From Elusimicrobia bacterium GWA2_69_24 (GTDB lineage: Bacteria > Elusimicrobiota > Elusimicrobia > UBA1565): DNA of 64,000 bases. Below are positions 1-64,000 of this stretch, piece after piece. Each line of letters begins with the position of its first letter. Position 1 is the stretch's first letter. The stretch covers positions 52,504-116,503 of the forward strand of contig MGTY01000130.1 of the NCBI GenBank assembly GCA_001799695.1. Reading direction: 5' to 3'. The translations under genes were made by a program, and so were the position numbers. Below the pieces are notes generated by a model, which was given only the letters and a program-made list of their open reading frames with translations, had not been told where the DNA came from and did no database searches.

Positions 1-3000
1 GGAGCGCCCCGGTCAAGGAGTCCTTGAGGACGCCGCGCGCGTAGAAAGTGTCGCCGATCTTGGCCAGGATGTCCGAGGCGAGCAGGTTGGTCGGCCGGCG
101 GGCGACCTCGAGCGCGGCGTTGTCCGCCGCCGGCTCGTAGAGGGGATCTCCGTCGAAGAGGGCCGTGTAATAGTAGCTGCCCGAGGAGGCCGGCGCGGTG
201 AACGAGGCGGTCGCGACCCCCAAGGCGTCCGTGGTCACGGTCTTGGTGGACCCGCTGAAGATGAGGGAGACGGTCCGCCCCGCGAGCGTCCCCCCGTTGG
301 CCGCGTCGTTGAGTGTCGCCTTGGCCACCCAGCCGTCGCTGATGGCGGTCAGGACGTTCTCGGCCGTGAGCGCGCTCAGGCGCCGGGTCACGTTCACGGT
401 CCCCGTATCCGAACGCGTGTCGTAGAGCGTGTCGCCCCCGAAGAGGGCCAGGTAGGTGTAGGTCCCGGTGGACACGGGCGCCGTGAAAGTCACGGAAGCC
501 ACGCCCACCCCGTCCGTCACGGCCGTCCGGGTGGTCCCCTGGAAGGAGAACAGGATGCTGCGCCCCACGACGGCGGCGCCCGTGGCCGTCTCCTGCAGGC
601 GGGCCAGGGCCCAGAAACCGTCCCCCGCCCGCACATCGATATTGCTCACCATGACCGAGGTGGGGCGCAGGATGACCCGGATGGTGGCCGTACCGTTGGA
701 GGCCGAGAACGTGTCGTCCCCAGGGAAGGCGGCCGTATAAAGGTAGGTCCCGGTCGAGAACGGCGCCGTGAAAGTGGCGCTGGAAACGCCCTGGGCGTTC
801 GCGAAAGCGGTGATCGACGAGCCCTGGAAGGCGAAGGTGACCGTGGCCCCCGCCACCGGGGTGCCCGCGATCGCGTCCTTGACCTGGGCCACCGTCGTGA
901 ACGAGCTGCCCGCGTCCACGTCCTGGTCGGAGACGAGCATCACCGAGAACCGCGTCACCGCAGTCAGTTGGCCGGAATTGCTGGAGGGGTTGTAGGTTAT
1001 GTCGCCGGAATCGAAATAAGCGTAAATCGGATAATAGCCGATGGTCGCCGGGGCCGTGAACGTGGCGCTGGCCACGCCGAAGGCGTTCGCGGTGACGGTC
1101 CGGGTGGAACCCTGGAACACGAAGCGGATGGATTTGTTCGCCACCGGGTTCCCGGTGAAGCTGTCCCCCAGCATGGCCAGGGCCGTGAACACGGTGTTGA
1201 GGTTGGCCTCGATGTTGGGCACCGCCAGATAGGTGGGGCGGAAGGCGTTGGTGTGCCCGGCGCTCGAGGAGCTGAAAGCGTAAGTGGCGTTGCCTCCGAA
1301 GGTCGCGTTCCAAGGATAGTAGCCCGCGGCCTCGATGGCCGGGAAGGTCGCGAAGCTCTGCCCGGAGGCGTTGGTCGTGGCCGAGCGCGTGGAGCCGCTC
1401 ATCATGAAGATGACGGGCAGACCCGGGACCGGGGTCCCCAGGTTGGAGTCCTTGATGTCCGTCCTCATGTTGACCGGGTCCAGGGCCAGGTCCCAGGAAT
1501 CGTAGGCGACCGCCGTGGTCGGCCGCGGGTAGACGCTCACCGCGGTCACGCCGGAGTTGGCGGGCTCATAGGTCTGGTCGCCGGCGTAGGACGCCGAATA
1601 CGTGTAGGTCCCGGAGGTCGTGGGCGCGATATAGGTCACGGTCGCGACCCCCAGGGCGTCGGTGACCACGCTCTTGGTGGAGCCCAGGAAATCAAACACG
1701 ACGGACATGCCGGGCATCATGCCGCCGCCCACGTAGTCGCGCAGGTCGGCCCGGGCCGTGAAGGTGTCCATGGCGATGGTCAAGACATCGTAGGAGATGA
1801 GCTGCGTAGGCCGGCGGTAGACGCTGCCCGTGGACGAGCTGAAGCTCGGGGCATAGGTCTGGGTGCCGGCGAAATCGACGTCGAGCCGGTAGCTCCCCGA
1901 GCTGGGGCCGCAGGCGAAGGTGGCCCCCGCGTTGCCGAAGCCGTCGCTCTGCGCGGTGCTTGACGCCCCCTGGAAGGAGAAGGTCACGCTGCTGGCGGCC
2001 AACCGGTCTCCGGTGGCCCCGTCCAGCAGGAGGGAGCCGAAACCGATGGAGCTCAGGGTGTAGCACCAGTTGCCGAAGGCGGTGAGGCTGGTGGGCCGGC
2101 GCACGATGGTGATGGTGGAGCTGCCGGCGCTCGCCACGTAGATGGAGTTCGAGGCGTAATTCGCGTCCAGGGTGAAGTTCCCGGAGCTCGGCGGGGCCGC
2201 GTACGTCACGCTGCCGATGCCGATGACGTCCGTGTTCGCGGACAGCGTGGAACCGAGGAAAACGAAATCGATCCGCTCGCCCTGGATGGGATCTCCGGAG
2301 TTGCGGTCGATGAGCTTCGCGGTCCCGGGGAACGGATCCAGCGCGTAGGCGGTGGCGTTGAAGGGAACCACCGCGGTGAAGCGCAGGCCGATGGCCACCT
2401 CGCCGATGTCGGAAGCGGGGTCGTAAGTGAGCTCCCCGTCGAAGGAGGCTGTGTAGGTCAGGACCTCGGTCGAGGAGGAGGTCGTGTAGGCGGCGGAGGC
2501 GACTCCCAGCTCGTTGGTGAGCGCCGTCTGCGTCGAGCCGTCGAAGACGAAGCGCAGGGTCCTGCCGGAGAGCGGCAGGCCGGTCTCCGCGCTGGTCAAG
2601 GTGCCCTGCACGGTGAATTCCGCCTGGACCGCGGCCGTGACGTCCTTGGCCGAGAGGGACGTGGGATGCCGCGAGACGACGACGCTCTTAAAGTCCGACT
2701 GCCCCAGGTAGGTGGCGTCGCCGTCGTAGCGGGCCTCGTAGCCGTAGGTCCCGGTCGACGCCGGCGCGGTGAAGGAGGCGGTCGCGACCCCCACCCCGTT
2801 GGCAAGCACGGTCTGCGTGGTCCCGTTGAAGACGAAGGAAACGCCGGCCCCGGCACGGGGGCTGCCGGTCGCCTGGTCGGTCAGGGTGGCGCTGGTCTTG
2901 ACCACCTGCCCGGCGATGACCGCGGCGTTGAGGGCGGCCATGTTCACCGGCCGCCGCGCGGCCCCGAGATAGGAGAACGAGCTGACCGAGAGATACAGCT

Positions 3001-4960
3001 CGTCCCCCGCGAAGTCCGCGGTGTAGGAATAGGTCCCGGAGGAGGCGGGGGAGTCGTAGGCCGCCGTGGCGACCCCCACGGCGTCGGTGACCGCGTCCTT
3101 GGTGAGCCCCTGGAAGGTGAAGCGGACCGTGCGCCCCTGGATGCCCGCCCCGTTGTGGAGGTCCGACAGCGTCACGGTGGCCCGGAAGACGTCCCCGATG
3201 TTGACGCCCGCGTCCCGCGCGAACATCACGCTGGTGTGGCTCTGCACGGTCACGGGCTGGGTGTCGCTCTGGAAAAGGAAGGAACCGTCCCCCGGGAAGG
3301 TCGCGGAGAAAGTGTACGGCCCGGTGGCGTTGGGGGCCGTGAAGCCCACCGTGGCGAGGCCCGTCCCCGAGGTGGCTCCCGACTGCTCCCCCCCATTAAA
3401 AAGGAAGGACACGGCCCGGCCCACGATGGGGTCCCCGGTGCCGCTGACGGTCAAGGTCGCGCTGGCCGTGAAGACGTCTCCCCAGCGCACGGTGACCGGC
3501 TGGCCCGAGAGCACGCTGAGCCGCGTGTCCACCGTCACCGTCCCCGAGCCCCAGGAAGCCGCGTAGGTCACCGCCCCGGCATAGTCGGACTGCAGGGGAT
3601 AGGTCCCGATGCCCCCGGGGGCGACGAAGGAGGCCGTGGCCACCCCGAGGGCGTCGGACACCGCGGCCTTGGTGGAGCCCGCGAACGAGAATACCAGGGT
3701 CTCGCCCGCGAGCGGGGCGCCGCCTTCGGCGGTCAAGGTGGCCGTGGCGGTGAACACGGTCGAGGCGTTGGCCCGGATGTCGGCCGGCATGGCGATGCTC
3801 GTGTTGCGCCGCACGGCCGTGACGGCGGCCGTGGCCTGACCGGTCGCGTAGGTGAAATCGCCGTCGTAGGATGCGGAATAGACGTAGGTCCCGGACGCCG
3901 TGGGCGCCGTGAACGCGGTCGCGACGATCCCGTCCCCGTCCGTCACCGAGGTCTGCGTAGAACCCTGGAACACGAAGCGGACGGTCCGGGCCCAGAGGGG
4001 GTCCCCGGTCAACTGGTCGGTGAGGGTGGCCTGGGCGTCGAACGCCATCCCCACGGTCGTGGAGACCGCCACGGTCTGGATGCGCACCGGGCGCATGGCG
4101 ATAGTGAGAGTGCCGGTCCCGCTCTTGGCCGAGAAGCCGGCGTTGCCGGAGAATTCCGCCAGATAGGTATGGGTGCCGCTCGAGGAGCCCGCGTTGAACA
4201 TCGTGGTCGCGACCCCGGCATCGTCGGTCACGCCGTCCTGGGAGGCCGCTTTGTAGGTGAAATGGATCGTCTCCCCGACCACCGGAGACCCGTCCGCGGA
4301 GGCGATCAGCGTCCCCTTAGCCTGGAAATCCTCCAGGAGGTAGGTCCCGACGTTCTGGGCGATGAGCAGGGTCGAGCGCTTGGTCACCGTGACCACCTTC
4401 GTGCTCTGGGACTGGCGGTAGGTGGCCCCTCCCGCATAGGAGGCGGTGTAGTTGTAGTTGCCGGCGTTGGTGGGGGCGGTGAAGGTGGATTCGGCCATGC
4501 CCAGCGCGTCGGTGAGCGCCGTGTTGCTCGACCCCTCGAAATAGAAGGTGATGAGCTTGCCGGGCATGTCCTCCAGGGTCTCCACGTCCACCAGGTTGAC
4601 CTGCATGGTCACCGTGCTGCCCGTGAACGCGGTGGTGTTCAAGGCGATGAGCACGGTGGAGCGCTGCTGCACGGTGACCGTGTTGTTGACCGAGGAGGCG
4701 TCGTAGTCCACGTTCCCCGCGAAGCTCGCGTCCAGGGTGTAGGACCCGCTGGTGGCGGGGGCGGCGTAGCTCACGGTCGCCACGCCCGAGGCGTTGGTCG
4801 CCGCGGTCTTGGTCTCCCCCCGGAAGACGAAGGACACCGTGGCCCCGGAGAGCGGCGCTCCCGTGGGGGAATAGGTCAGGGTGGCCTGGGCGTCGAAGGT
4901 CTTGGCCTGGCCCCCCGTCTCTCCCGTGGCCGGCGTCGTGACGGAAGGCAGGTTCAGGGT
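1..4960 (-). repeat. Tandem array of about 17 Ig-like modules (period about 255-300 nt, about 95 aa) inside the giant CDS
   Basis: Recurrent protein pattern A.ATLT...G.P..G..V.F.F.G.....TDA.GVAT..F.AP...GTY.Y.A.F.GD..Y....RRPT. Similar antisense pseudo-ORFs on the plus strand start at 198, 468, 768, 1041, 2514, 2769, 3066, 3609 and 3900 (MNEAVATP.., MKEAVATP..). Boundaries are approximate. Confidence 0.7.
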
Positions 4961-7591
4961 CGTGGCGCGGTTGAGGGTGATCGTGTCGGAGACGCTCAGC
5001 ACGTTGCCGGCCTGGTCCAGGATCTCGATCTCCACCTGCTTGATGCCGGCGCCGGGCAGGAGGTTCCAGGTCCGGGAGGAGGAGGCTCCCTCATACCCCG
5101 TCCAGGCGTCTCCCAGGTTGCGGTAGCGAACCTTGTCCACACCCGAGATGGCGTCCGCGAAGGTCATGTCCAGGCGCACGGTCGCCGAGGTGGTGTAGGC
5201 TTCGCCGTTGGCGATGAGGATGGACCCGGTGGGGGCGCCCTGGTCCAGGGAGTAGGAGCCGGAGAAGGTGTAGGTGCTGTTGCCCGCCCGGTCCTCCACC
5301 TGCGTGTGCAGGTACCAGGTCCCGGAGACGTATTGGACCCGGTTGACCGTGGCCGCGTTCCCGAAGACGTTGTTGTCCCACACGGACCAGCCTCCCGCCG
5401 GCGTGCCGGAGGAGGCGCTCCATTGGTGCCGCAGGCGGCCCAGCCCGGCCCCGCCGGTGTCCAAGAGCGACATGTCGACCGAGATCTCCGTGTTCCTCCA
5501 GGGGCTGGAGGAGGGCGAGAAGGAGGCCACGCCCGGCCGCAGCTGGTCATAGTAGAAGGGGCCGTAGGCCGCGGTGAAGCTGGGGACGTCGTCGCCGTTG
5601 TAGGAGCGCAGATGCAGGTAGTACTCCCCCGACGAGGAGGGCGAGAGGGGCAGGGTGCCGATGGTCCACTGCGTCTCCGAGCCCGTCCAGGAGTGGGTCG
5701 GCGAGGTCTCCCAAGCGTACCGATAGTACTCCAGGGCCCCCGCGCCGAACCCGGCCAGGTTCGTGAAAGTGAACACCGTCCCCGCCACGTACCAGGTTCC
5801 GGTGGAGCGGTCGCCGGAGGCGCTGGGGACCGCCCCCAGGGTGCGGCGGTTGTCCAGGGCCGAATCCGCGCCTCCGACCGTGTTGTAGGCCCGCACGTAG
5901 CGGGAATACGCCGTATTGGCCGTCAGCCCGGGCTCGATCCAATAGGTCGCGTCCGAGGCCAGCTGCTGGAGCTGGACCCCGATCGAGGTGAAGACGCGCA
6001 GCCCGTCCTCCTGGTACTGTCCGGCGGAATCGTCGGTCCAGCCCCACTGGATCTGGGAGGTGGACACCGCGGTCCCCCCGAATCCGAGGGGCGTCCGGGC
6101 CGCCGAGGTGTAGGTGAGGGTGATGCTGCTCAGGGCCGCCGTGTAGAGGGGGTCGTTCGTCCCCAAGTCCGCCCGGTACTGCTGGTAGCGTCCGGTGAGG
6201 GACTGCCCGAGCACCGCTCCCGAGGAGACCTCCACGAAGGAGGCCAGGAAGACGTCGGTGTCATGCGAGCGCGCGAGGACCTTGAGCGTCGCATCCGCCG
6301 GGACCGTCGCGACCCAATCCAGGCGGTCGAGCCGGCTGCCGTCCGCCGCGAGGTTCAGGATCCGCGAGGTGAACTCGCCCGGGGTATCGTAGCGCCCCTG
6401 CTCGGCCCCGGTCGCCGTGTGCGACGGCTCGGGGCTGGAATACTGTCCGACCAGGAGGGCGTCGTAGTCGTAGTCGCGCAGGTTCGTGGTCCCGGCCCCG
6501 GCCTCGATGTAGATGTACGGGTCGCTGAAGGAGAGGCCCGCCCCGCTGTAGACCTGGCTCCCGTCGTAGACCACCTTGGTGGTGGACGGACCGAGCAGGA
6601 AGTCCACGTCGTGGAACCCGGCCGAGGTGTTGCTGGGGGCGACCAAAGAGAACGGGATGTAGGAGAGGGCCTTCTCCACCTGGTAGGTCGGGGTGGCGGT
6701 CGAGTGGATGATGCGCAGGCGCAGCCACTCCGCCTCCAGGGCCGAGAACGAGGCGCTGGTCGGGCACAGGGTGATGTCCGAGGTCCGATTCGACTCCACC
6801 GTCGAGGCCTTGACGCGGATGTGGTAGCGGCGGCCGCTGGAGAAGTTGTGCTTGCCCACGCTGCGCAGTCCGTAGTAGTCGGCGGCGCTCGCTCCATAGG
6901 TCAGGCGCAGGGCGTCGCCCTGGAGGTTGCGGACCGAGCCCGCCTCCGGCGCGGCGGACTGGATGTTCGACCACTTGCCCGAGTCGGGCGCGGAGCCGTC
7001 CGTGCCGTCGAAGGGGTCGGTGAAGACGAAGGTGTTCGCCGCGCTCGAGACGTCGGAGGCGCCGGAGTTGCCGTAGTACATGTAGAGGGTAACGCTCGAA
7101 TTGGCCGGGATGGAGGGGACCTTCACCCAGATGCGGGTGGCCGTCGTGCTCATCCCCCGCTCCACCCAGTGGTAGATCAGGGTCGTCCCGTCGCTGGTCG
7201 TGAACCGGAGGTCGGCGCCGTCCGAGCGCAGGCGGCCGGCGGAGATCAGGCCCGCCGTGTCGAAAGTCAGCAGGATCTGGTAGTCCGTGAGGGCGGAGCC
7301 GTTGGTCGAATCGAGGGTGATGGTCCGCCGGTGGTTCCAGTCCGCGTCGTACCACGCGGCGCCGCTCGGCGCGCTCAGCCCCACCGCCCGGCCCGCGTAG
7401 TCCAGCCGGACGTCCGCGGCGCCGCCCGAGCCCGAGCGGTAGGTGGTCGCGAAGGTCCCGGCGTCGAAATCCGTATCCGAAGTGTCGGTCTGCGTCCCGG
7501 CGGCCCCGGCGAGGCCCGGCGCGCTGAGGCAGGCCGCGGCCAGGACGAAGCCGCGGACCCTGCTCTGCAGCGCCGGGGGAGTCGGTCTCAT
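1..7591 (-). CDS. Giant secreted cell-surface protein, >2530 aa with its 3' end beyond the window: signal peptide, DUF2341, LamG/concanavalin-like region, FN3-like modules, then about 17 tandem Ig-like repeats
   Basis: Absent from the supplied ORF track (no stop inside the window). The reverse-strand ATG at 7591..7589 gives MRPTPPALQSRVRGFVLAAACLSAPGLAGAAG (signal peptide). Hand translation stays open down to position 2. DUF2341-type signature: WNHRRTITLDSTNGSALTDYQILLTFD...GADLRFTTSDGTTLIYHWVE...IWVKVPSIPANSSVTLYMYYGN. None of the listed minus ORFs in 1..7591 is in this frame. The ATG overlaps the TGA of the upstream regulator (ATGA). Confidence 0.85.
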   Translation of the reverse strand, partial: MRPTPPALQSRVRGFVLAAACLSAPGLAGAAGTQTDTSDTDFDAGTFATTYRSGSGGAADVRLDYAGRAVGLSAPSGAAWYDADWNHRRTITLDSTNGSALTDYQILLTFDTAGLISAGRLRSDGADLRFTTSDGTTLIYHWVERGMSTTATRIWVKVPSIPANSSVTLYMYYGNSGASDVSSAANTFVFTDPFDGTDGSAPDSGKWSNIQSAAPEAGSVRNLQGDALRLTYGASAADYYGLRSVGKHNFSSGRRYHIRVKASTVESNRTSDITLCPTSASFSALEAEWLRLRIIHSTATPTYQVEKALSYIPFSLVAPSNTSAGFHDVDFLLGPSTTKVVYDGSQVYSGAGLSFSDPYIYIEAGAGTTNLRDYDYDALLVGQYSSPEPSHTATGAEQGRYDTPGEFTSRILNLAADGSRLDRLDWVATVPADATLKVLARSHDTDVFLASFVEVSSGAVLGQSLTGRYQQYRADLGTNDPLYTAALSSITLTYTSAARTPLGFGGTAVSTSQIQWGWTDDSAGQYQEDGLRVFTSIGVQLQQLASDATYWIEPGLTANTAYSRYVRAYNTVGGADSALDNRRTLGAVPSASGDRSTGTWYVAGTVFTFTNLAGFGAGALEYYRYAWETSPTHSWTGSETQWTIGTLPLSPSSSGEYYLHLRSYNGDDVPSFTAAYGPFYYDQLRPGVASFSPSSSPWRNTEISVDMSLLDTGGAGLGRLRHQWSASSGTPAGGWSVWDNNVFGNAATVNRVQYVSGTWYLHTQVEDRAGNSTYTFSGSYSLDQGAPTGSILIANGEAYTTSATVRLDMTFADAISGVDKVRYRNLGDAWTGYEGASSSRTWNLLPGAGIKQVEIEILDQAGNVLSVSDTITLNRATTLNLPSVTTPATGETGGQAKTFDAQATLTYSPTGAPLSGATVSFVFRGETKTAATNASGVATVSYAAPATSGSYTLDASFAGNVDYDASSVNNTVTVQQRSTVLIALNTTAFTGSTVTMQVNLVDVETLEDMPGKLITFYFEGSSNTALTDALGMAESTFTAPTNAGNYNYTASYAGGATYRQSQSTKVVTVTKRSTLLIAQNVGTYLLEDFQAKGTLIASADGSPVVGETIHFTYKAASQDGVTDDAGVATTMFNAGSSSGTHTYLAEFSGNAGFSAKSGTGTLTIAMRPVRIQTVAVSTTVGMAFDAQATLTDQLTGDPLWARTVRFVFQGSTQTSVTDGDGIVATAFTAPTASGTYVYSASYDGDFTYATGQATAAVTAVRRNTSIAMPADIRANASTVFTATATLTAEGGAPLAGETLVFSFAGSTKAAVSDALGVATASFVAPGGIGTYPLQSDYAGAVTYAASWGSGTVTVDTRLSVLSGQPVTVRWGDVFTASATLTVSGTGDPIVGRAVSFLFNGGEQSGATSGTGLATVGFTAPNATGPYTFSATFPGDGSFLFQSDTQPVTVQSHTSVMFARDAGVNIGDVFRATVTLSDLHNGAGIQGRTVRFTFQGLTKDAVTDAVGVATAAYDSPASSGTYSYTADFAGDELYLSVSSFSYLGAARRPVNMAALNAAVIAGQVVKTSATLTDQATGSPRAGAGVSFVFNGTTQTVLANGVGVATASFTAPASTGTYGYEARYDGDATYLGQSDFKSVVVSRHPTSLSAKDVTAAVQAEFTVQGTLTSAETGLPLSGRTLRFVFDGSTQTALTNELGVASAAYTTSSSTEVLTYTASFDGELTYDPASDIGEVAIGLRFTAVVPFNATAYALDPFPGTAKLIDRNSGDPIQGERIDFVFLGSTLSANTDVIGIGSVTYAAPPSSGNFTLDANYASNSIYVASAGSSTITIVRRPTSLTAFGNWCYTLSSIGFGSLLLDGATGDRLAASSVTFSFQGASSTAQSDGFGNAGATFACGPSSGSYRLDVDFAGTQTYAPSFSSSTGSVYRRPTQLISYDVLTIAMDTFTARADLRDYVGGGMMPGMSVVFDFLGSTKSVVTDALGVATVTYIAPTTSGTYTYSASYAGDQTYEPANSGVTAVSVYPRPTTAVAYDSWDLALDPVNMRTDIKDSNLGTPVPGLPVIFMMSGSTRSATTNASGQSFATFPAIEAAGYYPWNATFGGNATYAFSSSSAGHTNAFRPTYLAVPNIEANLNTVFTALAMLGDSFTGNPVANKSIRFVFQGSTRTVTANAFGVASATFTAPATIGYYPIYAYFDSGDITYNPSSNSGQLTAVTRFSVMLVSDQDVDAGSSFTTVAQVKDAIAGTPVAGATVTFAFQGSSITAFANAQGVSSATFTAPFSTGTYLYTAAFPGDDTFSASNGTATIRVILRPTSVMVSNIDVRAGDGFWALARLQETATGAAVVGRSILFSFQGTTRTAVTDGVGVASVTFTAPVSTGTYTYLALFGGDTLYDTRSDTGTVNVTRRLSALTAENVLTAISDGWVAKATLNDAANGGTLAGRTVSLIFSGSTKTVTTDALGVATASFTAPASSGSYYYTALFDGDPLYEPAADNAALEVARRPTNLLASDILAKIGDTFYARGVLKDSLTGAL

Positions 7592-7989
7592 TGCATCCTG
7601 TGGCTCTTCTGCGCCTTCAACACGGCCGCGCGCGCCCGGGCCATGAGGATGGGCGGCGACACGGGCTTCAGGAGATAGTCGTCGGCGCCGAGGTCCAGAC
7701 CCTCGACTTTGCTCTCCGTCGACATCATCGTCCCCGTCAGCATGATGACGGGGATGAGCCTCAGGACGGGGTCCTGGCGGAGGGACTGCAGCACTTCGAA
7801 TCCGTTCGGGCTCAGCTCCCCGAGGTTGAAATCCAGGATGATGACGTCCGGCCGGCGGGCCTGGGCCTCCGCCACTCCCGCCTCCCCGCTGCTGGCCGAG
7901 AAGAACTCCCACTGCGGGTCGATCTCCACGATCTTCTTCATCACGCGGCTGAGATTCGCGTCGTCGTCGACCATCAGCATGCGATACAT
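7588..7989 (-). CDS. CheY-like single-domain response regulator (canonical receiver)
   Basis: MYRMLMVDDDANLSRVMKK...PDVIILDFNL...VIMLTG...DDYLLKP: acidic pocket DD, phospho-Asp, Thr and Lys are all present. Start moved to the internal ATG at 7989. Its stop overlaps the start of the giant CDS. Confidence 0.85.
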   Translation of the reverse strand: MYRMLMVDDDANLSRVMKKIVEIDPQWEFFSASSGEAGVAEAQARRPDVIILDFNLGELSPNGFEVLQSLRQDPVLRLIPVIMLTGTMMSTESKVEGLDLGADDYLLKPVSPPILMARARAAVLKAQKSHRMQ

Positions 7990-8079
7990 GGCACGGGCTC
8001 CTGGACTCCGCCTGCTACCAAGGAAAGTATAGGCCGCATTTCGCCTTCCCATTGTAAAGAAGTTGTAAAAAAACGCTGT

Positions 8080-8763
8080 TCAGCGCACGGTCGTCAGCTT
8101 GTAGCCGAGCGGCCGTACCGTATCGATCCGGCAAGACGAGGGAGAGAGTTTCCTGCGCAGATGCGACACGTGCATGTCGATGGAGCGCGTGCGGAACTGG
8201 TCATCCGTGTCCCACAGATACCGCAGCAGATAGCGCCGCGGCAGGGTCCGTCCGGCCTTCTGGATGAACAGGTGCAGGAGCTGATATTCCGTCCGCGTCA
8301 AGGTCTCTTCCCGGTCCCCGATCCGGATGCGGCGGTTCTCCGCGTCCAAGGAGATGTCCTGGAACACGAACTGCCCCCCGCCCCGCCCCAGGACGATCCG
8401 GCGCAGGATGGCGCGCACGCGGGCGCGCAGCTCCGCGTCGGGGATGGTGAGGGAGAGGAGCTCGTCGGTCCCCCGCTCGAAGGCGGCGAGGGTGGCCTGA
8501 TCGTCGAGCTCGGCGGCGATGGACACCACGAAGAGGGTGTTGAGGGTATCCGTCTTGCGGACGTGGTCCAGCAGCTCGTACTCGCGCCCATCGGCGGAGC
8601 CCAGCTCCAGGACCACCAGGTCGGGCCGCTCCCGGCGCCGCAGCACGGACTTCGCGGCCGGGACGCCGGGGGCGGTCCGGATGTCCGCCCCCAATTCCAG
8701 CAGCGCGCGCCGCAGCCGCTCCTGGAAGGGCCGCCGCCCGACCACGAGGATGCGCGGGCCCAT
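8080..8763 (-). CDS. OmpR/PhoB-family winged-helix response regulator with a degenerate receiver domain
   Basis: C-terminal Trans_reg_C-like region: LTRTEYQLLHLFIQKAGRTLPRRYLLRYLWD...SIDMHVSHLRRKL...IDTVRPLGYKL. Receiver positions are altered: ILVVGRRP (DD to GR), LVVLELG (Asp to Glu), DELLSLTIP (Lys to Leu). Confidence 0.85.
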   Translation of the reverse strand: MGPRILVVGRRPFQERLRRALLELGADIRTAPGVPAAKSVLRRRERPDLVVLELGSADGREYELLDHVRKTDTLNTLFVVSIAAELDDQATLAAFERGTDELLSLTIPDAELRARVRAILRRIVLGRGGGQFVFQDISLDAENRRIRIGDREETLTRTEYQLLHLFIQKAGRTLPRRYLLRYLWDTDDQFRTRSIDMHVSHLRRKLSPSSCRIDTVRPLGYKLTTVR

Positions 8764-8765
8764 TA

Positions 8766-9034
8766 GGGCCTGTCAACCAATAATATGAACATTTTGGAGG
8801 CTCGATATTGAGCGGATTCCTAGGCGCGAGGAGCGCGCATAGTGTGAACTATGCAAGCGACGAGCAACGACGAAATCAGCCGATAGCGAGCCTCCCCGAA
8901 GGGCCGGGGTGCTTTTGGGCTGCGCCTTTGCGCTGCTCGGCTTACATGCTCTACGAGCATGCGCGCCTCGCATCGCTTCGGCTCGCTCCAAAATCACCTC
9001 CGGCAAAATGCTCATATTATTGGTTGACAGGCCC
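8766..9034. mobile_element. MITE-like 269-bp palindromic element with 31-bp terminal inverted repeats
   Basis: 8766..8796 GGGCCTGTCAACCAATAATATGAACATTTTG is the reverse complement of 9004..9034 with 1 mismatch (position 8789). The inner halves are also imperfectly complementary (GCGAGGAGCGCGCAT vs GCGAGGCGCGCATGC). The ends are AT-rich in a 70% GC genome. It fills almost the whole 276-bp gap between the kinase stop (9040) and the regulator start (8763). Confidence 0.6.
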
Positions 9035-9039
9035 TTGCA

Positions 9040-10479
9040 TCAGGAGCTCTCGACCCGGGTGTTGGGAAGGGTGAAATGGAAGGTGCTGCCGCGGCTCGCG
9101 GTGCTCTCGGCCCAGATGCGGCCGTGATGCGCCTCCACGACCTCCTTGCAGAAGGCCAGCCCGATGCCGCTGCCGCGGATGCGCTCCCCCGGGGCCTTCT
9201 TGTCCGCGACCTGGAAGAAGCGGCCGAAGAGCTTCGGGAGCTGGTCCTCGGGGATGCCGATCCCGGTGTCGCGGATAGTCACGTGCACCGCGCCGGACTC
9301 CACCCCGGCGCCCAGGTGGATGCTCCCCCCCTCCGGCGTGAACTTGAGGGCGTTGAGCACGAGGTTGCCGATGACTTCGGAGACCAGGTTCCGGTCGCAG
9401 AAGGCCTCCACGGGGTCCGCGGGCATCTGCACGAAGAGGCGGACGCTCTTCTCCTCCACCACCCGCTCGAAGAGCTGCCGGGTCTCCTCGCACAGGGCCC
9501 CGACGTCCGTCTTCTCGAATTTGAAGTTCATGCGCCCGGCGCGGATCCGTTCCAGGTCCAGCAGGTTGTTGACGAACCGGGTGAGCTCCTTGACCCCCAG
9601 GTCGATGATGCGGATGTCCTCCTGGATCGTCTCCGGCACCTGGTGCGAGAGCTGATGCGCGTGATAGGCGGCGCCGGTGATCGCCGACAGGGGCGAACGC
9701 ATGTTGTGGGAGACGCTCTGCAGGAAGCGGTCCTTGAGTTCGTCGACCTCCTTGAGCTGGCGCGCCATGCGGTTGAGGTCCCCGGCCAGCGTCCCCAACT
9801 CGTCCTTGCGCTGCACGGGGATGTCCGCGTCGAACTTGCCCACGCCGATCTGCCGGGCGGCCTCGCTCAGGGCGCGGATGGGCCGGGTGAGGTTGGACGC
9901 GAAGAAGAAGGACACCAGGAGGCTCAAGGCCAGGCACACCCCTCCCACGGCGAAGAGCTCCTTGAGGGTGGCCTTGAGCGTCGCGGCCAGCTCCCGGTCG
10001 ATGACGCCCCGGTTGTAGCGCACCACCGTGGAGCCGAAGCGCTTGCCCTCGCTCCAGACCGGGACGGCCATCAGCAGGACCTTCTTGCCGTCCTGCACGA
10101 CCGGCTCCGCGCGGATGCCCTCCGCCCGGTTCGCCCGCTCCACGAACGGGTCCCGCTTGGGGGACACGACCTTCGAGTAGTCCTTCTTGAGGAAATCGGA
10201 GTGGATATGGACGCGCCCGTCCAGGTCCCAGAGGGCGACGTCCAGGACCTCATCCGACTTCATCCAGGAATCGAGGTAGGCGAGGAGGATGCGCTCCTCC
10301 CGGGCGTCCAGGGTGGACTCGCTGATGCGGGCCAGCTTCTCGAGGGCGCTGGTGCGCTCGTGCGCCATGCGCTCGGTCAGGTTGATCCGCTCGCGGATGT
10401 AGACCGCCGTCAGGGTGGCGCCGACCACGACCGACACCATGAGCATGGTCAGGAGGCTGAGGCGGGTGCGCAGGCTCAC
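9040..10479 (-). CDS. Sensor histidine kinase (TM, periplasmic sensor, TM, HAMP, HisKA, HATPase_c)
   Basis: H-box FLQSVSHNMRSPLSAI, N-box NLVLNALKFTPEGG, G-boxes IRDTGIGIPED and GSGIGLAFCKEVV, HAMP-like RPIRALSEAARQIG...DELGTLAGDLNRMARQL. Start set at GTG 10479 (VSLRTRLSLL..). The track start at 10536 is a TTG, so the start is uncertain. Confidence 0.85.
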   Translation of the reverse strand: MSLRTRLSLLTMLMVSVVVGATLTAVYIRERINLTERMAHERTSALEKLARISESTLDAREERILLAYLDSWMKSDEVLDVALWDLDGRVHIHSDFLKKDYSKVVSPKRDPFVERANRAEGIRAEPVVQDGKKVLLMAVPVWSEGKRFGSTVVRYNRGVIDRELAATLKATLKELFAVGGVCLALSLLVSFFFASNLTRPIRALSEAARQIGVGKFDADIPVQRKDELGTLAGDLNRMARQLKEVDELKDRFLQSVSHNMRSPLSAITGAAYHAHQLSHQVPETIQEDIRIIDLGVKELTRFVNNLLDLERIRAGRMNFKFEKTDVGALCEETRQLFERVVEEKSVRLFVQMPADPVEAFCDRNLVSEVIGNLVLNALKFTPEGGSIHLGAGVESGAVHVTIRDTGIGIPEDQLPKLFGRFFQVADKKAPGERIRGSGIGLAFCKEVVEAHHGRIWAESTASRGSTFHFTLPNTRVESS

Positions 10480-10544
10480 GCGAGAAGTATACCCGTCAGT
10501 GCGCCCTCTCGCCAGGGGTGCTTTTAGGTGATACAATTACCGGG

Positions 10545-11315
10545 ATGCTCAAGCGCGCCGCCCTTATCCTGCTGTCGGCCCTCCTGTCCGGCTGCTTCGG
10601 CAGCCAGACCTCGACCCTGGTCCAGCCTTCCCAGGAGCTGGAAGGGACCCGCCGTATCGCCGTGCTCCCCTTCCGGGCGCAATACGGGGACGGGCAGGCC
10701 ATGGGCGACGCCTTCGTCACGGAGTTCATGTCGGCCGGGTTCCTCGTTGTCGAACGCGGGCTGCTCGAAGGCGTCTTCCGCTCCCTCTCCCTCGATTTCG
10801 AAACCGGCGCCCTCCGCCCGGAGGAGCTGGTCAGCGTGGCCAAGTCGGCGAAGGTCGACGCGGTCATCTTCGGGACCCTCCAGGCGGAATCCGAGAAGGT
10901 CGGTGGGGACCTCCTCTCGGTCTCCCTGCGCATGGTGAGCGCGCAGAGCGGGGAGATCCTCCTGAGCTCCACCTACCGCAACGAGAAGCTTCTGCCGGCC
11001 AACCAGATCCCCGGCGCCATGATGAAGGACATCCAGAAACAGCTGGATTCCTATCACGCCAAGCTCGCCCAGGACCGGCGCCGGGCCGAGAAGGCGCGCA
11101 AGAAGGCGGAAGCCGCGGCGGCCAAGGCCAAGAAGGCCGAGGAAGCCCGGCTCAAGAAGGAAGCCGCCCGGGCGGCGGAAGCCGCCAGAGCCAAGAAGGC
11201 CGAGGAAGCCCGGCTCAAGAAGGCCGCGGAAGAAGCCGTCGAAGCGGCCAAGAAGGCGGGCGCCGCGCCGGAGACCCCGCCCCCCGCGCCCAAGGCCGGC
11301 AAGAAAGCCAAGTAG
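10545..11315 (+). CDS. Lipoprotein with an LpoB/CsgG-like N-terminal domain and a Lys/Ala/Glu-rich repeat tail
   Basis: Lipobox in MLKRAALILLSALLSGC. IAVLPFRAQYGDGQAMGDAFVTEFMSAGFLVVER...VDAVIFGTLQ resembles LpoB/CsgG-type lipoproteins. The tail is AKKAEEARLKK repeats. Start moved to the ATG at 10545. Confidence 0.7.
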   Translation: MLKRAALILLSALLSGCFGSQTSTLVQPSQELEGTRRIAVLPFRAQYGDGQAMGDAFVTEFMSAGFLVVERGLLEGVFRSLSLDFETGALRPEELVSVAKSAKVDAVIFGTLQAESEKVGGDLLSVSLRMVSAQSGEILLSSTYRNEKLLPANQIPGAMMKDIQKQLDSYHAKLAQDRRRAEKARKKAEAAAAKAKKAEEARLKKEAARAAEAARAKKAEEARLKKAAEEAVEAAKKAGAAPETPPPAPKAGKKAK

Positions 11316-13252
11316 TGCGCGCGGTAATCCTCTCCCTGGCGGCGTGCCTGGCCGTCGCTATCGCGGTCTATGCGAATTCCCTCCACAACCCCTTCGTGTT
11401 CGACGACGTGGGGGACATCGTCGACAACGCGGACATCCGGAAGCTCGACAACCTGCGCACGAAGCTCTTCGCCCCGTTCGGGGGCAAGGACACCCCGTAC
11501 TACCACCGCAACGACCCCTCCCGCGCCATCACCTACCTCACCTTCACCCTGAACTATCATTTCGGCGGGCTCGACCCGTTCGGCTACCACCTGTTCAACA
11601 TGCTCCTGCACGCTCTGTGCGCCTGCGGGGTCCTGCTGCTGGCCCGGCGCATCACCGTGCGGATACTGGGCTCCCCCTCCGTCTGGATCCCCCTCATGGC
11701 CGGGCTGTTCTTCGCGGCGCATCCCGTCAATACGGAGGCCGTGACCTACATCTACCACCGGTCGGAGGGCCTGGCCCTGCTCTTCTTCCTGGCCGCCTTC
11801 CTCACCTTCGACGCCTCGGTCGAGCGGAAGGGGGCCTGGCTGCCGATATCACTGGCCTGCTTCGCCTTGGCTTTGCTCTCCAAGCAGACCTCGGCCACGC
11901 TCCCCCCCATGCTCCTGCTCTACGATCTCACGGTCCTGAGCGACTGCCGCTGGGACGGGATCCGCTCGCGGCGCTGGCGCCATCTCGCCTACTGGGCCGT
12001 ACTCGCCGCCCACCTGGCCTTCTCCCGTTTCTATCTCGGCGGTCTAGCCGACCGCGAACTCGATGCTTTCGCCAAGTGGACCCGATTTTCCTATCTGTCC
12101 ATCCAGCCCTTCGTTCTCCTGCGCTATCTGCAGCTCCTGGTCTTCCCTTCCGGCCTCTGCATCGACCACGCGATCGACGTCCCGCGCTCCTGCCTCGAGT
12201 TCCGGGTCTGGGCCCCATTTGTGGCCGCAATGGCCTCACTTTCCTGGCTCCTGGCGGCCTTCCGGCGGCGCACCCCGGACGCCCGGCTCTGGGCCTTTTG
12301 CGCCTCCTGGATGCTGCTGGGATTGGCCCCCACCTCGAGCCTGATGCCGATACTCGACGCCATGGCCGACCGGCGGCTCTACCTGCCGGGATTCGGCTTC
12401 CATCTGGCCCTCGCCTTCGCCTATGTCCGGGTCTTCCGTCCCGAAGGCAAGGGCTCCTCCGGACGGCGCCGGATCATGATCGCCCTGGCGGGCGGCCACA
12501 TACTCGCCCTCGGTGTGGCCACTTTGGCCCGCAATAGGGTATACGCCGACACCGTCCTCATCTGGCAGGATGTCGTCGCCAGCTATCCGCGCAACCACCG
12601 GGCGCACAACAACCTGGCGAACGCCTACTACGACCGGGGCGACTTCGACCGCGCTCTAGAGCACTACCGAGCCGCCCTGGCCATCGATCCCTCCTACGCG
12701 GGCAGCTACACCAACCTGGGGAACATCTACCTGGCGCGGGGAGACGACTCCGCCGCCTTCGGCTGGTACCAGAAGGCCGTCGCGGTCAATCCCACGATCG
12801 CGGGGCTGCACGTGAACCTGGGCAACATCTATTATCGGCGGGGCGAGCCGGACCGCGCCCTGGCCGAATTCCGCCAAGCGGCCCGCCTCGACCCCAACTA
12901 CGCCGAGGCGCGCTACAGCATGGGGCTCGCCCTCGAGGCCAAGAAGGACCTGGCCGCGGCCCGGGCCGAGTACCAGGCCGCCCTGGACTTGAAAGCCGAC
13001 CTGCCGGACGCCCACAACAACCTGGGCCGGCTCCTATTCCTGGCCGGCCGGCATGCCGAGGCCGAGCAGGCCTACCGCCGCGCGCTGGCGCTCCAGCCGG
13101 TTAACGCGGGGGCCCACTACAACCTCGGCCTGCTCCTCGAGGCCCTGGGGCGGCGCGAGGCGGCCCTGGCCGAGTACCGGGAGACGCAGCGTCTGGAACC
13201 GGCCAACGCCTGGGCCGCGCGCCGCAGCGAAGCCCTCGGAGGGAAACATTGA
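11315..13252 (+). CDS. TMTC/PMT-like polytopic membrane protein with a C-terminal TPR array
   Basis: N-terminal motif YANSLHNPFVFDDVGDIVDN, typical of TMTC-like TPR membrane proteins. Multiple hydrophobic helices, then six or more TPRs (AHNNLANAYYDRGDFDRALEHYRAALAIDPSYA ...). The GTG start shares one base with the upstream TAG. Confidence 0.8.
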   Translation: MRAVILSLAACLAVAIAVYANSLHNPFVFDDVGDIVDNADIRKLDNLRTKLFAPFGGKDTPYYHRNDPSRAITYLTFTLNYHFGGLDPFGYHLFNMLLHALCACGVLLLARRITVRILGSPSVWIPLMAGLFFAAHPVNTEAVTYIYHRSEGLALLFFLAAFLTFDASVERKGAWLPISLACFALALLSKQTSATLPPMLLLYDLTVLSDCRWDGIRSRRWRHLAYWAVLAAHLAFSRFYLGGLADRELDAFAKWTRFSYLSIQPFVLLRYLQLLVFPSGLCIDHAIDVPRSCLEFRVWAPFVAAMASLSWLLAAFRRRTPDARLWAFCASWMLLGLAPTSSLMPILDAMADRRLYLPGFGFHLALAFAYVRVFRPEGKGSSGRRRIMIALAGGHILALGVATLARNRVYADTVLIWQDVVASYPRNHRAHNNLANAYYDRGDFDRALEHYRAALAIDPSYAGSYTNLGNIYLARGDDSAAFGWYQKAVAVNPTIAGLHVNLGNIYYRRGEPDRALAEFRQAARLDPNYAEARYSMGLALEAKKDLAAARAEYQAALDLKADLPDAHNNLGRLLFLAGRHAEAEQAYRRALALQPVNAGAHYNLGLLLEALGRREAALAEYRETQRLEPANAWAARRSEALGGKH

Positions 13253-13278
13253 CACCCTCGGGGGCTAGGTACTCTAAT
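13249..13278 (+). promoter_or_regulatory. Possible sigma70-type promoter for motA: TTGACA-N18-TCTAAT
   Basis: TTGACA at 13249..13254, TCTAAT at 13273..13278, AAGGA Shine-Dalgarno at 13292..13296, ATG at 13305. Pattern match only. Confidence 0.35.
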
Positions 13279-13304
13279 ATGCCGGCGGCACAAGGATAAT
13301 ACCA

Positions 13305-14078
13305 ATGGACTTCATGACTTTGATCGGTCTGGTCGCCGGCCTGGCGATGTACTCCTGGGGGGTCTACGAGGGGGGCTCCGTCAAAGCCTTCCTCAACTCC
13401 CACGGCATCGGCCTCGTGGTCGGCGGCACCCTCTTCTCCACGATGATCATCTGCTCGGGCCGGGAATTCGTGGGCGCGATGCGCGCCGCCGTGGTCCTGA
13501 TCCTCTCCCCGCGCAACCTCGCACTCGACCCGGCCATAGACCTCCTGGCCGGGCTGGGCAAGAAGGCGCGGCAGAGCGGGATCGACTCCCTGGAGCCGGA
13601 CGCCCGCGGCGTGCGCGATGACGGCTTCTTCCTGCGCACCTACCACACCTGCCTGACCAGCCCGGATGAGATCATGGCCCGCAACGTCATCGAGCGCGAG
13701 ATCATACAGACCGGGATGCGCCATAAGGAGATGGGCAACGTGTTCAAGACCCTCGGGATGATCTCCCCCATGATGGGACTGATGGGGACCGTCATCGGCA
13801 TCGTCGGCGTGCTGCGCAACATCTCCGACCCCCAGATGGTCGGCGCCTCCATGGGCGTCGCCATGTCCACCGCTTTCTACGGGATCCTGCTCTCCGGCTT
13901 CATCTTCACCCCCCTAAGCGGCAAGCTCCGCCTGCGCAGCAACTCCGAGCTCCTGGTCAAGGAGACCATCATGGAGGGCCTGCTGGCGATCCGCTTCACC
14001 AACGCGCCCCCCAAGGTCCTGGAGCGCCAGCTCTTATCCTACCTGACCGCCCGCTCCATCGCCTCCCGGGGGAAATAG
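13305..14078 (+). CDS. motA: MotA/TolQ/ExbB-family proton channel, MotA/PomA-like stator subunit (257 aa)
   Basis: Four-TM layout. Conserved C-terminal channel region GMISPMMGLMGTVIGIVGVL...AMSTAFYGILLSGFIFTPLSGKLR. Followed 7 nt downstream by a MotB-like gene. Confidence 0.85.
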   Translation: MDFMTLIGLVAGLAMYSWGVYEGGSVKAFLNSHGIGLVVGGTLFSTMIICSGREFVGAMRAAVVLILSPRNLALDPAIDLLAGLGKKARQSGIDSLEPDARGVRDDGFFLRTYHTCLTSPDEIMARNVIEREIIQTGMRHKEMGNVFKTLGMISPMMGLMGTVIGIVGVLRNISDPQMVGASMGVAMSTAFYGILLSGFIFTPLSGKLRLRSNSELLVKETIMEGLLAIRFTNAPPKVLERQLLSYLTARSIASRGK

Positions 14079-14084
14079 CGCGCC

Positions 14085-14801
14085 ATGCTGGCCAAACACG
14101 GCGAAGAGGAAGGGGAGAGCGCGGTATGGGCCATCACCTACGGCGACCTCATGAGCTTCCTCATGATCTTCTTCCTGTTCCTATACGCCTTCGCGGTCCA
14201 GGACGACCAGAAGAAGCAGGAGTTGGCGGAGGTCATGCAGGAGACCCTGGGGGACAAGAAGGCCAAGGACCCCAAACCCCAGCTTCCCCTCGAGGTCCAG
14301 GCCGCCGAGGCCCTCAAGGACCGCTTCGAGGATTCCAAACTCACCGCCGTCGCGGAAGTCGAGACGGACAAGCTTTTCGTGAGGATCACCCTCAAGGAGA
14401 AGGTGCTCTTCAAGTCCGGCCGGGCGGAGCTGCTCCCCGAGGCCGCCGCCGTCATCCACCAGTTCGCCCTGGTGGGCAAGGGACTCGACAACGACATCAT
14501 GATCGAGGGCCACACCGACAACGTCCGGCCCGGGAAGCACCTGCCCTACAAGACCAACTGGGAGCTCTCCTTCGCGCGCGCCCACTCCATCGTGAAATAC
14601 CTCGTGGACCAGGAAGACTTCTCTCCGGCGCGCCTGGCCGCCGTGGGCTACGGAGAGTTCCGGCCCCTGGCCCCTAACGACTCCCCCGAGCAGCGGGCGC
14701 TGAACCGGCGCATCCAGATCACCATCATCCGCAAACCCGCCTGGGCCCCCGTGCCGCCCAAGCCCGCCCCCGCCCCGGCGCCGATCCCGGCGCACCACTG
14801 A
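14085..14801 (+). CDS. motB: MotB-like stator subunit with an OmpA-type peptidoglycan-binding domain
   Basis: N-terminal plug/TM with the invariant Asp: WAITYGDLMSFLMIFFLFLYAF. OmpA-like domain: IEGHTDNVRPG...NWELSFARAHSIVKYLV...ARLAAVGYGEFRPLAPNDSPEQRALNRRIQI. Confidence 0.85.
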   Translation: MLAKHGEEEGESAVWAITYGDLMSFLMIFFLFLYAFAVQDDQKKQELAEVMQETLGDKKAKDPKPQLPLEVQAAEALKDRFEDSKLTAVAEVETDKLFVRITLKEKVLFKSGRAELLPEAAAVIHQFALVGKGLDNDIMIEGHTDNVRPGKHLPYKTNWELSFARAHSIVKYLVDQEDFSPARLAAVGYGEFRPLAPNDSPEQRALNRRIQITIIRKPAWAPVPPKPAPAPAPIPAHH

Positions 14802-14814
14802 GAAGGTCTCGGGC

Positions 14815-16254
14815 TCAATTAGCGACGGCTTGCGTCTGGAGCGATTCGGCCGCGGGAGCGCGCAGGGTGAGGAGCCCCGCGGTCTTGAGGCGTTCGACCA
14901 CGTCCACGATGCGGATGAACTCCTCGTCCGCGGCCTCCGGCGGGACCGGAGGCATGAAGCTGATCTGCTCGCGCAGGATGTCGGCGAACTCGGGGCTGAG
15001 GCGCTCGCAGACGCGGTCGGTGAGGCCGGGCGAACTGGCCTTGAGGAAGCGCGCGAAGGACTGCAGGCTGAGTTCGCGGAAGATGCGCAGGAAGGACCGG
15101 TCGTCGAAATCGAAGAGGTCCTCGAACTCCAGGAGGTTGTCCCGGAGATGCTGGGCCAACTCGGGGTCGGAGGCCTCCACCGCCGCGATGAGCGCGGAGC
15201 GGACGCCGGAATCGGTCCGCTGTATGATCTGGCACATCTTGCGCACGCCTCCGAAGCTGAAGCCCAGCTTGCGGCGGATCTGCTTCTCGATGAGCCGGAT
15301 GGACTCCGGGTTCCCGTACTTCACGCTGCGGCACTGCAGGAGGATGTCGCGGCGCTTCTCCGGGGTGAAGAGCGCGAAGGCCTTGGCCGCCACCGGCCGG
15401 GGCAGACACTCCAGCACGCTGGCGATGAGGAGTTCACCCTCCTTGGCCAGGGCCTGCGTCAGTCCGGAGATGTTGTCCTCGTTGATGAAGTCGAAAAGCG
15501 GTTCCTCGTCGGGGGACGTCGGCTTCATCCCCCCCGCCGGGCCCGCGGCAGCCGCCTCGCCCGCGCCGGCGGCCGGTCCGGCGCTGGCCGCGAACGCCGC
15601 CATCTCGGCCGCGGCCGGGGCCGCCTTCTTGGACAGCGCGTCCACCAGGTTGTCGAAAAAGCGCCGCAGGGGTCCGAAGAGGAAATAGGAGGCTATCAGG
15701 GCCGCGATGAGCAGCACCGCCGTGGCGGCCATCCCCACGTAGGCCATCAGGCTCTGCGGGGCGCTCTGGGTGCGGGCGCTGAAGGTCTTGATCTGGAGGG
15801 AATCCCCCTTGGCCGGGATGATCTCGAGGATCTGCGAGGCGACCTGCTTCACCTGCTCGGTCCGGGCCGGGTCCAGGGTCTTGCCGATCCAGATCGTGCA
15901 GGTGACGATCTTGCTGGCCCGGGCCACCCGCACCGGCGCGTCGGGCTTCTGGGTCAGGTTCTGGTTGACCGGGACCCCGGGCAGGACGTACTCCACGGCG
16001 GCCTTGCCGAAGCGCTCCTCCAGCTCCTTGCGCGTCTCCTCGAGGACCAGCGAGACGTTGACCACGGGGATGATCTCGGATATGCCCAGGTAGGCGGACA
16101 GGGCGTCCCGGAGGCGGTTCTCCAGGTTCCGCTCCAGGTCGGCCTGATGCACCTGTACCTCGGGGGAGAGCGAGGCCGCGCCGAACGACGCGCCGGCGAA
16201 GGCGCCGCCGAGGACTGCGGCCAGCAGAAGCGCGGAAATGGGCTTTGGTTTCAT
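14815..16254 (-). CDS. Membrane-anchored FliF(ring-building-motif)-like / TM / FliG middle plus C-terminal-like fusion protein
   Basis: Signal-like MKPKPISALLLAAVLGGAFAGASFG. Periplasmic segment LENRLRDALSAYLGISEIIPVVNVSLVLEE (FliF/YscJ-like). TM LMAYVGMAATAVLLIAALIASYFLF. FliG_M-like LIASVLECLPRPVAAKAFALFTPEKRRDILLQ. FliG_C-like FDFDDRSFLRIFRELSLQSFARFLKASSPGLTDRVCERLSPEFADILREQ...IVDVVERLKTAGLL. Confidence 0.7.
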   Translation of the reverse strand: MKPKPISALLLAAVLGGAFAGASFGAASLSPEVQVHQADLERNLENRLRDALSAYLGISEIIPVVNVSLVLEETRKELEERFGKAAVEYVLPGVPVNQNLTQKPDAPVRVARASKIVTCTIWIGKTLDPARTEQVKQVASQILEIIPAKGDSLQIKTFSARTQSAPQSLMAYVGMAATAVLLIAALIASYFLFGPLRRFFDNLVDALSKKAAPAAAEMAAFAASAGPAAGAGEAAAAGPAGGMKPTSPDEEPLFDFINEDNISGLTQALAKEGELLIASVLECLPRPVAAKAFALFTPEKRRDILLQCRSVKYGNPESIRLIEKQIRRKLGFSFGGVRKMCQIIQRTDSGVRSALIAAVEASDPELAQHLRDNLLEFEDLFDFDDRSFLRIFRELSLQSFARFLKASSPGLTDRVCERLSPEFADILREQISFMPPVPPEAADEEFIRIVDVVERLKTAGLLTLRAPAAESLQTQAVAN

Positions 16255-16345
16255 GCTCGGTGGTCCCGCCTAGATTATAGGTAAGTATGTGCGGCTCTTG
16301 TTGCCAAGATATTGACCGACCTGCGGCGGCTTCCTGTCGGCTTCC

Positions 16346-16374
16346 TTGAAAGGAAGGAGTCCTTCTGTTACAAT
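16346..16374 (+). promoter_or_regulatory. Possible sigma70-type promoter TTGAAA-N17-TACAAT giving a near-leaderless mRNA
   Basis: TTGAAA at 16346..16351, 17-nt spacer, TACAAT at 16369..16374. The ATG of the signal-peptide start (MPRNVFSAWSAAAALSLALAAPLAAQ) is at 16382, 8 nt after the -10 element. Confidence 0.35.
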
Positions 16375-16381
16375 CCAGAGT

Positions 16382-17332
16382 ATGCCTCGAAACGTCTTCT
16401 CAGCGTGGTCTGCGGCGGCCGCTCTGTCCTTGGCGCTGGCCGCGCCGCTCGCGGCGCAGCCCGCGCCGTCCCCTGAAGCGGCCCTCGCGGCGGCGCTCCA
16501 GGACCTGCGCAGCCCGGACCTGGCGGCCCGCCGGCAGGCGGTCAGCCAGCTCGGGGTCCTGCGCCGGCCCGAGTCCATACCCCCGCTCCGCGCCGCCCTG
16601 TCCGATGAGAGCCCCCTCGTCCGGACCGCGGTGCTGAACGTGCTGGGCCTCCTGCGGGCCGCGGAAGCCGCGCCGGACATGGCCCGCCTGGCGACCGCGG
16701 ATCCGGACGAGGTCGTGCGCCAGCAGGCGGCCGTCGCGCTGGGCTACGCCGGGGGCGCCGCCTCCGTCGACGCGCTCCTCTCCGCCCTCGACGACCCCGC
16801 GGCCGGGGTGCGCTCCGCCGCCGTCCGGTCTCTGGGCGCGCTCGCCTCGGACCGGGCCACGCCCAAGCTGAAAGCCCTGCTCTCCGACCCCGACCCGGGG
16901 GTACGGCGCGCGGCGGTGTCGTCTTTGGGCCGCGTCGCCTCCACTTCCGCGGTCTCGGGTCTGGGCGCGGCCCTGGCGGACCCGGACCCGGCCCTCCGCC
17001 TCGAGGCGGTCAAAGCCCTGGGCGCGGCGCGGTCGTCAGACGTCCGTGCCCTCCTGAAGCCCCTGCTCCAGGACCCCGACCCCTTCGTCCGCCTCAACGC
17101 GGTCTCGGCTCTCGGCCGGCGCGGGGACCGCTCCGGGGAGGCCGCCGCGATCGGGCTCCTCGGCAGCGCGGATCCGCAAGTCCGCCGACAGGCGGCCGAT
17201 TCCGTGTCGCTGGTGGGCTCCGCCGCCTCGGGACCGGGGGCCTTGCAGGCCGCCCTGGCCCGGGAGAAGGACCCGGAAGTGAAGGCCGCGCTCCAAGCCG
17301 CGTTCGAGCGGCTGCGCGCAAAGACCCGGTGA
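16382..17332 (+). CDS. Secreted HEAT-repeat (PBS-lyase-type) protein
   Basis: Signal peptide, then about 8 repeats of the type D.D..VR..A..ALG.....A...L...L.D (e.g. DPDPGVRRAAVSSLGRV, DPDPALRLEAVKALGAA, DPDPFVRLNAVSALGRR). Start moved to the ATG at 16382. Confidence 0.75.
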   Translation: MPRNVFSAWSAAAALSLALAAPLAAQPAPSPEAALAAALQDLRSPDLAARRQAVSQLGVLRRPESIPPLRAALSDESPLVRTAVLNVLGLLRAAEAAPDMARLATADPDEVVRQQAAVALGYAGGAASVDALLSALDDPAAGVRSAAVRSLGALASDRATPKLKALLSDPDPGVRRAAVSSLGRVASTSAVSGLGAALADPDPALRLEAVKALGAARSSDVRALLKPLLQDPDPFVRLNAVSALGRRGDRSGEAAAIGLLGSADPQVRRQAADSVSLVGSAASGPGALQAALAREKDPEVKAALQAAFERLRAKTR

Positions 17333-18441
17333 TGCTCCCCGGCGCCCTCCTGGGGGCGGCCGTCGCCGTATTCCTCCTTTGGCAGCTTGGGAAGTTCGGC
17401 TGGCGCCGCTACGCCGCCGCCCGCGAGGAAGTCTACCAGCCCATCATCCTCATGGCGATCGCCATGGAGATGATGCGCAGGCTCGGCCCGCCCTTCTCGG
17501 AGGGACGCCGGCTCGGGGACTGGACGATCGTGGAGGACGCGGTCGTCAAATGGAGCAAGGGCCTGCGGGGCTACGCGCGCAAGGCCTTCTGCGACATCTT
17601 CGAACAGAACGGTTTCGGCGAGTACGAAGCCCGGCGGCTCCACAGCCTGAGCCGCGGCGCCCGCGCAGAGGCCGCGCGCCGGCTGGGTCAGATGCTGGCG
17701 TTCAAGGCCGCGCCGGACCTGCTCCAAGCGCTCGAAGACCCCTGCGCGGAAGTGCGGCGCACGGCGTCCTGGGCCCTGGCCAACATGAGCCAGTGCGACG
17801 AAGCCCTCCGGCTCGCCACCACGGGCAAGCCCCGCATCTGCAAGGACGAGGACCTCGGCCGCAACGGCGCCGTCTCGGGCCGCTTCTATTGGGACGACGG
17901 CGAGCCGGTCATCGGCTGCGTCGGGGGCAACGTGCAGAGCATGGGCTCTTTGGGCAGCGAATCCCCGCGGGCGCCCTACGAGGATTCCGGCTACCGGCTC
18001 AACGGCGTCAGCGCCGGGGCCCCGGCCGCCCTGCGCGCCAAGCTTCGGCAGTTCGTGGGGGATTACAGCGTCGTGGTGTACCGCACCCGGGAGAATGTGC
18101 TCGTCCGTATGGGCTACATCACCGAGCACATCGATTTCGTCTTCCCGAAGTACCTGAGCCCGGACGACCGGATCTCCATCATGGGTAAGCTCGTGGTGCC
18201 CGCTCCCCCGAAAGAGGACCCCGCGCGCAACCGCATTCCCGAGGCCTGGGTCTCCATCCACTCCCGGGACGCCAGCTTCGGCATGGAGTACCGCTCCTGC
18301 GAAGCCGTCTCGTCCTACCGCCTGCACGACGTCCCGCCCGGCGACTATCACATCCGGGCCGCCTTCGGGGAATACTCCTACGAAGCGCCCCTGAAAGTCT
18401 CCCAGACCCAGCCGATGGTGCTCGACCTTACTTTGAAGTAG
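17329..18441 (+). CDS. N-terminally membrane-anchored protein with a HEAT-like segment and a C-terminal beta-sandwich-like domain
   Basis: TM ALLGAAVAVFLLWQLG. HEAT-like RAEAARRLGQMLAFKAAPDLLQALEDPCAEVRRTASWALANM. C-terminus YRLHDVPPGDYHIRAAFGEYSYEAPLKV resembles carboxypeptidase-regulatory-like folds. Its GTG/ATG start overlaps the upstream TGA. Confidence 0.7.
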   Translation: MMLPGALLGAAVAVFLLWQLGKFGWRRYAAAREEVYQPIILMAIAMEMMRRLGPPFSEGRRLGDWTIVEDAVVKWSKGLRGYARKAFCDIFEQNGFGEYEARRLHSLSRGARAEAARRLGQMLAFKAAPDLLQALEDPCAEVRRTASWALANMSQCDEALRLATTGKPRICKDEDLGRNGAVSGRFYWDDGEPVIGCVGGNVQSMGSLGSESPRAPYEDSGYRLNGVSAGAPAALRAKLRQFVGDYSVVVYRTRENVLVRMGYITEHIDFVFPKYLSPDDRISIMGKLVVPAPPKEDPARNRIPEAWVSIHSRDASFGMEYRSCEAVSSYRLHDVPPGDYHIRAAFGEYSYEAPLKVSQTQPMVLDLTLK

Positions 18442-18613
18442 GGTAGGCCTTCTGCTCCGCCTTCCACGCCGGGCAATGGTCCGCATGCAGGGGATTGTGC
18501 AGCAGCTTCCCGATGAAGGAGTCGGGATGGCTGCGGGCGTGGCTGCACACCGGACAATGGTGGCACACGAAGGACAGCGCCTTCTCGATAGCGGAAAGCT
18601 CCGATGGGTTCAT
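18428..18613 (-). CDS. Small Cys/His-rich protein (61 aa), putative zinc-binding
   Basis: MNPSELSAIEKALSFVCHHCPVCSHARSHPDSFIGKLLHNPLHADHCPAWKAEQKAY. GC3-rich codons are consistent with host coding. Convergent with the upstream gene and overlaps it by 14 nt. Family not recognised. Confidence 0.45.
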   Translation of the reverse strand: MNPSELSAIEKALSFVCHHCPVCSHARSHPDSFIGKLLHNPLHADHCPAWKAEQKAYPTSK

Positions 18614-18645
18614 ATATCCATCTTACCAAAGCCGGGCGGAGGGCC

Positions 18646-18667
18646 GACTCTGTCCAGACAGAGTTGC
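18646..18667. repeat. Palindromic repeat copy 1 (GACTCTGTCCAGACAGAGTTGC)
   Basis: 8-bp arms ACTCTGTC/GACAGAGT around a central CA. Lies 16 nt downstream of the HNH gene stop. Confidence 0.8.
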
Positions 18668-18682
18668 GGGGTTCATTCGGCT

Positions 18683-19726
18683 TCACCCCTTGCGGGGTCC
18701 GAACACCTGCCGCGCAGCGTGCTGGTTGTGGGTACGGCACAGGAGCCGGATGTTGGCCGGGTCGTCCGAGCATCCACCCAAAGCCCAAGGGAGAAGGTGG
18801 TCGAATTCGAGCCACTCCGTCGCCTCGCAGCGCCGCCCATCCCGGGCTACGAAGGCGCAGCGTCCGCCATCCCGGCTCCAGACCTCATCTTGAACACCTT
18901 GGGGGATCCGCCGTGACGACCGGCTCGGCCGCACCCCTCTCTTTCTCGCGTGGGTTCGCCTCCGGGCCGCTTTCCGGGCGATCCTCCGGCGCGGGTCCCG
19001 CGCATCCAGCAGCGATTCGATCGCTTCACCGACGACGTCCTCCAGGCGACCAACGGGATACTTATGCCGGAGCAGACCCTTCGCCAGTTCGATCCGCGCG
19101 AGCAGGTGTTCCGACGCCGTAAAACTGATGCGTACCAGACGGTTCGGCACCGTGGCCTGGGAGGCTTGCGCTGGAGCATCAGGCGGGGAGGGCGGGTCGG
19201 GCGGCGCCGCGGTGACGACCAATTCTGGCTGACGATCGTCGCGTGGGCCTTCAAAGTCCCCCGATTCTCCTGATGGCGGAGGCGGCAGAGCCCGGACCAC
19301 ATCCGCTTGGGGGCCAAACGGCTCGAGTTCGGCCGCGATACGCTCGACTTCCCGGCGGGTTTTCCCGCTGGCCCGAACAAGGAGTCCCTCGGCGTTCGCC
19401 TGGGTCAGATGGGGGGATAGACGGACGAGCGCGCTGAGATGGATCTCACCTCGCGCGAGCATTCCCATCGCTTGCGGGAAATCGCCTATGAGGCGCGCTG
19501 CCCGGATGCGGCAATAGGCTTCGGCCTCGGATAACCCAAGGCGTTTGGTACAGTATTCGAAGAGTGAGGGAAAACTGCGCGGCTCATGACCCCTTCGGCG
19601 ATCGAACTCGGCAAGATGCGCCAGAAAGATGACCAGGACCTGCCGCTCGCCGCTGACAAGTCTTCGGAAGCGGCTGTCGAGTTCGTCGTCCGTGAGGCTC
19701 CCGACCACGACCAATTCGCGAGGCAT
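18683..19726 (-). CDS. HNH endonuclease-domain protein with a DUF222-like N-terminal region (REP13E12-like family)
   Basis: C-terminus CAFVARDGRRCEATEWLEFDHLLPWALGGCSDDPANIRLLCRTHNQHAARQ (HNH). N-terminus LAHLAEFDRRRGHEPRSFPSLFEYCTKRLGLSEAEAYCRIRAARL is typical of DUF222. Start moved to the ATG at 19726 (MPRELVVVG). Confidence 0.8.
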   Translation of the reverse strand: MPRELVVVGSLTDDELDSRFRRLVSGERQVLVIFLAHLAEFDRRRGHEPRSFPSLFEYCTKRLGLSEAEAYCRIRAARLIGDFPQAMGMLARGEIHLSALVRLSPHLTQANAEGLLVRASGKTRREVERIAAELEPFGPQADVVRALPPPPSGESGDFEGPRDDRQPELVVTAAPPDPPSPPDAPAQASQATVPNRLVRISFTASEHLLARIELAKGLLRHKYPVGRLEDVVGEAIESLLDARDPRRRIARKAARRRTHARKRGVRPSRSSRRIPQGVQDEVWSRDGGRCAFVARDGRRCEATEWLEFDHLLPWALGGCSDDPANIRLLCRTHNQHAARQVFGPRKG

Positions 19727-19769
19727 GCCTACAAGTACGATCGACCCGCCGGAAAGTTCCCTGAATTGT

Positions 19770-19788
19770 GACTCTGTCTGGACAGAGT
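19770..19788. repeat. Palindromic repeat copy 2 (GACTCTGTCTGGACAGAGT)
   Basis: Same core as copies 1 and 3. Intergenic, between the HNH gene and the upstream hypothetical gene. Confidence 0.75.
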
Positions 19789-19887
19789 GCGGAGGCGAAG
19801 AGCACGCACCCAAAGAGATGGTCCAGATGTTATCGAACTGCCCCAAAGCGTTTGATGGTGTGCCAGCCAGGCGGGGCTACACTCAAT

Positions 19888-20817
19888 CTATTTCACTTCC
19901 CATTCCTTGGGGTCGTAGTTGTCTATGACATCCAATGCTGGGCCATAGGAGTGGCGAAAAACTTCCTCACGCAACCGCTCTATGCGCTGCTCTCGACTGA
20001 GACCTGTATCAGCCATTATCTTTCTTACCTTGGCCCGCACATCCCCGCCAATTTGTTGACCTCCGGTAGATTTGAATGTCACAGAATGACCTTTCCGAAG
20101 ATCCCCGATGATCCACGACAACACTTGTTCGCAAGCTCTCCGCTCACCTTCTGCGGCCTTCTCTTTTTCCTGCGGCGTTTCTGCATAGTCTTCCGGCAGT
20201 GGTTCCTCAGAGAAATCCAGGCCCAGCAAGATCGGTTTCCCATAATCGGCCAGATGAACATCAAGGGTTGTCGCGCCGGTCCACTTCGGATTCTGAAACA
20301 CACCTGAAGACTTGTCGAGGAATCTAATGACTTCATCCTGGACTTTCTCAAGGGGCTTGGTCTTAATACCCTCCACATACAATTTATAGGCCAGTCGAAT
20401 AGCTCGCCCAGTTTCCCTGTATGCACCCAATTGAACCTGGGTGGGTGGCGGTGGACGATTTCGTGCCTCCTCCCGTTCCAGAAGCAGTGATGGTTCCACC
20501 TGCACTCCATTCACCATTAGACGCTTACCTTGGTACTCGACCTTGTAGGGCGGGGGGATGACATGCCCATAGGCAATGACCAGCCCGGTGGTTATACCTT
20601 GGCTCTGTTTGATCGGATGGATGTCAATCTTCCTAGAACCCCTAATCCTAGTCCGCTTGATATACCGAGATAGGCCGGTGTCCGTCATCTCGGACGATTG
20701 GGCCGACATATCCCTTTCAGTCTTCGCTGGCGACTGCGCGAACAAGGGATAGGGAGTCGGAATCGTCGGCAGGAGAATCATGCTGAGTCTTAGAATATAG
20801 GCGTTCAGTGTTGTCAT
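19888..20817 (-). CDS. Hypothetical protein, low GC, possible N-terminal signal/anchor, no recognised domain
   Basis: Long ORF in a segment of about 43-50% GC. MTTLNAYILRLSMILLPTIPTPYPLFAQSPA looks signal-like. Alternative starts at 20883 and 20781. No motif recognised. Confidence 0.6.
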   Translation of the reverse strand: MTTLNAYILRLSMILLPTIPTPYPLFAQSPAKTERDMSAQSSEMTDTGLSRYIKRTRIRGSRKIDIHPIKQSQGITTGLVIAYGHVIPPPYKVEYQGKRLMVNGVQVEPSLLLEREEARNRPPPPTQVQLGAYRETGRAIRLAYKLYVEGIKTKPLEKVQDEVIRFLDKSSGVFQNPKWTGATTLDVHLADYGKPILLGLDFSEEPLPEDYAETPQEKEKAAEGERRACEQVLSWIIGDLRKGHSVTFKSTGGQQIGGDVRAKVRKIMADTGLSREQRIERLREEVFRHSYGPALDVIDNYDPKEWEVK

Positions 20818-20920
20818 GCTCAGCACTTTGAACAGTATATGTGGATTCAGATATTTGTCAACCGGACTAGCATTGGGCGGCAATTAGGCGCATCGAGGAA
20901 GCACCTAATTGACTGCGCTG

Positions 20921-20942
20921 GCAACTCTGTCTGGACAGAGTC
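20921..20942. repeat. Palindromic repeat copy 3 (reverse complement of copy 1, 22/22)
   Basis: GCAACTCTGTCTGGACAGAGTC at 20921..20942. Confidence 0.8.
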
Positions 20943-20998
20943 ACCCCCCACTTTGGCCCTCCCCCACAAGAGGGGCGGGTATCCATAAGCCGCGCCGA

Positions 20999-23323
20999 CT
21001 ACTTCTTCTCGGCCAGGGCCTTGAGTACCTTCTCCCGGGTGAAGGGGGGGTAGCGCAGGCGCACTCCCACGGCGTTGTAGATGGCGTTGGAGATGCCGGG
21101 GAGCGCGCCGTTGATGCAGATCTCCGAGACGCTCTTGGCCCCGTAGGGCCCGGTCTTCTCGTAGCTGGGGACCAGGATGGTCTTGATCTCCGGCATGTCC
21201 CGCATGGAGTAGAGCCGGTAGTCGAGCAGGCTCGGGTTGAGGGTCTTGCCCTTGGCGTCGAAGCGGTACTCCTCGGTCAGGGCGTAGCAGATGCCGTTCA
21301 TCACCCCGCCCTCGGTCTGGCCCTCGGCCAGGGCCGGGTTGATCGCGGTCCCGCAGTCCACCGCGGCCACGTACTTCACCACGCGCACCGCGCCCGTCAG
21401 GGTATCCACCTCGACCTCGATGAAATGGGCCGAGAAGGGCGGCGGCGACTTGTGGGTGATGTGCGAGGCCATGTCCCCGATCTGGAACTGGTTCGCCCCG
21501 TAGAGGGCGTGCAGGGCGACCTGGGAGAAGGTCAGCTCCTTGGACCCGTCCTTGGCCACGACCTTGGAGTCCTTGAGGTCGAGCTCGGCGGCGGGCTTGC
21601 CCAGCAGGGCCGCGCCCACCTCCAGGATCTGCTTGCGCACCTTCAGGGCGGCCTTTTGCACCGCGGAGCCCGTGAGGTACGTCGTGCTCGACGCGTAGGC
21701 GCCCACGTCGAACGGGGTCAGGTCCGTGTCCGAGGAGTACACGAGCATCTTCTCGATGTCGGTGCCCAGGGCCTCGGCCGCGATCTGGGCCAGGATGGTG
21801 TCCGACCCGGTGCCGAGGTCGGTGGCGCCCATGAGCAGGTTGAAGGAGCCGTCGTCGTTCATCTTGATGGACGCCGCCCCCATGTCGATCTCGGGGACGC
21901 TGGAGCCCTGCATGAGCGTGCACATGCCCAGACCGCGGCGCAAGCGCCCGGTCTTCTCCGTGTGGGGCTTGCGCTTGCGCCAACCGATCTCCTTGGCGCC
22001 GAGCTTGATGCACTTGTCGAGCTCGCAGGAGCCGATGGTCTGCTCGACGCCTTCCTTACCCTCGCCCAGGGCCGCGAACACCGGGGAGCCCTCGCCCCCG
22101 CGGATATGGTTCTTGAGGCGGAGCTCGGCGGGGTCCATGCCGATGGCCTCGGCCATCTGGTCCATGTTCACCTCGACGCCGAAGGCGGCCTGCGTGGCGC
22201 CGTAGCCGCGGTAGGCGCCGGCGACCGGGAGATTGGTGTATACCGAGGTCCCATTGAACAGCACGTTGGGCGTCTTATAGAGCGGCAGGACCTTGCTGCC
22301 GCAGTTGCAGACCACGGTCAGGGCGTGGGAGCCGTAGGCTCCGGTGTTGGTGATGACGTCCATGCCGATGGCCGTGATGGAGCCGTCCTTCTTCACTGCC
22401 GTCTGGATGCGGACCCGCGCGGGATGCCGCGTCCGGGAGCTGATGAACTCCTCGGCCCGGGTGTATTCCAGCAGCACCGGCTTCCGGGCTTTAAGCGCCA
22501 GCATGCCCACGAGGTCCTCGATGAGGACTTCCTGCTTGGCGCCGAAACCGCCGCCGATGCGGGGCTTGATGACCCGGATCTTGCGCACCGGGACGCCGAT
22601 CGCCTGCGCCGCGATGCGCCGGGCATGGAAGGGTACCTGCGTGCTGGTCAAGATCACGAGCCGGTCCTCGGAGTCGAGATGGGCCATGGTGACGTGCGGC
22701 TCCATGGGGGTGTGCTGTCCGTATTGCGTCTCGTAGGTCTCGTCGAAGCGGAAGTCGCCTTCCGCGAGCCCTTTTTCCAGGTCGCCGACCTTCATGGCGA
22801 CCCGGGCCGCGACGTTCTTCTTGGGCTCGTAGGGGACGGGGATGAGGATGGAGGCATCCGCCTCGTCATGGATGACCGGGGAGCCCTCCTTCAGGGCCGC
22901 GTCGATGGACAAGACCGGCTCAAGGACCTCGTACTCGACCTTGATGGCCTCCAGGGCGGCTTCGGCGATCTCAGCCGTGCGCGCGGCCACGGCGGCTACG
23001 CGGTCGCCCACGAAGCGGACCTTGTTGTCGAACATGAAGGTGTCGTAGGGGGACGGCTCGGGGAAACCCTGCCCGGCGGTGGTGTGGGGGATGCGGGGCA
23101 CGTTGCCGTGATAGAGCACGGCCGCCACGCCCGGCATCTTCTCCGCGGCGCTCACGTCGATGGACTTGATGCGCGCGTGGGCGTGCGGGCTCCAGAGCAC
23201 CTTGGCGATGAGGCAGTCCTCCGGCGCGAAGTCCGCCACGTACATGGGTTTGCCCAAAGACAGGGCGAGCGCGTCGCGTTTCTTGACCGATTTGCCGACG
23301 ACGTTGAACTCCCTAGCGGCCAT
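20999..23323 (-). CDS. Xanthine dehydrogenase/aldehyde oxidase-family molybdopterin-binding large subunit
   Basis: 774 aa. MAAREFNVVGKSVKKRDALALSLGKPMYVADF...VRFVGDRVAAVAA...GGGFGAKQE... is typical of this family. Last gene of a four-gene operon. Confidence 0.9.
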   Translation of the reverse strand: MAAREFNVVGKSVKKRDALALSLGKPMYVADFAPEDCLIAKVLWSPHAHARIKSIDVSAAEKMPGVAAVLYHGNVPRIPHTTAGQGFPEPSPYDTFMFDNKVRFVGDRVAAVAARTAEIAEAALEAIKVEYEVLEPVLSIDAALKEGSPVIHDEADASILIPVPYEPKKNVAARVAMKVGDLEKGLAEGDFRFDETYETQYGQHTPMEPHVTMAHLDSEDRLVILTSTQVPFHARRIAAQAIGVPVRKIRVIKPRIGGGFGAKQEVLIEDLVGMLALKARKPVLLEYTRAEEFISSRTRHPARVRIQTAVKKDGSITAIGMDVITNTGAYGSHALTVVCNCGSKVLPLYKTPNVLFNGTSVYTNLPVAGAYRGYGATQAAFGVEVNMDQMAEAIGMDPAELRLKNHIRGGEGSPVFAALGEGKEGVEQTIGSCELDKCIKLGAKEIGWRKRKPHTEKTGRLRRGLGMCTLMQGSSVPEIDMGAASIKMNDDGSFNLLMGATDLGTGSDTILAQIAAEALGTDIEKMLVYSSDTDLTPFDVGAYASSTTYLTGSAVQKAALKVRKQILEVGAALLGKPAAELDLKDSKVVAKDGSKELTFSQVALHALYGANQFQIGDMASHITHKSPPPFSAHFIEVEVDTLTGAVRVVKYVAAVDCGTAINPALAEGQTEGGVMNGICYALTEEYRFDAKGKTLNPSLLDYRLYSMRDMPEIKTILVPSYEKTGPYGAKSVSEICINGALPGISNAIYNAVGVRLRYPPFTREKVLKALAEKK

Positions 23324-23792
23324 CGGAGCCTCCTCCGGACACCTTCCGGAACGCGGTCCAGATCTTCTCGTAGCCGGTGCAGCGGCAGAGCACGCCGTCC
23401 ATGTATTCCCGCGCCTTGGCCTCCGTCGGGCGCGGGTCCTGGTCCAGCAGGGCTTTGGCCGACAGCACCATGCCGGGGGTGCAGTAGCCGCACTGGACCC
23501 CGCTCGACTCTACCAGCGCCTCTTGGAACGGGTGGGGCTTGTCGAAGTCCCCGACGCCCTCGATCGTCCGCACGTCCCGCCCGTCGGCCTGGAAGGCGTA
23601 GAGGATGCAGGAGTATTCGGCGCGCCCGTCGATGATGACGGTGCAAGTCCCGCAGGACCCCTCGCCGCAGCCGAACTTCACGCCCTTGCAGCCCGAGCGG
23701 CGCAGGAGGTGGAGCAGATGCTCGTCGGGGAGCACGGAGAACTCCCGCTTCTCCCCGTTGAGCGTGAACGATATCTTCCTGGTCTCAGCCAT
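23313..23792 (-). CDS. (2Fe-2S)-binding small subunit of the xanthine-dehydrogenase-family enzyme
   Basis: GCGEGSCGTCTVIIDG...CGYCTPGMVLSA...LCRCTGYEKI. Start moved to the ATG at 23792 (MAETRKISFTLNG). Confidence 0.9.
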   Translation of the reverse strand: MAETRKISFTLNGEKREFSVLPDEHLLHLLRRSGCKGVKFGCGEGSCGTCTVIIDGRAEYSCILYAFQADGRDVRTIEGVGDFDKPHPFQEALVESSGVQCGYCTPGMVLSAKALLDQDPRPTEAKAREYMDGVLCRCTGYEKIWTAFRKVSGGGSDGR

Positions 23793-24654
23793 GGTTCCCC
23801 TCCTGGGCGTCGCGCACCGCCGCCGCGACCGCGTCCCGGACCGCCACCGGCGCCAGCGCCGCGGCGTACGCATCCGAAAAACCGCACTCCCCCTTCCAGG
23901 GCAGGCCCGCGCAGCCTTCCCGCGCCTCCGCGAGGAAGGCGTCCTCGTCCAAGCCCTTCCTGGGCACCGCCTTGCCCACCAGCAGGGACTCCACCTTCTC
24001 GAGTCGCTTGGGGAAGGGGAGCGCGGCGCCCGCGGCCGCCCGCAGTTCCACGATCCGGCCGCTCACCACGCGGGCCGCGACCGCCGCGGTCGCCAGGGAG
24101 AAGTCCGCGTGCGTACGGACCTCCTTGCGGTAGCCGAAACCCCAGCCCGAGGCCAGCCGCCCCACCTTCACGGCGGTCAGGATGTCGCCGTCCGGGAGGA
24201 AGCGGCGCGGGGACGCGGCCAGGAACTCGCTCCCGCGGACGGGGCGGTCCTGGCCGGTGAGCGTGCGCACGGTCATCTCGCATTCCAGCGCAAGCAGGGC
24301 GACCGGGAAATCGTTCCAGCGGAACACCCGGGCCAGGTTGCCGCCGAAGGTGGACATGTTGCGGATCTGCTGGGTGGCGAAGGCCCGGGCCACGCGGTCC
24401 AGCGCCCACCCTTTGGCGCGGAACTCCTGGAGCTCCGCCACCGGGGTCAGGGCGCCGACGAGGAACGCCTCGGGGAGCTCCTTGATGCCGGACAGCCCGA
24501 GACGACGGATGTCGACGGCCGTGCGCCCCGCTTTCCCCTTGTTGAACACCAGCGAGGTCCCCCCCGCCAGGAGCAGGCCGGCTTCGCCGAGCTCCTTGAG
24601 GGTCCGGCCGGCGTCCTCCAGCCGGGCCGGGGTCTTAAAATCGATGATCTTCAT
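23785..24654 (-). CDS. FAD-binding (CoxM/XdhB-like) medium subunit
   Basis: MKIIDFKTPARLEDAGRTLKELGEAGLLLAGGTSLVFN...IRNMSTFGGNLA is typical of FAD_binding_5 subunits. Confidence 0.85.
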   Translation of the reverse strand: MKIIDFKTPARLEDAGRTLKELGEAGLLLAGGTSLVFNKGKAGRTAVDIRRLGLSGIKELPEAFLVGALTPVAELQEFRAKGWALDRVARAFATQQIRNMSTFGGNLARVFRWNDFPVALLALECEMTVRTLTGQDRPVRGSEFLAASPRRFLPDGDILTAVKVGRLASGWGFGYRKEVRTHADFSLATAAVAARVVSGRIVELRAAAGAALPFPKRLEKVESLLVGKAVPRKGLDEDAFLAEAREGCAGLPWKGECGFSDAYAAALAPVAVRDAVAAAVRDAQEGNHG

Positions 24655-24670
24655 CCCATTCCTCCCGAAA

Positions 24671-26062
24671 TCAGCGGTATGACGTCTTCAGCTTGCTTTC
24701 CGCCGCCGACAGCATCCGCTCGGAGACGCGGTTCGCCTCGTGGAAGAGCTTCTCCTCGTCGATCCCCACGAGCCGGCCTTCGCGGACCAGGACCTTCCCA
24801 TTCACGACCGTGACGTCCGCCCGCTGTCCCGAACCGCAGAAAAGCACCGCGGAGGCCGGGTCGTGCATGGCCCCGGCGAAATCCAGGCGGTCGAGGCGGA
24901 AAACGGCCAGGTCGGCGGCCTTCCCGGGCGCCAAGGACCCGATCTCGTCGTGCCCCAGCACGCGCGCGCCGCCCGTCGTGGCCATCTGGAGCACCTTCTG
25001 GGGCGGCATCGCGCCGACCCCGGTCCCCACCCGGTGCACCATGAGCGCCGTCTGCATCTCGCGCAGGAAACCCGAGGAATCGTTGGACGCGCTGCCGTCC
25101 ACCGCGAGCCCCACCGGGACTCCGGCCGCGAGCATCTCGGGGACGCGGGCGATCCCCGACCCCAGGCGGAGGTTCGAACAGGGGCAGTGGGCCACCCCCG
25201 TCCCGGTCTTGGCCAGCTGGCGGATCTCGTCGTTGTTGAAGTAGATGCCGTGGGCGTACCACACGTCGTCGCCCAGCCAGCCCACGCTCTCCATGTAGTC
25301 CAGCGGCCGCATGCAGAGCTTCTCCAGGCAGTACTCCTCCTCGTCGCGGGTCTCGCAGAGGTGGGTGTGCAGGCGCACCTTGTGCCGGCGCGCGAAGGCC
25401 GCGGTCTCCTTAAGGAGTTCGGTGGTCACCGAGAAGGGCGAGCACGGGGCCAGGGCGATGCGGCACATGGAGAAGGGCTTGGGATCGTGATATTTCGCGA
25501 TGAGCCGCTCGCAATCCTTGAGGATGACGTCCGGCGTCTGCACCACGTCGTCGGGAGGCAATCCGCCGGCGGAGCGGCCGCGGCTCATGCTGCCGCGGGT
25601 GGGGTGGAAGCGCACCCCCATGGCGCGGGCCGCCGAGATCTCCGCGTCGATGAGTTCTCCGGAGACCCCCTTTGGGAACAGGTACAGGTGGTCCGTCGTG
25701 GTGGTGCAGCCGGAGAGCAGGAGCTCCCCCACGCCGACCCGGGTGCTGACGTCCACGGCCTCGGGATCGAGCTCGCGCCAGACCTCGTAGAGCCCGAGCA
25801 GCCAGTCGAAGAGCTTGGCGTTCTGGACCTTGGGGATGTTGCGAGTGAGCGTCTGATAGAGGTGATGGTGGGTGTTGACGAAGCCCGGGTAGACCACCCT
25901 CCAGCGCCCGTCCAGGACCTCGTCCCCCGGCTGCTGCTCCAGACCCTTCCCGATGGCGGAGACCTTCCCATCCTCGGCCAGAAGGTCGACGCCATGCAGC
26001 GGTGCCTGGCCTTCGACCATCGTGACCAGGGTGTGGATGTCGCGGATGAGCAATCGTGGCAT
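24671..26062 (-). CDS. Amidohydrolase, 8-oxoguanine deaminase / guanine-deaminase-like
   Basis: PGFVNTHHHLYQTLTR...HTHLCETRDEEEY...WYAHGIYFNNDE...GVAHCPCSNLRLGSG...VGLAVDGSASND. Start moved to the ATG at 26062 (MPRLLIRDIH). Confidence 0.8.
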   Translation of the reverse strand: MPRLLIRDIHTLVTMVEGQAPLHGVDLLAEDGKVSAIGKGLEQQPGDEVLDGRWRVVYPGFVNTHHHLYQTLTRNIPKVQNAKLFDWLLGLYEVWRELDPEAVDVSTRVGVGELLLSGCTTTTDHLYLFPKGVSGELIDAEISAARAMGVRFHPTRGSMSRGRSAGGLPPDDVVQTPDVILKDCERLIAKYHDPKPFSMCRIALAPCSPFSVTTELLKETAAFARRHKVRLHTHLCETRDEEEYCLEKLCMRPLDYMESVGWLGDDVWYAHGIYFNNDEIRQLAKTGTGVAHCPCSNLRLGSGIARVPEMLAAGVPVGLAVDGSASNDSSGFLREMQTALMVHRVGTGVGAMPPQKVLQMATTGGARVLGHDEIGSLAPGKAADLAVFRLDRLDFAGAMHDPASAVLFCGSGQRADVTVVNGKVLVREGRLVGIDEEKLFHEANRVSERMLSAAESKLKTSYR

Positions 26063-26155
26063 AGGGTCCCCTGGAAGACGGAGTCTCTGGCCGTATACTG
26101 CCAAAATGGAGAATCCTTGGCAATCGGGCCCGCCCATCTTGGTACGCTATACGCG

Positions 26156-27010
26156 ATGGAGCCCGAGCCCATGGACGAGGCGGAGTTGCGCCGCTACCGC
26201 CTGCACCGCCGCTTCGACCGCATGGGGCGTCTGGTGGGCGACGACGCCATGGAGAAGCTGCTGCGCTCCCACGTGGCGGTGCTGGGGCTCGGGGGCGTGG
26301 GCTCCTGGACTGCCGAGGCCCTGGCGCGCGCGGGGGTCGGCCGGCTGACCCTGATGGATTTCGACGACATCTGCGTCACCAACGCCAACCGGCAGCTCCA
26401 CGCCCTGGCGGACACGGCCGGACGCAAGAAGGCCGCGGTGATGGGGGAGCGCCTGCGCGGGGTGAACCCCGAAGCCGAGGTCCGGGTCCTGGAGCGCTTC
26501 TACGACGCGGAGTCCTCCGCCGAGATATTCTCCCTCGCCCCTGATTTCGTGGTGGACGCGATCGACAGCATCGGGGCCAAATGCCATCTCCTGGCCGCCT
26601 GCCGGGAGCGCGGCGTCCCGGTGGTCGCCGCCACCGGCTCGGGCGGGCGCCTGGACCCGTCTTCGGTCCGCATCTCCGACCTGTCGGAGACCGCGGCCGA
26701 TCCCCTGGCCCGCGACCTGCGCCGCATCCTGCGGGAGAAGCACGGCTTCCCGGAGGCGGAGGGCGCGCCCTTCGGCATCCCGGCCGTCTGGTCCCCCGAA
26801 CCGCCCCGGCCGCCCGTCGAACTCCACTACGACGGGGGCAAGGGCTTCCGCTGCGTCTGCCCGGGCAAGGAGGACTCCCCCTTCACCTGCGACTCCCGGC
26901 GGCGGATCTACGGCAGCGCCGGCTTCGTCACGGGCGCGTTCGGACTGGCCTGCGCCTCCGTGGCGGTGCGCCGCCTTCTGGGGGAATGGCCGTCTTCGCC
27001 TCTGGTATAA
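26156..27010 (+). CDS. tcdA: tRNA threonylcarbamoyladenosine dehydratase (TcdA/CsdL, ThiF/E1-like)
   Basis: VAVLGLGGVGSWTAEALARAGVGRLTLMDFDDICVTNANRQLHAL...VDAIDSIGAKCHLLAACRERGVPVVAATGSGGRLDP aligns by eye along its length with E. coli TcdA. Only the 3' part of track ORF 24740..27010 is real. Confidence 0.85.
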   Translation: MEPEPMDEAELRRYRLHRRFDRMGRLVGDDAMEKLLRSHVAVLGLGGVGSWTAEALARAGVGRLTLMDFDDICVTNANRQLHALADTAGRKKAAVMGERLRGVNPEAEVRVLERFYDAESSAEIFSLAPDFVVDAIDSIGAKCHLLAACRERGVPVVAATGSGGRLDPSSVRISDLSETAADPLARDLRRILREKHGFPEAEGAPFGIPAVWSPEPPRPPVELHYDGGKGFRCVCPGKEDSPFTCDSRRRIYGSAGFVTGAFGLACASVAVRRLLGEWPSSPLV

Positions 27011-27252
27011 TGAAAGGAATGAAGATCAAGGTGAAGGTGATGGGGACCCTGATCCGCCCCTTCGGCGCGGACGAGTTCGACTACGACTGTCCCCCGGCCG
27101 CCACGGTGCGCCAGCTCCTGGGTGCCTTGAAGTACGAGCCCCGCCACATCCCTCACATCATGGCCTGCGTGAACGGCGAACTGCGCCACCAGGACCACGC
27201 CCTGAAAGCCGGGGACTCCGTCGTGCTGTCGGTGACCGTCGGCGGCGGCTAG
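27010..27252 (+). CDS. ThiS/MoaD-family ubiquitin-like small protein ending in GG
   Basis: 80 aa, MKGMKIKVKVMGTLIRPFG...VNGELRHQDHALKAGDSVVLSVTVGGG-stop. The ATG overlaps the tcdA TAA (TAATG). Confidence 0.7.
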   Translation: MKGMKIKVKVMGTLIRPFGADEFDYDCPPAATVRQLLGALKYEPRHIPHIMACVNGELRHQDHALKAGDSVVLSVTVGGG

Positions 27253-27356
27253 TGTAGTGTCCCCAACGCTTCTTTACATTTGAAAAGCCGTCATGCCGGC
27301 GCCAGCCGGCAGCCAGCGTGTGGAACGGATTCAACATTCCTGTTCTGGTGCCTGGA

Positions 27357-27374
27357 CCCCGGCTTTCGCCGGGG
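27357..27374. repeat. Short GC hairpin CCCCGGC-TTTC-GCCGGGG
   Basis: Sits in a lower-GC 237-bp intergenic region. It translates as the LDPGFRRGDE-type pseudo-peptide that I associate, from memory, with dispersed intergenic repeats in environmental bacteria. Confidence 0.4.
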
Positions 27375-27453
27375 TGACGAATGCAATCGGACTTATAACT
27401 CACTACACTGGGGGTTGCTGGCTCGTCCATCTTATCCAGCGACGGCCCCCCCG

Positions 27454-27473
27454 GACTGTGCCCGGGCACAGTC
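27454..27473. repeat. Perfect 20-bp palindrome GACTGTGCCCGGGCACAGTC, possible terminator or protein-binding site
   Basis: Exact self-complement, 17 nt downstream of the minus-strand stop at 27490. No T-tract follows. Confidence 0.6.
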
Positions 27474-27489
27474 GCCCAGGAGGTTCGGG

Positions 27490-27963
27490 CTAGTGCTCTG
27501 CCGCGGCCGGCGGTGCGACTCGATAGAGCAGACCCGTCCGGGAGCGGACGAATCCCCCCAGGGCCCAGGCGTAGCCGGGAGTACCTTTTTTCACCGGCGC
27601 CTCATCCATCCCCACCCCCGGGCGCCCGTCCAGGACGGCCGGGGTCTCGGTCATGAGGGGCAACGCCGGCTGGCGCTGGGCCTCGTCGAGCGCGGCTTGC
27701 ACCTGGCGGGCGATTTCAGGCTCGCTCGAGCGCAGGAGCACGGCGTTGCCCTGGGCGTCGAAACCGACATCGGCGACGTGGACCCCCGGAGCGTTCCCGA
27801 GGGCCGCGCCGTCCGCTTCGACATACAGAACCAGAGTCTCTTCCGTCGCCGCGGGCGCAGGCCCCTCCTCGGGATCGGGCTTCCGGACGCCCCATAGGAC
27901 GGCGAACGTCACCAGGATCAGGGCCCCGGCGCTCAAGAACATCAGCTTGCGGCTAGACCCCAT
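27490..27963 (-). CDS. Hypothetical N-terminally anchored protein
   Basis: MGSSRKLMFLSAGALILVTFAVLWG (TM) followed by a soluble domain. Start moved to the ATG at 27963. Overlaps the upstream gene end by 11 nt. Confidence 0.55.
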   Translation of the reverse strand: MGSSRKLMFLSAGALILVTFAVLWGVRKPDPEEGPAPAATEETLVLYVEADGAALGNAPGVHVADVGFDAQGNAVLLRSSEPEIARQVQAALDEAQRQPALPLMTETPAVLDGRPGVGMDEAPVKKGTPGYAWALGGFVRSRTGLLYRVAPPAAAEH

Positions 27964-29152
27964 CGGCGGATCCCCCCCCGGCGCGCTGCCGGCGCAGGTG
28001 CAGCGTCGCGGCCTCTCCCGCCTCGAAGGCGGACCGCTCCACCGACTGCGCGCGATACGCGGCGTAATCGCAGCGCTTCTCGCAGTATTCACAGCAGTAC
28101 CGCTCCAGCTCGGCGCCCCACTCCTCGGCGAGCCCATGCTCCTCGCTGCCGGGCTGGAGCCTGCCGGCGCGCAGCTTGGCCACCAGTTCCCGCTGATAAT
28201 GATGCGTCGCCTCGTGGGTCAGGAGGCCGAGCGCCTCATCCGGGTTCTGGAAGGCCCGCTTGCTGGGATCCACCCATATCTGGTCCCCGGTGTAGAGACC
28301 CAGCCGTTTGGGCTCCAGGCCCCGGTATCCGACCTGGGCGACGCTGGTCCCGAAGACGGCGGCGTGGATCTGCGCGGCGCGGCGCAGGACCTCGAGGCGC
28401 TCCTCCCGGGTCCGGCGCGGCCAGTCCGCGTAGCCCCGGCGGATGAGCTCGTCCTGGAGCAGGGCTGCGCGGTAGGCGCGGTTCTTCCCCGCGAAGGAGC
28501 GGGGGTCCCCACCGACCTCGTAGGTCTTGCCGTCGAGACCGCGTACCCGCTGAGGTTCAGCGCGCGGGAGCGGCGCGGGCGGGGGGACTTCGGGGACCGG
28601 GGGGACCTCTTCCCCGTCATCGTCCCCCTCCCCTTCCGGCGCCTCGGCCTTGAAGGAGCCCGCGGGCGTCTGCGTCGCCCGCGGCGGTCCGGAGCCGGGA
28701 TCCCCCCTGCGCGCCGCGTCGCCGCCGCCGCGGAGAGCGGGGATGACCCGCACCTTCTTCTCCTTGCCCCAACAGACGAACTTATGGGCCTTGGAATAGC
28801 CCTGGGGAGAACAGAAACCCAGCGCCACGGTGACCGTGGCGGGGCGGACGAAATCCGGAGCGGCCAGGGATGTCGCCGCGGCCCGCGACCCGCAGGGGAA
28901 GGGTCCCGTCCGCTCCTTGCGCAGGAGGAGGCTGACCCGACAGGTCCACTCCCCCGGGGCGAACGGACGGACCTCCACCCGGATATCTTCCCGCGCCCGG
29001 ACCGTCTCCGGCGACACGCTCCAAGCCACCTCGGGGAGCTTGTCCTTGAAGTAGTCCTTGACCGCGTTCGCGCCGAGCGCTCCGGGCGGCGCGCCCGCCG
29101 CCGCGGCCGCCGCGCACAGGAGCAGACGGACGAGCGGGAGACGACTCCTCAT
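27953..29152 (-). CDS. Secreted protein with an HExxH zincin-like motif
   Basis: Signal peptide MRSRLPLVRLLLCAAAAAAGAPPGALG. Acidic/Pro-rich linker. C-terminal LGLLTHEATHHYQRELV (HExxHxxQ, reminiscent of DUF4157-type metallopeptidase folds). Start moved to the ATG at 29152. Confidence 0.6.
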   Translation of the reverse strand: MRSRLPLVRLLLCAAAAAAGAPPGALGANAVKDYFKDKLPEVAWSVSPETVRAREDIRVEVRPFAPGEWTCRVSLLLRKERTGPFPCGSRAAATSLAAPDFVRPATVTVALGFCSPQGYSKAHKFVCWGKEKKVRVIPALRGGGDAARRGDPGSGPPRATQTPAGSFKAEAPEGEGDDDGEEVPPVPEVPPPAPLPRAEPQRVRGLDGKTYEVGGDPRSFAGKNRAYRAALLQDELIRRGYADWPRRTREERLEVLRRAAQIHAAVFGTSVAQVGYRGLEPKRLGLYTGDQIWVDPSKRAFQNPDEALGLLTHEATHHYQRELVAKLRAGRLQPGSEEHGLAEEWGAELERYCCEYCEKRCDYAAYRAQSVERSAFEAGEAATLHLRRQRAGGGSADGV

Positions 29153-29153
29153 C

Positions 29154-30182
29154 TCAGAGCGCCTTGAGCTCGGTCCAGAGGCGGTCATAGACCGCTCCCG
29201 CCTCGCCGGCATCCGGGATCCATTCCAGCGAGTCGAGGGTCTTGCCCTGCGGGACGATGCCGGGGTTCTTCCGCAGGGTCTCGGGCAGGAGTTCCCAGGC
29301 GGTACGGTTGGGACAGCCGAAATAGGTCTTCTCTACGATGCGGGCGATGTTCCGGGGCTCCAGCATGAAATCGATGAGCTTGAGCGCCGCCTCCGGGTCC
29401 GGCGCGGTGCGCGGGACGCAGAGGTTGTCCTGGAAGATGAAGCCCCCCTCCTTGGGGATGACGAAGCGCAAGGACGGCTTCTGGGCCGCCGCGCGGAACA
29501 GGTCCCCGCTCCAGAGATGCGCGACGTCCACTTCCCCGGAAAGGAGCAAGGCCGAGATGTTCTCGCTCACGTAGGTCTTGGTGAGACGCTTCTGCTCCGC
29601 CAGCCGCGCCTTCACCTTCTCCAGGACGGCGGGGTCGGTGTTCCCGGCCTTGTACCCCATGGACTGCAGGCCCATGGCGAAGACCTCGCGCGGATCGTTG
29701 AGCAGGCTGATGCGGCCCGCACGCGCCGGGTCCCAGAACACCGACCACCCGGTGGGCGGCGCGGAGAGCCGGTCCGAGTCGTAGCCGATACCCGTGATCC
29801 CCCACAGGTAGGGCACGCAGTACCGGTTGCCGGGGTCATAGCTCAGGTCTCGGAAGCGGGGGTCGATGTGGGAGAGGTTCGGGGTCTTGGCCTTGTCCAG
29901 CGCGGTCAGCAGTCCCTGCCGCGCCATGACCGGAACCATGTAGTCCGAAGGCACGATCACGTCGTAGCCCCGGGCTCCTCCCATCAGCTTGGCCAGCAGC
30001 TCCTCGTTGGAAGCGAAGCGGTCCACCACCACGCGGATGCCGGTGCCGGCCTCGAACTCCGCGAAGACCGCCGGGTCGTCGTAGTTGTCCCAGGTGAAGA
30101 GATGCACTTCGCGCGCCGCTTTGGAGGAACATCCCGCCGTCAGCGCCAGGGCGCAGACCAGGGCCGCCTTTCTAATGGACAT
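29154..30182 (-). CDS. potD: Spermidine/putrescine ABC transporter substrate-binding protein
   Basis: Lipoprotein signal ALVCALALTAGC. PotD/PotF-type sequence HLFTWDNYDDPAVFAEFEAGTGIRVVVDRFASNEELLAKL. Last gene of the potABCD operon. Confidence 0.9.
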   Translation of the reverse strand: MSIRKAALVCALALTAGCSSKAAREVHLFTWDNYDDPAVFAEFEAGTGIRVVVDRFASNEELLAKLMGGARGYDVIVPSDYMVPVMARQGLLTALDKAKTPNLSHIDPRFRDLSYDPGNRYCVPYLWGITGIGYDSDRLSAPPTGWSVFWDPARAGRISLLNDPREVFAMGLQSMGYKAGNTDPAVLEKVKARLAEQKRLTKTYVSENISALLLSGEVDVAHLWSGDLFRAAAQKPSLRFVIPKEGGFIFQDNLCVPRTAPDPEAALKLIDFMLEPRNIARIVEKTYFGCPNRTAWELLPETLRKNPGIVPQGKTLDSLEWIPDAGEAGAVYDRLWTELKAL

Positions 30183-30954
30183 AACCCTCCTTCCGGTCCT
30201 GCAGGAAATGCGCCGCGCCCACCAGGACCATGGAGGCGACGAACAGCACCGCGGAGAGCGCGTTGACCTCCGGGCTGATGGAGAACTTCAGCATCGAGTA
30301 GATCTGGATGGGCAGGGTGGTCGAGTTCGGGCCCGCCACGAAGAAGCTGATCACGAAATCGTCGATCGAGATGGCGAAGGCCGTGAGCGCCCCGCCCACG
30401 ATCGCGGGAGAGAGCAGGGGGAAGGTGACCCGCCAGAACGCCGTCCAGGGCGTGGCCCCCAGGTCCAGGGCGGCCTCCTCCAGGCGCGGGTCCAGCTTCT
30501 TGAGGCGGGCGCGCACGATGAGCCAGACGATGGGGAGGTTGAGCGTGGTGTGCCCCAGGAGCAGCGTGCCCAGCCCGAAGGGGAAGCCGAAGACCCCGAA
30601 GAGGAGCAGGAACCCGATCGCCATCATGAGCTCGGGGACCACGATGGGGATGAAGAAGAACCCCTCCCAGAGCTCCGGCCGCGCCCAGCGGAAGCGCTCG
30701 ACCGCGAGCGCGGCCATGGTCCCCAGGACCGTGGCGAGGGCGCTGGAGACCACCCCGATGAGGAGGCTGTTCCAGGCGGCGCGGAGGATGTTCTGGTTGT
30801 GGGCCAACCGGGCGTACCACTCCCAGGTGAAGCCCCCCCACCGCGCCCCGTACTGGGACGCGTTGAAGGAGAAGACGAGGACCACCAGGATCGGCATATA
30901 GAGGAAGAGCAGCGTGGCCCACCCAGCCGCAGCCAGCATCCTCCCGCTCTTCAC
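30172..30954 (-). CDS. potC: Spermidine/putrescine ABC transporter permease PotC
   Basis: From the GTG start the N-terminus (V)KSGRMLAAAGWATLLFLYMPILVVLVFSFN has the same length to the SFN motif as E. coli PotC. EAALDLGATPWTAFWRVTFPLL permease motif. GTGA overlap with the potB stop. Alternative ATG at 30939. Confidence 0.85.
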   Translation of the reverse strand: MKSGRMLAAAGWATLLFLYMPILVVLVFSFNASQYGARWGGFTWEWYARLAHNQNILRAAWNSLLIGVVSSALATVLGTMAALAVERFRWARPELWEGFFFIPIVVPELMMAIGFLLLFGVFGFPFGLGTLLLGHTTLNLPIVWLIVRARLKKLDPRLEEAALDLGATPWTAFWRVTFPLLSPAIVGGALTAFAISIDDFVISFFVAGPNSTTLPIQIYSMLKFSISPEVNALSAVLFVASMVLVGAAHFLQDRKEGYVH

Positions 30955-31781
30955 GCCGCCTTCTCCAGCCTGCGGAAGAGCAGGAGCCCGCCGCCGATGA
31001 CCAGCATCTGCGTCAACGACAGCGCCGAACCGAAAGGCCAGTCCCGGGCCACCAGGTACTGCTGCTGGATGAGGTTGCCCACCAGCATGTTCTTGGCCCC
31101 CCCGAGCAGGTCGGGAGTGGCGAAATCGCACAGCGCCGAAGTGAACACCAGGATGCAGCCCGCGGCCAATCCCGGCTTGGCCAGCGGCAGGATCACCCGG
31201 AACAGGGTCTGGGCCGGCGAGGCGTAGAGGTCCCGCGCCGCCTCCAGCAGGCTCTTGTCGATCCTCTCCAGGGAAGCGTAGAGCGGCAGGATCATGAGCG
31301 GCAGGTTCCCGTAGAGGAGCCCCAGCAGGATCGCGCCGCGGGTGTAGAGGATGTCGACGGGACCCCGGGTCAGGCCCAGCGCCTGCAGGGCCGAGTTCAG
31401 CAGACCCGCGCCGCTGAGCAGGAACATCCACGCGTAGAGGCGCACGAGGATGTTCGTCCAGAAGGGGATGAGGACCAGCAGGAGCAAGGTCTCCTGGGAG
31501 CGCTTGGGGCTGCGCGCCATCCACCAGCTCACGGGGAAAGCCAGCAGGGCGCAAGCCGCGGTCGCCGCCGTCGAAAGGACGATGGAGCGGAAGAAGACGG
31601 CCCCGTAGAGGGAGTCGAAGATGCGGCCGTAGTTCCCCCAGTTCGGGGTCCAGGACACCCCCCCGTAGGCGCCCCGCGAGACGAAGGACACCGCCAGGAT
31701 GAGCAGGAGGGGAACGACGTAGAAGACGCCGATCCAGGCCAGGGGCGGCGCCAGGAGCCGCACGCGCGCTGGGACCCTCAT
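30951..31781 (-). CDS. potB: Spermidine/putrescine ABC transporter permease PotB
   Basis: EAARDLYASPAQTLFRVILPLAKPGL permease motif. The ATG at 31781 overlaps the potA TGA (ATGA). Confidence 0.85.
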   Translation of the reverse strand: MRVPARVRLLAPPLAWIGVFYVVPLLLILAVSFVSRGAYGGVSWTPNWGNYGRIFDSLYGAVFFRSIVLSTAATAACALLAFPVSWWMARSPKRSQETLLLLVLIPFWTNILVRLYAWMFLLSGAGLLNSALQALGLTRGPVDILYTRGAILLGLLYGNLPLMILPLYASLERIDKSLLEAARDLYASPAQTLFRVILPLAKPGLAAGCILVFTSALCDFATPDLLGGAKNMLVGNLIQQQYLVARDWPFGSALSLTQMLVIGGGLLLFRRLEKAA

Positions 31782-32893
31782 CGCGTCAGCACGGTCGAGT
31801 CCTCGGCGCGCCACTGCAGGTACACCGACTCCCCTTCGCGCCGGGCCGGCTGGAGGGGAGAATAACTGTCGTGCACCCGCACCAGGGTCCCGCTCTTGAG
31901 CCGGATGTGATAGTGGATCTCGCTGCCCAGGAAGAGAGCCCGCTCCACCATGCCCAGGACGCGGTTGACCAGGTCCTCCACGGGGCTCGCGGCCAGGTGG
32001 ATCCGCTCGGGCCGCAGGCAGAGGGTCACCCGGGCGCCGGTCTCCATCGCAGAGCGGGACACCGCTTCGACGCGGCCGAAGCCGTCCAGCGCCAGCACCA
32101 CGCGCCGGGACGCGCCCGGGGCGGACTCCACCAGCAGCCGCTCCCGCTCCACGACCTTCCCGGGGATCAGGTTGGAGACGCCGACGAAGTCCGCCACGAA
32201 GGCGGTCTGGGGGACCTCATAGATCTCCTGGGGCGCTCCCACCTGCACCACCTTCCCGCGCTCCATGACCGCGATCCGGTCCGCCAGCTCCAGCGCCTCC
32301 TGTTGGTCGTGCGTGACGTAGAGAAAGCTGATGCCGACCCGGTGCTGCAGGGTCTTGAGCTCCTGGCGCATGTCCTCCCGGAGCTTCTCGTCCAGGGCGG
32401 CCATCGGTTCGTCGAGCAGGAGCAGCTCCGGCCGGTTGACCAGGGCCCGGGCCAGGGCCACCCGCTGCTGCTGGCCTCCCGAGAGCTGGGCCGGCATGCG
32501 CCCCGCCAATCCCGCCAGCTGGACGGAGGCGAGCGCCTCGGCCACGCGCTCGCGGAGCTCGGGCTCCGGGGTCCGGCGCACCCGCAGGCCGAACGCCACG
32601 TTCTCCGCGACGCTCAGGTGGGGGAACAGCGCGTACTGCTGGAACACCATGTTGACCGGCCGCTCGTTGGCGGGCACGCCGGTCATGTCGCGGCCGCCGA
32701 TGCGGATGGAGCCGCGGTCGGGCATCTCGAAGCCCGCGACCATGCGCAGGAGCGTCGTCTTGCCGCAGCCGCTCGGCCCCAGGAGCGCGAAGAACTCCCC
32801 GCGGCGGATCTCGAGGTCGACGCCCTCCACGGCCTGGACGCCGTGGAACAGCTTTCCGACGCCCTCCATCCGGACGGTGGCCTGTTCTGACAT
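31778..32893 (-). CDS. potA: Spermidine/putrescine ABC transporter ATPase PotA
   Basis: Walker [10 protein letters not shown], signature [15 protein letters not shown], Walker B LLLLDEP, C-terminal TOBE-like domain. Confidence 0.9.
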
Positions 32894-32958
32894 CGTGCGA
32901 TGGGATTTTACCCTTTTTGTATACTCTCGGGACCGTTGGAATCGATATCGGGGGCATC

Positions 32959-34884
32959 ATGAGCGAAGAGCACAAGCACACCGTCGAAGAGGAGTCCGAG
33001 GGCTTCCCGGACCTCGAGGCGTTCCAGGCCAGCGACCGCTCCGCGGGCGACCGGAAGAAGACCCCCGAGCAGCTGGACCGCGAATGGCTGCGGGACGTGT
33101 ACCAGGGCGACGCCCCCCAGCTCACCGTCCGCGCCGTGGTCATGGGCGCCCTGCTCGGCGGCTTCATGTCCCTGTCCAACCTCTACGTGGGCCTCAAGAC
33201 CGGCTGGGGCCTCGGCGTCGCCATCACCGCCTGCATCCTGGCCTTCGCCATCACCAAGGTCCTGCGCCTGGTGGGGATCTTCAAGACCGACATGACCATC
33301 CTCGAGAACAACGTCATGCAGACCACCGCCTCCTCCGCCGGCTACTCGACGGGCGGCACGATGGTCTCGGCCATATCCGCCTACCTGCTCATCACGGGCT
33401 CGCACATGTCCTGGCAGGTCCTGGGGGTCTGGACCCTCTTTTTGGCCCTGCTCGGGGTGATGATGGCCATCCCCATGAAGCGGCAGATGATCAACGCCGA
33501 GCAGCTGCGCTTCCCCAGCGGCGTCGCCTGCGCGGAAACGCTCAAGAGCCTCCACGCCGAGGGCGAAGCGGGGCTGCGCAAGGCCAAGGCGCTCGCCTAT
33601 GCCGGCGGCTTCGGAGCCGCCGTGGCCTGGTGCCGCGACGCAGGCATCCCGAAATTCCTGCAGATCCCGGCCCACCTGCCGTTCGGGAACCTCACGCTCG
33701 GCGGCTTCGCCCTGACCAAGTGGACCATACAGCTCGACATGAGCGCCATCATGATCGCAGCCGGAGCCATCATGGGCTGGAAGGTCTGCTGGTCGCTGCT
33801 CCTGGGCGCCTGCATCAACTACGGCATCCTGGCCCCCTGGGCTGTCAAGATCGGGGCCATCCCGATCGCCGCGGACGGGGCGGACCTGGGCTACCGGGCC
33901 ATCGTGCGCTGGAGCACCTGGGCCGGAGCCGCCATCATGGTCTCCTCCGCGCTCTTCTCATTCGCCCTGCAATGGCGTTCCATCCTGACGGTCTTCAGCG
34001 GATTCGCCGCCACCCTGGGCCTGGGGGCGAAGAAGACCGGCGCCGACCCCATGGAGGCCATCGAAGTCCCCACGAAATGGTTCCTCTGGGGGACGCTGGT
34101 CTCGGGACTCGGATGCATGGCGGTCCTCTATTTCGCCTTCGGCACGAGCTGGTGGATGAGCATCGTAGCCATCCTCATGACCTTTTTCCTCGCCGTGGTC
34201 GCCTGCCGGGTCACCGGCGAGACGGACACGACCCCCATCGGGGCCATGGGGAAGATCACCCAGCTCCTCTTCGGCGTGCTCGCTCCCGGCAACCACGTGA
34301 CGAACCTCATGACCGCGGGCGTGACCGCCGGCGCCGCCGGCTCCTCGGCGGACCTGCTGACCGGGCTCAAGACCGGCTATCTGCTGGGCGCCAACCCCCG
34401 CAAGCAGTTCCTCGCGCAGTTCTTCGGCATCTTCGCCGGGACCTTGATCGTGGTGCCGGCGTTCTACATCCTGGTCCCCGATGCCGGCGCGCTGGGCTCG
34501 GCGCAATGGCCGGCGCCTTCGGCGCAGGTCTGGGCCGCGGTCGCCCGCCTGCTCTCGGAGGGATTTACGGCTTTGCACCCGACGGCCCGCTGGGGCCTCT
34601 TCGTTGGCCTGGGCGTGGGCCTGGTCATACCTCTGCTCGAACTCGCCTTCCCGAAAGCCCGGCCCTACATCCCATCGGCCACGGGCATCGGATTGGCCAT
34701 GGTCATCCCGTTCTTCAATTCCTTTTCCATGTTCCTGGGAGCGCTCATCACGCTGTACCTGGAGAAGAAGCACGCCCAGCTCGCCGACACCTACATCGTC
34801 ACCACGGCCTCCGGCATCATCGCCGGGGAATCCCTGCTGGGGGTGTTCGTCGCCCTCCTGGCGGCGACCGGCGTGATAGGCTGA
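32959..34884 (+). CDS. OPT-family oligopeptide transporter
   Basis: [42 protein letters not shown] and [18 protein letters not shown] are typical of the OPT superfamily. Start moved to the ATG at 32959. Confidence 0.9.
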
Positions 34885-34891
34885 GGAACCC

Positions 34892-36559
34892 ATGGCCAAC
34901 ATCCTGGTAGTCGACGACGATCCGGCCTTCGCGGCGATGCTCAAGGAGTGGCTCGTCTCCTGGGGCCACTCCGTATCCACGGCCGGCAGCGTCGACACCT
35001 TCGTCAGCGCGGCGACCCTGCAGGCTCCCGCCCTCATCCTCATGGACATGCAGTTCCCCGGCGGCGGAGCCCCCGCGGCCGTCGAGAGGATCAAGTCGAA
35101 CGCCGCGCTGAACGCTCTCCCGATCATCTTCATCTCCTCGATGCCCCTGGCCCAGATCAAGCGCTGGTTCCCCGACGCGCCGCATCGCCGGCATCACTCC
35201 AAGCCGCCGGATTTCAACGCCCTGGCCAAGCACCTCGAGGAACTCCTGCCCGGCTCGACCTCGGCCCAGTCCGCGGCCCAGCTCCACCCCGCGGCCGCGG
35301 TCCAGTCCTCTTTGTCGAAGCTGTTCGAGCCGGAGATCGCCAAGACCCGCGGCGAGAAGGAGACCTCCGACGCCAAACTGGCCGCGGCGGGACGCCTGGT
35401 GGACCTGCTCATGGCGGACGCGATCAAGGCCGGGGCGAGCGACATCCACATCGACCCCGCGCCCGACACGGTGTACATCCGCTACCGCATCGACGGGATC
35501 CTCCTGGACCAGCTCACCTACCCCAAGGACCTGCCCCTGCTCGCGCGCGTGCGCTCCCAGGGCGGCCTGGCCCCCGTGGGCGCCTCCAACCCGGTCCCTG
35601 AGGAAGGGAGCTTCGACGTCTCTTCGGGCATACGCGCCCGCCTCGCCGTGTACCCTTCCGCCTACGGCGACAAGATCACCCTGCGGCTCCTGAACCGGAA
35701 CACGGGGCTGCTGAACCTGGATTCGCTGGGCTTCCTGCCCGACGATCTGAAATCGCTGCGCAAGCTCATCCATCGCCCCTACGGGATGTTCCTGGTCTCG
35801 GGGGCGACCGGCAGCGGCAAGACCACCACGCTCTGCAGCATCCTTCTGGACCAGGAGATCGGCAAGATCAACATCATGACCCTGGAAGACCCGATCGAAT
35901 ACCAGCTGCCCCGGGTCACCCACACCCAGATCTGCCCCAAGGTGGGGCTGACCTTCACCGAAGGGCTGCGCTCCATGCTGCGTCAGGACCCCAACGTCAT
36001 CATGGTGGGGGAGATCCGCGATCCCCAGACCGCCGAGATCGCGCTCCAGGCCGCCATGACGGGCCACATGATCTTCTCCTCGGTCCACGCGACCAACTCC
36101 AGCGGCGTCGTCGCCCGGCTCATCGGCATGGGCGTCGAGCCGTACATGATCAGCTCCTTCCTGCTGGGAGCCCTCTCCCAGCGGCTCATCCGGAAGGTGT
36201 GCACGCAGTGCGCCCAGCCGTCGGCCCCGGACGCCGCCCGGATCGAGAAGACGGTGACCTCCGCGGACCCTCGCCAGCGGCAGGCGCTGCAGGCGCTCTT
36301 CGCGGCGAAGGGCGGGAAATTCACGGTCGGGAAGGGCTGCCCGGCCTGCGGCGGCACGGGCTACAAGGGCCGGGTCGGGATCTACGAACTGCTGGCCATC
36401 AGCCCCGCCATCTCCGAGCTCATCCACAAGAAGGCCACCGCGGCCGAGATCCACGAGGCGGCCATCCAGGCCGGGATGCGGACCTTCCTCATGGACGCGG
36501 CCTACAAGGCCTGGGCCGGCTGGACCACCCTGGAGGAAGCCCTCCGGGTGACCGGATAA
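34892..36559 (+). CDS. GspE/PilB-family secretion ATPase with an N-terminal response-regulator receiver domain
   Basis: REC: [13 protein letters not shown]...[10 protein letters not shown]...HHSKP. ATPase: [23 protein letters not shown], Walker [22 protein letters not shown]-terminal [23 protein letters not shown] Shine-Dalgarno upstream. Confidence 0.9.
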
Positions 36560-36566
36560 GGGCGGA

Positions 36567-36589
36567 GGCGGGTCCCGAGAGGACCCGCC
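36567..36589. terminator. GC hairpin GGCGGGTCC-CGAGA-GGACCCGCC between the GspE-like gene and the orphan glgP 3' fragment
   Basis: Perfect 9-bp stem, 7 nt after the TAA at 36559. No T-tract. Its position fits a bidirectional terminator for an ancestral convergent gene pair. Confidence 0.4.
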
Positions 36590-36612
36590 CCGCGCCCGCC
36601 GCCCGGCCGCGC

Positions 36613-36798
36613 CTACGCGGCGACCGTCGCCTCTTTCCGGGCGAGCTTCCCCGGCAGATAGAGCTGGGCCACATAGTCCTTGAGCATCCGGTCCGAGCAG
36701 AACACCGGGCCCACCGTCTGTATGGACTCCTTCATGACCCGCACCCAGCCATGCGGCACGCCGTCCCGGCCCCGGTCGTAGAAGAGCGGGATGATCTG
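36613..36798 (-). pseudogene. Orphan duplicated 3' end of glgP (about 61 codons plus TAG); left direct repeat of the island
   Basis: 36614..36798 is identical to 41858..42042 except at 36751 (A vs G; synonymous CAT/CAC). Encodes ...IIPLFYDRGRDGVPHGWVRVMKESIQTVGPVFCSDRMLKDYVAQLYLPGKLARKEATVAA-stop with no upstream gene body. Confidence 0.8.
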
Positions 36799-36827
36799 CT
36801 GATGCCGCAGGATTCCTGGGGGCCAAT

Positions 36828-38129
36828 TCAGCCGGGGCCTGGGGCCCCACCTGCGGCTTTTAGTTCAATCCAAGCGCGATGGTGTTCCGTGCACGGCGCA
36901 ACTTGTCGCTGAAGTCTGTCGACCGCCTGCTCCAGCCGCAGAATCGCGGTCTGGTCGATTACTCCAGCCGTGAATCGGCGCTTCATGGATTTCAGGACTT
37001 CCGCGCCATAGAACATGAGCCTCGTCGCGCCGGAATCGTCGAACACCCGTTCTGGATTCATGGGCGGCGGATTCTCTCGTCCGTCAACATGCCAACATAG
37101 CCAAGGATAGTTCTCTAGGAACTCCGCGAGCTTGACGAGGATGTCCTGGCAGAGCTTGCGGTCCAGACGAACGACTCGCGCCCGCGCCGGACCTTGGAAC
37201 CTGGAAGGCTTGTCGAAAACCTTAGCCAGCAAAGCATCCAGGGCCATACCCGCCTCGCCTCCCTTGGTGACGATGGTCGGGGACCCCTCCCAGAATCGGG
37301 CTCCGTCACCCCGATTGCGTTGTCTCGCGCGGAGACGGGAAGCCTGGTCCATACGGGAATCGAGTTCGCCCAAGAATCCCTGGACCCCGATTGGCCGTTC
37401 CTGTCGATGGAGTTCGCGCAGGCGATTCTCCAAGGCCTTACGCCTCTCACGGTCAGCGGGGCGCCAGGACATTCGAATAATCTTCTTCAAGGTTTCGATG
37501 TGATGGAATTTCTCCGTGGGAACGCGATCCAGGATGGCCTTTGCCGCTTTGACCTGCTTCAAATCATCGAAGATGTGCCCGAGATAAATGAGCGCTCTCC
37601 AATAATCAGGTTTTAATTCGATGGCGTGTTCAATCGGCGCAATCGCCTCTCGGGCGCCCTTCAGGCGATGAAGCGCGGCCCCTAGGCCCATCCACGAGGA
37701 CTCATGATTTGGGTCGATCTCTACCGCCTTGCGATAGAGACGAACCGCGTGCTCATACCGGCGGTGCTCATAGAGCAGGTACCCGAAACTGTTCGCGGTT
37801 TCCGCGGCGGGCCCCGGCAGCGCCATCACCGCTTCAATGCACGACAGCGCCTCAGAGAACCGGCCCAGGTTGACATACGCCTTGGCCAGATTCGCCAGGA
37901 CCGTATCCCAACAGGGATGGGCCCTGCGCAGCGGCTCCAGGAGGGCGCAGGCGTTCGGATAGTCGCCCATCCTATTGTGCGCGCGGGCCAATCCAAGCTG
38001 AAGGGCCGCACTCGCTGGGAAGTGAATAAGCCCGTCTTTGAAAGATTTGATGGCCTTTTCCGGGCATCCCTCGGCAAGGGCCTGGTCTCCCAGACGCCCG
38101 TACCCTACCTCGTCTCGGTTCGTCATCAT
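36828..38129 (-). CDS. TPR-repeat protein with an uncharacterised C-terminal domain (433 aa)
   Basis: N-terminal TPRs (AIKSFKDGLIHFPASAALQLGLARAHNRMGDYPNA..., AVRLYRKAVEIDPNHESSWMGLGAAL, IEHAIELKPDYWRALIYLGHIF). C-terminal about 230 aa without a recognised motif. Its ATG overlaps the TGA of the upstream gene. Confidence 0.75.
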   Translation of the reverse strand: MMTNRDEVGYGRLGDQALAEGCPEKAIKSFKDGLIHFPASAALQLGLARAHNRMGDYPNACALLEPLRRAHPCWDTVLANLAKAYVNLGRFSEALSCIEAVMALPGPAAETANSFGYLLYEHRRYEHAVRLYRKAVEIDPNHESSWMGLGAALHRLKGAREAIAPIEHAIELKPDYWRALIYLGHIFDDLKQVKAAKAILDRVPTEKFHHIETLKKIIRMSWRPADRERRKALENRLRELHRQERPIGVQGFLGELDSRMDQASRLRARQRNRGDGARFWEGSPTIVTKGGEAGMALDALLAKVFDKPSRFQGPARARVVRLDRKLCQDILVKLAEFLENYPWLCWHVDGRENPPPMNPERVFDDSGATRLMFYGAEVLKSMKRRFTAGVIDQTAILRLEQAVDRLQRQVAPCTEHHRAWIELKAAGGAPGPG

Positions 38130-39769
38130 GTGTCTCCTGGCGATACGGTGGACAGCACCGGGACACCGCCGCGGATAACGATGTACCGCAAGACTGGCCC
38201 ACCCAGAGGGCCGAGTCCGACGACAAGACCATCGCGGCCCTCAGCATAAGCTCCTTTCTTACGGAGACGAAACACCTGCCGAGCCCGCCAGGGTCCATCA
38301 GTCTCATGCCGCGCCTTATTGAGACAGATTCTCTGCCCTTTGCTCAAGTCGTCCCTCGCCTGGTCGTGTTCTGTCGGCGGCGAATAGGATAAGGCGTCGC
38401 TGCAGTATTCATCGATTGGCAGGTATCCCTTCCAACGGGAAGGAACCTCCCCAGCCCATTTTGCAGCACTTTGACCACGAAACCGCTTCCTCAATGCGGC
38501 AGGTGACAACGGCTCAAGGCGGAGGCAAACTCCGCCGACCCGCGCCTCTGATACGATGAAATCGTCCCAACAGGATTGCTCTGCCAGTTTGGCGAGGCGA
38601 TTCCATGACACATGGCCGGTGCCCTGACGCTTCGCGCGCTCGCGCCATCTGCGCAGAAAATGGGCCAGTTCCGGCTCAAGTAGCTTCGCCATTATTATGG
38701 CGCAGCCTAGAGTCAATAGGTAGGCGAGGAGGTGGTCGCGACTCTCCGTGACAACGCAGACACGACCACCCGCTGCCTTGGCCTGATTATGCAGGAGCGC
38801 AAGAAACAAGAACGGGCGCAGGGCGCCCTTGCCGCTGCCGAAAATCCTGCCGAGAACGATGAAGCATCGCTTGCCGCCGATCCAGCGTCCGCAATCATCA
38901 ATATATCGCTCGCTCCTGAGCAATACACGGAGATGCTCGATGCTCTCAAACGGTGAGCTAGCCACCACCGCGGTCGAGGTTGTTCCTATCTCGCCGCCGC
39001 CGATGATTTCACTCACCTCCGTGTTGATCTGTGGCCGGCGTTCCGCCGCGATGAAGGGAAGCCGCGCTCTGATGTCAAGGAACGAAAATCCCGGCAAGGG
39101 CTTTCGGTCCCAACGGAGAATCATGAGCCGCTCCAGCGCCCGCGGATCGCCATGTTGCTGCAGAGGGATTGATGTCCAAAGTTTGTGGGCTTCACGGCGA
39201 TCGCCGGCATCGAAGCGGAGGTGCCCAAGATACGAGATCGCCTGGACGTGGCGCGGTGCCCGTTCGAGCAGGCGGCGCAGGATGCCTTCTGCAAATCGGG
39301 GATGCCCGGCCCGGTGCAGGGTCGCCGCCAGCCCCATGGCGGCGTTTTCGTCATCGGCCCGCAAGCGCAGACATGCTCCATACGCCCGCACGGCAGGCGT
39401 CTTCTGCCTAGCCCGGAAAAGCTCCTCCGCCGCCGACAACGCATCATTCGGGGTGAGGTCGGGGGCATCCAACAATCGCGCCAGCGTATTCGCGGCTTCC
39501 CGGGGCAATCCAAGTCGCACCTCGGCAACCATAAGTCCGCAGAGAACATTGGCGTTTCTTGGAAGTTTCTGAAGAAGCGCAAGAAAGCGCTCGCGCCCGC
39601 CGGCGATCTCGCCCCCATACAGAAGGCACAACGCCTCTGAGAGCAGCAAGCCCGTATCGCCGGGGAAACGCGCCAAGCCCTCGCGGGCGACACGAAGACC
39701 TTCATCATATTGCCCCGCGGCAAACAACGCGGGGCAGCGGCGCTCGTACTCATCGCTTGTCTGGAACAT
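38126..39769 (-). CDS. TPR-like repeat protein with a large uncharacterised C-terminal domain (547 aa)
   Basis: N-terminal about 220 aa of TPR-like helical repeats (GQYDEGLRVAREGLARFPGDTGLLLSEALCLLY..., AEGILRRLLERAPRHVQAISYLGHLRF). C-terminal about 320 aa not recognised; it contains FGSGKGA and VVTESRD strings of uncertain meaning. Confidence 0.75.
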   Translation of the reverse strand: MFQTSDEYERRCPALFAAGQYDEGLRVAREGLARFPGDTGLLLSEALCLLYGGEIAGGRERFLALLQKLPRNANVLCGLMVAEVRLGLPREAANTLARLLDAPDLTPNDALSAAEELFRARQKTPAVRAYGACLRLRADDENAAMGLAATLHRAGHPRFAEGILRRLLERAPRHVQAISYLGHLRFDAGDRREAHKLWTSIPLQQHGDPRALERLMILRWDRKPLPGFSFLDIRARLPFIAAERRPQINTEVSEIIGGGEIGTTSTAVVASSPFESIEHLRVLLRSERYIDDCGRWIGGKRCFIVLGRIFGSGKGALRPFLFLALLHNQAKAAGGRVCVVTESRDHLLAYLLTLGCAIIMAKLLEPELAHFLRRWRERAKRQGTGHVSWNRLAKLAEQSCWDDFIVSEARVGGVCLRLEPLSPAALRKRFRGQSAAKWAGEVPSRWKGYLPIDEYCSDALSYSPPTEHDQARDDLSKGQRICLNKARHETDGPWRARQVFRLRKKGAYAEGRDGLVVGLGPLGGPVLRYIVIRGGVPVLSTVSPGDT

Positions 39770-39784
39770 CCCGCATCCCCCAAA

Positions 39785-39812
39785 GGCGGGTCAAAAGAAT
39801 CCCGCCTTTTTT
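39785..39812 (+). terminator. Intrinsic-terminator-like hairpin GGCGGG-N10-CCCGCC followed by TTTTTT
   Basis: Stem at 39785..39790 and 39801..39806, T6 at 39807..39812. The U-tract is on the plus strand only, yet no plus-strand gene ends upstream, so its role is unclear. Confidence 0.35.
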
Positions 39813-39855
39813 AGGTCCCGGTTGTCGGTCGGGGCCAAGTTTGACGACAAAGTCC
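39810..39855 (+). repeat. Direct repeat copy 1 (TTTAGGTCCCGGTTGTCGGTCGGGGCCAAGTTTGACGACAAAGTCC)
   Basis: About 85% identical, with small indels, to 39923..39965. Lies in the divergent intergenic region between the TPR operon and the R-M operon. Confidence 0.6.
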
Positions 39856-39922
39856 AGCCTGTGTCGGAGTTCCCAAAAAATACGGAACCCCGATTCCAAG
39901 GTGGAACCAGGGTCTACGTCGC

Positions 39923-39965
39923 TTTAGGTCCCGTTTAGGCCGGGGCCAAGTTGACCTTAAAGTCC
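39923..39965 (+). repeat. Direct repeat copy 2 (TTTAGGTCCCGTTTAGGCCGGGGCCAAGTTGACCTTAAAGTCC)
   Basis: See copy 1. Followed by a 7-bp-stem hairpin GCTGAGA/TCTCAGC at 39970..39989. Confidence 0.6.
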
Positions 39966-40187
39966 CACCGCTGAGAAACAGCTCTCAGCCTATTAACTTT
40001 AACAGGAATCCCTGGATTTTCAAGACCCAGAGAAGACCTGGACATCGGGGGCCTCATCGCCGCCGGAAGGGTCGATAACACACATGGCACGGTTCGCCTG
40101 GGAATGATAAAATGCGGCAAGGGAACTATTTTGATGCTCAATCGTATAAGAGGGGTCCCCCATGGTTCCGGCAAGGAGGAAAAAGCC

Positions 40188-41108
40188 ATGAGCATGAACG
40201 TTCCCCATCCCATACCGTATCAAGGCAGTAAGAGAAACCTAGCGGATCGTATTCTAAGGTGCTTCCCTGCCAGGGTGGAAACCCTTTTTGAGCCTTTTGC
40301 CGGTTCGGCGGCCGTCTCATTAGCCGCAGCCGCGCAAAGGAAGGCCAAACGATTCCACATCAATGACCTAAACAAGCCGCTGATCGATCTCTGGCGCGAA
40401 ATTGTGAACACCCCCGAGCAGCTCGCGGAGGCGTACGAAACTCTTTGGCATTTGCAGCTCAATGAACCTAGGACCTACTATAAGGCCATCCGCGAGAAAT
40501 TCAATCTAACGGGACGACCGGATTATTTCCTCTACCTTCTAGCCAGATGTGTCAAAGCCTCAGTGCGCTATAACTCGAATGGGGAATTCAATCAGAGCCC
40601 GGATAATCGTCGCAAAGGTACATTGCCGACAACCATGAGGGAACAGATTGCCGACGCGTCGTTCTTATTGAAAGGCCACACCGCATTCTCTTCCCAAAAC
40701 TACCGAGATGTTGTGCTGCACGCCAACAGGAACGATTTGATTTATATGGACCCCCCATATCAGGGGGTTTGCGGGAACCGTGACACGCGCTATCTTGCCA
40801 GCGTTCAATTCTGCGAATTTGTCAGTGTTCTGGAAGAACTTAATTCCAGGCAAATCAAATATATTGTCAGCTATGATGGCCGCACCGGCAACAAGGTGCA
40901 TGGTCGTCTTTTGCCCGAGCATCTAAGGCTAACCCATATGGAGTTGCAGGCGGGGCGCTCCTCTCAGGCGACACTTCTTGGCAGAAAGGACGCCACTTTT
41001 GAATCCCTTTATCTTTCTCCCGGATTGTCTGAAGAGCTCAAGGCGTCTGGGATGGCATACGACCTCCTCCCCAGCAAGCAGCTGTGCTTTTTGGATTCGA
41101 GACCATGA
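40188..41108 (+). CDS. D12-class N6-adenine DNA methyltransferase (Dam-like)
   Basis: PYQGSKRNLADRIL, FEPFAGSAAVSL (SAM-binding FxGxG-type motif), catalytic DPPYQG. AAGGAGG Shine-Dalgarno 8 nt upstream of the ATG at 40188. Confidence 0.9.
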   Translation: MSMNVPHPIPYQGSKRNLADRILRCFPARVETLFEPFAGSAAVSLAAAAQRKAKRFHINDLNKPLIDLWREIVNTPEQLAEAYETLWHLQLNEPRTYYKAIREKFNLTGRPDYFLYLLARCVKASVRYNSNGEFNQSPDNRRKGTLPTTMREQIADASFLLKGHTAFSSQNYRDVVLHANRNDLIYMDPPYQGVCGNRDTRYLASVQFCEFVSVLEELNSRQIKYIVSYDGRTGNKVHGRLLPEHLRLTHMELQAGRSSQATLLGRKDATFESLYLSPGLSEELKASGMAYDLLPSKQLCFLDSRP

Positions 41109-41827
41109 ACAAGGCAAGATTACCCAAAGAATTCGTGCGGCTATGCAAAAAGGTAACTGCCAAGCGTCCTCGCACGGTCATCGAGCACATCCTCAAACAT
41201 GGCTTCATAACGACCCAACAGTTGAAAGATAGGTACGGTTATAATCACCCTCCTCGGGCCGTCCGCGATGTCAAGGAGAATGGAATCCCAATCGAGATGT
41301 TCCGCGTGGAAGGCACGGATGGCCGCAAAATCGCAGCCTACCGGTTCGGCGACTACAAAAAGGCTCGGTTTGGGAAGTTTGCAGGCCGCACAGCGTTCAC
41401 CAAAGAACTAAGACGACATCTCGTCAGGCTCAATGGCGCAAGGTGCGCCATTTATCTTGAACCATTCGATGAACGCGATCTGCAAATCGACCACCGGATT
41501 CCCTTTGAAGTGTCCGGCGACCAGCCCGAAGAGGGGAGTAAGGCCGCGGACTTTATGCTGCTGTGCGGCTCCGCCAATCGCGCCAAGTCCTGGTCTTGCG
41601 AACACTGCGCAAACTGGCGTGCCCAGAAAGAACCGCATATCTGCCGCTCATGTTACTGGGCCTACCCAGACAATTACTCGCACATTGCCATGCGTCCGCT
41701 TCGACGATTGGATCTCATGTGGACGGGCAATGAAGTTCAGTCCTATGAGCAATTGAAGAAGAAATCGGAAGAACTTCAACAAACGATGCCCGCCTACGTT
41801 AAGCGCGTTATCGAGAAGAATCTGTAG
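41105..41827 (+). CDS. HNH-type endonuclease, probable cognate type II restriction enzyme
   Basis: LQIDHRIPFEVSGD...LLCGSANRAKSWSCEHCANW...CRSCYWAYP (HNH plus Cys-rich zinc motifs). Its ATG overlaps the methyltransferase TGA (ATGA). Specificity unknown. Confidence 0.75.
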   Translation: MNKARLPKEFVRLCKKVTAKRPRTVIEHILKHGFITTQQLKDRYGYNHPPRAVRDVKENGIPIEMFRVEGTDGRKIAAYRFGDYKKARFGKFAGRTAFTKELRRHLVRLNGARCAIYLEPFDERDLQIDHRIPFEVSGDQPEEGSKAADFMLLCGSANRAKSWSCEHCANWRAQKEPHICRSCYWAYPDNYSHIAMRPLRRLDLMWTGNEVQSYEQLKKKSEELQQTMPAYVKRVIEKNL

Positions 41828-41856
41828 TCGGGCATACGAACCTTCCCAGGCCTCCC

Positions 41857-44001
41857 TTACGCGGCGACCGTCGCCTCTTTCCGGGCGAGCTTCCCCGGCA
41901 GATAGAGCTGGGCCACATAGTCCTTGAGCATCCGGTCCGAGCAGAACACCGGGCCCACCGTCTGTATGGACTCCTTCATGACCCGCACCCAGCCGTGCGG
42001 CACGCCGTCCCGGCCCCGGTCGTAGAAGAGCGGGATGATCTGTTCCTCCAGCACATCGTAGAGACCCTGGGCGTCCGCGTCGTCGCGCTCTCCCTCCGGC
42101 AGGTGCGTGGTCGCCTTGGGCGCCCAGCCGTTCTGCCGGTTGTAGCCCTCCTCCCACCAGCCATCGAGGATGCTGAGGTTGGGGACCCCGTTGACCGCCG
42201 CCTTCTGGCCGCTGGTGCCGCAGGCCTCCAGGGGAGCGAGCGGGTTATTGAGCCAGAGGTCCACCCCGGAGACGAGGTAGTGGGCCTTGTGCATGTCGTA
42301 GTCCTCGACGAAGGCGATGTGCCCGCCGATCTCCGGATCCTTGGCCAAGTTGTACACCTGCTGGATGAGCTTCTTCCCGCCGTCGTCGGCCGGATGGGCC
42401 TTGCCCGCGAACACGAGCTGCACGGGCCGCCACGGGTCGAGCAGGAGCTGGCGCAGGCGCCCGAGGTCGCGCAGGATGAGGGTAGCCCGCTTGTAGGGCG
42501 CGAAGCGCCGGGAGAACCCGATGGTGAGGGCGTCCGGGTCCAGCATGGAGCCGTGCGCCAGGACCTGCATCGGGTCGATCCGGTCGCGCATCCAGCGCGC
42601 GCGCACCTGGGAGCGGATGAAGTTCATGAGGTCGTGCTTGCGCCGGGCGTGATGCTCCCACACCGCCTCGTCCGGGACCTTGGCGATCCTGGCCCACATC
42701 GCCGGGTCGTCCTGCCGTTCCTTCCAGTCTTTGCCCAGATGCAGGTCATAGACCTCGGCCATGGACTGACAGACCCAGGTGGGCAAGTGCACCCCGTTGG
42801 TGACGTGGGTGATGGGGACCTCCGCCGCGGGTCGGCCCTCGTAGAGCTTGCGCCACATCTTCCGGCAGACCTCGCCATTGGGGCGACTCACCCCGTTGGT
42901 CCGCCCGGCCAGGCGCAGCGCCAGGGCGGTCATGTTCCAGCCGTCCTCGCCCGGCACCCGGGCGAGGCCCATGAAGGCCTCCCGGTCGAGCCCCAGGGAG
43001 GGCCAGAAGTCCTTGAAGTACTCCTCGATGAGCGGCTCTTCGAACACGTCGTGCCCGGCCTCCACCGGCGTATGCGTCGTGAACACCACCTCTCCGGAGA
43101 GCACGCGCCGCGCCTCCGCGAAGCTCCGACCCTGCGCCACGAGCTCGCGCAGGCGCTCCAGGAGCATGAACGCTGCATGGCCTTCGTTGATGTGGAACAG
43201 GCGGATGTCCAGCCCGAGCTCGCGCAGGACGCGCAGACCGCCCATGCCCAGGACGATCTCCTGACGCAGGCGGGTGCTGCGGTCGCCGCCGTAGAGCCGG
43301 TTGGAGACCTCCCGGTCGCGCAGGTCGTTGCCCTCCACGTTGGTGTCCATCAGGATGAGCGGTACCCGGCCGACCTGGACGCGCCAGACCGCGATCTTGA
43401 GGTGCCAGCCGCCGATGTCCAGGGTCAGCACGCAGGGGCTGCCGTCGGGCCGGCACGCGGGCCGCACGGGAGAGGAGGCGCGGTCGAGGCGCTCGTAGTG
43501 GTTCTGCTGCCAGCCCTCGATGCCGAGCCGCTGCTGCACATAGCCCTCGGGATACATGAAGCCCACGCCCGCCAGGGGCACTCCGAGGTCGGAGGCCGTC
43601 TTGCAGTGGTCGCCGGCGAGTATGCCGAGGCCGCCGGAGTAGATGGGCAGGGACTGGTGCACGCCGAACTCGGCCGAGTAGTAGGCGATCATGCCCTGAT
43701 GCTCGGGGTGGCTGCGCTTGAACCAGGTCGCGCGGTCCGGGGCCGTGTATTCCTCGAACTGGGCGATGACGGAGTCATAGGCCTGCAGGAAGGCGGGGTC
43801 CTTGGCCCGGTCGCGCAGATCCGCGGCCCGCATCTTCCCCAGCATGCGCACGGGGTTGTGGTTGGTCTCGCGCCAGAGCGTCATGTCCATGCTCTTGAAC
43901 AGGGCCCGGGCGCTGGGGTTCCAGGTCCACCACAGGTTGTAGGCGACGTCCTCGATGCGTCCGATGCGCTGGGGCAGCTTGCCGGTCTCGTTTCCTGCCA
44001 T
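41857..44001 (-). CDS. glgP: Alpha-glucan (glycogen/maltodextrin) phosphorylase, GT35 family
   Basis: MAGNETGKLPQRIGRIEDVAYNLWWTWNPSARALF...YYSAEFGVHQSLPIYSGGLGILAGDH...FSRRFAPYKRATL...EACGTSGQKAAVNG. AAGGAG Shine-Dalgarno 7 nt before the ATG at 44001. Alternative ATG at 44019. The 1013-aa track ORF over-extends upstream. Confidence 0.9.
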   Translation of the reverse strand: MAGNETGKLPQRIGRIEDVAYNLWWTWNPSARALFKSMDMTLWRETNHNPVRMLGKMRAADLRDRAKDPAFLQAYDSVIAQFEEYTAPDRATWFKRSHPEHQGMIAYYSAEFGVHQSLPIYSGGLGILAGDHCKTASDLGVPLAGVGFMYPEGYVQQRLGIEGWQQNHYERLDRASSPVRPACRPDGSPCVLTLDIGGWHLKIAVWRVQVGRVPLILMDTNVEGNDLRDREVSNRLYGGDRSTRLRQEIVLGMGGLRVLRELGLDIRLFHINEGHAAFMLLERLRELVAQGRSFAEARRVLSGEVVFTTHTPVEAGHDVFEEPLIEEYFKDFWPSLGLDREAFMGLARVPGEDGWNMTALALRLAGRTNGVSRPNGEVCRKMWRKLYEGRPAAEVPITHVTNGVHLPTWVCQSMAEVYDLHLGKDWKERQDDPAMWARIAKVPDEAVWEHHARRKHDLMNFIRSQVRARWMRDRIDPMQVLAHGSMLDPDALTIGFSRRFAPYKRATLILRDLGRLRQLLLDPWRPVQLVFAGKAHPADDGGKKLIQQVYNLAKDPEIGGHIAFVEDYDMHKAHYLVSGVDLWLNNPLAPLEACGTSGQKAAVNGVPNLSILDGWWEEGYNRQNGWAPKATTHLPEGERDDADAQGLYDVLEEQIIPLFYDRGRDGVPHGWVRVMKESIQTVGPVFCSDRMLKDYVAQLYLPGKLARKEATVAA
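41858..42042 (-). repeat. Right 185-bp direct repeat (3' end of the intact glgP)
   Basis: Identical to 36614..36798 apart from one synonymous mismatch (41995). Confidence 0.9.
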
Positions 44002-44015
44002 GGGTCTCTCCTTGT

Positions 44016-45290
44016 TCATGCGGGCGGGGACAACCGGGCTTTCGCCTCGGCCACCGCCTCCTTCGTGCCGATGAGCGCGACGCGGTCCCCGGCGCGCAGA
44101 CGCACATCCCCGCGCGGCACGATGACCGCGCCTCTGCGGATGAGGGTCCCGATCACGACCTGCCGGGGGAGACCGCAGCCGCGGATCTCCTGGCCTATGA
44201 GGGGCGAGGCGGGGTCGGCGGTCACGTGCGCGATGAGGCCGCCGCCCTGCCGGACGTCGCGGGCGAGGGCTTCCGCCTGCTCGACCTCGCGGACCGCCTC
44301 CTGCATATCGTCGTAGAGGTCCTGCTCGCCCACGATCTCGGTCCCCAGCAGGGCCTCCAGCACGTCCTCGAGAGTGACGACGCCGATCCACCGGCCCTGG
44401 CCGTCGCGTACGCAGAACAGATGCTGCTTCTTCTGGATGAAAAGGTTGAGCAGGTCGTGGGCCGGCAGGGAATCGGCGATGAATACGGGGGGGTGCATGA
44501 GGTCGCGCATGGTCAGCGCGTCGTTGCCCGCGAGGAGGCTGAGGTAGACGTCGCGGCGCTGGACCACGCCCACGATCCGATCCGGGGCGTCGTCCCGGCA
44601 GACCGGGATGCGGCTGAAGCGCCAATGGTCCGCGTCCACCTTGGTCATGCTCAAGGGCAGGGCATCCGGGACCCGGCGCACCACGCTCGCGGGGGTCATG
44701 ATGTCGTCGGTGCGGAGCCGGTCCAGATGCAGGGCGTTGACGATCCAGCGGGCCTCCTGGGCCCGGAGCACCCCCCCCTGGAGGCTCATGGTCGCCAGGC
44801 TGATGATGTCGTCCTTGGGGACCGCCACGATGTGGGGATGCCGGCCGAACATCCCGGTGATCGCGGTCAAGAGCTTGACCAGCGGCCAGAATGTCCACAC
44901 CATCGCCCGCAGGGGCCAGGCGCAGTAGGGCGCCAGACGGTTGGCGTATTTCGTCCCCAGGGTCTTGGGGATGATCTCGCCGACCAGGAGTATCCCCAGC
45001 GTCATGCCCGCCGAGAAGAACCCCACCAGGTCGCTGTGGAAACGATCCCCGACCAGGACGCCGATCCAGGTCGCTCCGCCGGTATTGACCAGCGTGTTGA
45101 CCAGGAGGATGGCGGTTATCGGCTCGTCCATCCGGTCGCGCAGGTCCGCCAACAGCGCCCCGCGCCGGTCCCCCTGGCGCTTGAGGGTCTCGATGCGGGC
45201 GCGGCTCACGGAATAGAAGGTCGCCTCCAGCACGGAGCAGCTGAAGGATACGAGGAAGCAGAGCAGGATGAGGAGGACGACCAGCGCCAT
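44016..45290 (-). CDS. CNNM/DUF21-family membrane protein with a CBS pair and a C-terminal RCK_C (TrkA_C) domain
   Basis: DUF21 region MALVVLLILLCFLVSFSCSVLEATFYSVS...GEIIPKTLG. CBS pair (DIMTPASVV..., RIVGVVQRRDV..., WIGVVTLEDVLEALLG). C-terminus LIGQEIRGCGLPRQVVIGTLIRRGAVIVPRGDVRLRAGDRVALIG is typical of TrkA_C. Confidence 0.85.
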   Translation of the reverse strand: MALVVLLILLCFLVSFSCSVLEATFYSVSRARIETLKRQGDRRGALLADLRDRMDEPITAILLVNTLVNTGGATWIGVLVGDRFHSDLVGFFSAGMTLGILLVGEIIPKTLGTKYANRLAPYCAWPLRAMVWTFWPLVKLLTAITGMFGRHPHIVAVPKDDIISLATMSLQGGVLRAQEARWIVNALHLDRLRTDDIMTPASVVRRVPDALPLSMTKVDADHWRFSRIPVCRDDAPDRIVGVVQRRDVYLSLLAGNDALTMRDLMHPPVFIADSLPAHDLLNLFIQKKQHLFCVRDGQGRWIGVVTLEDVLEALLGTEIVGEQDLYDDMQEAVREVEQAEALARDVRQGGGLIAHVTADPASPLIGQEIRGCGLPRQVVIGTLIRRGAVIVPRGDVRLRAGDRVALIGTKEAVAEAKARLSPPA

Positions 45291-46366
45291 CAGGCGATAT
45301 CCCGGAAGGGGTACCGCCGCGGGGCCGTACTGCGGATGTCGCGGCTGGCGAGGAAGGCGTCGACGATCCTTTCCTCCGCCTCCCGCCAATCGCTCTCGGG
45401 CGCCTCGGGACCGAAGCGCAGCGAGCCTCCGGCCATCATCCGGTGGCCGCCGCCCCGGTGCTTGCCGCCGAGTACGCGCCGGAGGATGCGGCCCGAGTGC
45501 TCGGAGAGGCTCGTGGTCCGCAGGGAGACGAACAGCCTCCCCCCGTAGCGGCCGGTGACGAGGGACCACTGCATCCCCTCGTGACTCAGCAGGAAATCCG
45601 CCATCTGGGCCACGCTGTCCGGGCTGGACAGCTCCCGCAGATGCACGCCGATGACGTTGCGCACCATGAAGGCGTGGCGGATGGCGCGGGCGATGGTGCG
45701 GAACAGGGAGGCGGGCTTGGGGGGGTTGGTGATGCGCCACAGGGCCTTGAGGCTGGCGCTGGGGAGGAGCGCCGTGTACGCCGCCGCGTCCCGCGGACCG
45801 GCTTCACGTCCCAGGTTCTGGGTCTCGGCCCCGATCCCGTAGACCAGCGCGGTCGCCAGGCGGATAGGGACCGGGATGCCGGCCTGCTGGAACGCCTCGG
45901 TGAGGATGGTCGCGGTCGCGCCGGCGCCCTCGTCGACCAGGGTCAGCCCCGCCCGAGTGTGGGGGGACAGCGGATGGTGGTCGACGATGAGGCTGGGCTT
46001 GCGGCGCGGGGGGAAGCGGTTGTTCTTGAAAGGGGGCTGGGTGTCGATGAGCGCGATCGCGGGCGCCTCGAGGTCGGCCGGGCGGACCGGCGAGGCCGGT
46101 ATGCCGAGGCTCTGCCACATCATCCGGTTCTCGCGGCGGCCGATGGCGCCGCCGTAGACGATGCGCGCCTGCGCCCGCGCCAGCTTCTTGGCCAGGTAGG
46201 CCAGCGCCCAAGCGCTCGAGAGCGCGTCCGGGTCCGGATGGTCGTGGGTCAGGATCACCAGGCGCTTGAGGGTCTTCCGGTTGGACTCCAGCCAGCGCAG
46301 GAGCAGCCCGGCGGTCTTGCGCCGCCCGCGGTGCCGCGGGAGCGGCAGGTCCTCGGTCTCGGTCAC
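45290..46366 (-). CDS. DHH/DHHA1-family phosphoesterase (NrnA/DhhP-like)
   Basis: VILTHDHPDPDALSSAWAL, LIVDHHP (DHH), GGGHRMMAGG (DHHA1). GTG start at 46366 overlaps the cdaA TGA (GTGA). Shares one base with the downstream ATG. Confidence 0.85.
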   Translation of the reverse strand: MTETEDLPLPRHRGRRKTAGLLLRWLESNRKTLKRLVILTHDHPDPDALSSAWALAYLAKKLARAQARIVYGGAIGRRENRMMWQSLGIPASPVRPADLEAPAIALIDTQPPFKNNRFPPRRKPSLIVDHHPLSPHTRAGLTLVDEGAGATATILTEAFQQAGIPVPIRLATALVYGIGAETQNLGREAGPRDAAAYTALLPSASLKALWRITNPPKPASLFRTIARAIRHAFMVRNVIGVHLRELSSPDSVAQMADFLLSHEGMQWSLVTGRYGGRLFVSLRTTSLSEHSGRILRRVLGGKHRGGGHRMMAGGSLRFGPEAPESDWREAEERIVDAFLASRDIRSTAPRRYPFRDIA

Positions 46367-47532
46367 GGGCGGGCCTCCTTCTCCGCGACGTCCACCGCGA
46401 CCCGCAGCGGGTCGATCTCCTCGACGGACAAGTGGGCGGGACGCACCACGTCCTCGGCCGCGAAGCGGACCAGGTTGGCCCCCGGCTTGGCCAGGGTCAG
46501 GTCCACCCGGGCGGCCAGGCCGCGCCGGTCCACCCAGTAGAAGTCGCGCAGCTTCCCCGCGAACACCACTCGGACCCGCTCCGGCTGGATGCGGACCACG
46601 CGCATGCCGGCCGCCAGGTTGCGCGGGACGGCGGGCAGCTCGTAGGCCTGCCGCCATTCCTTCGCCCCGAAGACGATGAAGAACCAGAGGATGACCGCGG
46701 AGACGGTCGCGATGACCTTCTCGCGGACGTTGCGCTGGAGGAACACCTGGAGGGCGTCGCGGTGCGGCTGGGGCTGAGTATCCTCCACGAACCGGGAGAT
46801 GCGCTCGCCCAGGTCGTCCGGGTTCAGGAGGGTCTCGATGCTCCCCTCCCGCGCCACGGACACCGAGCCGCGCTCCTCGCTGACGACGACGACCAGGGCG
46901 TCGGTCAGCTCCACGATCCCGAGCGCCGCGCTGTGGCGGGTGCCCAGCTTATCGGTCTTGCTGAAATCCTTGGATAGGGGCAGGTGGCAGCCGAAGCGGG
47001 TCAGCCGCTCCCCCTCGATGATCACGGCCCCGTCGTGACCCATGGAGTGGTAGTCGAAGAGGCTCTTGATCAGCGGCTCGGAAAGCAGCCCGTTGAGCTC
47101 CCAGCCTCCTTCCACGTGCCGGTCGAGCGGGTCGCGCCCGCGCAGGACGATCAGGGCGCCGACGCGGTCCGCCGCCATGTCGTGGATGGTGCGGGTCAGC
47201 ATGCCGGTCTGCCGCGCCAGCGGCCGCAGGTCGGCCGTCCCGGGCAGGCTCAGGACCGCGATGCGCTCGAAGACCGTGCGCAGCTCCTCCTGGAAGATGA
47301 CCACCAGCGCGACGACCACGATGGCGAAGAAGCCGTGGAATATGCCCGTAGTCATGGTCATGCCCATGCCGCGGGAGAAGAGGTAGACCACCGCGGCGAT
47401 GAGCATGCCCTTGGCCACGACCGCCGCCTTCGCGCGCTTGAACCACACCAGGAGGGCGTAGACCAGGACCGCCACGAAGGCCATATCGAGGAGGTCGGCC
47501 GTCCCTATCGCCCGGATCGAGGAGAGAAACAT
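46363..47532 (-). CDS. cdaA: Diadenylate cyclase CdaA fused to a YbbR/CdaR-like domain
   Basis: Three N-terminal TMs. DAC motifs HDGAVIIEG and GTRHSAALG. Then an extra TM (VIATVSAVILWFFIVFG) and a YbbR-like repeat (VRIQPERVRVVFAGK...ARVDLTLAKPGANLV...EEIDPLRVAVDV). Alternative ATG at 47556. Confidence 0.85.
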   Translation of the reverse strand: MFLSSIRAIGTADLLDMAFVAVLVYALLVWFKRAKAAVVAKGMLIAAVVYLFSRGMGMTMTTGIFHGFFAIVVVALVVIFQEELRTVFERIAVLSLPGTADLRPLARQTGMLTRTIHDMAADRVGALIVLRGRDPLDRHVEGGWELNGLLSEPLIKSLFDYHSMGHDGAVIIEGERLTRFGCHLPLSKDFSKTDKLGTRHSAALGIVELTDALVVVVSEERGSVSVAREGSIETLLNPDDLGERISRFVEDTQPQPHRDALQVFLQRNVREKVIATVSAVILWFFIVFGAKEWRQAYELPAVPRNLAAGMRVVRIQPERVRVVFAGKLRDFYWVDRRGLAARVDLTLAKPGANLVRFAAEDVVRPAHLSVEEIDPLRVAVDVAEKEARP

Positions 47533-47578
47533 CGTCTGAGATTCTCCGTATATCATAGGAAATTGGCGATACCTCGTT

Positions 47579-47587
47579 TGCTACAAT
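47579..47587 (+). promoter_or_regulatory. Possible extended -10 element TGcTACAAT upstream of acnA
   Basis: TG at 47579..47580, TACAAT at 47582..47587, ATG at 47624. The -35 is weak. Pattern match only. Confidence 0.25.
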
Positions 47588-47623
47588 CCCTGAAAGCGAT
47601 CCATCGCGACCCGGAGCCCCTCC

Positions 47624-50386
47624 ATGAAAAGAACCCGCTTGAACAGCTTCCACGCGCGCACGCCCCTCCGCTCGGGGGACAAGACCTACGACATCTTCCG
47701 CATCGGGGCGCTCGCCCCGAAGTTCGACATCTCCCGCCTCCCCTTCTCCATGCGGATCTTCCTGGAAAACCTGCTCCGCAACGAGGATGGCCGGCACGTC
47801 TCCGCCGCGGACGTGGAGGCGGCGGCCCGCTGGTCCCCCGCCATGGGCGCCGCGCGCGAGGCCGCCTTCACCCCCGTACGCGTGCTCATGCAGGATTTCA
47901 CCGGCGTCCCGGCGATCGTCGACCTGGCCGCGATGCGCGACGCCGTCCAGCGCATGGGCCGCGACCCGAAGAGCATCAACCCCCTGGTGCCCGTGGACCT
48001 CGTGATCGACCACTCCATCCAGGTCGACCGGTTCGGCGCCCCGGACGCCGCGGACGCCAACACCGCGCTCGAGTTCCGGCGCAACCGGGAGCGCTACATC
48101 TTCCTCAAATGGGGCCAGGGCGCCTTCCGGAACTTCCGCGTCATCCCCCCCGCCACCGGCATCTGCCACCAGGTGAACCTCGAGTATCTGGCCCGCGTCG
48201 TCTGGACCGACAAGGAGGAGGGCCGGACGCTGGCCTTCCCCGACACCCTCGTGGGCACCGATTCCCACACGACCATGATCAACGGACTCGGAGTCCTGGG
48301 CTGGGGCGTCGGAGGCATCGAGGCCGAGGCGGCCATGCTGGGACAGCCCCTGGCCATGGTCCTGCCTGAGGTCATCGGCATGCGCCTCACCGGGAAGCTG
48401 CCCGAGGGAACCACCGCCACCGATGCGGTCCTGACCGTCACCCAGCTCCTGCGCAAGAAGGGCGTCGTGGGCAAGTTCGTCGAATTCTACGGCCCCGGCG
48501 TCGGCGCGCTGCCCCTCGCGGACCGCGCGACCATCGCCAACATGGCCCCCGAATACGGGGCCACGGTCGGGTTCTTCCCCGTGGACGCGCGCACCCTGGA
48601 GTACCTGGCCATGACCGGCCGGCCCCAGGAGCTCATCCGCCTGGTGGAGGACTACTGCCGGGCGCAGGGCGTCTTCCGCACCGACGACACCCCCGACCCG
48701 GCGTTCACGTCCACCCTGGAACTGGACCTCGCGACGGTGAAACCCTGCATCGCCGGACCCAAGCGCCCCCAGGACCGGGTCGTCCTCTCGGAGGCGAAGC
48801 AGGCCTGGGGCGCGGCGCTCCCCGAGCTCCTCTCCCGGACGAAGGGCGCCGCGCCCGACGCCGCGGCGAAGGTCTCTTGGAACGGCCAGGATTTCGAGCT
48901 CCGCCACGGGAGCGTGGTCATCGCGGCGATAACCTCCTGCACCAACACCTCCAACCCCTCCGTCCTCATCGCCGCCGGCCTCCTCGCCAAGAAGGCCGCG
49001 GACAAGGGCCTGCGCGCCCGCCCCTGGGTCAAGACCAGCCTATCGCCGGGCTCCAAGGTCGTCCTGGACTACCTCCAGGAATCGGGACTGCTGCCCTGCC
49101 TCGAGAAACTGGGCTTCCATCACACGGGCTTCGGCTGCATGACCTGCATCGGAAACTCCGGCCCGCTGCCGGAGCCCGTGGCCCAGGCCATCGCTCAGAA
49201 GAACCTGGTCGTGGCCTCGGTCCTCTCGGGCAACCGCAACTTCGAGGGCCGGGTCAACCCGCATTGCCGGGCCAACTACCTGGCCTCGCCGCCGCTGGTG
49301 GTGGCCTACGCGCTCGCCGGGCGCATGGACATCGACCTGGCCGCGGAGCCCCTGGGCACCGGCGCCGACGGCCGTCCGGTCATGCTCGCCGACATCTGGC
49401 CCAGCGACCACGAGATCGCCCAGGCCGTCCAGAAGACCGTGCGCAAGGAGCAGTTCGTCCGGCAGTACGCGGCGGCCACGGCGGGCAACGCCGACTGGAA
49501 GGCCATCGCGGCCCCGGGGGGTGAACGCTACTCCTGGGACCGGGAGTCCACCTACATCCAGGACCCTCCCTACTTCCGGGATTTCGACGGCCGCCCCAAG
49601 ACCCTCGGAGACATCGGGGGCGCCCGGGTGCTCATGGTTTTGGGGGATTCCGTGACCACGGACCACATCTCCCCCGCGGGCTCCATCCCGAAGAACGGGC
49701 CGGCCGGCGGCCACCTGCTCGAGCGGGGCGTCGCCGTCGAAGACTTCAACCAGTTCGGCACGCGGCGCGGCAACCACGAGGTCATGATGCGCGGGACCTT
49801 CGCCAACATCCGCATCCGCAACCTCATGCTCGACAACGTCGAGGGGGGCTACGCCCTGCACCTGCCCGACGCCAAGCAGACCACGGTCTACGACGCCGCC
49901 ATGCAGTACCGCGCGGAGAAGACCCCGCTCCTCATCCTGGCGGGGAAGGAATACGGCACCGGCTCCTCCCGGGACTGGGCCGCCAAGGGTCCTTCCCTGC
50001 TCGGGGTGCGCGCCGTCATCGCGGAGAGCTTCGAGCGCATCCATCGCTCCAACCTGGTCGGCATGGGGATACTCCCGCTCCAATTCGCCCCCGGCCACAG
50101 TCGGGGGGCGCTGGGGCTCACCGGCGAAGAGTCCTATGACCTCGAGGGGATCGCGGCCGGCCTGCGGCCCGGCATGGAAGTGCGCGTGACCGCGACGGCC
50201 TCGGATGGGTCCAGCAAGGAGTTCCGCTGCCTGCTGCGGGTCGACACCCCGGCCGAAGTCGAGTACTGCCGTTACGGCGGCATCCTGCACTACGTGCTGA
50301 GCACCCTGAAGGACCCGGCCGCCGCCCCCTCCGCGCAAGGCCTGACGGCACGCCCCGGGGACGGCGGCCCCATGGCCGCCGTCTGA
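47624..50386 (+). CDS. acnA: Aconitate hydratase A
   Basis: 920 aa. [102 protein letters not shown]. Confidence 0.95.
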
Positions 50387-50391
50387 CGGGA

Positions 50392-50832
50392 ATGGAACCC
50401 CTGGAGGAGCGTCTCCATGCCGCCGCCCCCTCCGCGCAAGGTAAGAAGGCGCGCCCCGGGGACGGCGCCCCCTGGGTCGCCGGGATCCGCCGCGACCAGG
50501 TCGAAGAGACCTTCGTCCGCTCCGGGGGCAAGGGGGGGCAGAACGTCAACAAGGTGGAGACCTGCGTCGTCCTGCGCCACACCCCCACGGGGCTCGTGGT
50601 GCGCAGCTCCTCCGAGCGCAGCCAGGGCCAGAACCGCCGCCTGGCCTGGGAGCGCCTCGCCGAAGCCGTGCTCCGTCTCCGCCGGGACCGGGAGGCCGCG
50701 CGCCGCGCCGCCGCCGAGAAGGAGCGCCGGCGCAAGCGCCCCCGCCCGGGTTTCCTGAAGCGGGCCATCCTGCAGGACAAGCGCCGCCGCTCCGAGACCA
50801 AGAAGCGTCGCGGCCGCCCTGCCGAGGACTGA
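50392..50832 (+). CDS. RF-1-domain GGQ protein (ArfB/YaeJ-like peptidyl-tRNA hydrolase)
   Basis: [27 protein letters not shown]...[13 protein letters not shown], followed by a basic C-terminal tail ([14 protein letters not shown]). Confidence 0.75.
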
Positions 50833-50838
50833 ACTGGG

Positions 50839-52929
50839 TCAGTAGATGAGCCGGCGGCCGACGGGGGTCTCCTCCGCCAGCTTCACGCTCCCCCCCGGAA
50901 GGCGAAGCCTTCTCCCGTCCCCGGCGCCGCTCAGCTCGAACACTTCCACGCGCGCGACGCCGGTGCGCAGCGCGGACTCGGGCACCAGGACCGCGAACCC
51001 GGTCTCGCGGCCCTTCCACGGAAACGCCCGGCCGACCGCCCATATCGTCCCGTCGACGGCCACCGCCAGGCGCGGCAGCCCCCCCGCCGGCCGGCCGGCG
51101 ATGGTCCCGCGGACGTAGGCGGGGACGAAGGACGCATCCGCCGCGTCCCAGCGCAGCTCCACCCCTCCCGAGCCGGACTGGTAGGCGGAGACCGGCCTCC
51201 CGACCAGATCCCCGTCGGGCCCGAAACGGAACAACCCGTCGGGACGCAAGGCCCCGGTCCCGAATAGACGGAGCTTGCGCCGCAGCGCGGGCCCGGGCGC
51301 CGGGAGCTCCCCGGCCGCGGCGGCGGTGCCCCTCCCGCCGGGGAGCAGGGCTCGTCCGGGCAGTTCCGCCGGGACGATCCGGCCCGCCGCCGCGAGTATC
51401 GTCGGGAGGACATCGATGCCGCGGGCCTCTCCCAGCACGGCCCCGCCTCGGGACTGTCCAGGCAGCTTCACCAGCAAGGGGACCCTGCGGACGTCCTCGG
51501 GATCGGCCGGGGCCGGCTCCCGCGCGGGCCCTCCCGGCCAGAAATTGAAGCCGTGGTCGGAGGTCACGACGACGAGAGCCGCGTCGAAGAGGCCCGTCTC
51601 GCGCAGACGGGACGTCAGCTCCCCGAGGAGGCGGTCCGTGAATCCCACCTGCAGGAGGTAGCGCTGCTGCGCCAGGAGCGCGAGCTCCTCGGGACCGGTC
51701 CAGCGGTCCTCCTCCACGCCGAGCAAGGGCTCCTCGAAACGGTAATGCCGTCCCGAGGGGAGATAGCTCGCGGGGCGATGCGGGAGATATACATGCATGA
51801 AATGCACCATGGGCCGGTCCCCCGCGACTAAGCCGCTGAGGAATGAACGGAACTCGTCGACGCGCTCATCCGCGCAAGACGACCGTCTCCCGCCGAAGGC
51901 CCCTTTCCGGGCGCAGGGATCGCGGGGGATGAACCCCTTCCAGCGGCCGGAGATGTCGGGCAGGTCCCCCGTCAATTCCTCCGGAAGAAGGTGCTGGAGT
52001 GCGGCGACGGCGGAATCCTCCAACAGGAGGCCGATCCTCTCCGCCAGGCTCGAGCGTCCGGTGATGATCCCGCAGAGGGACTCCGGACACGCACGCGTGA
52101 CCAGCTCGCGGACGTTGAAGTCATAGTCCCCGGCTATCAGGGTGAAGAGGCTGCGCCCGGAGGAAGGGGGACCCCGGGGCCCCGGCGGCGCCATACCGCT
52201 CAGCAGGACTGGGACGGAGTCTATGGTCCGGGCCGCCGCGGACTTCGCCTCGGGGAACCAGAATCCAGTCTCAGCCAAGGCCGCGAAGTTCGGGTAACGC
52301 ACGGGGTCGATGCGCGCCCGCTCATCCTGCATAGCGGACAGCGACAACCCGTCGAACACCACGAAGACGATGGGGGGAGGAGGTCCGGCCCGTCCCGACC
52401 CGGCGGGCGCTGCGGGGAAGGCTTGCTGCCCGGCGGCCGGCAAGGCGGGTGCGATCCTCCACAGGAAGAGTGCGGGGAAGACGAGCAGCGCGGGAGAAAG
52501 GGCCGTGACGAAGGCCCGCGCCGCGGGCCGGCGGGCGTACAGGGCGGCGGCGCCCGCACCCGAACCGAGCACCGTCACCCAGAAGATCGGCCACCACTGA
52601 ACGGCGAGAGCCAGCGGATAGACGTACAACCCGTATTGGCGGCGCAGAGCCATCCCGAAGGGCATGATCGCCGCGGCGGCCAGGCCTCCGATGATGAGAA
52701 GATCCGCGGCCCGACGGGTCCCCGGGAACACACGTCCCCAGACGGAGCGCAGGAGGGTGAGCGCCGCGGGAAGCGCCCCGCAGAGGAACGTCAGGAGGAT
52801 CACGGCGTCAGGCAGGCGGGTCCGATGGGCGAGGAAGAAGTCCGGCTGCCGGCCCAGCAGATCGAGCACCGGTTGGGTGAAGGCGAAAGCGGAGAGGGTC
52901 CAGATGTGGAGGACCAGCCGCCGGCCCAT
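50839..52929 (-). CDS. Sulfatase-like (alkaline-phosphatase superfamily) enzyme with an N-terminal polytopic membrane domain
   Basis: Multiple TMs, then IVFVVFDGLSLSAM... and VVVTSDHGFNFWPGG (sulfatase/LTA-synthase-type motifs). Start moved to the ATG at 52929 (MGRRLVLHIW). Confidence 0.8.
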   Translation of the reverse strand: MGRRLVLHIWTLSAFAFTQPVLDLLGRQPDFFLAHRTRLPDAVILLTFLCGALPAALTLLRSVWGRVFPGTRRAADLLIIGGLAAAAIMPFGMALRRQYGLYVYPLALAVQWWPIFWVTVLGSGAGAAALYARRPAARAFVTALSPALLVFPALFLWRIAPALPAAGQQAFPAAPAGSGRAGPPPPIVFVVFDGLSLSAMQDERARIDPVRYPNFAALAETGFWFPEAKSAAARTIDSVPVLLSGMAPPGPRGPPSSGRSLFTLIAGDYDFNVRELVTRACPESLCGIITGRSSLAERIGLLLEDSAVAALQHLLPEELTGDLPDISGRWKGFIPRDPCARKGAFGGRRSSCADERVDEFRSFLSGLVAGDRPMVHFMHVYLPHRPASYLPSGRHYRFEEPLLGVEEDRWTGPEELALLAQQRYLLQVGFTDRLLGELTSRLRETGLFDAALVVVTSDHGFNFWPGGPAREPAPADPEDVRRVPLLVKLPGQSRGGAVLGEARGIDVLPTILAAAGRIVPAELPGRALLPGGRGTAAAAGELPAPGPALRRKLRLFGTGALRPDGLFRFGPDGDLVGRPVSAYQSGSGGVELRWDAADASFVPAYVRGTIAGRPAGGLPRLAVAVDGTIWAVGRAFPWKGRETGFAVLVPESALRTGVARVEVFELSGAGDGRRLRLPGGSVKLAEETPVGRRLIY

Positions 52930-52934
52930 AGGGA

Positions 52935-53621
52935 TCAGAACGGCTCGCGCGAGGACTGCAGGGAGTGGCGCCGGTCCCCGTCGAAGAAGCGCAGGGAGAT
53001 CACGGTCCGGCTGGCCCCTTCCACCCGGATGAACCGCTCGCGCGGCTGCCAGTCCGCCCCCAAAGGCGCCCACGAGAGGGGCGGCAGGAAGACCCACTGC
53101 TCGAAGCGGAACAGGTGGTTGCCGGGGGCGAGCTTGAGCCCCCACCGCTTCTCCGCCGATTTTGGGCCGATATGGGTCTCGCCGGCCGCCGCCCCGTCGA
53201 TGAAGACCCGGGTCTGCGACAGCACATCCTCCTCCGAACCGCTGATGGCCTCGGACACGGAGAGCACGAGGTTCGCGTCCGCAGGGACCGGGACGGGCGG
53301 AGTGGGGAGCACGGGGGGAGGCAGAACCACGTCGGGCGCGGGCGCCGTGGAAAGGACGAGCTCTTGCGGCGCCGGAGCGGCGGAGATTACTTCGAACACG
53401 GTCAAGGAGGACAGCTCCACCGCCGCGACGGGGACCGGCGCGAAGACCGCCGGCAGGGTGAGGGGGATGGGGACCGCGGGGACGGCCGTCGGCGCGGGCG
53501 CGGGAAGCGCGACCCCCGGAGGCGGAGACGGCGGGGCGGAAGGCGCCGCGGCCTGCCGGGACCCGGAACAGGCCGCCAGGGCCAGCAGGGCCAGCGGCAC
53601 GCAGCGCCGCAGGAGCCTCAT
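52935..53621 (-). CDS. Lipoprotein with a Pro/Ala-rich linker, unknown function
   Basis: MRLLRRCVPLALLALAACSG lipobox. Long PAPxP-rich region. C-terminal about 110-aa domain not recognised. Confidence 0.65.
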   Translation of the reverse strand: MRLLRRCVPLALLALAACSGSRQAAAPSAPPSPPPGVALPAPAPTAVPAVPIPLTLPAVFAPVPVAAVELSSLTVFEVISAAPAPQELVLSTAPAPDVVLPPPVLPTPPVPVPADANLVLSVSEAISGSEEDVLSQTRVFIDGAAAGETHIGPKSAEKRWGLKLAPGNHLFRFEQWVFLPPLSWAPLGADWQPRERFIRVEGASRTVISLRFFDGDRRHSLQSSREPF

Positions 53622-55159
53622 TTGGCGCTCAACCTCAGGCTGTACTTGTCGCGCACGTTGTTCTGGCCCGGGTCGGAAGCCGCCAGCCGCAGGAAATAGG
53701 TGCCCACGTCCAGCTCCCGGGAGAACGACATGGATTCCCCGGACTTGTTCGCGGTCCAGGCCTGCACGGGGTTGTACTCCTGGTCGTAGAGCGCCGCCTG
53801 GAAGCGGACGTTCAGTATCCCCGCGGCCTCGAAGAGCACCGTCCCCTTCTGGTAGACGTTGAACTCGTAGAAGTCGGCGTCGCCCCTGGGGGCGATGTAG
53901 CCGTCGACGGATTGGCCGAGCTTGATGGGCTGGGCCGCGGCGGTCGAATCGTTGACCTCGGACTCGAGCCCCTCCTGCCAGTCGACGAGCTGCCGGGTCA
54001 GGGTGTAGGGCTGCCGGGCGTCCGCCTTCCTCCCCGACTTCTCGGAGACGACCAAAAAGTAGTCCCCCTTCGTCACGCCGACTCCGGTCAGCGCCTCGGG
54101 CTGGCCCTTGCCCCCGTTGTCCACCTGGGCGACGGGATTGCCGAGGGCGTCGCAGAGGCGCAGGACCAGATCCAGGGAATCCGGGCCGTTAAGGGTCGCG
54201 CGCAGGATCCCCCGGCCCTCTCCCGGGACCGTCACCCGGACCCAGTCCGAGTCCCCCTCTGGGACGATGGTCCCGGTCATGCCGTCCTGCATCATCGGCG
54301 TGGCGTCCTGCCGCTGGTCGTTAGGCTCGAACTCCGACGCCCCCTGATAGGGCAGGAGCTCGGTCAATATCTCGTAGGGAGCCGCCGCGTTGGCGGAGCG
54401 AGTCCGGCTGCGCAGGCGCAGGTAATACTTGGACGGGCCGCGGACCCCGAAGGCCTTGAAGCTCACGGCCTCGCCGGGCTTCCCCCCGGACACCTCCTTG
54501 AGCTTGTAGGCGTTGCTGTCGTAGATCTCCAGCACCGGATCCACGTTGGCCACGCCGCCGATGGAGATGTTCAGCAGGAAGAGGTCCGCCTGCTGGACGT
54601 CGATGCGGAACCAGTCCGCCTCCATGTAGTCCGTGTCCCCCGCCAGCAGGTTCCGGGACGGATAGTAGCGTCCGCGGGTCACCCCGGAGAGCACGAGGGG
54701 GCTGGCGGTCTGGAGGCTGTCGTCGGGCTCGGCCTCATGTCCGGGGTCGCGGTCCAAAGCGAGCTCCAGGACATAGGTCTGGTCGGGATTGGCGGCCTTA
54801 GGGTTCTTGTTGGACAGCGCGAGGGTGTAGGGGCCGGGAACGACCCCGATGTCGAGCGCGCTCTCGTCCCCCCCTTCGCCGGTCTCGTCGCAGCGCTTGA
54901 GCTCCCGCTGGTCCGGCCCGTAGACGCTGAGCACGAAATCCATGCTCCGGATCCCCCCCACTCGGGCGGAGAGCGTCCCCGGCTCCCGGACCTCGATGCG
55001 GTAGAAGTCCTTATCCGACGCGCTCGCCATGGCCCCCTGCACCCGGCCGGCGCGGACGGCGGTCGCGGAGGCCAGGTCGTCGTTGGGCTCCTTTTCCCGG
55101 GGCGCGCCGCAGGCCGCGAGGGACAGGAAGGCGGCCAGGAGAGCGAGGCGCCGGCGCAT
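53618..55159 (-). CDS. Lipoprotein built from about 5 pre-peptidase C-terminal (PPC)-like domains
   Basis: MRRRLALLAAFLSLAAC lipobox. Recurrent E(P)ND..(Q)A..(I/L)...G.I....D.D(F/W)Y.(I/F) units (EKEPNDDLASATAV...DKDFYRIEV; EAEPDDSLQTASPL; EFEPNDQRQDATPM...DSDWVRVTV; ESEVNDSTAAAQPI...DADFYEFNV). Confidence 0.75.
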   Translation of the reverse strand: MRRRLALLAAFLSLAACGAPREKEPNDDLASATAVRAGRVQGAMASASDKDFYRIEVREPGTLSARVGGIRSMDFVLSVYGPDQRELKRCDETGEGGDESALDIGVVPGPYTLALSNKNPKAANPDQTYVLELALDRDPGHEAEPDDSLQTASPLVLSGVTRGRYYPSRNLLAGDTDYMEADWFRIDVQQADLFLLNISIGGVANVDPVLEIYDSNAYKLKEVSGGKPGEAVSFKAFGVRGPSKYYLRLRSRTRSANAAAPYEILTELLPYQGASEFEPNDQRQDATPMMQDGMTGTIVPEGDSDWVRVTVPGEGRGILRATLNGPDSLDLVLRLCDALGNPVAQVDNGGKGQPEALTGVGVTKGDYFLVVSEKSGRKADARQPYTLTRQLVDWQEGLESEVNDSTAAAQPIKLGQSVDGYIAPRGDADFYEFNVYQKGTVLFEAAGILNVRFQAALYDQEYNPVQAWTANKSGESMSFSRELDVGTYFLRLAASDPGQNNVRDKYSLRLSAK

Positions 55160-55175
55160 GGGCTGATTCTACTTC

Positions 55176-57188
55176 TTAGCTTCCCGGGGTGGCAAACTCG
55201 CGGGTCGGACGGTCCCGGTACACCGCCTTGACGAATTCCATCCAGATGGGCGCCGCGATGGCGCCCCCGGCGTAGCCGTAGCCGAGGGGCACGCGCATGT
55301 CGTCGTGCCCGAGCCAGACCACCGCGGACAGGTCCGGGGTCACGCCCGCGAACCAGGCGTCGCGGTAGTCGTTGGTGGTTCCGGTCTTCCCGGCGGCCGG
55401 GATGTTGAACCCCGTCTTGAGCGCCGCGGCGCGGGCGCTGCCCTCGGGTCCCAGGACCCCGCGCATCACCGACAGCAGCAGGCGGCAGGTCTCCGGCTTC
55501 AGCACGGGCCGCGGCGGCTCCGGCGGCGGTCCCTGGCCCGCCGTCCCCGGAACCGGAGGCGTCTCCGCGGCCCCCTCATCGGCGTCCGCTTCCGCGGCCG
55601 GTTCCCCGGCCGTCATGTCCTCTCCCGAGCGGCCTTCGATGGAGCGGATGAAATGCGGCTCCACGGGCCGCCCCTCGTTGACGAACACCGCGTAGGCCCG
55701 GGCCAGCTGAAAGGCGGACAGGTCCACCGTCCCCAGCGCCAGCGTGAGGTTACGGGGGAAGGCCTCCGGGGCCTTCCCCGAGGCGGCGGCCACGACCGCG
55801 ATCACCGGGTCCAGACCCACGGCCTCCAGCAGGCGGATGGCGACCGAGTTGAGGGACTTATGCAGGGCCAGGGCCAGCGTGACCTTCCCGTAGTATTTCT
55901 TCCCGTAGTTCTGCGGCGACCAGGTCCGGCCCCCGCTCTTGTAGTGGACGGGCGCGTCCTCCATCGTGTCCTCGGGCTTGAAGCGCCCCGACTCGAAGGC
56001 CGCGGCGAAGATGAAGGGCTTGACCGAGGAGCCGATGGGACGGGCGCTGTCGGCGCGGATGAGCTGGTTCTGGAAGTTGAAGCCGCTGCCGCCCACGAGG
56101 GCGAGCACGGAACCGTCCCGGGGGTCCAGCGCGACCAGGGCCCCCTCGATGCCCTTGACCGCCCCGGTCGATTTCCCGGACTCCGCGCGGGCGTTGAGCT
56201 CCGCCAGCCCGCGGCGCAGGGCGTCCTGCGCCGCGCGCTGGAGATCGAGGTCGAAGGTCGTGTTCACCTTGAGTCCGCCCTTGAGCAGGCGGTCCTTGCT
56301 GAAATCCTTGAGCAGCCGGCGGCGCACGGCCTCGACCGCGTAGGGCGCTTCGTTGACCCGCATGCGCCAGAACGCGGTCTCCGGGACCTTCAGCCGCTCG
56401 CTCATCCGCTTCCAGAAATCGGCGGAGATGCCCTCCACCGCGCTCGCGGGCACGAAATCCAGCTTCGCCATGCGCGAGAGCACGGTGCGGTGCCGGGCCT
56501 GGGCCAGACCGAGGTTCGCGAACGGCGAGTAGCGGTTGGGATTGGGGATGATGCCGACCAGCATGGCGCACTCCGCCAGGTCCAGGTCCCGCGCGGATTT
56601 CCCGAAATAGTAGCGAGCCGCGGACTCGATCCCGAACACCCCATGGCCGAAATAGGCGAAATCCAGGTACATGAGCAGGATCTGGTCCTTGGTGAACTTG
56701 GCCTCGAGCTTGCGCGCGCAGAAGAGCTCGTAGATCTTCCGGCCGTAGGTCTTGCGGCGGGTCGTGAACATCATCTTGGCCAGCTGCTGGGTGATCGTGC
56801 TCCCGCCCTGACTGCGCCGCATGTTGCGCGCATTGACCCAGAGGGCCCGGACCAGCGCGCTCCAATTCACCCCGTGGTGCTCGTAGAAGGTCCCGTCCTC
56901 GGAGGCGACCAGGGCCTTCTTGAGGAAGGCCGGGAGTTCCGCGGGATCGCTCACGTAGAGCCGCTTCTCGCTGGAGAACTCCCCCAGGAGCCGGCCCTTG
57001 ACGTCCAGGATCCGGGTCGGCACGGCCTCGACCGACAGCTTGGAGGCCATGTAGGGGACTTCGAAGGTCTCGTCGTCTTCCAGGAAGTACTCCTCCCGGC
57101 CCGGGGCGCTGACGGTGAGGTAGAACTGGTCCATGCGGTCGACGATCGTGGACTCATGGCTCTTATAGGTCCACCAGCCGCGGGCCAC
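55176..57188 (-). CDS. mrcA: Class A penicillin-binding protein (PBP1A-type glycosyltransferase plus transpeptidase); the true start is probably upstream of 57188
   Basis: GT51 motifs EDGTFYEHHGVNW and GGSTITQQLAK. Transpeptidase SVKPF and KTGTTN. The in-frame sequence upstream of the GTG at 57188 encodes the expected TM anchor (see findings). Confidence 0.9.
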   Translation of the reverse strand: MARGWWTYKSHESTIVDRMDQFYLTVSAPGREEYFLEDDETFEVPYMASKLSVEAVPTRILDVKGRLLGEFSSEKRLYVSDPAELPAFLKKALVASEDGTFYEHHGVNWSALVRALWVNARNMRRSQGGSTITQQLAKMMFTTRRKTYGRKIYELFCARKLEAKFTKDQILLMYLDFAYFGHGVFGIESAARYYFGKSARDLDLAECAMLVGIIPNPNRYSPFANLGLAQARHRTVLSRMAKLDFVPASAVEGISADFWKRMSERLKVPETAFWRMRVNEAPYAVEAVRRRLLKDFSKDRLLKGGLKVNTTFDLDLQRAAQDALRRGLAELNARAESGKSTGAVKGIEGALVALDPRDGSVLALVGGSGFNFQNQLIRADSARPIGSSVKPFIFAAAFESGRFKPEDTMEDAPVHYKSGGRTWSPQNYGKKYYGKVTLALALHKSLNSVAIRLLEAVGLDPVIAVVAAASGKAPEAFPRNLTLALGTVDLSAFQLARAYAVFVNEGRPVEPHFIRSIEGRSGEDMTAGEPAAEADADEGAAETPPVPGTAGQGPPPEPPRPVLKPETCRLLLSVMRGVLGPEGSARAAALKTGFNIPAAGKTGTTNDYRDAWFAGVTPDLSAVVWLGHDDMRVPLGYGYAGGAIAAPIWMEFVKAVYRDRPTREFATPGS

Positions 57189-57246
57189 CAGGACCAGGGC
57201 GGCGAACGGCCCCAGAAGGAGGGCGAGGCAGACGCCGAGAGCTATC

Positions 57247-57771
57247 TTAAGGAAGCCGGAGGAAATCGGCCATCTCCTGTAGCGCTTCCACCGGCACGGG
57301 CGGCTGGACGATCCTCGGGACCCCGGGCTGGCGCAGGAGTATCCGGCCCGAAGCGTCGCTGACGATGAACTGCGGCACCCCGCCCCCCACGTCCACCAGC
57401 CCCGACGGGTCCAGCAAGGTATCCGGGCCCAGCTCCCGGGCGTAGTCCGTCATGGCCCCGGCGCGGTCCCGGCCCACGACCACGCGCATCGCGACGCCGC
57501 GCTCGCGCAGATAGCCCTTCAGGTCGACGATGAGCGCCGTGGAAGCCCGGCACACGCCGCACCAGGGGGCCACGTAGGCCGTCAGGCACTTGGCGGTGGG
57601 ACATTCCTTGAGAGAGACCTTCTGTCCGTCGACCGAGACCAGGGGCGCCTCCGGGAAGCCGTCGCCGGAGGCCCCGCCGCCCCCCCCGCCCGGGCGCCGC
57701 GCGAGCCAGGAGAGCGTCAGCAGGGCGACGAAGACCCCGGCCACGACGAGGAGGCGGCGTCCGTTCTGCAT
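57247..57771 (-). CDS. Membrane-anchored thioredoxin-fold (TlpA/redoxin-like) protein
   Basis: TM RRLLVVAGVFVALLTLSWL. CxxC active site in AYVAPWCGVCRAS. Start moved to the ATG at 57771. Confidence 0.8.
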   Translation of the reverse strand: MQNGRRLLVVAGVFVALLTLSWLARRPGGGGGGASGDGFPEAPLVSVDGQKVSLKECPTAKCLTAYVAPWCGVCRASTALIVDLKGYLRERGVAMRVVVGRDRAGAMTDYARELGPDTLLDPSGLVDVGGGVPQFIVSDASGRILLRQPGVPRIVQPPVPVEALQEMADFLRLP

Positions 57772-57827
57772 GGTTGCACCCCTATGGTACAACATCTAGA
57801 ATATCCCCAGCTTCGTAGGAGGCGCCC

Positions 57828-58502
57828 ATGGATATCCAGCAGTTCTTCGCTTCGCCGTTTTCGATCTTCCTGCTGGTCGCCTGCGTCTTCGGCGTCATGG
57901 CCTACTACAGCTGGTATCTGGAGAAGAAGCGCCGGGAAGCCATGGCCGCCGCGGCCGCCCAGGTCGGCTTCACCTACGAGCCGGCCTCGGGGGGAGTCCC
58001 CGGCGATACCTTCGGCTCGTTCCATCTCTTCAACCAGGGCCACAGCCGCTCCTACTCCAACGTCCTGCGCGGCCCGCTGAGCGCGGAGGCCCAGGCACTG
58101 CTCTTCGACTACACCTACGTGACCGGCAGCGGGAAGAACCGCTCGACCCATCGCCAGAGCGTCGCGGCGCTCTACGACTCCCGGGCGCATTTCCCCGGCT
58201 TCGAGCTCCGTCCGGAGCACATGTTCCACAAGCTCGGCTCCCTGTTCGGCTACCAGGACCTCGATTTCGATTTCAACCCCAAGTTCTCCGGGGAGTACCT
58301 CCTGCGCGGCCAGGATGAGGCCGCGATCCGGAACCTGTTCGGCCCCTCGGTGCTGAGCTACTTCGAGAACAACCCCGGCTGGTGCGTAGAGGGCGGCGGG
58401 GACTGCCTCGCGGTCTACCGCTCCGGCAAGCGCATCGAGCCCGAAGAAGTCCCCTCCCACCTGGACCGCCTGCGCACCCTCTTCTTCGTCTTCCCGAGAT
58501 AG
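57828..58502 (+). CDS. Hypothetical membrane-anchored protein
   Basis: TAGGAGG Shine-Dalgarno upstream. N-terminal TM FSIFLLVACVFGVMAYYSWY. No recognised domain. Confidence 0.65.
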   Translation: MDIQQFFASPFSIFLLVACVFGVMAYYSWYLEKKRREAMAAAAAQVGFTYEPASGGVPGDTFGSFHLFNQGHSRSYSNVLRGPLSAEAQALLFDYTYVTGSGKNRSTHRQSVAALYDSRAHFPGFELRPEHMFHKLGSLFGYQDLDFDFNPKFSGEYLLRGQDEAAIRNLFGPSVLSYFENNPGWCVEGGGDCLAVYRSGKRIEPEEVPSHLDRLRTLFFVFPR

Positions 58503-58512
58503 CGCCCAACCG

Positions 58513-58619
58513 GGTGCCAGGGGTCAACTTGCTGGAATCAGTGGAATTGTCTGCCTTCCCTACGCCAGAACGACCCCGATAGACTTCCCAATAAGTCCAG
58601 TAAGTTGACCCCTGGCACC
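58513..58619. repeat. Long inverted repeat: 24-bp arms (one G/A difference, G-U compatible) around a 59-nt loop
   Basis: GGTGCCAGGGGTCAACTTGCTGGA at 58513..58536 against TCCAGTAAGTTGACCCCTGGCACC at 58596..58619. The loop is AT-richer. Lies 11 nt downstream of the stop at 58502. Confidence 0.7.
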
Positions 58620-58766
58620 GGCCTCAACAATCTGGGCCCTGGGGCCCAGAAAGGGCTGGGCCTGTTGCCCCTTACGCGTAGGCCTCTTGGGAACCATACT
58701 TAGGCCAGAAGGCCCAGCAGGAAGTCAGGGGGATGCGGGCCGCGCAGAGCCTCGGAGGTGGAGAAG

Positions 58767-60050
58767 ATGACGAACATCAAGCTGCAGTCCCTTCTTCGGA
58801 AAGCCCTAGCCCTCGTCGTGTGGATCCCCCTGGCGGCGCCGGTGTTCGGCGCCGAAGTCATCTACACCGCGACGGAAAGCAAGATCATGACCTTCGCCCC
58901 CGGAACCTCCGTGGCGGCCATGCGTTCCGCGGCCGAGGCTTCCGGCGCCAAGGTCCTGCGCGAACTCCCCCTGATCGACGCCGTCGAAGTCGTCCCCTCC
59001 GCCACCCGGATGGAGGTCCGCCTGGCGGCCTTCTCCTCCAAGGGGATCCGGTCCATCGAACCCAATGAGTACCGGAAGTGGATCGAGACCGTCTCCCCCG
59101 AGGCCCTGCGCGCCGCGGACCCGCTGGCCGGCGCCTCGCTGGGCGCGGCCCGCGGCGGCGACGTCCCCGAAGCGACGGAGGGCGAGGCGAAGGAAGGCGA
59201 CAACGCCGCCACCCCTGACGAGAAGTACTTCTGGGGCTTGAAGCGCGTGAAGGCGCCCGGCATCTGGAAGCAGGCCACCGGCAAAGGCGTCAAGGTCGCG
59301 GTCATCGACACCGGGATCGACTACACCCACCCCGATCTCGCCTCCAACTACGTGGGGGGCTACAACGCCCTCGACCCCAAGAAGGACCCGATAGACGACC
59401 ACGGGCACGGCACGCACGTCGCCGGCACCATCGCCGGCGCGGGGGAGAAGGCCGTGGTCGGGGTCGCCCCGCGGGCCAGCCTGTACGCGGTCAAGGTGCT
59501 CGACGCCGACGGCGGCGGGAGCTACGCCTCCATCATCGCCGGCATCCAGTGGGCGGTCGAGAACAAGATGGACATCGTCAATATGAGCCTGGGCGGGCCG
59601 GCCTCTCCGGCCCTCCAGAAGGCCATCCAGGCGGCCTATAAAGCCGGGGTCACGGTGGTCGCGGCCGCGGGCAACGACCCGGAGGCACCGGTCTCCGCCC
59701 CCGCCATGTACGAGGAGACCATCTGCGTCAGCGCCAGCACCTTCGACGACAAGCTGGCCTTCTTCTCGACCACCGGCCCCGAGGTGGACTTCATCGCCCC
59801 GGGCCACGAGATCGACTCGTCCTGGCCCGGCGGCAAGATCGCGCGCCTCTCCGGGACCTCCATGGCCACCCCGCACATGGCCGGCCTAGCCGCCCTGGCC
59901 AAGCAACTCGGCGCGCGGGGTCCGGACGCCATCCGGTCCAAGCTGGCGCAGGCCGCCGGCCTGCTCCCCGACCTCACCGCGGACCAGCAGGGCGCGGGAC
60001 TGGTCGAGGCGGACCGCTGGGTCAAGGCCCTCATGGCCTCTACTAAGTAG
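58767..60050 (+). CDS. Secreted subtilisin-family (S8) serine protease with an N-terminal propeptide
   Basis: Catalytic triad motifs VAVIDTGIDYTHPDL, HGHGTHVAGTIAG and GTSMATPHMAG. Signal peptide LALVVWIPLAAPVFG. GGAGG Shine-Dalgarno 8 nt before the ATG at 58767. Confidence 0.9.
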   Translation: MTNIKLQSLLRKALALVVWIPLAAPVFGAEVIYTATESKIMTFAPGTSVAAMRSAAEASGAKVLRELPLIDAVEVVPSATRMEVRLAAFSSKGIRSIEPNEYRKWIETVSPEALRAADPLAGASLGAARGGDVPEATEGEAKEGDNAATPDEKYFWGLKRVKAPGIWKQATGKGVKVAVIDTGIDYTHPDLASNYVGGYNALDPKKDPIDDHGHGTHVAGTIAGAGEKAVVGVAPRASLYAVKVLDADGGGSYASIIAGIQWAVENKMDIVNMSLGGPASPALQKAIQAAYKAGVTVVAAAGNDPEAPVSAPAMYEETICVSASTFDDKLAFFSTTGPEVDFIAPGHEIDSSWPGGKIARLSGTSMATPHMAGLAALAKQLGARGPDAIRSKLAQAAGLLPDLTADQQGAGLVEADRWVKALMASTK

Positions 60051-60063
60051 CCGATCATACGAA

Positions 60064-60110
60064 GGACCGGGGGGCCGCCCCCTGAATCCCGCGGCCCCCC
60101 GGTCCTTTTT
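60064..60110 (+). terminator. Rho-independent terminator: 15-bp perfect stem plus T5
   Basis: GGACCGGGGGGCCGC (60064..60078), loop CCCCTGAATCCC, GCGGCCCCCCGGTCC (60091..60105), TTTTT (60106..60110). Begins 14 nt after the protease stop. Confidence 0.7.
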
Positions 60111-60138
60111 AATCCCCCCTCCCTACCCCCCACCCCGG

Positions 60139-60161
60139 CCCTCCCCCGCAAGGGGGGAGGG
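60139..60161 (-). terminator. GC hairpin CCCTCCCCC-GCAA-GGGGGAGGG downstream of the minus-strand Memo-AMMECR1 gene
   Basis: 9-bp stem, about 20 nt after the stop at 60182. No clear T-tract. Confidence 0.35.
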
Positions 60162-60181
60162 AGAACTGCCGGGGAGGGTGA

Positions 60182-61831
60182 TCAGATGCCTTCGGGTATG
60201 ATCTGCGCCTCGAACACCTGGTAGGTCGCCCCGCTCCGCCAGCCGTCCTCCTCCAGCCCGGCCTTGCGCGACAGCTGGGAGAGCATCTGGTCCCGGGTCC
60301 AGCCGAACTCCAGAGGGACCTGCGGCAGGAACACGGCCTGCCGATCGCCCTTGGTAAGCAGGACGCCGTGCCAGCCGACGAGGATCTGGTCCGGCCCGGA
60401 CACGGCCCGCAGGGGCCCCAGGACCGAGACCTCGACCGAGACCTCCGACAATTCCGCCGGCTGGACGGGGGGGAAGCGGCGGTCGTTGGCGCTGGCGTTC
60501 ACCGCGTTCTCGATGACCCCCTGGTAGAGGGGCGCGGCGCCCACGATGCTCCCGATGCAGCCGCGCAGTTCCCGCTGCCGGCGCAAGGTGACGAAGACCC
60601 CGCGCGTCTTGAGCAGGCCCTTCTTGACGGTGTTGGCGAGGACCCGCGGGTCCGGGACGATCCCCTTGTTGACGAAGGCGTCGACCGTGTCGCGGGCCAG
60701 GGTGACGAGCTGCCGCTGTTCCTCGGGCCCGAGCATGTCCGCCTCGCGGGTCTCGGCCTCCGACCCCGAGACGGCCACGGCCGGCTCGCCGGGCGCGCTC
60801 CCATCGGTGAAGAGGATGGACGCGTAGCTGACGGAGCCCTCCCACTCCCCCGTGATGTCCCCCGACCGGTAGTAGCGCAGCAGGCTGCCCCGCGCCCGCT
60901 CCGGGAGCGCGTTGAGCAGGACGGCGATCGGCGTCTCGCCGCAGACCGTGTTCCCGGTCTGCTTCTGCGCTGCGAGAAAGCCCTTGGGGTCCCGGCTCAG
61001 GATCCGGTCGATGGACTTCCGGTCGAACGCCGCGATGCCGCGCGGGACGTCCTTGGAGAAAGGCCGGTAGTTGAAGCGCTCGCCGTAGTGCATGAAGTCC
61101 GAGCTGGCCACGATCACGGTCTTATCGTCCACGAGCTTGCGCAGGGCGGCCGCGGCCGCGGCGTATTCCTCGCCCTTGAGCACCCCGAAGAGGACGGGGA
61201 CGATGGCATAGCCCTCGGGCAGGACCTTCTGCACGAAAGGCAGCTGGATCTCGATGGAGTGCTCGCGCTCATGGACCTCCGGCCGCACGGCGAAGAGCGG
61301 CGAGCCGCTCAGCGCGGCCAGCGCTCGCGTGTCCACGGGAATGAGGCCGAGGGGGGTCTTGAAATGCGTGGCGTCCGGGAGGGCCGCGCCGCGCAGGGGG
61401 AAGGCATGGCTGACGCCCAAGACGATCACCCGGCGCACGTCCCGGCCCGCGAGGGCCTGGTACGCGTACGCCGCGGCCTGTCCCGAGAACACGTGCCCGG
61501 CGTGCGGGGCGATCAGGGCCAGGACCCGTTCGCGCGTCTCCACGCGGCCGGTCCGGTCCAGATACAGCCCCAGCTGGTTCTCCAGCTCGATGGGCTCGGC
61601 GGGATACCAGGAGCCCGCCAGGGCGGGAAGCCGGATCCGGTCCTGCGCGTCGGAGGACGGCGCGCCGGAGGCCGCAGTCGCCCCCGGCCCGGGGACGGCG
61701 CCCTGGTCCTCGGCGCCGGGAGAGCCCTTCGACCCGCAGCGCGACAGGGACGCGATGAGGATCAGCCCGGCGAGAGGCACGGCCAGGAGCGGGAGCCGGC
61801 GCCGGTCAGCCAGCCAATTCATCGGGTCCAT
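60182..61831 (-). CDS. amrB-amrA: Fused AmmeMemoRadiSam system protein B (MEMO1-like) and protein A (AMMECR1) with an N-terminal signal/anchor
   Basis: Memo part: GSWYPAEP...LIAPHAGHVFSGQAAAYAY...VIVLGVSH...EHSIEIQLPFVQ...SSDFMHYG. AMMECR1 part: RGVFVTLRRQRELRGCIGSI...NAVNASANDRRFPPV...VEVSVLGPL...GVLLTKGDRQAVFLPQV. N-terminus: ADRRRLPLLAVPLAGLILIASLSRCGS. Confidence 0.85.
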   Translation of the reverse strand: MDPMNWLADRRRLPLLAVPLAGLILIASLSRCGSKGSPGAEDQGAVPGPGATAASGAPSSDAQDRIRLPALAGSWYPAEPIELENQLGLYLDRTGRVETRERVLALIAPHAGHVFSGQAAAYAYQALAGRDVRRVIVLGVSHAFPLRGAALPDATHFKTPLGLIPVDTRALAALSGSPLFAVRPEVHEREHSIEIQLPFVQKVLPEGYAIVPVLFGVLKGEEYAAAAAALRKLVDDKTVIVASSDFMHYGERFNYRPFSKDVPRGIAAFDRKSIDRILSRDPKGFLAAQKQTGNTVCGETPIAVLLNALPERARGSLLRYYRSGDITGEWEGSVSYASILFTDGSAPGEPAVAVSGSEAETREADMLGPEEQRQLVTLARDTVDAFVNKGIVPDPRVLANTVKKGLLKTRGVFVTLRRQRELRGCIGSIVGAAPLYQGVIENAVNASANDRRFPPVQPAELSEVSVEVSVLGPLRAVSGPDQILVGWHGVLLTKGDRQAVFLPQVPLEFGWTRDQMLSQLSRKAGLEEDGWRSGATYQVFEAQIIPEGI

Positions 61832-61973
61832 AGAAATCCGCCTCCTTGAGCTCCCTCTCCCGAGGGACCGTCCCCGTCCAGCGGCGCAGCCCCGTCGCCA
61901 GCAGCCCCGCGGCCGCCGCGGCGAGCCCCCTCAGGAGCCCACGCCGCGTGCACGTCGGATGATCCGGTCTCAT
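61806..61973 (-). CDS. Possible small (55 aa) twin-arginine-signal peptide
   Basis: MRPDHPTCTRRGLLRGLAAAAAGLLATGLRRWTGTVPRERELKEADFYGPDELAG. Its ATG overlaps the TGA of the radical SAM gene (ATGA). It fills the 138-nt gap in the operon. GC3-rich codons. Its 3' end overlaps the next gene by 26 nt. Confidence 0.4.
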   Translation of the reverse strand: MRPDHPTCTRRGLLRGLAAAAAGLLATGLRRWTGTVPRERELKEADFYGPDELAG

Positions 61974-62953
61974 GCTCCCCACCTCCCCGCTATCTTCCCG
62001 CCGCAGGACCGGCAGCGCCCGTCCCTGACCCCCATCTCGAGCACCTGGAAACCGACGCGCCGCACGGCGTCCTTGCCGCAGGAGGGGCAGCGCGTGTTCT
62101 CCTCCGCCCCCCCATGCAGGTTCCCCACGTAGACGTAGCGGAGCCCGGCCGCCAGCCCCTCCTCCCGGGCGCGCAGGAGCGTCTCCACCGGGGTCGGCGG
62201 CAGGTTCTGCAGCTTGTACATCGGGAAGAAGCGGCTGAAGTGGAGCGGGGTATCCGGGCCGAGGTGCTTGACCATCCAGCGGCACATCTTCCGTATCATC
62301 TCCATGTCGTCGTTGAGCGTGGGGACGACGAGGTTGGTCACCTCCAGCCAGACCCCCTCCTCCTTTTGGATGACCAGGGCGTCCAGGACGGGCTTGAGCG
62401 TGGCGTCGCTGTAGCGCCGGTAGGCGCCGTCGTCGAAATACTTCAGATCGGTGTTGCTGGCGTCCACGACCTTGCAGAGCCGGCGCAGGGGACCGGGGGT
62501 GATGTAGCCCGCGGTGACCAGCACGTTCTTCAGGCCCTTCTCCCGGGCCAGGCGCGCCGTGTCGAACGTGTACTCGTAGAAGACCACCGGATCCGAATAG
62601 GTGTACGCGATGGAGCGGCAGCCGGTCTGGAGCGCCCCGGCGACCACCTTGGGCGGGTCCGCCTGGTAGCGCACCTCCATTTCCGTCCCGTCCCGCTGGG
62701 AGAGCTCCCAGTTCTGGCAGAACTTGCAGTGCAGGTTGCAGCCCGCGGTCGCGATCGAGAAGGTCCCGGTCCCGGGCAGGAAGTGGAACAGCGGCTTCTT
62801 CTCGATGGGGTCCACATGCACGGCGCTGGGCCGGCCGTAGGTCGTGGCGCGGAGCTTGCCGCCGACGTTGACCCGGACGCGGCAGTCCCCGGCCTCGCCC
62901 TCGGGGATGCGGCAGGACTTGGGGCAGAGCTCGCAGATCAAGGAGGCGCTCAT
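61970..62953 (-). CDS. amrS: AmmeMemoRadiSam system radical SAM enzyme
   Basis: MSASLICELCPKSCRIPEGEAGDCRVRVN...DPIEKKPLFHFLPGTGTFSIATAGCNLHCKFCQNWELSQ (CxxxCxxC) and a C-terminal Cys cluster CPSCG...CRSCG. Confidence 0.9.
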   Translation of the reverse strand: MSASLICELCPKSCRIPEGEAGDCRVRVNVGGKLRATTYGRPSAVHVDPIEKKPLFHFLPGTGTFSIATAGCNLHCKFCQNWELSQRDGTEMEVRYQADPPKVVAGALQTGCRSIAYTYSDPVVFYEYTFDTARLAREKGLKNVLVTAGYITPGPLRRLCKVVDASNTDLKYFDDGAYRRYSDATLKPVLDALVIQKEEGVWLEVTNLVVPTLNDDMEMIRKMCRWMVKHLGPDTPLHFSRFFPMYKLQNLPPTPVETLLRAREEGLAAGLRYVYVGNLHGGAEENTRCPSCGKDAVRRVGFQVLEMGVRDGRCRSCGGKIAGRWGA

Positions 62954-63210
62954 GGCTCCGCCCCCCAGTAGGCGGCCTCGCGCTCCGAGAGCTCCCCGCG
63001 CTCCGTGAGCCGGCGCAAAGCGTCCCGATCCACCTTCCGCGACCGGGCGTGGACCTCCCGCTCCCGCGGCGGCCGCGCGGTCCCCGGCGCGGCCCCCCGG
63101 CGGATGCCGGGATCCGTCCGCTCCCGGGCGAGGTCGCGCCGGACCTGCAGACCCACGAGGGTGAGGGCGACGGCCAGCAGTCCGAGGAAACGCAGGTCTC
63201 CGGCTCTCAT
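62950..63210 (-). CDS. Small (86 aa) membrane-anchored hypothetical protein
   Basis: MRAGDLRFLGLLAVALTLVGLQV (TM) then a charged tail ...DRDALRRLTERGELSEREAAYWGAEP. ATGA overlaps at both ends. Only the 3' part of track ORF 62950..63732 is plausible. Confidence 0.5.
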   Translation of the reverse strand: MRAGDLRFLGLLAVALTLVGLQVRRDLARERTDPGIRRGAAPGTARPPREREVHARSRKVDRDALRRLTERGELSEREAAYWGAEP

Positions 63211-63974
63211 GTTCCGGAGGCTCCCGGGGGCGCGCGCTGAATGCAGTGCTGGCATTGGATGCAGGTTGCGTCGAATTCCGAGCGTACGCCGTAAGCGCAG
63301 CGCGACAGGTCGCGCCGCCGCGCCGCGCCGCGCGCCAGAGCCAGCTTGTTGGCCAGCGCCAGGACTGCGCCGGTCGGGCAAAGAAAGCGGCACCAGAAAC
63401 GGAAATACGCCGCGGACCCGGCGAGCACCGCGGCTATTAGGATACCCGTGAGGGTCCCGGTTTTCAACAGGAAAATGTGCTGCATGGGCTCGAAGGATAT
63501 CCAGCCCCGGCGTCCCGTGGCCCACGCCAGGCCCAGCGCGGCGGCCAGCAGCAGCAGCCTCAAGATACCGGCCCTCCCCGCCAGCCCGGGGCTGGGCTCG
63601 GAGCGCAGGCCCAGACTGCGTCCGGCCTCCCACAACAGCTCCTGGAGCGCGCCGAACGGGCATACCGATCCGCAGAACACCGCGCCCCACAGCAGGCTCG
63701 TCACGGCGATGAACGCGGCGACGAGCAACCACCCCGGATTCTCGAGCCCGGGGAGATGTCCCTCGGACAGGTTGTGTATGTCCACGAGGGTGAAGAGCGT
63801 GTTGGCGTAGAATCCCGGTATCGCCGCGGCTCCGGCCAGGTAGGCCAGCCGTGCCCTCCGGCCGCCCCGGAGGAATACCGGGAAGAAGGCGGCCAGGAAG
63901 AGCGCGAGCGCCCAGAACCGCGGCGAGCCGGCCCGCCGGACTGCGCCGCCGGGCGGGGTCCTCTCGGACTTCAA
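63207..63974 (-). CDS. Polytopic membrane 4Fe-4S-binding protein (NapH/MauN-like)
   Basis: WGAVFCGSVCPFGALQEL, FRFWCRFLCPTGAVLAL and C-terminal CIQCQHC. The track start at 63974 is a TTG close to the window edge, so the start is uncertain. Confidence 0.7.
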   Translation of the reverse strand: MKSERTPPGGAVRRAGSPRFWALALFLAAFFPVFLRGGRRARLAYLAGAAAIPGFYANTLFTLVDIHNLSEGHLPGLENPGWLLVAAFIAVTSLLWGAVFCGSVCPFGALQELLWEAGRSLGLRSEPSPGLAGRAGILRLLLLAAALGLAWATGRRGWISFEPMQHIFLLKTGTLTGILIAAVLAGSAAYFRFWCRFLCPTGAVLALANKLALARGAARRRDLSRCAYGVRSEFDATCIQCQHCIQRAPPGASGT

Positions 63975-64000
63975 TCCCAGGACTCCGTCCGCCGCGGCCT

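What the first reader, a model, noticed from the sequence alone, without database searches (positions are those of the whole stretch)
36828..39769. Two translationally coupled TPR-plus-unknown-domain proteins next to an R-M pair: candidate undescribed defence or regulatory module
The island's only other cargo is a two-gene operon with an ATGA overlap at 38126..38129. It encodes 547-aa and 433-aa proteins with the same architecture: about 200 aa of N-terminal TPR-like repeats, followed by C-terminal domains of 320 and 230 aa in which I recognise no family. I saw only weak strings of uncertain meaning (FGSGKGA, VVTESRD, CWHVDGRENPPP). The operon is divergent from a Dam-like methyltransferase / HNH endonuclease pair, on a horizontally acquired segment. 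Defence genes cluster in such islands, and TPR modules occur as sensor or scaffold parts in several anti-phage and STAND-like systems. I could not match the pair to any named defence system from memory, so it is a reasonable candidate for a new one. An alternative is an island-encoded regulator of the R-M system.
Basis: inference. Interest (0 to 1): 0.75.

Follow-up and report, generated by a model that had tools for sequence, protein, structure and literature searches.

The report
TPR pair with dead phosphatase domain
Two overlapping genes on a small foreign DNA island beside a restriction-modification pair encode repeat-scaffold proteins, one carrying a catalytically dead phosphatase domain; they are real and very rare, but nothing yet shows they form a new phage-defence system.

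Summary
Genes A (38126-39769, minus strand, 547 aa) and B (36828-38129, minus strand, 433 aa) overlap by ATGA, and both start with a paralogous TPR domain of about 220 aa. With a Dam-family methyltransferase and an HNH-type restriction enzyme they fill a 5.06-kb island. The island has foreign composition (GC3 59-68% against 92-94% in host genes). It is bounded by a 185-nt duplication of the 3' end of a glucan phosphorylase gene, in a groundwater Elusimicrobiota genome.

A's "unknown" C-terminus is a diverged Shewanella-like PPP phosphoesterase domain (hhalign probability 97.9%). B's C-terminus is a conserved, basic, helical domain with no detectable relative. Neither protein has an effector domain or matches any PADLOC model.

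Both families are extremely rare: A has one relative and B has two. In those contigs the A-B pairing is not kept. The same R-M pair travels on small plasmids without TPR genes.

Most likely these are non-catalytic binding or adaptor proteins carried as island cargo. A new defence system remains possible (about 0.15) but unproven.

The parts
36614..36798 (.). Left copy of the 185-nt direct repeat. It is the displaced 3' end of the glucan phosphorylase gene; its stop codon (TAG on the minus strand) is at 36613-36615.
   Evidence: the repeat finder family D1; pairwise alignment with one mismatch; sequence read.
36828..38129 (-). Gene B, 433 aa (432 aa from the second ATG). TPR solenoid over residues 1 to about 245, a disordered linker at about 245-285, and a conserved basic all-helical domain at about 285-427 with no detectable family.
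   Evidence: 52-53% identical full-length relatives P0003 and P0004; AlphaFold2 pLDDT 79.7; no PDB match; no family match; C-terminal half net charge +10.
38126..39769 (-). Gene A, 547 aa: an N-terminal TPR domain (residues 1 to about 222) followed by a degenerate PPP-type phosphoesterase domain.
   Evidence: no relative in the word-indexed search; 11 hits in the exhaustive search; P0094: 29% identity over 299 aa, E 2e-28.
38129..38986 (-). Pseudophosphatase domain of A (residues about 262-547). The motif relics are SSPFE at 271-275 (for GDxHG), G307-RIFGSG-313 (for GDxxDRG), E342-SRD-345 (for GNHE) and G518-LGP-521 (for GHTP).
   Evidence: phmmer against PDB 2z72/1v73, E 2.8e-4; two-sequence profile against PDB, E 1.3e-5; hhalign against six canonical enzymes, probability 97.9% and E 5.8e-13; motif columns; beta-alpha-beta-alpha-beta pattern at 267-340 in the AlphaFold2 model, pLDDT 55-75.
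39770..40187 (.). Divergent intergenic region of 418 nt. It holds back-to-back promoter-like sites (minus strand 40023-39996, plus strand 40084-40113), two imperfect direct repeats of about 45 nt (39810-39855 and 39923-39965), and a hairpin followed by a U-run in the A/B leader (39914-39886).
   Evidence: leader fold z-score -3.15; no controller-protein ORF. Promoter and terminator counts are not above the shuffled expectation.
40188..41108 (+). Dam-family (D12 class) N6-adenine DNA methyltransferase, 306 aa. An AAGGAGG Shine-Dalgarno sequence precedes the ATG at 40188.
   Evidence: gene call of 306 aa; 52% identity to the methyltransferase of Hymenobacter plasmid pHsw3.
41105..41827 (+). Type II restriction endonuclease, 240 aa, with an HNH-type motif. 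It overlaps M by ATGA.
   Evidence: PADLOC REase_II PDLC03566, E 1.5e-56. A 48% identical relative on pHsw3 is annotated 'HNH endonuclease signature motif containing protein'. Pfam HNH itself was not detected.
41858..42042 (.). Right copy of the 185-nt direct repeat. It is the in-frame 3' end of the intact glucan phosphorylase gene; its stop codon (TAA on the minus strand) is at 41857-41859.
41857..44001 (-). Target gene: alpha-glucan phosphorylase (DUF3417 plus Phosphorylase domains, 714 aa by the gene call). The island sits in its 3' end.

Best explanation
SHOWN:
- A and B form a translationally coupled operon encoding two non-enzymatic TPR proteins.
- Their N-terminal TPR solenoids of about 220 aa are paralogous.
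- A's C-terminal domain descends from a Shewanella-like (Shelph) PPP-family metallophosphoesterase. Every metal-binding or catalytic signature residue has been replaced, and the same holds in its only relative (P0094). It is therefore a pseudophosphatase.
- B's C-terminal domain is a conserved, basic, all-helical module with no detectable relative.
- The operon and a Dam-family/HNH type II R-M pair make up a tightly packed 5,059-bp foreign insert in the 3' end of a glucan phosphorylase gene. The insert is bounded by a 185-bp duplication of the target and carries no mobility gene. This matches the described class 'R-M insertion with long target duplication'.

INFERRED:
- A and B act as binding or adaptor proteins. 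The TPR solenoids would capture protein partners, possibly each other, since the TPR domains are paralogous and translation is coupled.
- The dead PPP pocket would hold a phosphorylated or nucleotide-like ligand without hydrolysing it.
- The basic C-terminal halves might contact nucleic acid.
- They are accessory cargo that came in with the R-M unit. They are not a part of the R-M system, and they are not a self-contained effector-bearing defence system.
- Whether their role is sensing for defence, counter-defence or something unrelated to conflict is not resolved.
For: Anatomy: ORFs and ATGA overlaps; TPR; paralogous TPR domains, E 3e-15.

Pseudophosphatase: PDB 2z72/1v73, E 2.8e-4, alignment across motifs I-III; profile, E 1.3e-5; the exhaustive search returns only P0094 plus Metallophos PF00149 enzymes; hhalign 97.9%, E 5.8e-13; all motifs replaced in both A and P0094. 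The PPP signature is defined in PMC535813.

No effector and no known system.

B is a real family: (two relatives, 52-53% identical over the full length, 72% mean column identity).

Pairing not conserved.

R-M independent of the TPR genes.

Island: GC, GC3, 185-nt repeat with one mismatch; same context in four contigs. The criteria of Furuta et al. 2010 (PMC2853133) are met: R and M inside the insert, insert under 20 kb, duplication over 30 bp, no mobility genes.
Against: - The functional part is inference only; there are no expression, interaction or phenotype data.
- The AlphaFold2 model of A's C-terminal domain is poor (pLDDT below 50 for most of residues 353-547). The fold is therefore supported by sequence profiles over about 100 residues, not by structure, and homology beyond motif III rests on a weak alignment.
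- Comparative evidence is thin: three contigs of 2-8 kb, one of which lacks an upstream flank.
- The contexts of B's relatives (excisionase-like and YafY/WYL-like HTH genes, a PD-(D/E)xK-like motif, an AAA_5/MoxR-like ATPase) are compatible with a genuine defence role.
- No empty site could be found, so the mode of insertion is assigned by criteria, not demonstrated. The duplication starts exactly at the stop codon, which would also fit site-specific integration by an integrase acting in trans.
Confidence: 0.5

Rival explanations
1. New two-gene anti-phage or anti-plasmid defence system. A and B would sense an invader through the TPR domains or the decoy phosphatase domain, and would trigger growth arrest or an unidentified effector activity in B's C-terminal domain.
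For: - The pair lies on a horizontally acquired island directly beside an R-M system.
- It matches no known system and is very rare and patchy, as accessory immune genes often are.
- B's relatives sit next to an excisionase-type HTH, a YafY/WYL-type HTH, a protein with a PD-(D/E)xK-like motif and an AAA_5/MoxR-like ATPase.
- Conflict systems are known to recruit inactive enzyme modules (PMC7159879).
Against: - Neither protein has a recognisable effector (nuclease, NADase, pore, protease or NTPase).
- The pair is not conserved as a pair. A's relative is a solo gene beside a livF-like ABC ATPase gene.
- There are only 2 and 3 family members, so defence-island enrichment cannot be tested.
- Adjacency to one R-M system is weak evidence.
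Confidence: 0.15
2. Island-encoded modulators of the adjacent R-M system. They might, for example, delay restriction during establishment or tune M/R expression from the shared divergent promoter region.
For: The A/B and M/R operons share a 418-nt divergent intergenic region with two direct repeats and a structured A/B leader. This R-M version has no classical controller protein. All four genes arrived as one tightly packed unit.
Against: - M+R relatives (37-52% identity) work on small plasmids without any TPR gene. The Hymenobacter pHsw3 version has the same M-to-R layout and no controller.
- A and B have no HTH or other DNA-binding family match.
- Relatives of A and B occur without an R-M neighbour.
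- Composition differs modestly between A/B (GC 60-61%) and M/R (51-53%), which hints at separate origins.
Confidence: 0.07
3. Ordinary signalling or scaffold proteins unrelated to genetic conflict, which merely hitch-hiked with a selfish R-M unit. One example would be a pseudophosphatase that buffers a host phospho-signalling pathway.
For: TPR proteins and pseudophosphatases are typical regulatory scaffolds (established knowledge). A's relative lies between a tRNA-like fragment and a housekeeping-type ABC ATPase gene. There is no defence-model hit.
Against: Such scaffolds normally have a partner pathway in the host, yet these genes are foreign to this host (GC3 66-68% against 92-94%). They are also nearly absent from about 15 billion proteins. 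B's relatives sit in mobile-element-like DNA.
Confidence: 0.2
4. Non-functional ORFs: decaying remnants or spurious reading frames.
For: A has almost no relatives, and its enzymatic motifs are destroyed.
Against: - Both are long intact ORFs in 60%-GC DNA, with the usual GC-by-codon-position pattern.
- B is 52-53% identical over its full length to proteins from two other environments.
- A and P0094 share 29% identity over about 300 aa, and both keep the same non-catalytic residues around the dead motifs, for example WIGG(K/R)RC and LRxFLFL(A/S)LL.
- The coupled ATGA junction is intact.
Confidence: 0.05

Closest known systems
Shewanella-like PPP phosphatases (Shelph/SLP; Shewanella cold-active protein-tyrosine phosphatase PPI, PDB 1v73/2z72)
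   Same: A residues of about 247-345 align to the N-terminal catalytic subdomain, with the same spacing of strands, helices and motif positions. The C-terminal tail is also alignable, with GLGP in place of GHTP.
   Different: All signature motifs (GDXHG, GDXXDRG, GNH(E/D), GH) are replaced, so no metal site is expected. There is no signal peptide; a TPR domain sits at the N-terminus instead. There are long insertions after motif III. Identity is only 21-24%.
Eukaryotic protein phosphatase 5 (PP5/Ppt1): N-terminal TPR plus C-terminal PPP catalytic domain (from established knowledge; not tested here)
   Same: The domain order is the same: a TPR domain followed by a PPP-fold domain in one polypeptide.
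   Different: PP5 is an active enzyme with three TPR repeats and belongs to the conventional eukaryotic PPP clade. A has about 10-11 TPR-like helices pairs' worth of solenoid (13 helices in the model), is catalytically dead, and derives from the bacterial Shelph clade. The shared architecture is probably convergent.
R-M gene complexes inserted with a long target duplication (Nobusato/Furuta/Kobayashi; PMC2853133)
   Same: R and M lie in a small insert of about 5 kb with atypical GC, flanked by long direct repeats of target sequence (185 bp here; 46-423 bp reported), with no transposase or integrase.
   Different: This insert carries two extra genes of unknown function. No empty-site genome is available to prove the duplication. 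One repeat boundary coincides with the stop codon of the target gene.
TPR-bearing NTPase conflict systems (STAND/Avs-type NLR-like proteins; MoxR-vWA ternary systems; PMC7159879)
   Same: TPR arrays as putative sensor or adaptor modules; recruitment of an inactive enzyme domain; one B relative lies next to a MoxR/AAA_5-type ATPase gene.
   Different: The island has no NTPase core, no vWA domain and no effector domain. The FGSGKGA string is a relic of GDxxDRG, not a Walker A motif.

Membership tests
PPP-family (calcineurin-like) metallophosphoesterases, Shelph clade | Sequence or profile homology to the conserved N-terminal catalytic subdomain | tested here: met
   phmmer against PDB 2z72/1v73, E 2.8e-4; profile, E 1.3e-5; hhalign probability 97.9%, E 5.8e-13 over 72 columns. 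The exhaustive search returns Metallophos enzymes as the only non-family hits.
PPP-family (calcineurin-like) metallophosphoesterases, Shelph clade | Motif I, GDXHG (metal ligands Asp and His) | tested here: not met
   A has V-V-A-S-S-P-F-E-S at this position, with no Asp or His in any register. P0094 has C-A-D-S-Q-S, so the His is lost. Motif definition from PMC535813.
PPP-family (calcineurin-like) metallophosphoesterases, Shelph clade | Motif II, GDXXDRG (bridging Asp; Arg binds phosphate) | tested here: not met
   A has G307-R-I-F-G-S-G313. P0094 has G-N-V-F-G-G-R-G.
PPP-family (calcineurin-like) metallophosphoesterases, Shelph clade | Motif III, GNH(E/D) (metal ligand Asn; catalytic His) | tested here: not met
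   A has E342-S-R-D345. P0094 has G-E-E-D.
PPP-family (calcineurin-like) metallophosphoesterases, Shelph clade | C-terminal subdomain ligands (H(A/G)G, GH) and the bacterial (I/L/V)D(S/T)G motif | tested here: inconclusive
   GHTP aligns to G518-L-G-P521 (His lost). No HAG or (I/L/V)D(S/T)G equivalent is visible. The alignment of this half is weak, and the model there has pLDDT below 50.
PPP-family (calcineurin-like) metallophosphoesterases, Shelph clade | Metallophosphoesterase beta-sandwich fold | tested here: inconclusive
   The AlphaFold2 model shows the expected beta-alpha-beta-alpha-beta pattern at 267-340, but only at pLDDT 55-75, and the rest is unreliable. Foldseek returns only TPR matches.
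Tetratricopeptide-repeat (TPR) proteins | Pfam TPR matches above the curated cut-off, and a helical solenoid structure | tested here: met
   A: TPR_19 40.5 bits (cut-off 25) and TPR_14 26.5 bits (cut-off 23.5). B: 12 TPR families above cut-off. AlphaFold2 solenoids have pLDDT of about 90. Foldseek top hits are consensus-TPR, OGT and SPY structures, E 1e-7 to 1e-10.
Known or candidate anti-phage defence systems (PADLOC-DB v2.0.0) | A match of A or B to any component HMM | tested here: not met
   No families at E up to 1 for A and B. None for P0094. Only a chance-level hit for P0003 (PrimPol, E 0.011).
STAND / MoxR-vWA / GTPase-centred conflict systems with TPR sensors | An NTPase core (P-loop STAND, MoxR AAA+ or GTPase) in the same protein or operon | tested here: not met
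   No NTPase family matches A, B or anything else in the island. A MoxR/AAA_5-type gene follows B's relative in L002 only. Definition from PMC7159879.
Type II restriction-modification system (the neighbour, not A/B) | An adjacent DNA methyltransferase and a cognate-type endonuclease | tested here: met
   M: MethyltransfD12 E 3.5e-38, TIGR00571 dam 129 bits (cut-off 114.85), PADLOC MTase_II E 1.9e-81. R: PADLOC REase_II E 1.5e-56. The same pair occurs on three plasmids. The HNH assignment rests on the annotation of a relative and on the visible DH...N motif; Pfam HNH was not detected.
R-M insertion with long target duplication (Furuta et al. 2010) | R and M inside the insert; insert under 20 kb; direct repeat over 30 bp; no mobility genes | tested here: met
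   Insert of 5,059 bp; repeat of 185 bp with one mismatch; no integrase or transposase match. Criteria quoted from PMC2853133.
R-M insertion with long target duplication (Furuta et al. 2010) | A related genome with an empty site holding a single copy of the repeat | not testable with these tools
   The nearest species-level genomes are 52-59% identical and not syntenic. An exact empty-junction pattern scan of metagenome contigs found nothing.

The most novel reading that the evidence does not exclude
A and B are the sensing half of an undescribed immune module. The catalytically dead Shelph-type phosphatase domain would serve as a decoy or bait that captures a phage-encoded factor, such as a kinase, a phosphatase inhibitor or a nucleotide signal. 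The paralogous TPR domains would couple A to B, whose novel basic helical domain delivers the output. The output might act on nucleic acid or through the neighbouring HNH restriction enzyme. This would be a decoy-pseudoenzyme defence principle carried on a minimal R-M mobile unit.
Probability: 0.1. Interest if true: 0.75.

Novelty: new variant of a known kind. Interest (0 to 1): 0.33.

Why it matters
If the pair turns out to have a conflict-related role, it would be an example of a bacterial pseudophosphatase used as a binding or decoy module. It would also show that small R-M mobile units can carry extra cargo when they insert with a long target duplication. As things stand, the firm gains are three:
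- An "unknown" domain is reassigned to the PPP phosphoesterase fold in a dead form.
- Two ultra-rare protein families are defined (two and three members among roughly 15 billion proteins).
- A clean example of R-M insertion with a 185-bp target duplication is documented in Elusimicrobiota, a phylum not among those named in the passages read from the 2010 survey of this phenomenon.

The rarity of both families limits their general importance and rules out statistical guilt-by-association.

Tried and rejected
- Walker A reading of FGSGKGA: rejected. The string aligns column for column with GDIFDRG of PPP enzymes.
- Family libraries for the C-terminal domains (Pfam, NCBIfam, PADLOC, PHROGs): only TPR matches.
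- Word-indexed search with full-length A: found only itself.
- Word-indexed search with B's C-terminal alignment: returned nothing, not even its own members, so I treat it as a tool artefact and not as a true negative.
- The search for related loci for B's C-terminal domain in metagenome and viral contigs, and for A's C-terminal domain in viral contigs: nothing.
- tblastn of B's C-terminal domain against plasmids and phages: nothing.
- PDB sequence and profile searches for B's C-terminal domain: nothing.
- Foldseek of both full-length models: swamped by TPR hits and uninformative for the C-terminal domains.
- Excised circular form: the 5.3-kb island-only contigs L005 and L006 simply break inside the repeat, so they are not evidence for a circle.
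- Empty site: relatives are too distant and not syntenic, and the exact junction scan found nothing.
- L001's 245-aa and 324-aa genes as a second R-M pair: rejected. One is a TPR protein, the other is unknown, and there is no similarity to M or R.
- Controller protein in the intergenic region: none.
- Avoidance of 4-mer palindromes as a clue to R-M specificity: GATC ratio 0.86 and CATG ratio 0.99, not informative.
- HEPN-like Rx4-6H motif in B's C-terminal domain (by eye): not present.
- tRNA at the start of L007: looks like a D-arm fragment by eye, but ARAGORN does not call it.
- Literature searches for a TPR plus metallophosphoesterase anti-phage module, or for bacterial calcineurin-like pseudophosphatases: no papers.

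Full report
OBSERVATION. A is 38126..39769 (minus strand, 547 aa) and B is 36828..38129 (minus strand, 433 aa). On the minus strand the junction reads ...GACACATGATGACGAAC..., so A's TGA stop overlaps B's first ATG. B's relatives align from its second Met, so a 432-aa form with a 1-nt overlap is equally possible; either way the genes are translationally coupled. Both proteins begin with TPR repeats. Pfam TPR_19 scores E 3.6e-10 for A and 1.4e-20 for B, and many other TPR families pass their cut-offs for B. AlphaFold2 gives confident solenoids with pLDDT of about 90. The two N-terminal domains are paralogous: 26% identity over 222 residues with one small gap at the very start, E 3e-15. The C-terminal halves are unrelated to each other.

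THE ISLAND. GC falls from about 68% to 52-61% between 37 and 42 kb. GC3 separates three groups: host genes 92-94%, A and B 66-68%, M and R 59-62%. The segment is bounded by a direct repeat whose core is 185 nt with a single mismatch, at 36614-36798 and 41858-42042. The repeat is the 3' end of an alpha-glucan phosphorylase gene (DUF3417 plus Phosphorylase). The right copy is in frame with the intact gene and ends in TAA. The left copy is the displaced remnant, ends in TAG, and sits next to the native downstream terminator. The unique DNA between the copies is 5,059 bp and is tightly packed: 29 nt, B, A, a 418-nt divergent intergenic region, M, R, 30 nt. M (40188-41108, 306 aa, preceded by AAGGAGG) is a Dam-family D12 methyltransferase. 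R (41105-41827, 240 aa) matches a PADLOC type II restriction enzyme model at E 1.5e-56. M and R also overlap by ATGA. There is no tRNA, no Rfam match, no integrase or transposase and no controller-protein ORF.

The flanks are housekeeping genes: a T2SSE ATPase with a receiver domain, an OPT transporter, a CNNM protein, a DHH phosphoesterase, a diadenylate cyclase and aconitase. The host is a groundwater Elusimicrobiota bacterium. All four public contigs that carry A are this same organism and locus.

These features meet the criteria of Furuta et al. [quoted passage not shown] R and M lie in the insert, the insert is under 20 kb, the duplication exceeds 30 bp, and there are no mobility genes. 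The confirming empty site could not be obtained. The nearest genomes are 52-59% identical and not syntenic, and an exact empty-junction scan of metagenome contigs found nothing. Two 5.3-kb island-only contigs merely break inside the repeat and are not evidence for a circular form.

PROTEIN A. The word-indexed search of 5.8 billion clusters found only A itself. An exhaustive HMMER scan of 1.84 billion representatives with residues 215-547 gave 11 hits. One of them, P0094 (468 aa), is a true family member with the same TPR-plus-C-terminal architecture: 29% identity over 299 residues, E 2e-28. The others are calcineurin-like phosphoesterases (Pfam Metallophos) or close relatives of them.

Independently, phmmer against PDB sequences hit the Shewanella cold-active protein-tyrosine phosphatase (1v73/2z72) at E 2.8e-4. 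The alignment runs across the three PPP signature motifs. A two-sequence profile improves this to E 1.3e-5. hhalign against six canonical enzymes gives probability 97.9% and E 5.8e-13.

[quoted passage not shown] In A these positions read SSPFE, G307-RIFGSG-313 and E342-SRD-345, and the later GHTP reads G518-LGP-521. P0094 is degenerate at the same places.

With every metal ligand of the N-terminal subdomain replaced in both family members, the domain cannot be an active metallophosphoesterase. It is a pseudophosphatase whose inactivation predates the split of A and P0094. The structural support is weak: the model shows the expected beta-alpha-beta-alpha-beta pattern at 267-340 only at pLDDT 55-75, the rest is below 50, and Foldseek sees only the TPR part.

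PROTEIN B. Two full-length relatives exist, P0003 (429 aa) and P0004 (432 aa). They are 52-53% identical over both domains, with 72% mean column identity. The model has a TPR solenoid to about residue 245, a disordered linker, and an all-helical domain at about 285-427 with moderate confidence. This domain carries conserved motifs: FWxGxPxIVxKG, RARVxRLDRKLCQD, AEFLExYPWL, GVID and EHxRAxIEL. It matches nothing in Pfam, NCBIfam, PADLOC, PHROGs, PDB sequences or profiles, plasmids, phages, or viral and metagenome contig scans. One negative is unreliable: the alignment-based word-indexed search did not even return its own members. The C-terminal halves of both A and B are net basic, +16 and +10.

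GENOMIC CONTEXTS OF RELATIVES. P0094 (locus L007, 2.2 kb) is a solo gene. It is followed by a convergent livF-like ABC ATPase gene and preceded by 286 nt and a tRNA-like fragment that ARAGORN does not call. P0003 (L001, 8 kb) is preceded by an excisionase-type HTH fragment and a 207-aa protein. It is followed by a 471-aa protein with a RPDF...IDAKK motif, a 709-aa protein made of ten tandem repeats of 65-72 aa, an unknown 245-aa protein, a 324-aa TPR protein and a YafY/WYL-type HTH fragment. Nothing there resembles A, M or R. P0004 (L002, 2.8 kb) is followed by a MoxR/AAA_5-type ATPase, and its upstream flank is too short to judge. The A-B pairing is therefore seen only in this window. The neighbourhoods of B's relatives look like mobile or conflict-related DNA, but none of their genes matches a PADLOC model convincingly.

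THE R-M PAIR ELSEWHERE. Relatives of R (37-48% identity) and M (44-52%) occur together on a 7-kb Hymenobacter plasmid, a 5-kb Aeromonas plasmid and an Arsenophonus plasmid. On the Hymenobacter plasmid the M-to-R layout is the same and R is annotated as an HNH-signature protein. The Aeromonas and Arsenophonus versions have an HTH regulator. None of these records carries a TPR gene. The R-M unit therefore moves and works without A and B, which argues against A/B being its regulators.

MECHANISM. The following are shown:
- two coupled genes;
- paralogous TPR domains;
- a dead PPP domain in A;
- a novel conserved helical domain in B;
- no effector, NTPase or DNA-binding family;
- foreign origin, together with an R-M unit.

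The rest is inferred. The proteins are binding or adaptor proteins. TPR solenoids bind peptides or partner proteins, and the paralogy plus translational coupling suggest an A-B complex. The dead phosphatase pocket may hold a phospho-ligand or nucleotide without turnover, and the basic C-terminal halves may touch nucleic acid. I rate this non-catalytic cargo-adaptor reading at about 0.5. A self-contained new defence system gets about 0.15, an R-M modulator about 0.07, a conflict-unrelated scaffold that hitch-hiked about 0.2, and non-functional ORFs about 0.05.

Kaur et al. [quoted passage not shown] That makes a decoy role for the dead phosphatase conceivable. However, the NTPase cores that define those systems are absent here.

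COMPARISON AND NOVELTY. A works like a TPR-tethered pseudophosphatase. It is homologous to Shelph-type PPP enzymes but fails all three signature-motif tests, so it should not be filed as a phosphatase. The TPR-then-PPP order recalls eukaryotic PP5 (from established knowledge), probably by convergence. The island is a new example of a known kind of R-M mobility, here with two extra genes. I found no paper describing a TPR-plus-metallophosphoesterase defence module or bacterial calcineurin-like pseudophosphatases. Overall I class it as a new variant of known kinds: interesting as a curiosity and as a testable candidate, but very rare and without evidence for a new mechanism.

VERDICT. Interest is 0.33. 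The most novel reading not excluded is a decoy-pseudophosphatase immune sensor pair, with probability of about 0.1 and interest of about 0.75 if true.

Noticed in passing
window 36613-36615 and 41857-41859 (ends of the 185-nt repeat): The target duplication begins exactly at the stop codon of the glucan phosphorylase gene. The displaced left copy ends in TAG and the in-frame right copy ends in TAA. This is odd for a random staggered cut and would also fit site-specific integration in trans, yet the island has no integrase.
   Followed up: partly
window 39770-40187: The divergent A/B-M/R intergenic region holds two imperfect direct repeats of about 45 nt (39810-39855 and 39923-39965). On the A/B leader strand there is a 13-bp-stem hairpin followed by a U-run (39914-39886). 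The 241-nt leader folds better than all 200 shuffles (z = -3.15). It has no Rfam match, so it may be an attenuator or operator arrangement.
   Followed up: partly
window 18683-20883 (minus strand): A second low-GC patch. It holds a 387-aa protein with a C-terminal HNH motif (Pfam HNH E 9e-4, below cut-off; GC3 0.70) and a 331-aa unknown protein with a hydrophobic N-terminus (GC3 0.56), next to a host gene with GC3 0.945. There is no PADLOC hit and no flanking repeat. It is probably another small foreign insert.
   Followed up: partly
L001 3836-5965: A 709-aa protein built of ten tandem repeats of 65-72 aa, each ending in GWxGxGDW(L/V/I)G, with a conserved (K/N)FRSFxxARxFxRKLKLK...EWxAYCxGKxPRLGxRPxDIP core. 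It has only sub-threshold Pfam and PHROG matches.
   Followed up: partly
L001 2407-3822; L001 3-176 and 7854-8033: Next to B's relative lies a 471-aa protein with a RPDF...IDAKK motif that looks like a PD-(D/E)xK nuclease signature (by eye; no family match). The contig ends carry an excisionase-type HTH fragment and a YafY/WYL-regulator-type HTH fragment (by eye).
   Followed up: no
L002 1831-2820: B's relative P0004 is followed after about 290 nt by a MoxR/AAA_5-type ATPase gene (AAA_5 E 4.8e-11; bpMoxR E 4e-4, below cut-off). The gene is cut by the contig end, so whether a vWA partner follows is unknown.
   Followed up: partly
proteins P0095, P0101 and P0103 (hits): Several relatives of the Shewanella-like phosphatases, apparently secreted to judge by their hydrophobic N-termini (by eye), also have partly degenerate PPP motifs; for example P0103 has GYMLG, GNIFGPG and GKTE. 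Inactivation therefore seems to have happened more than once in this clade.
   Followed up: no
window 41105-41108: M and R overlap by ATGA, the same coupling as A/B. The same Dam-family M plus HNH-motif R pair occurs on 5-7-kb plasmids of Hymenobacter and Aeromonas and on an Arsenophonus plasmid between IS6 copies.
   Followed up: yes
window 34892-36559 (plus strand): The left-flank host gene is a T2SSE/PilB-type secretion ATPase with an N-terminal response-regulator receiver domain. Orthologues with the same fusion occur across Elusimicrobiota MAGs (52-59% identity).
   Followed up: partly
tool behaviour: homologous-protein run with the three-sequence alignment of B's C-terminal domain returned no hit at E up to 0.01, not even the proteins the alignment was built from. 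That negative should not be relied on.
   Followed up: partly
window 38732-38674 (A residues 346-364): Directly after the motif III relic, A has a hydrophobic stretch, HLLAYLLTLGCAIIMAKLL (Kyte-Doolittle mean 1.89 over 19 residues). P0094 does not share it. It is probably a buried helix rather than a membrane span, but this was not tested.
   Followed up: no
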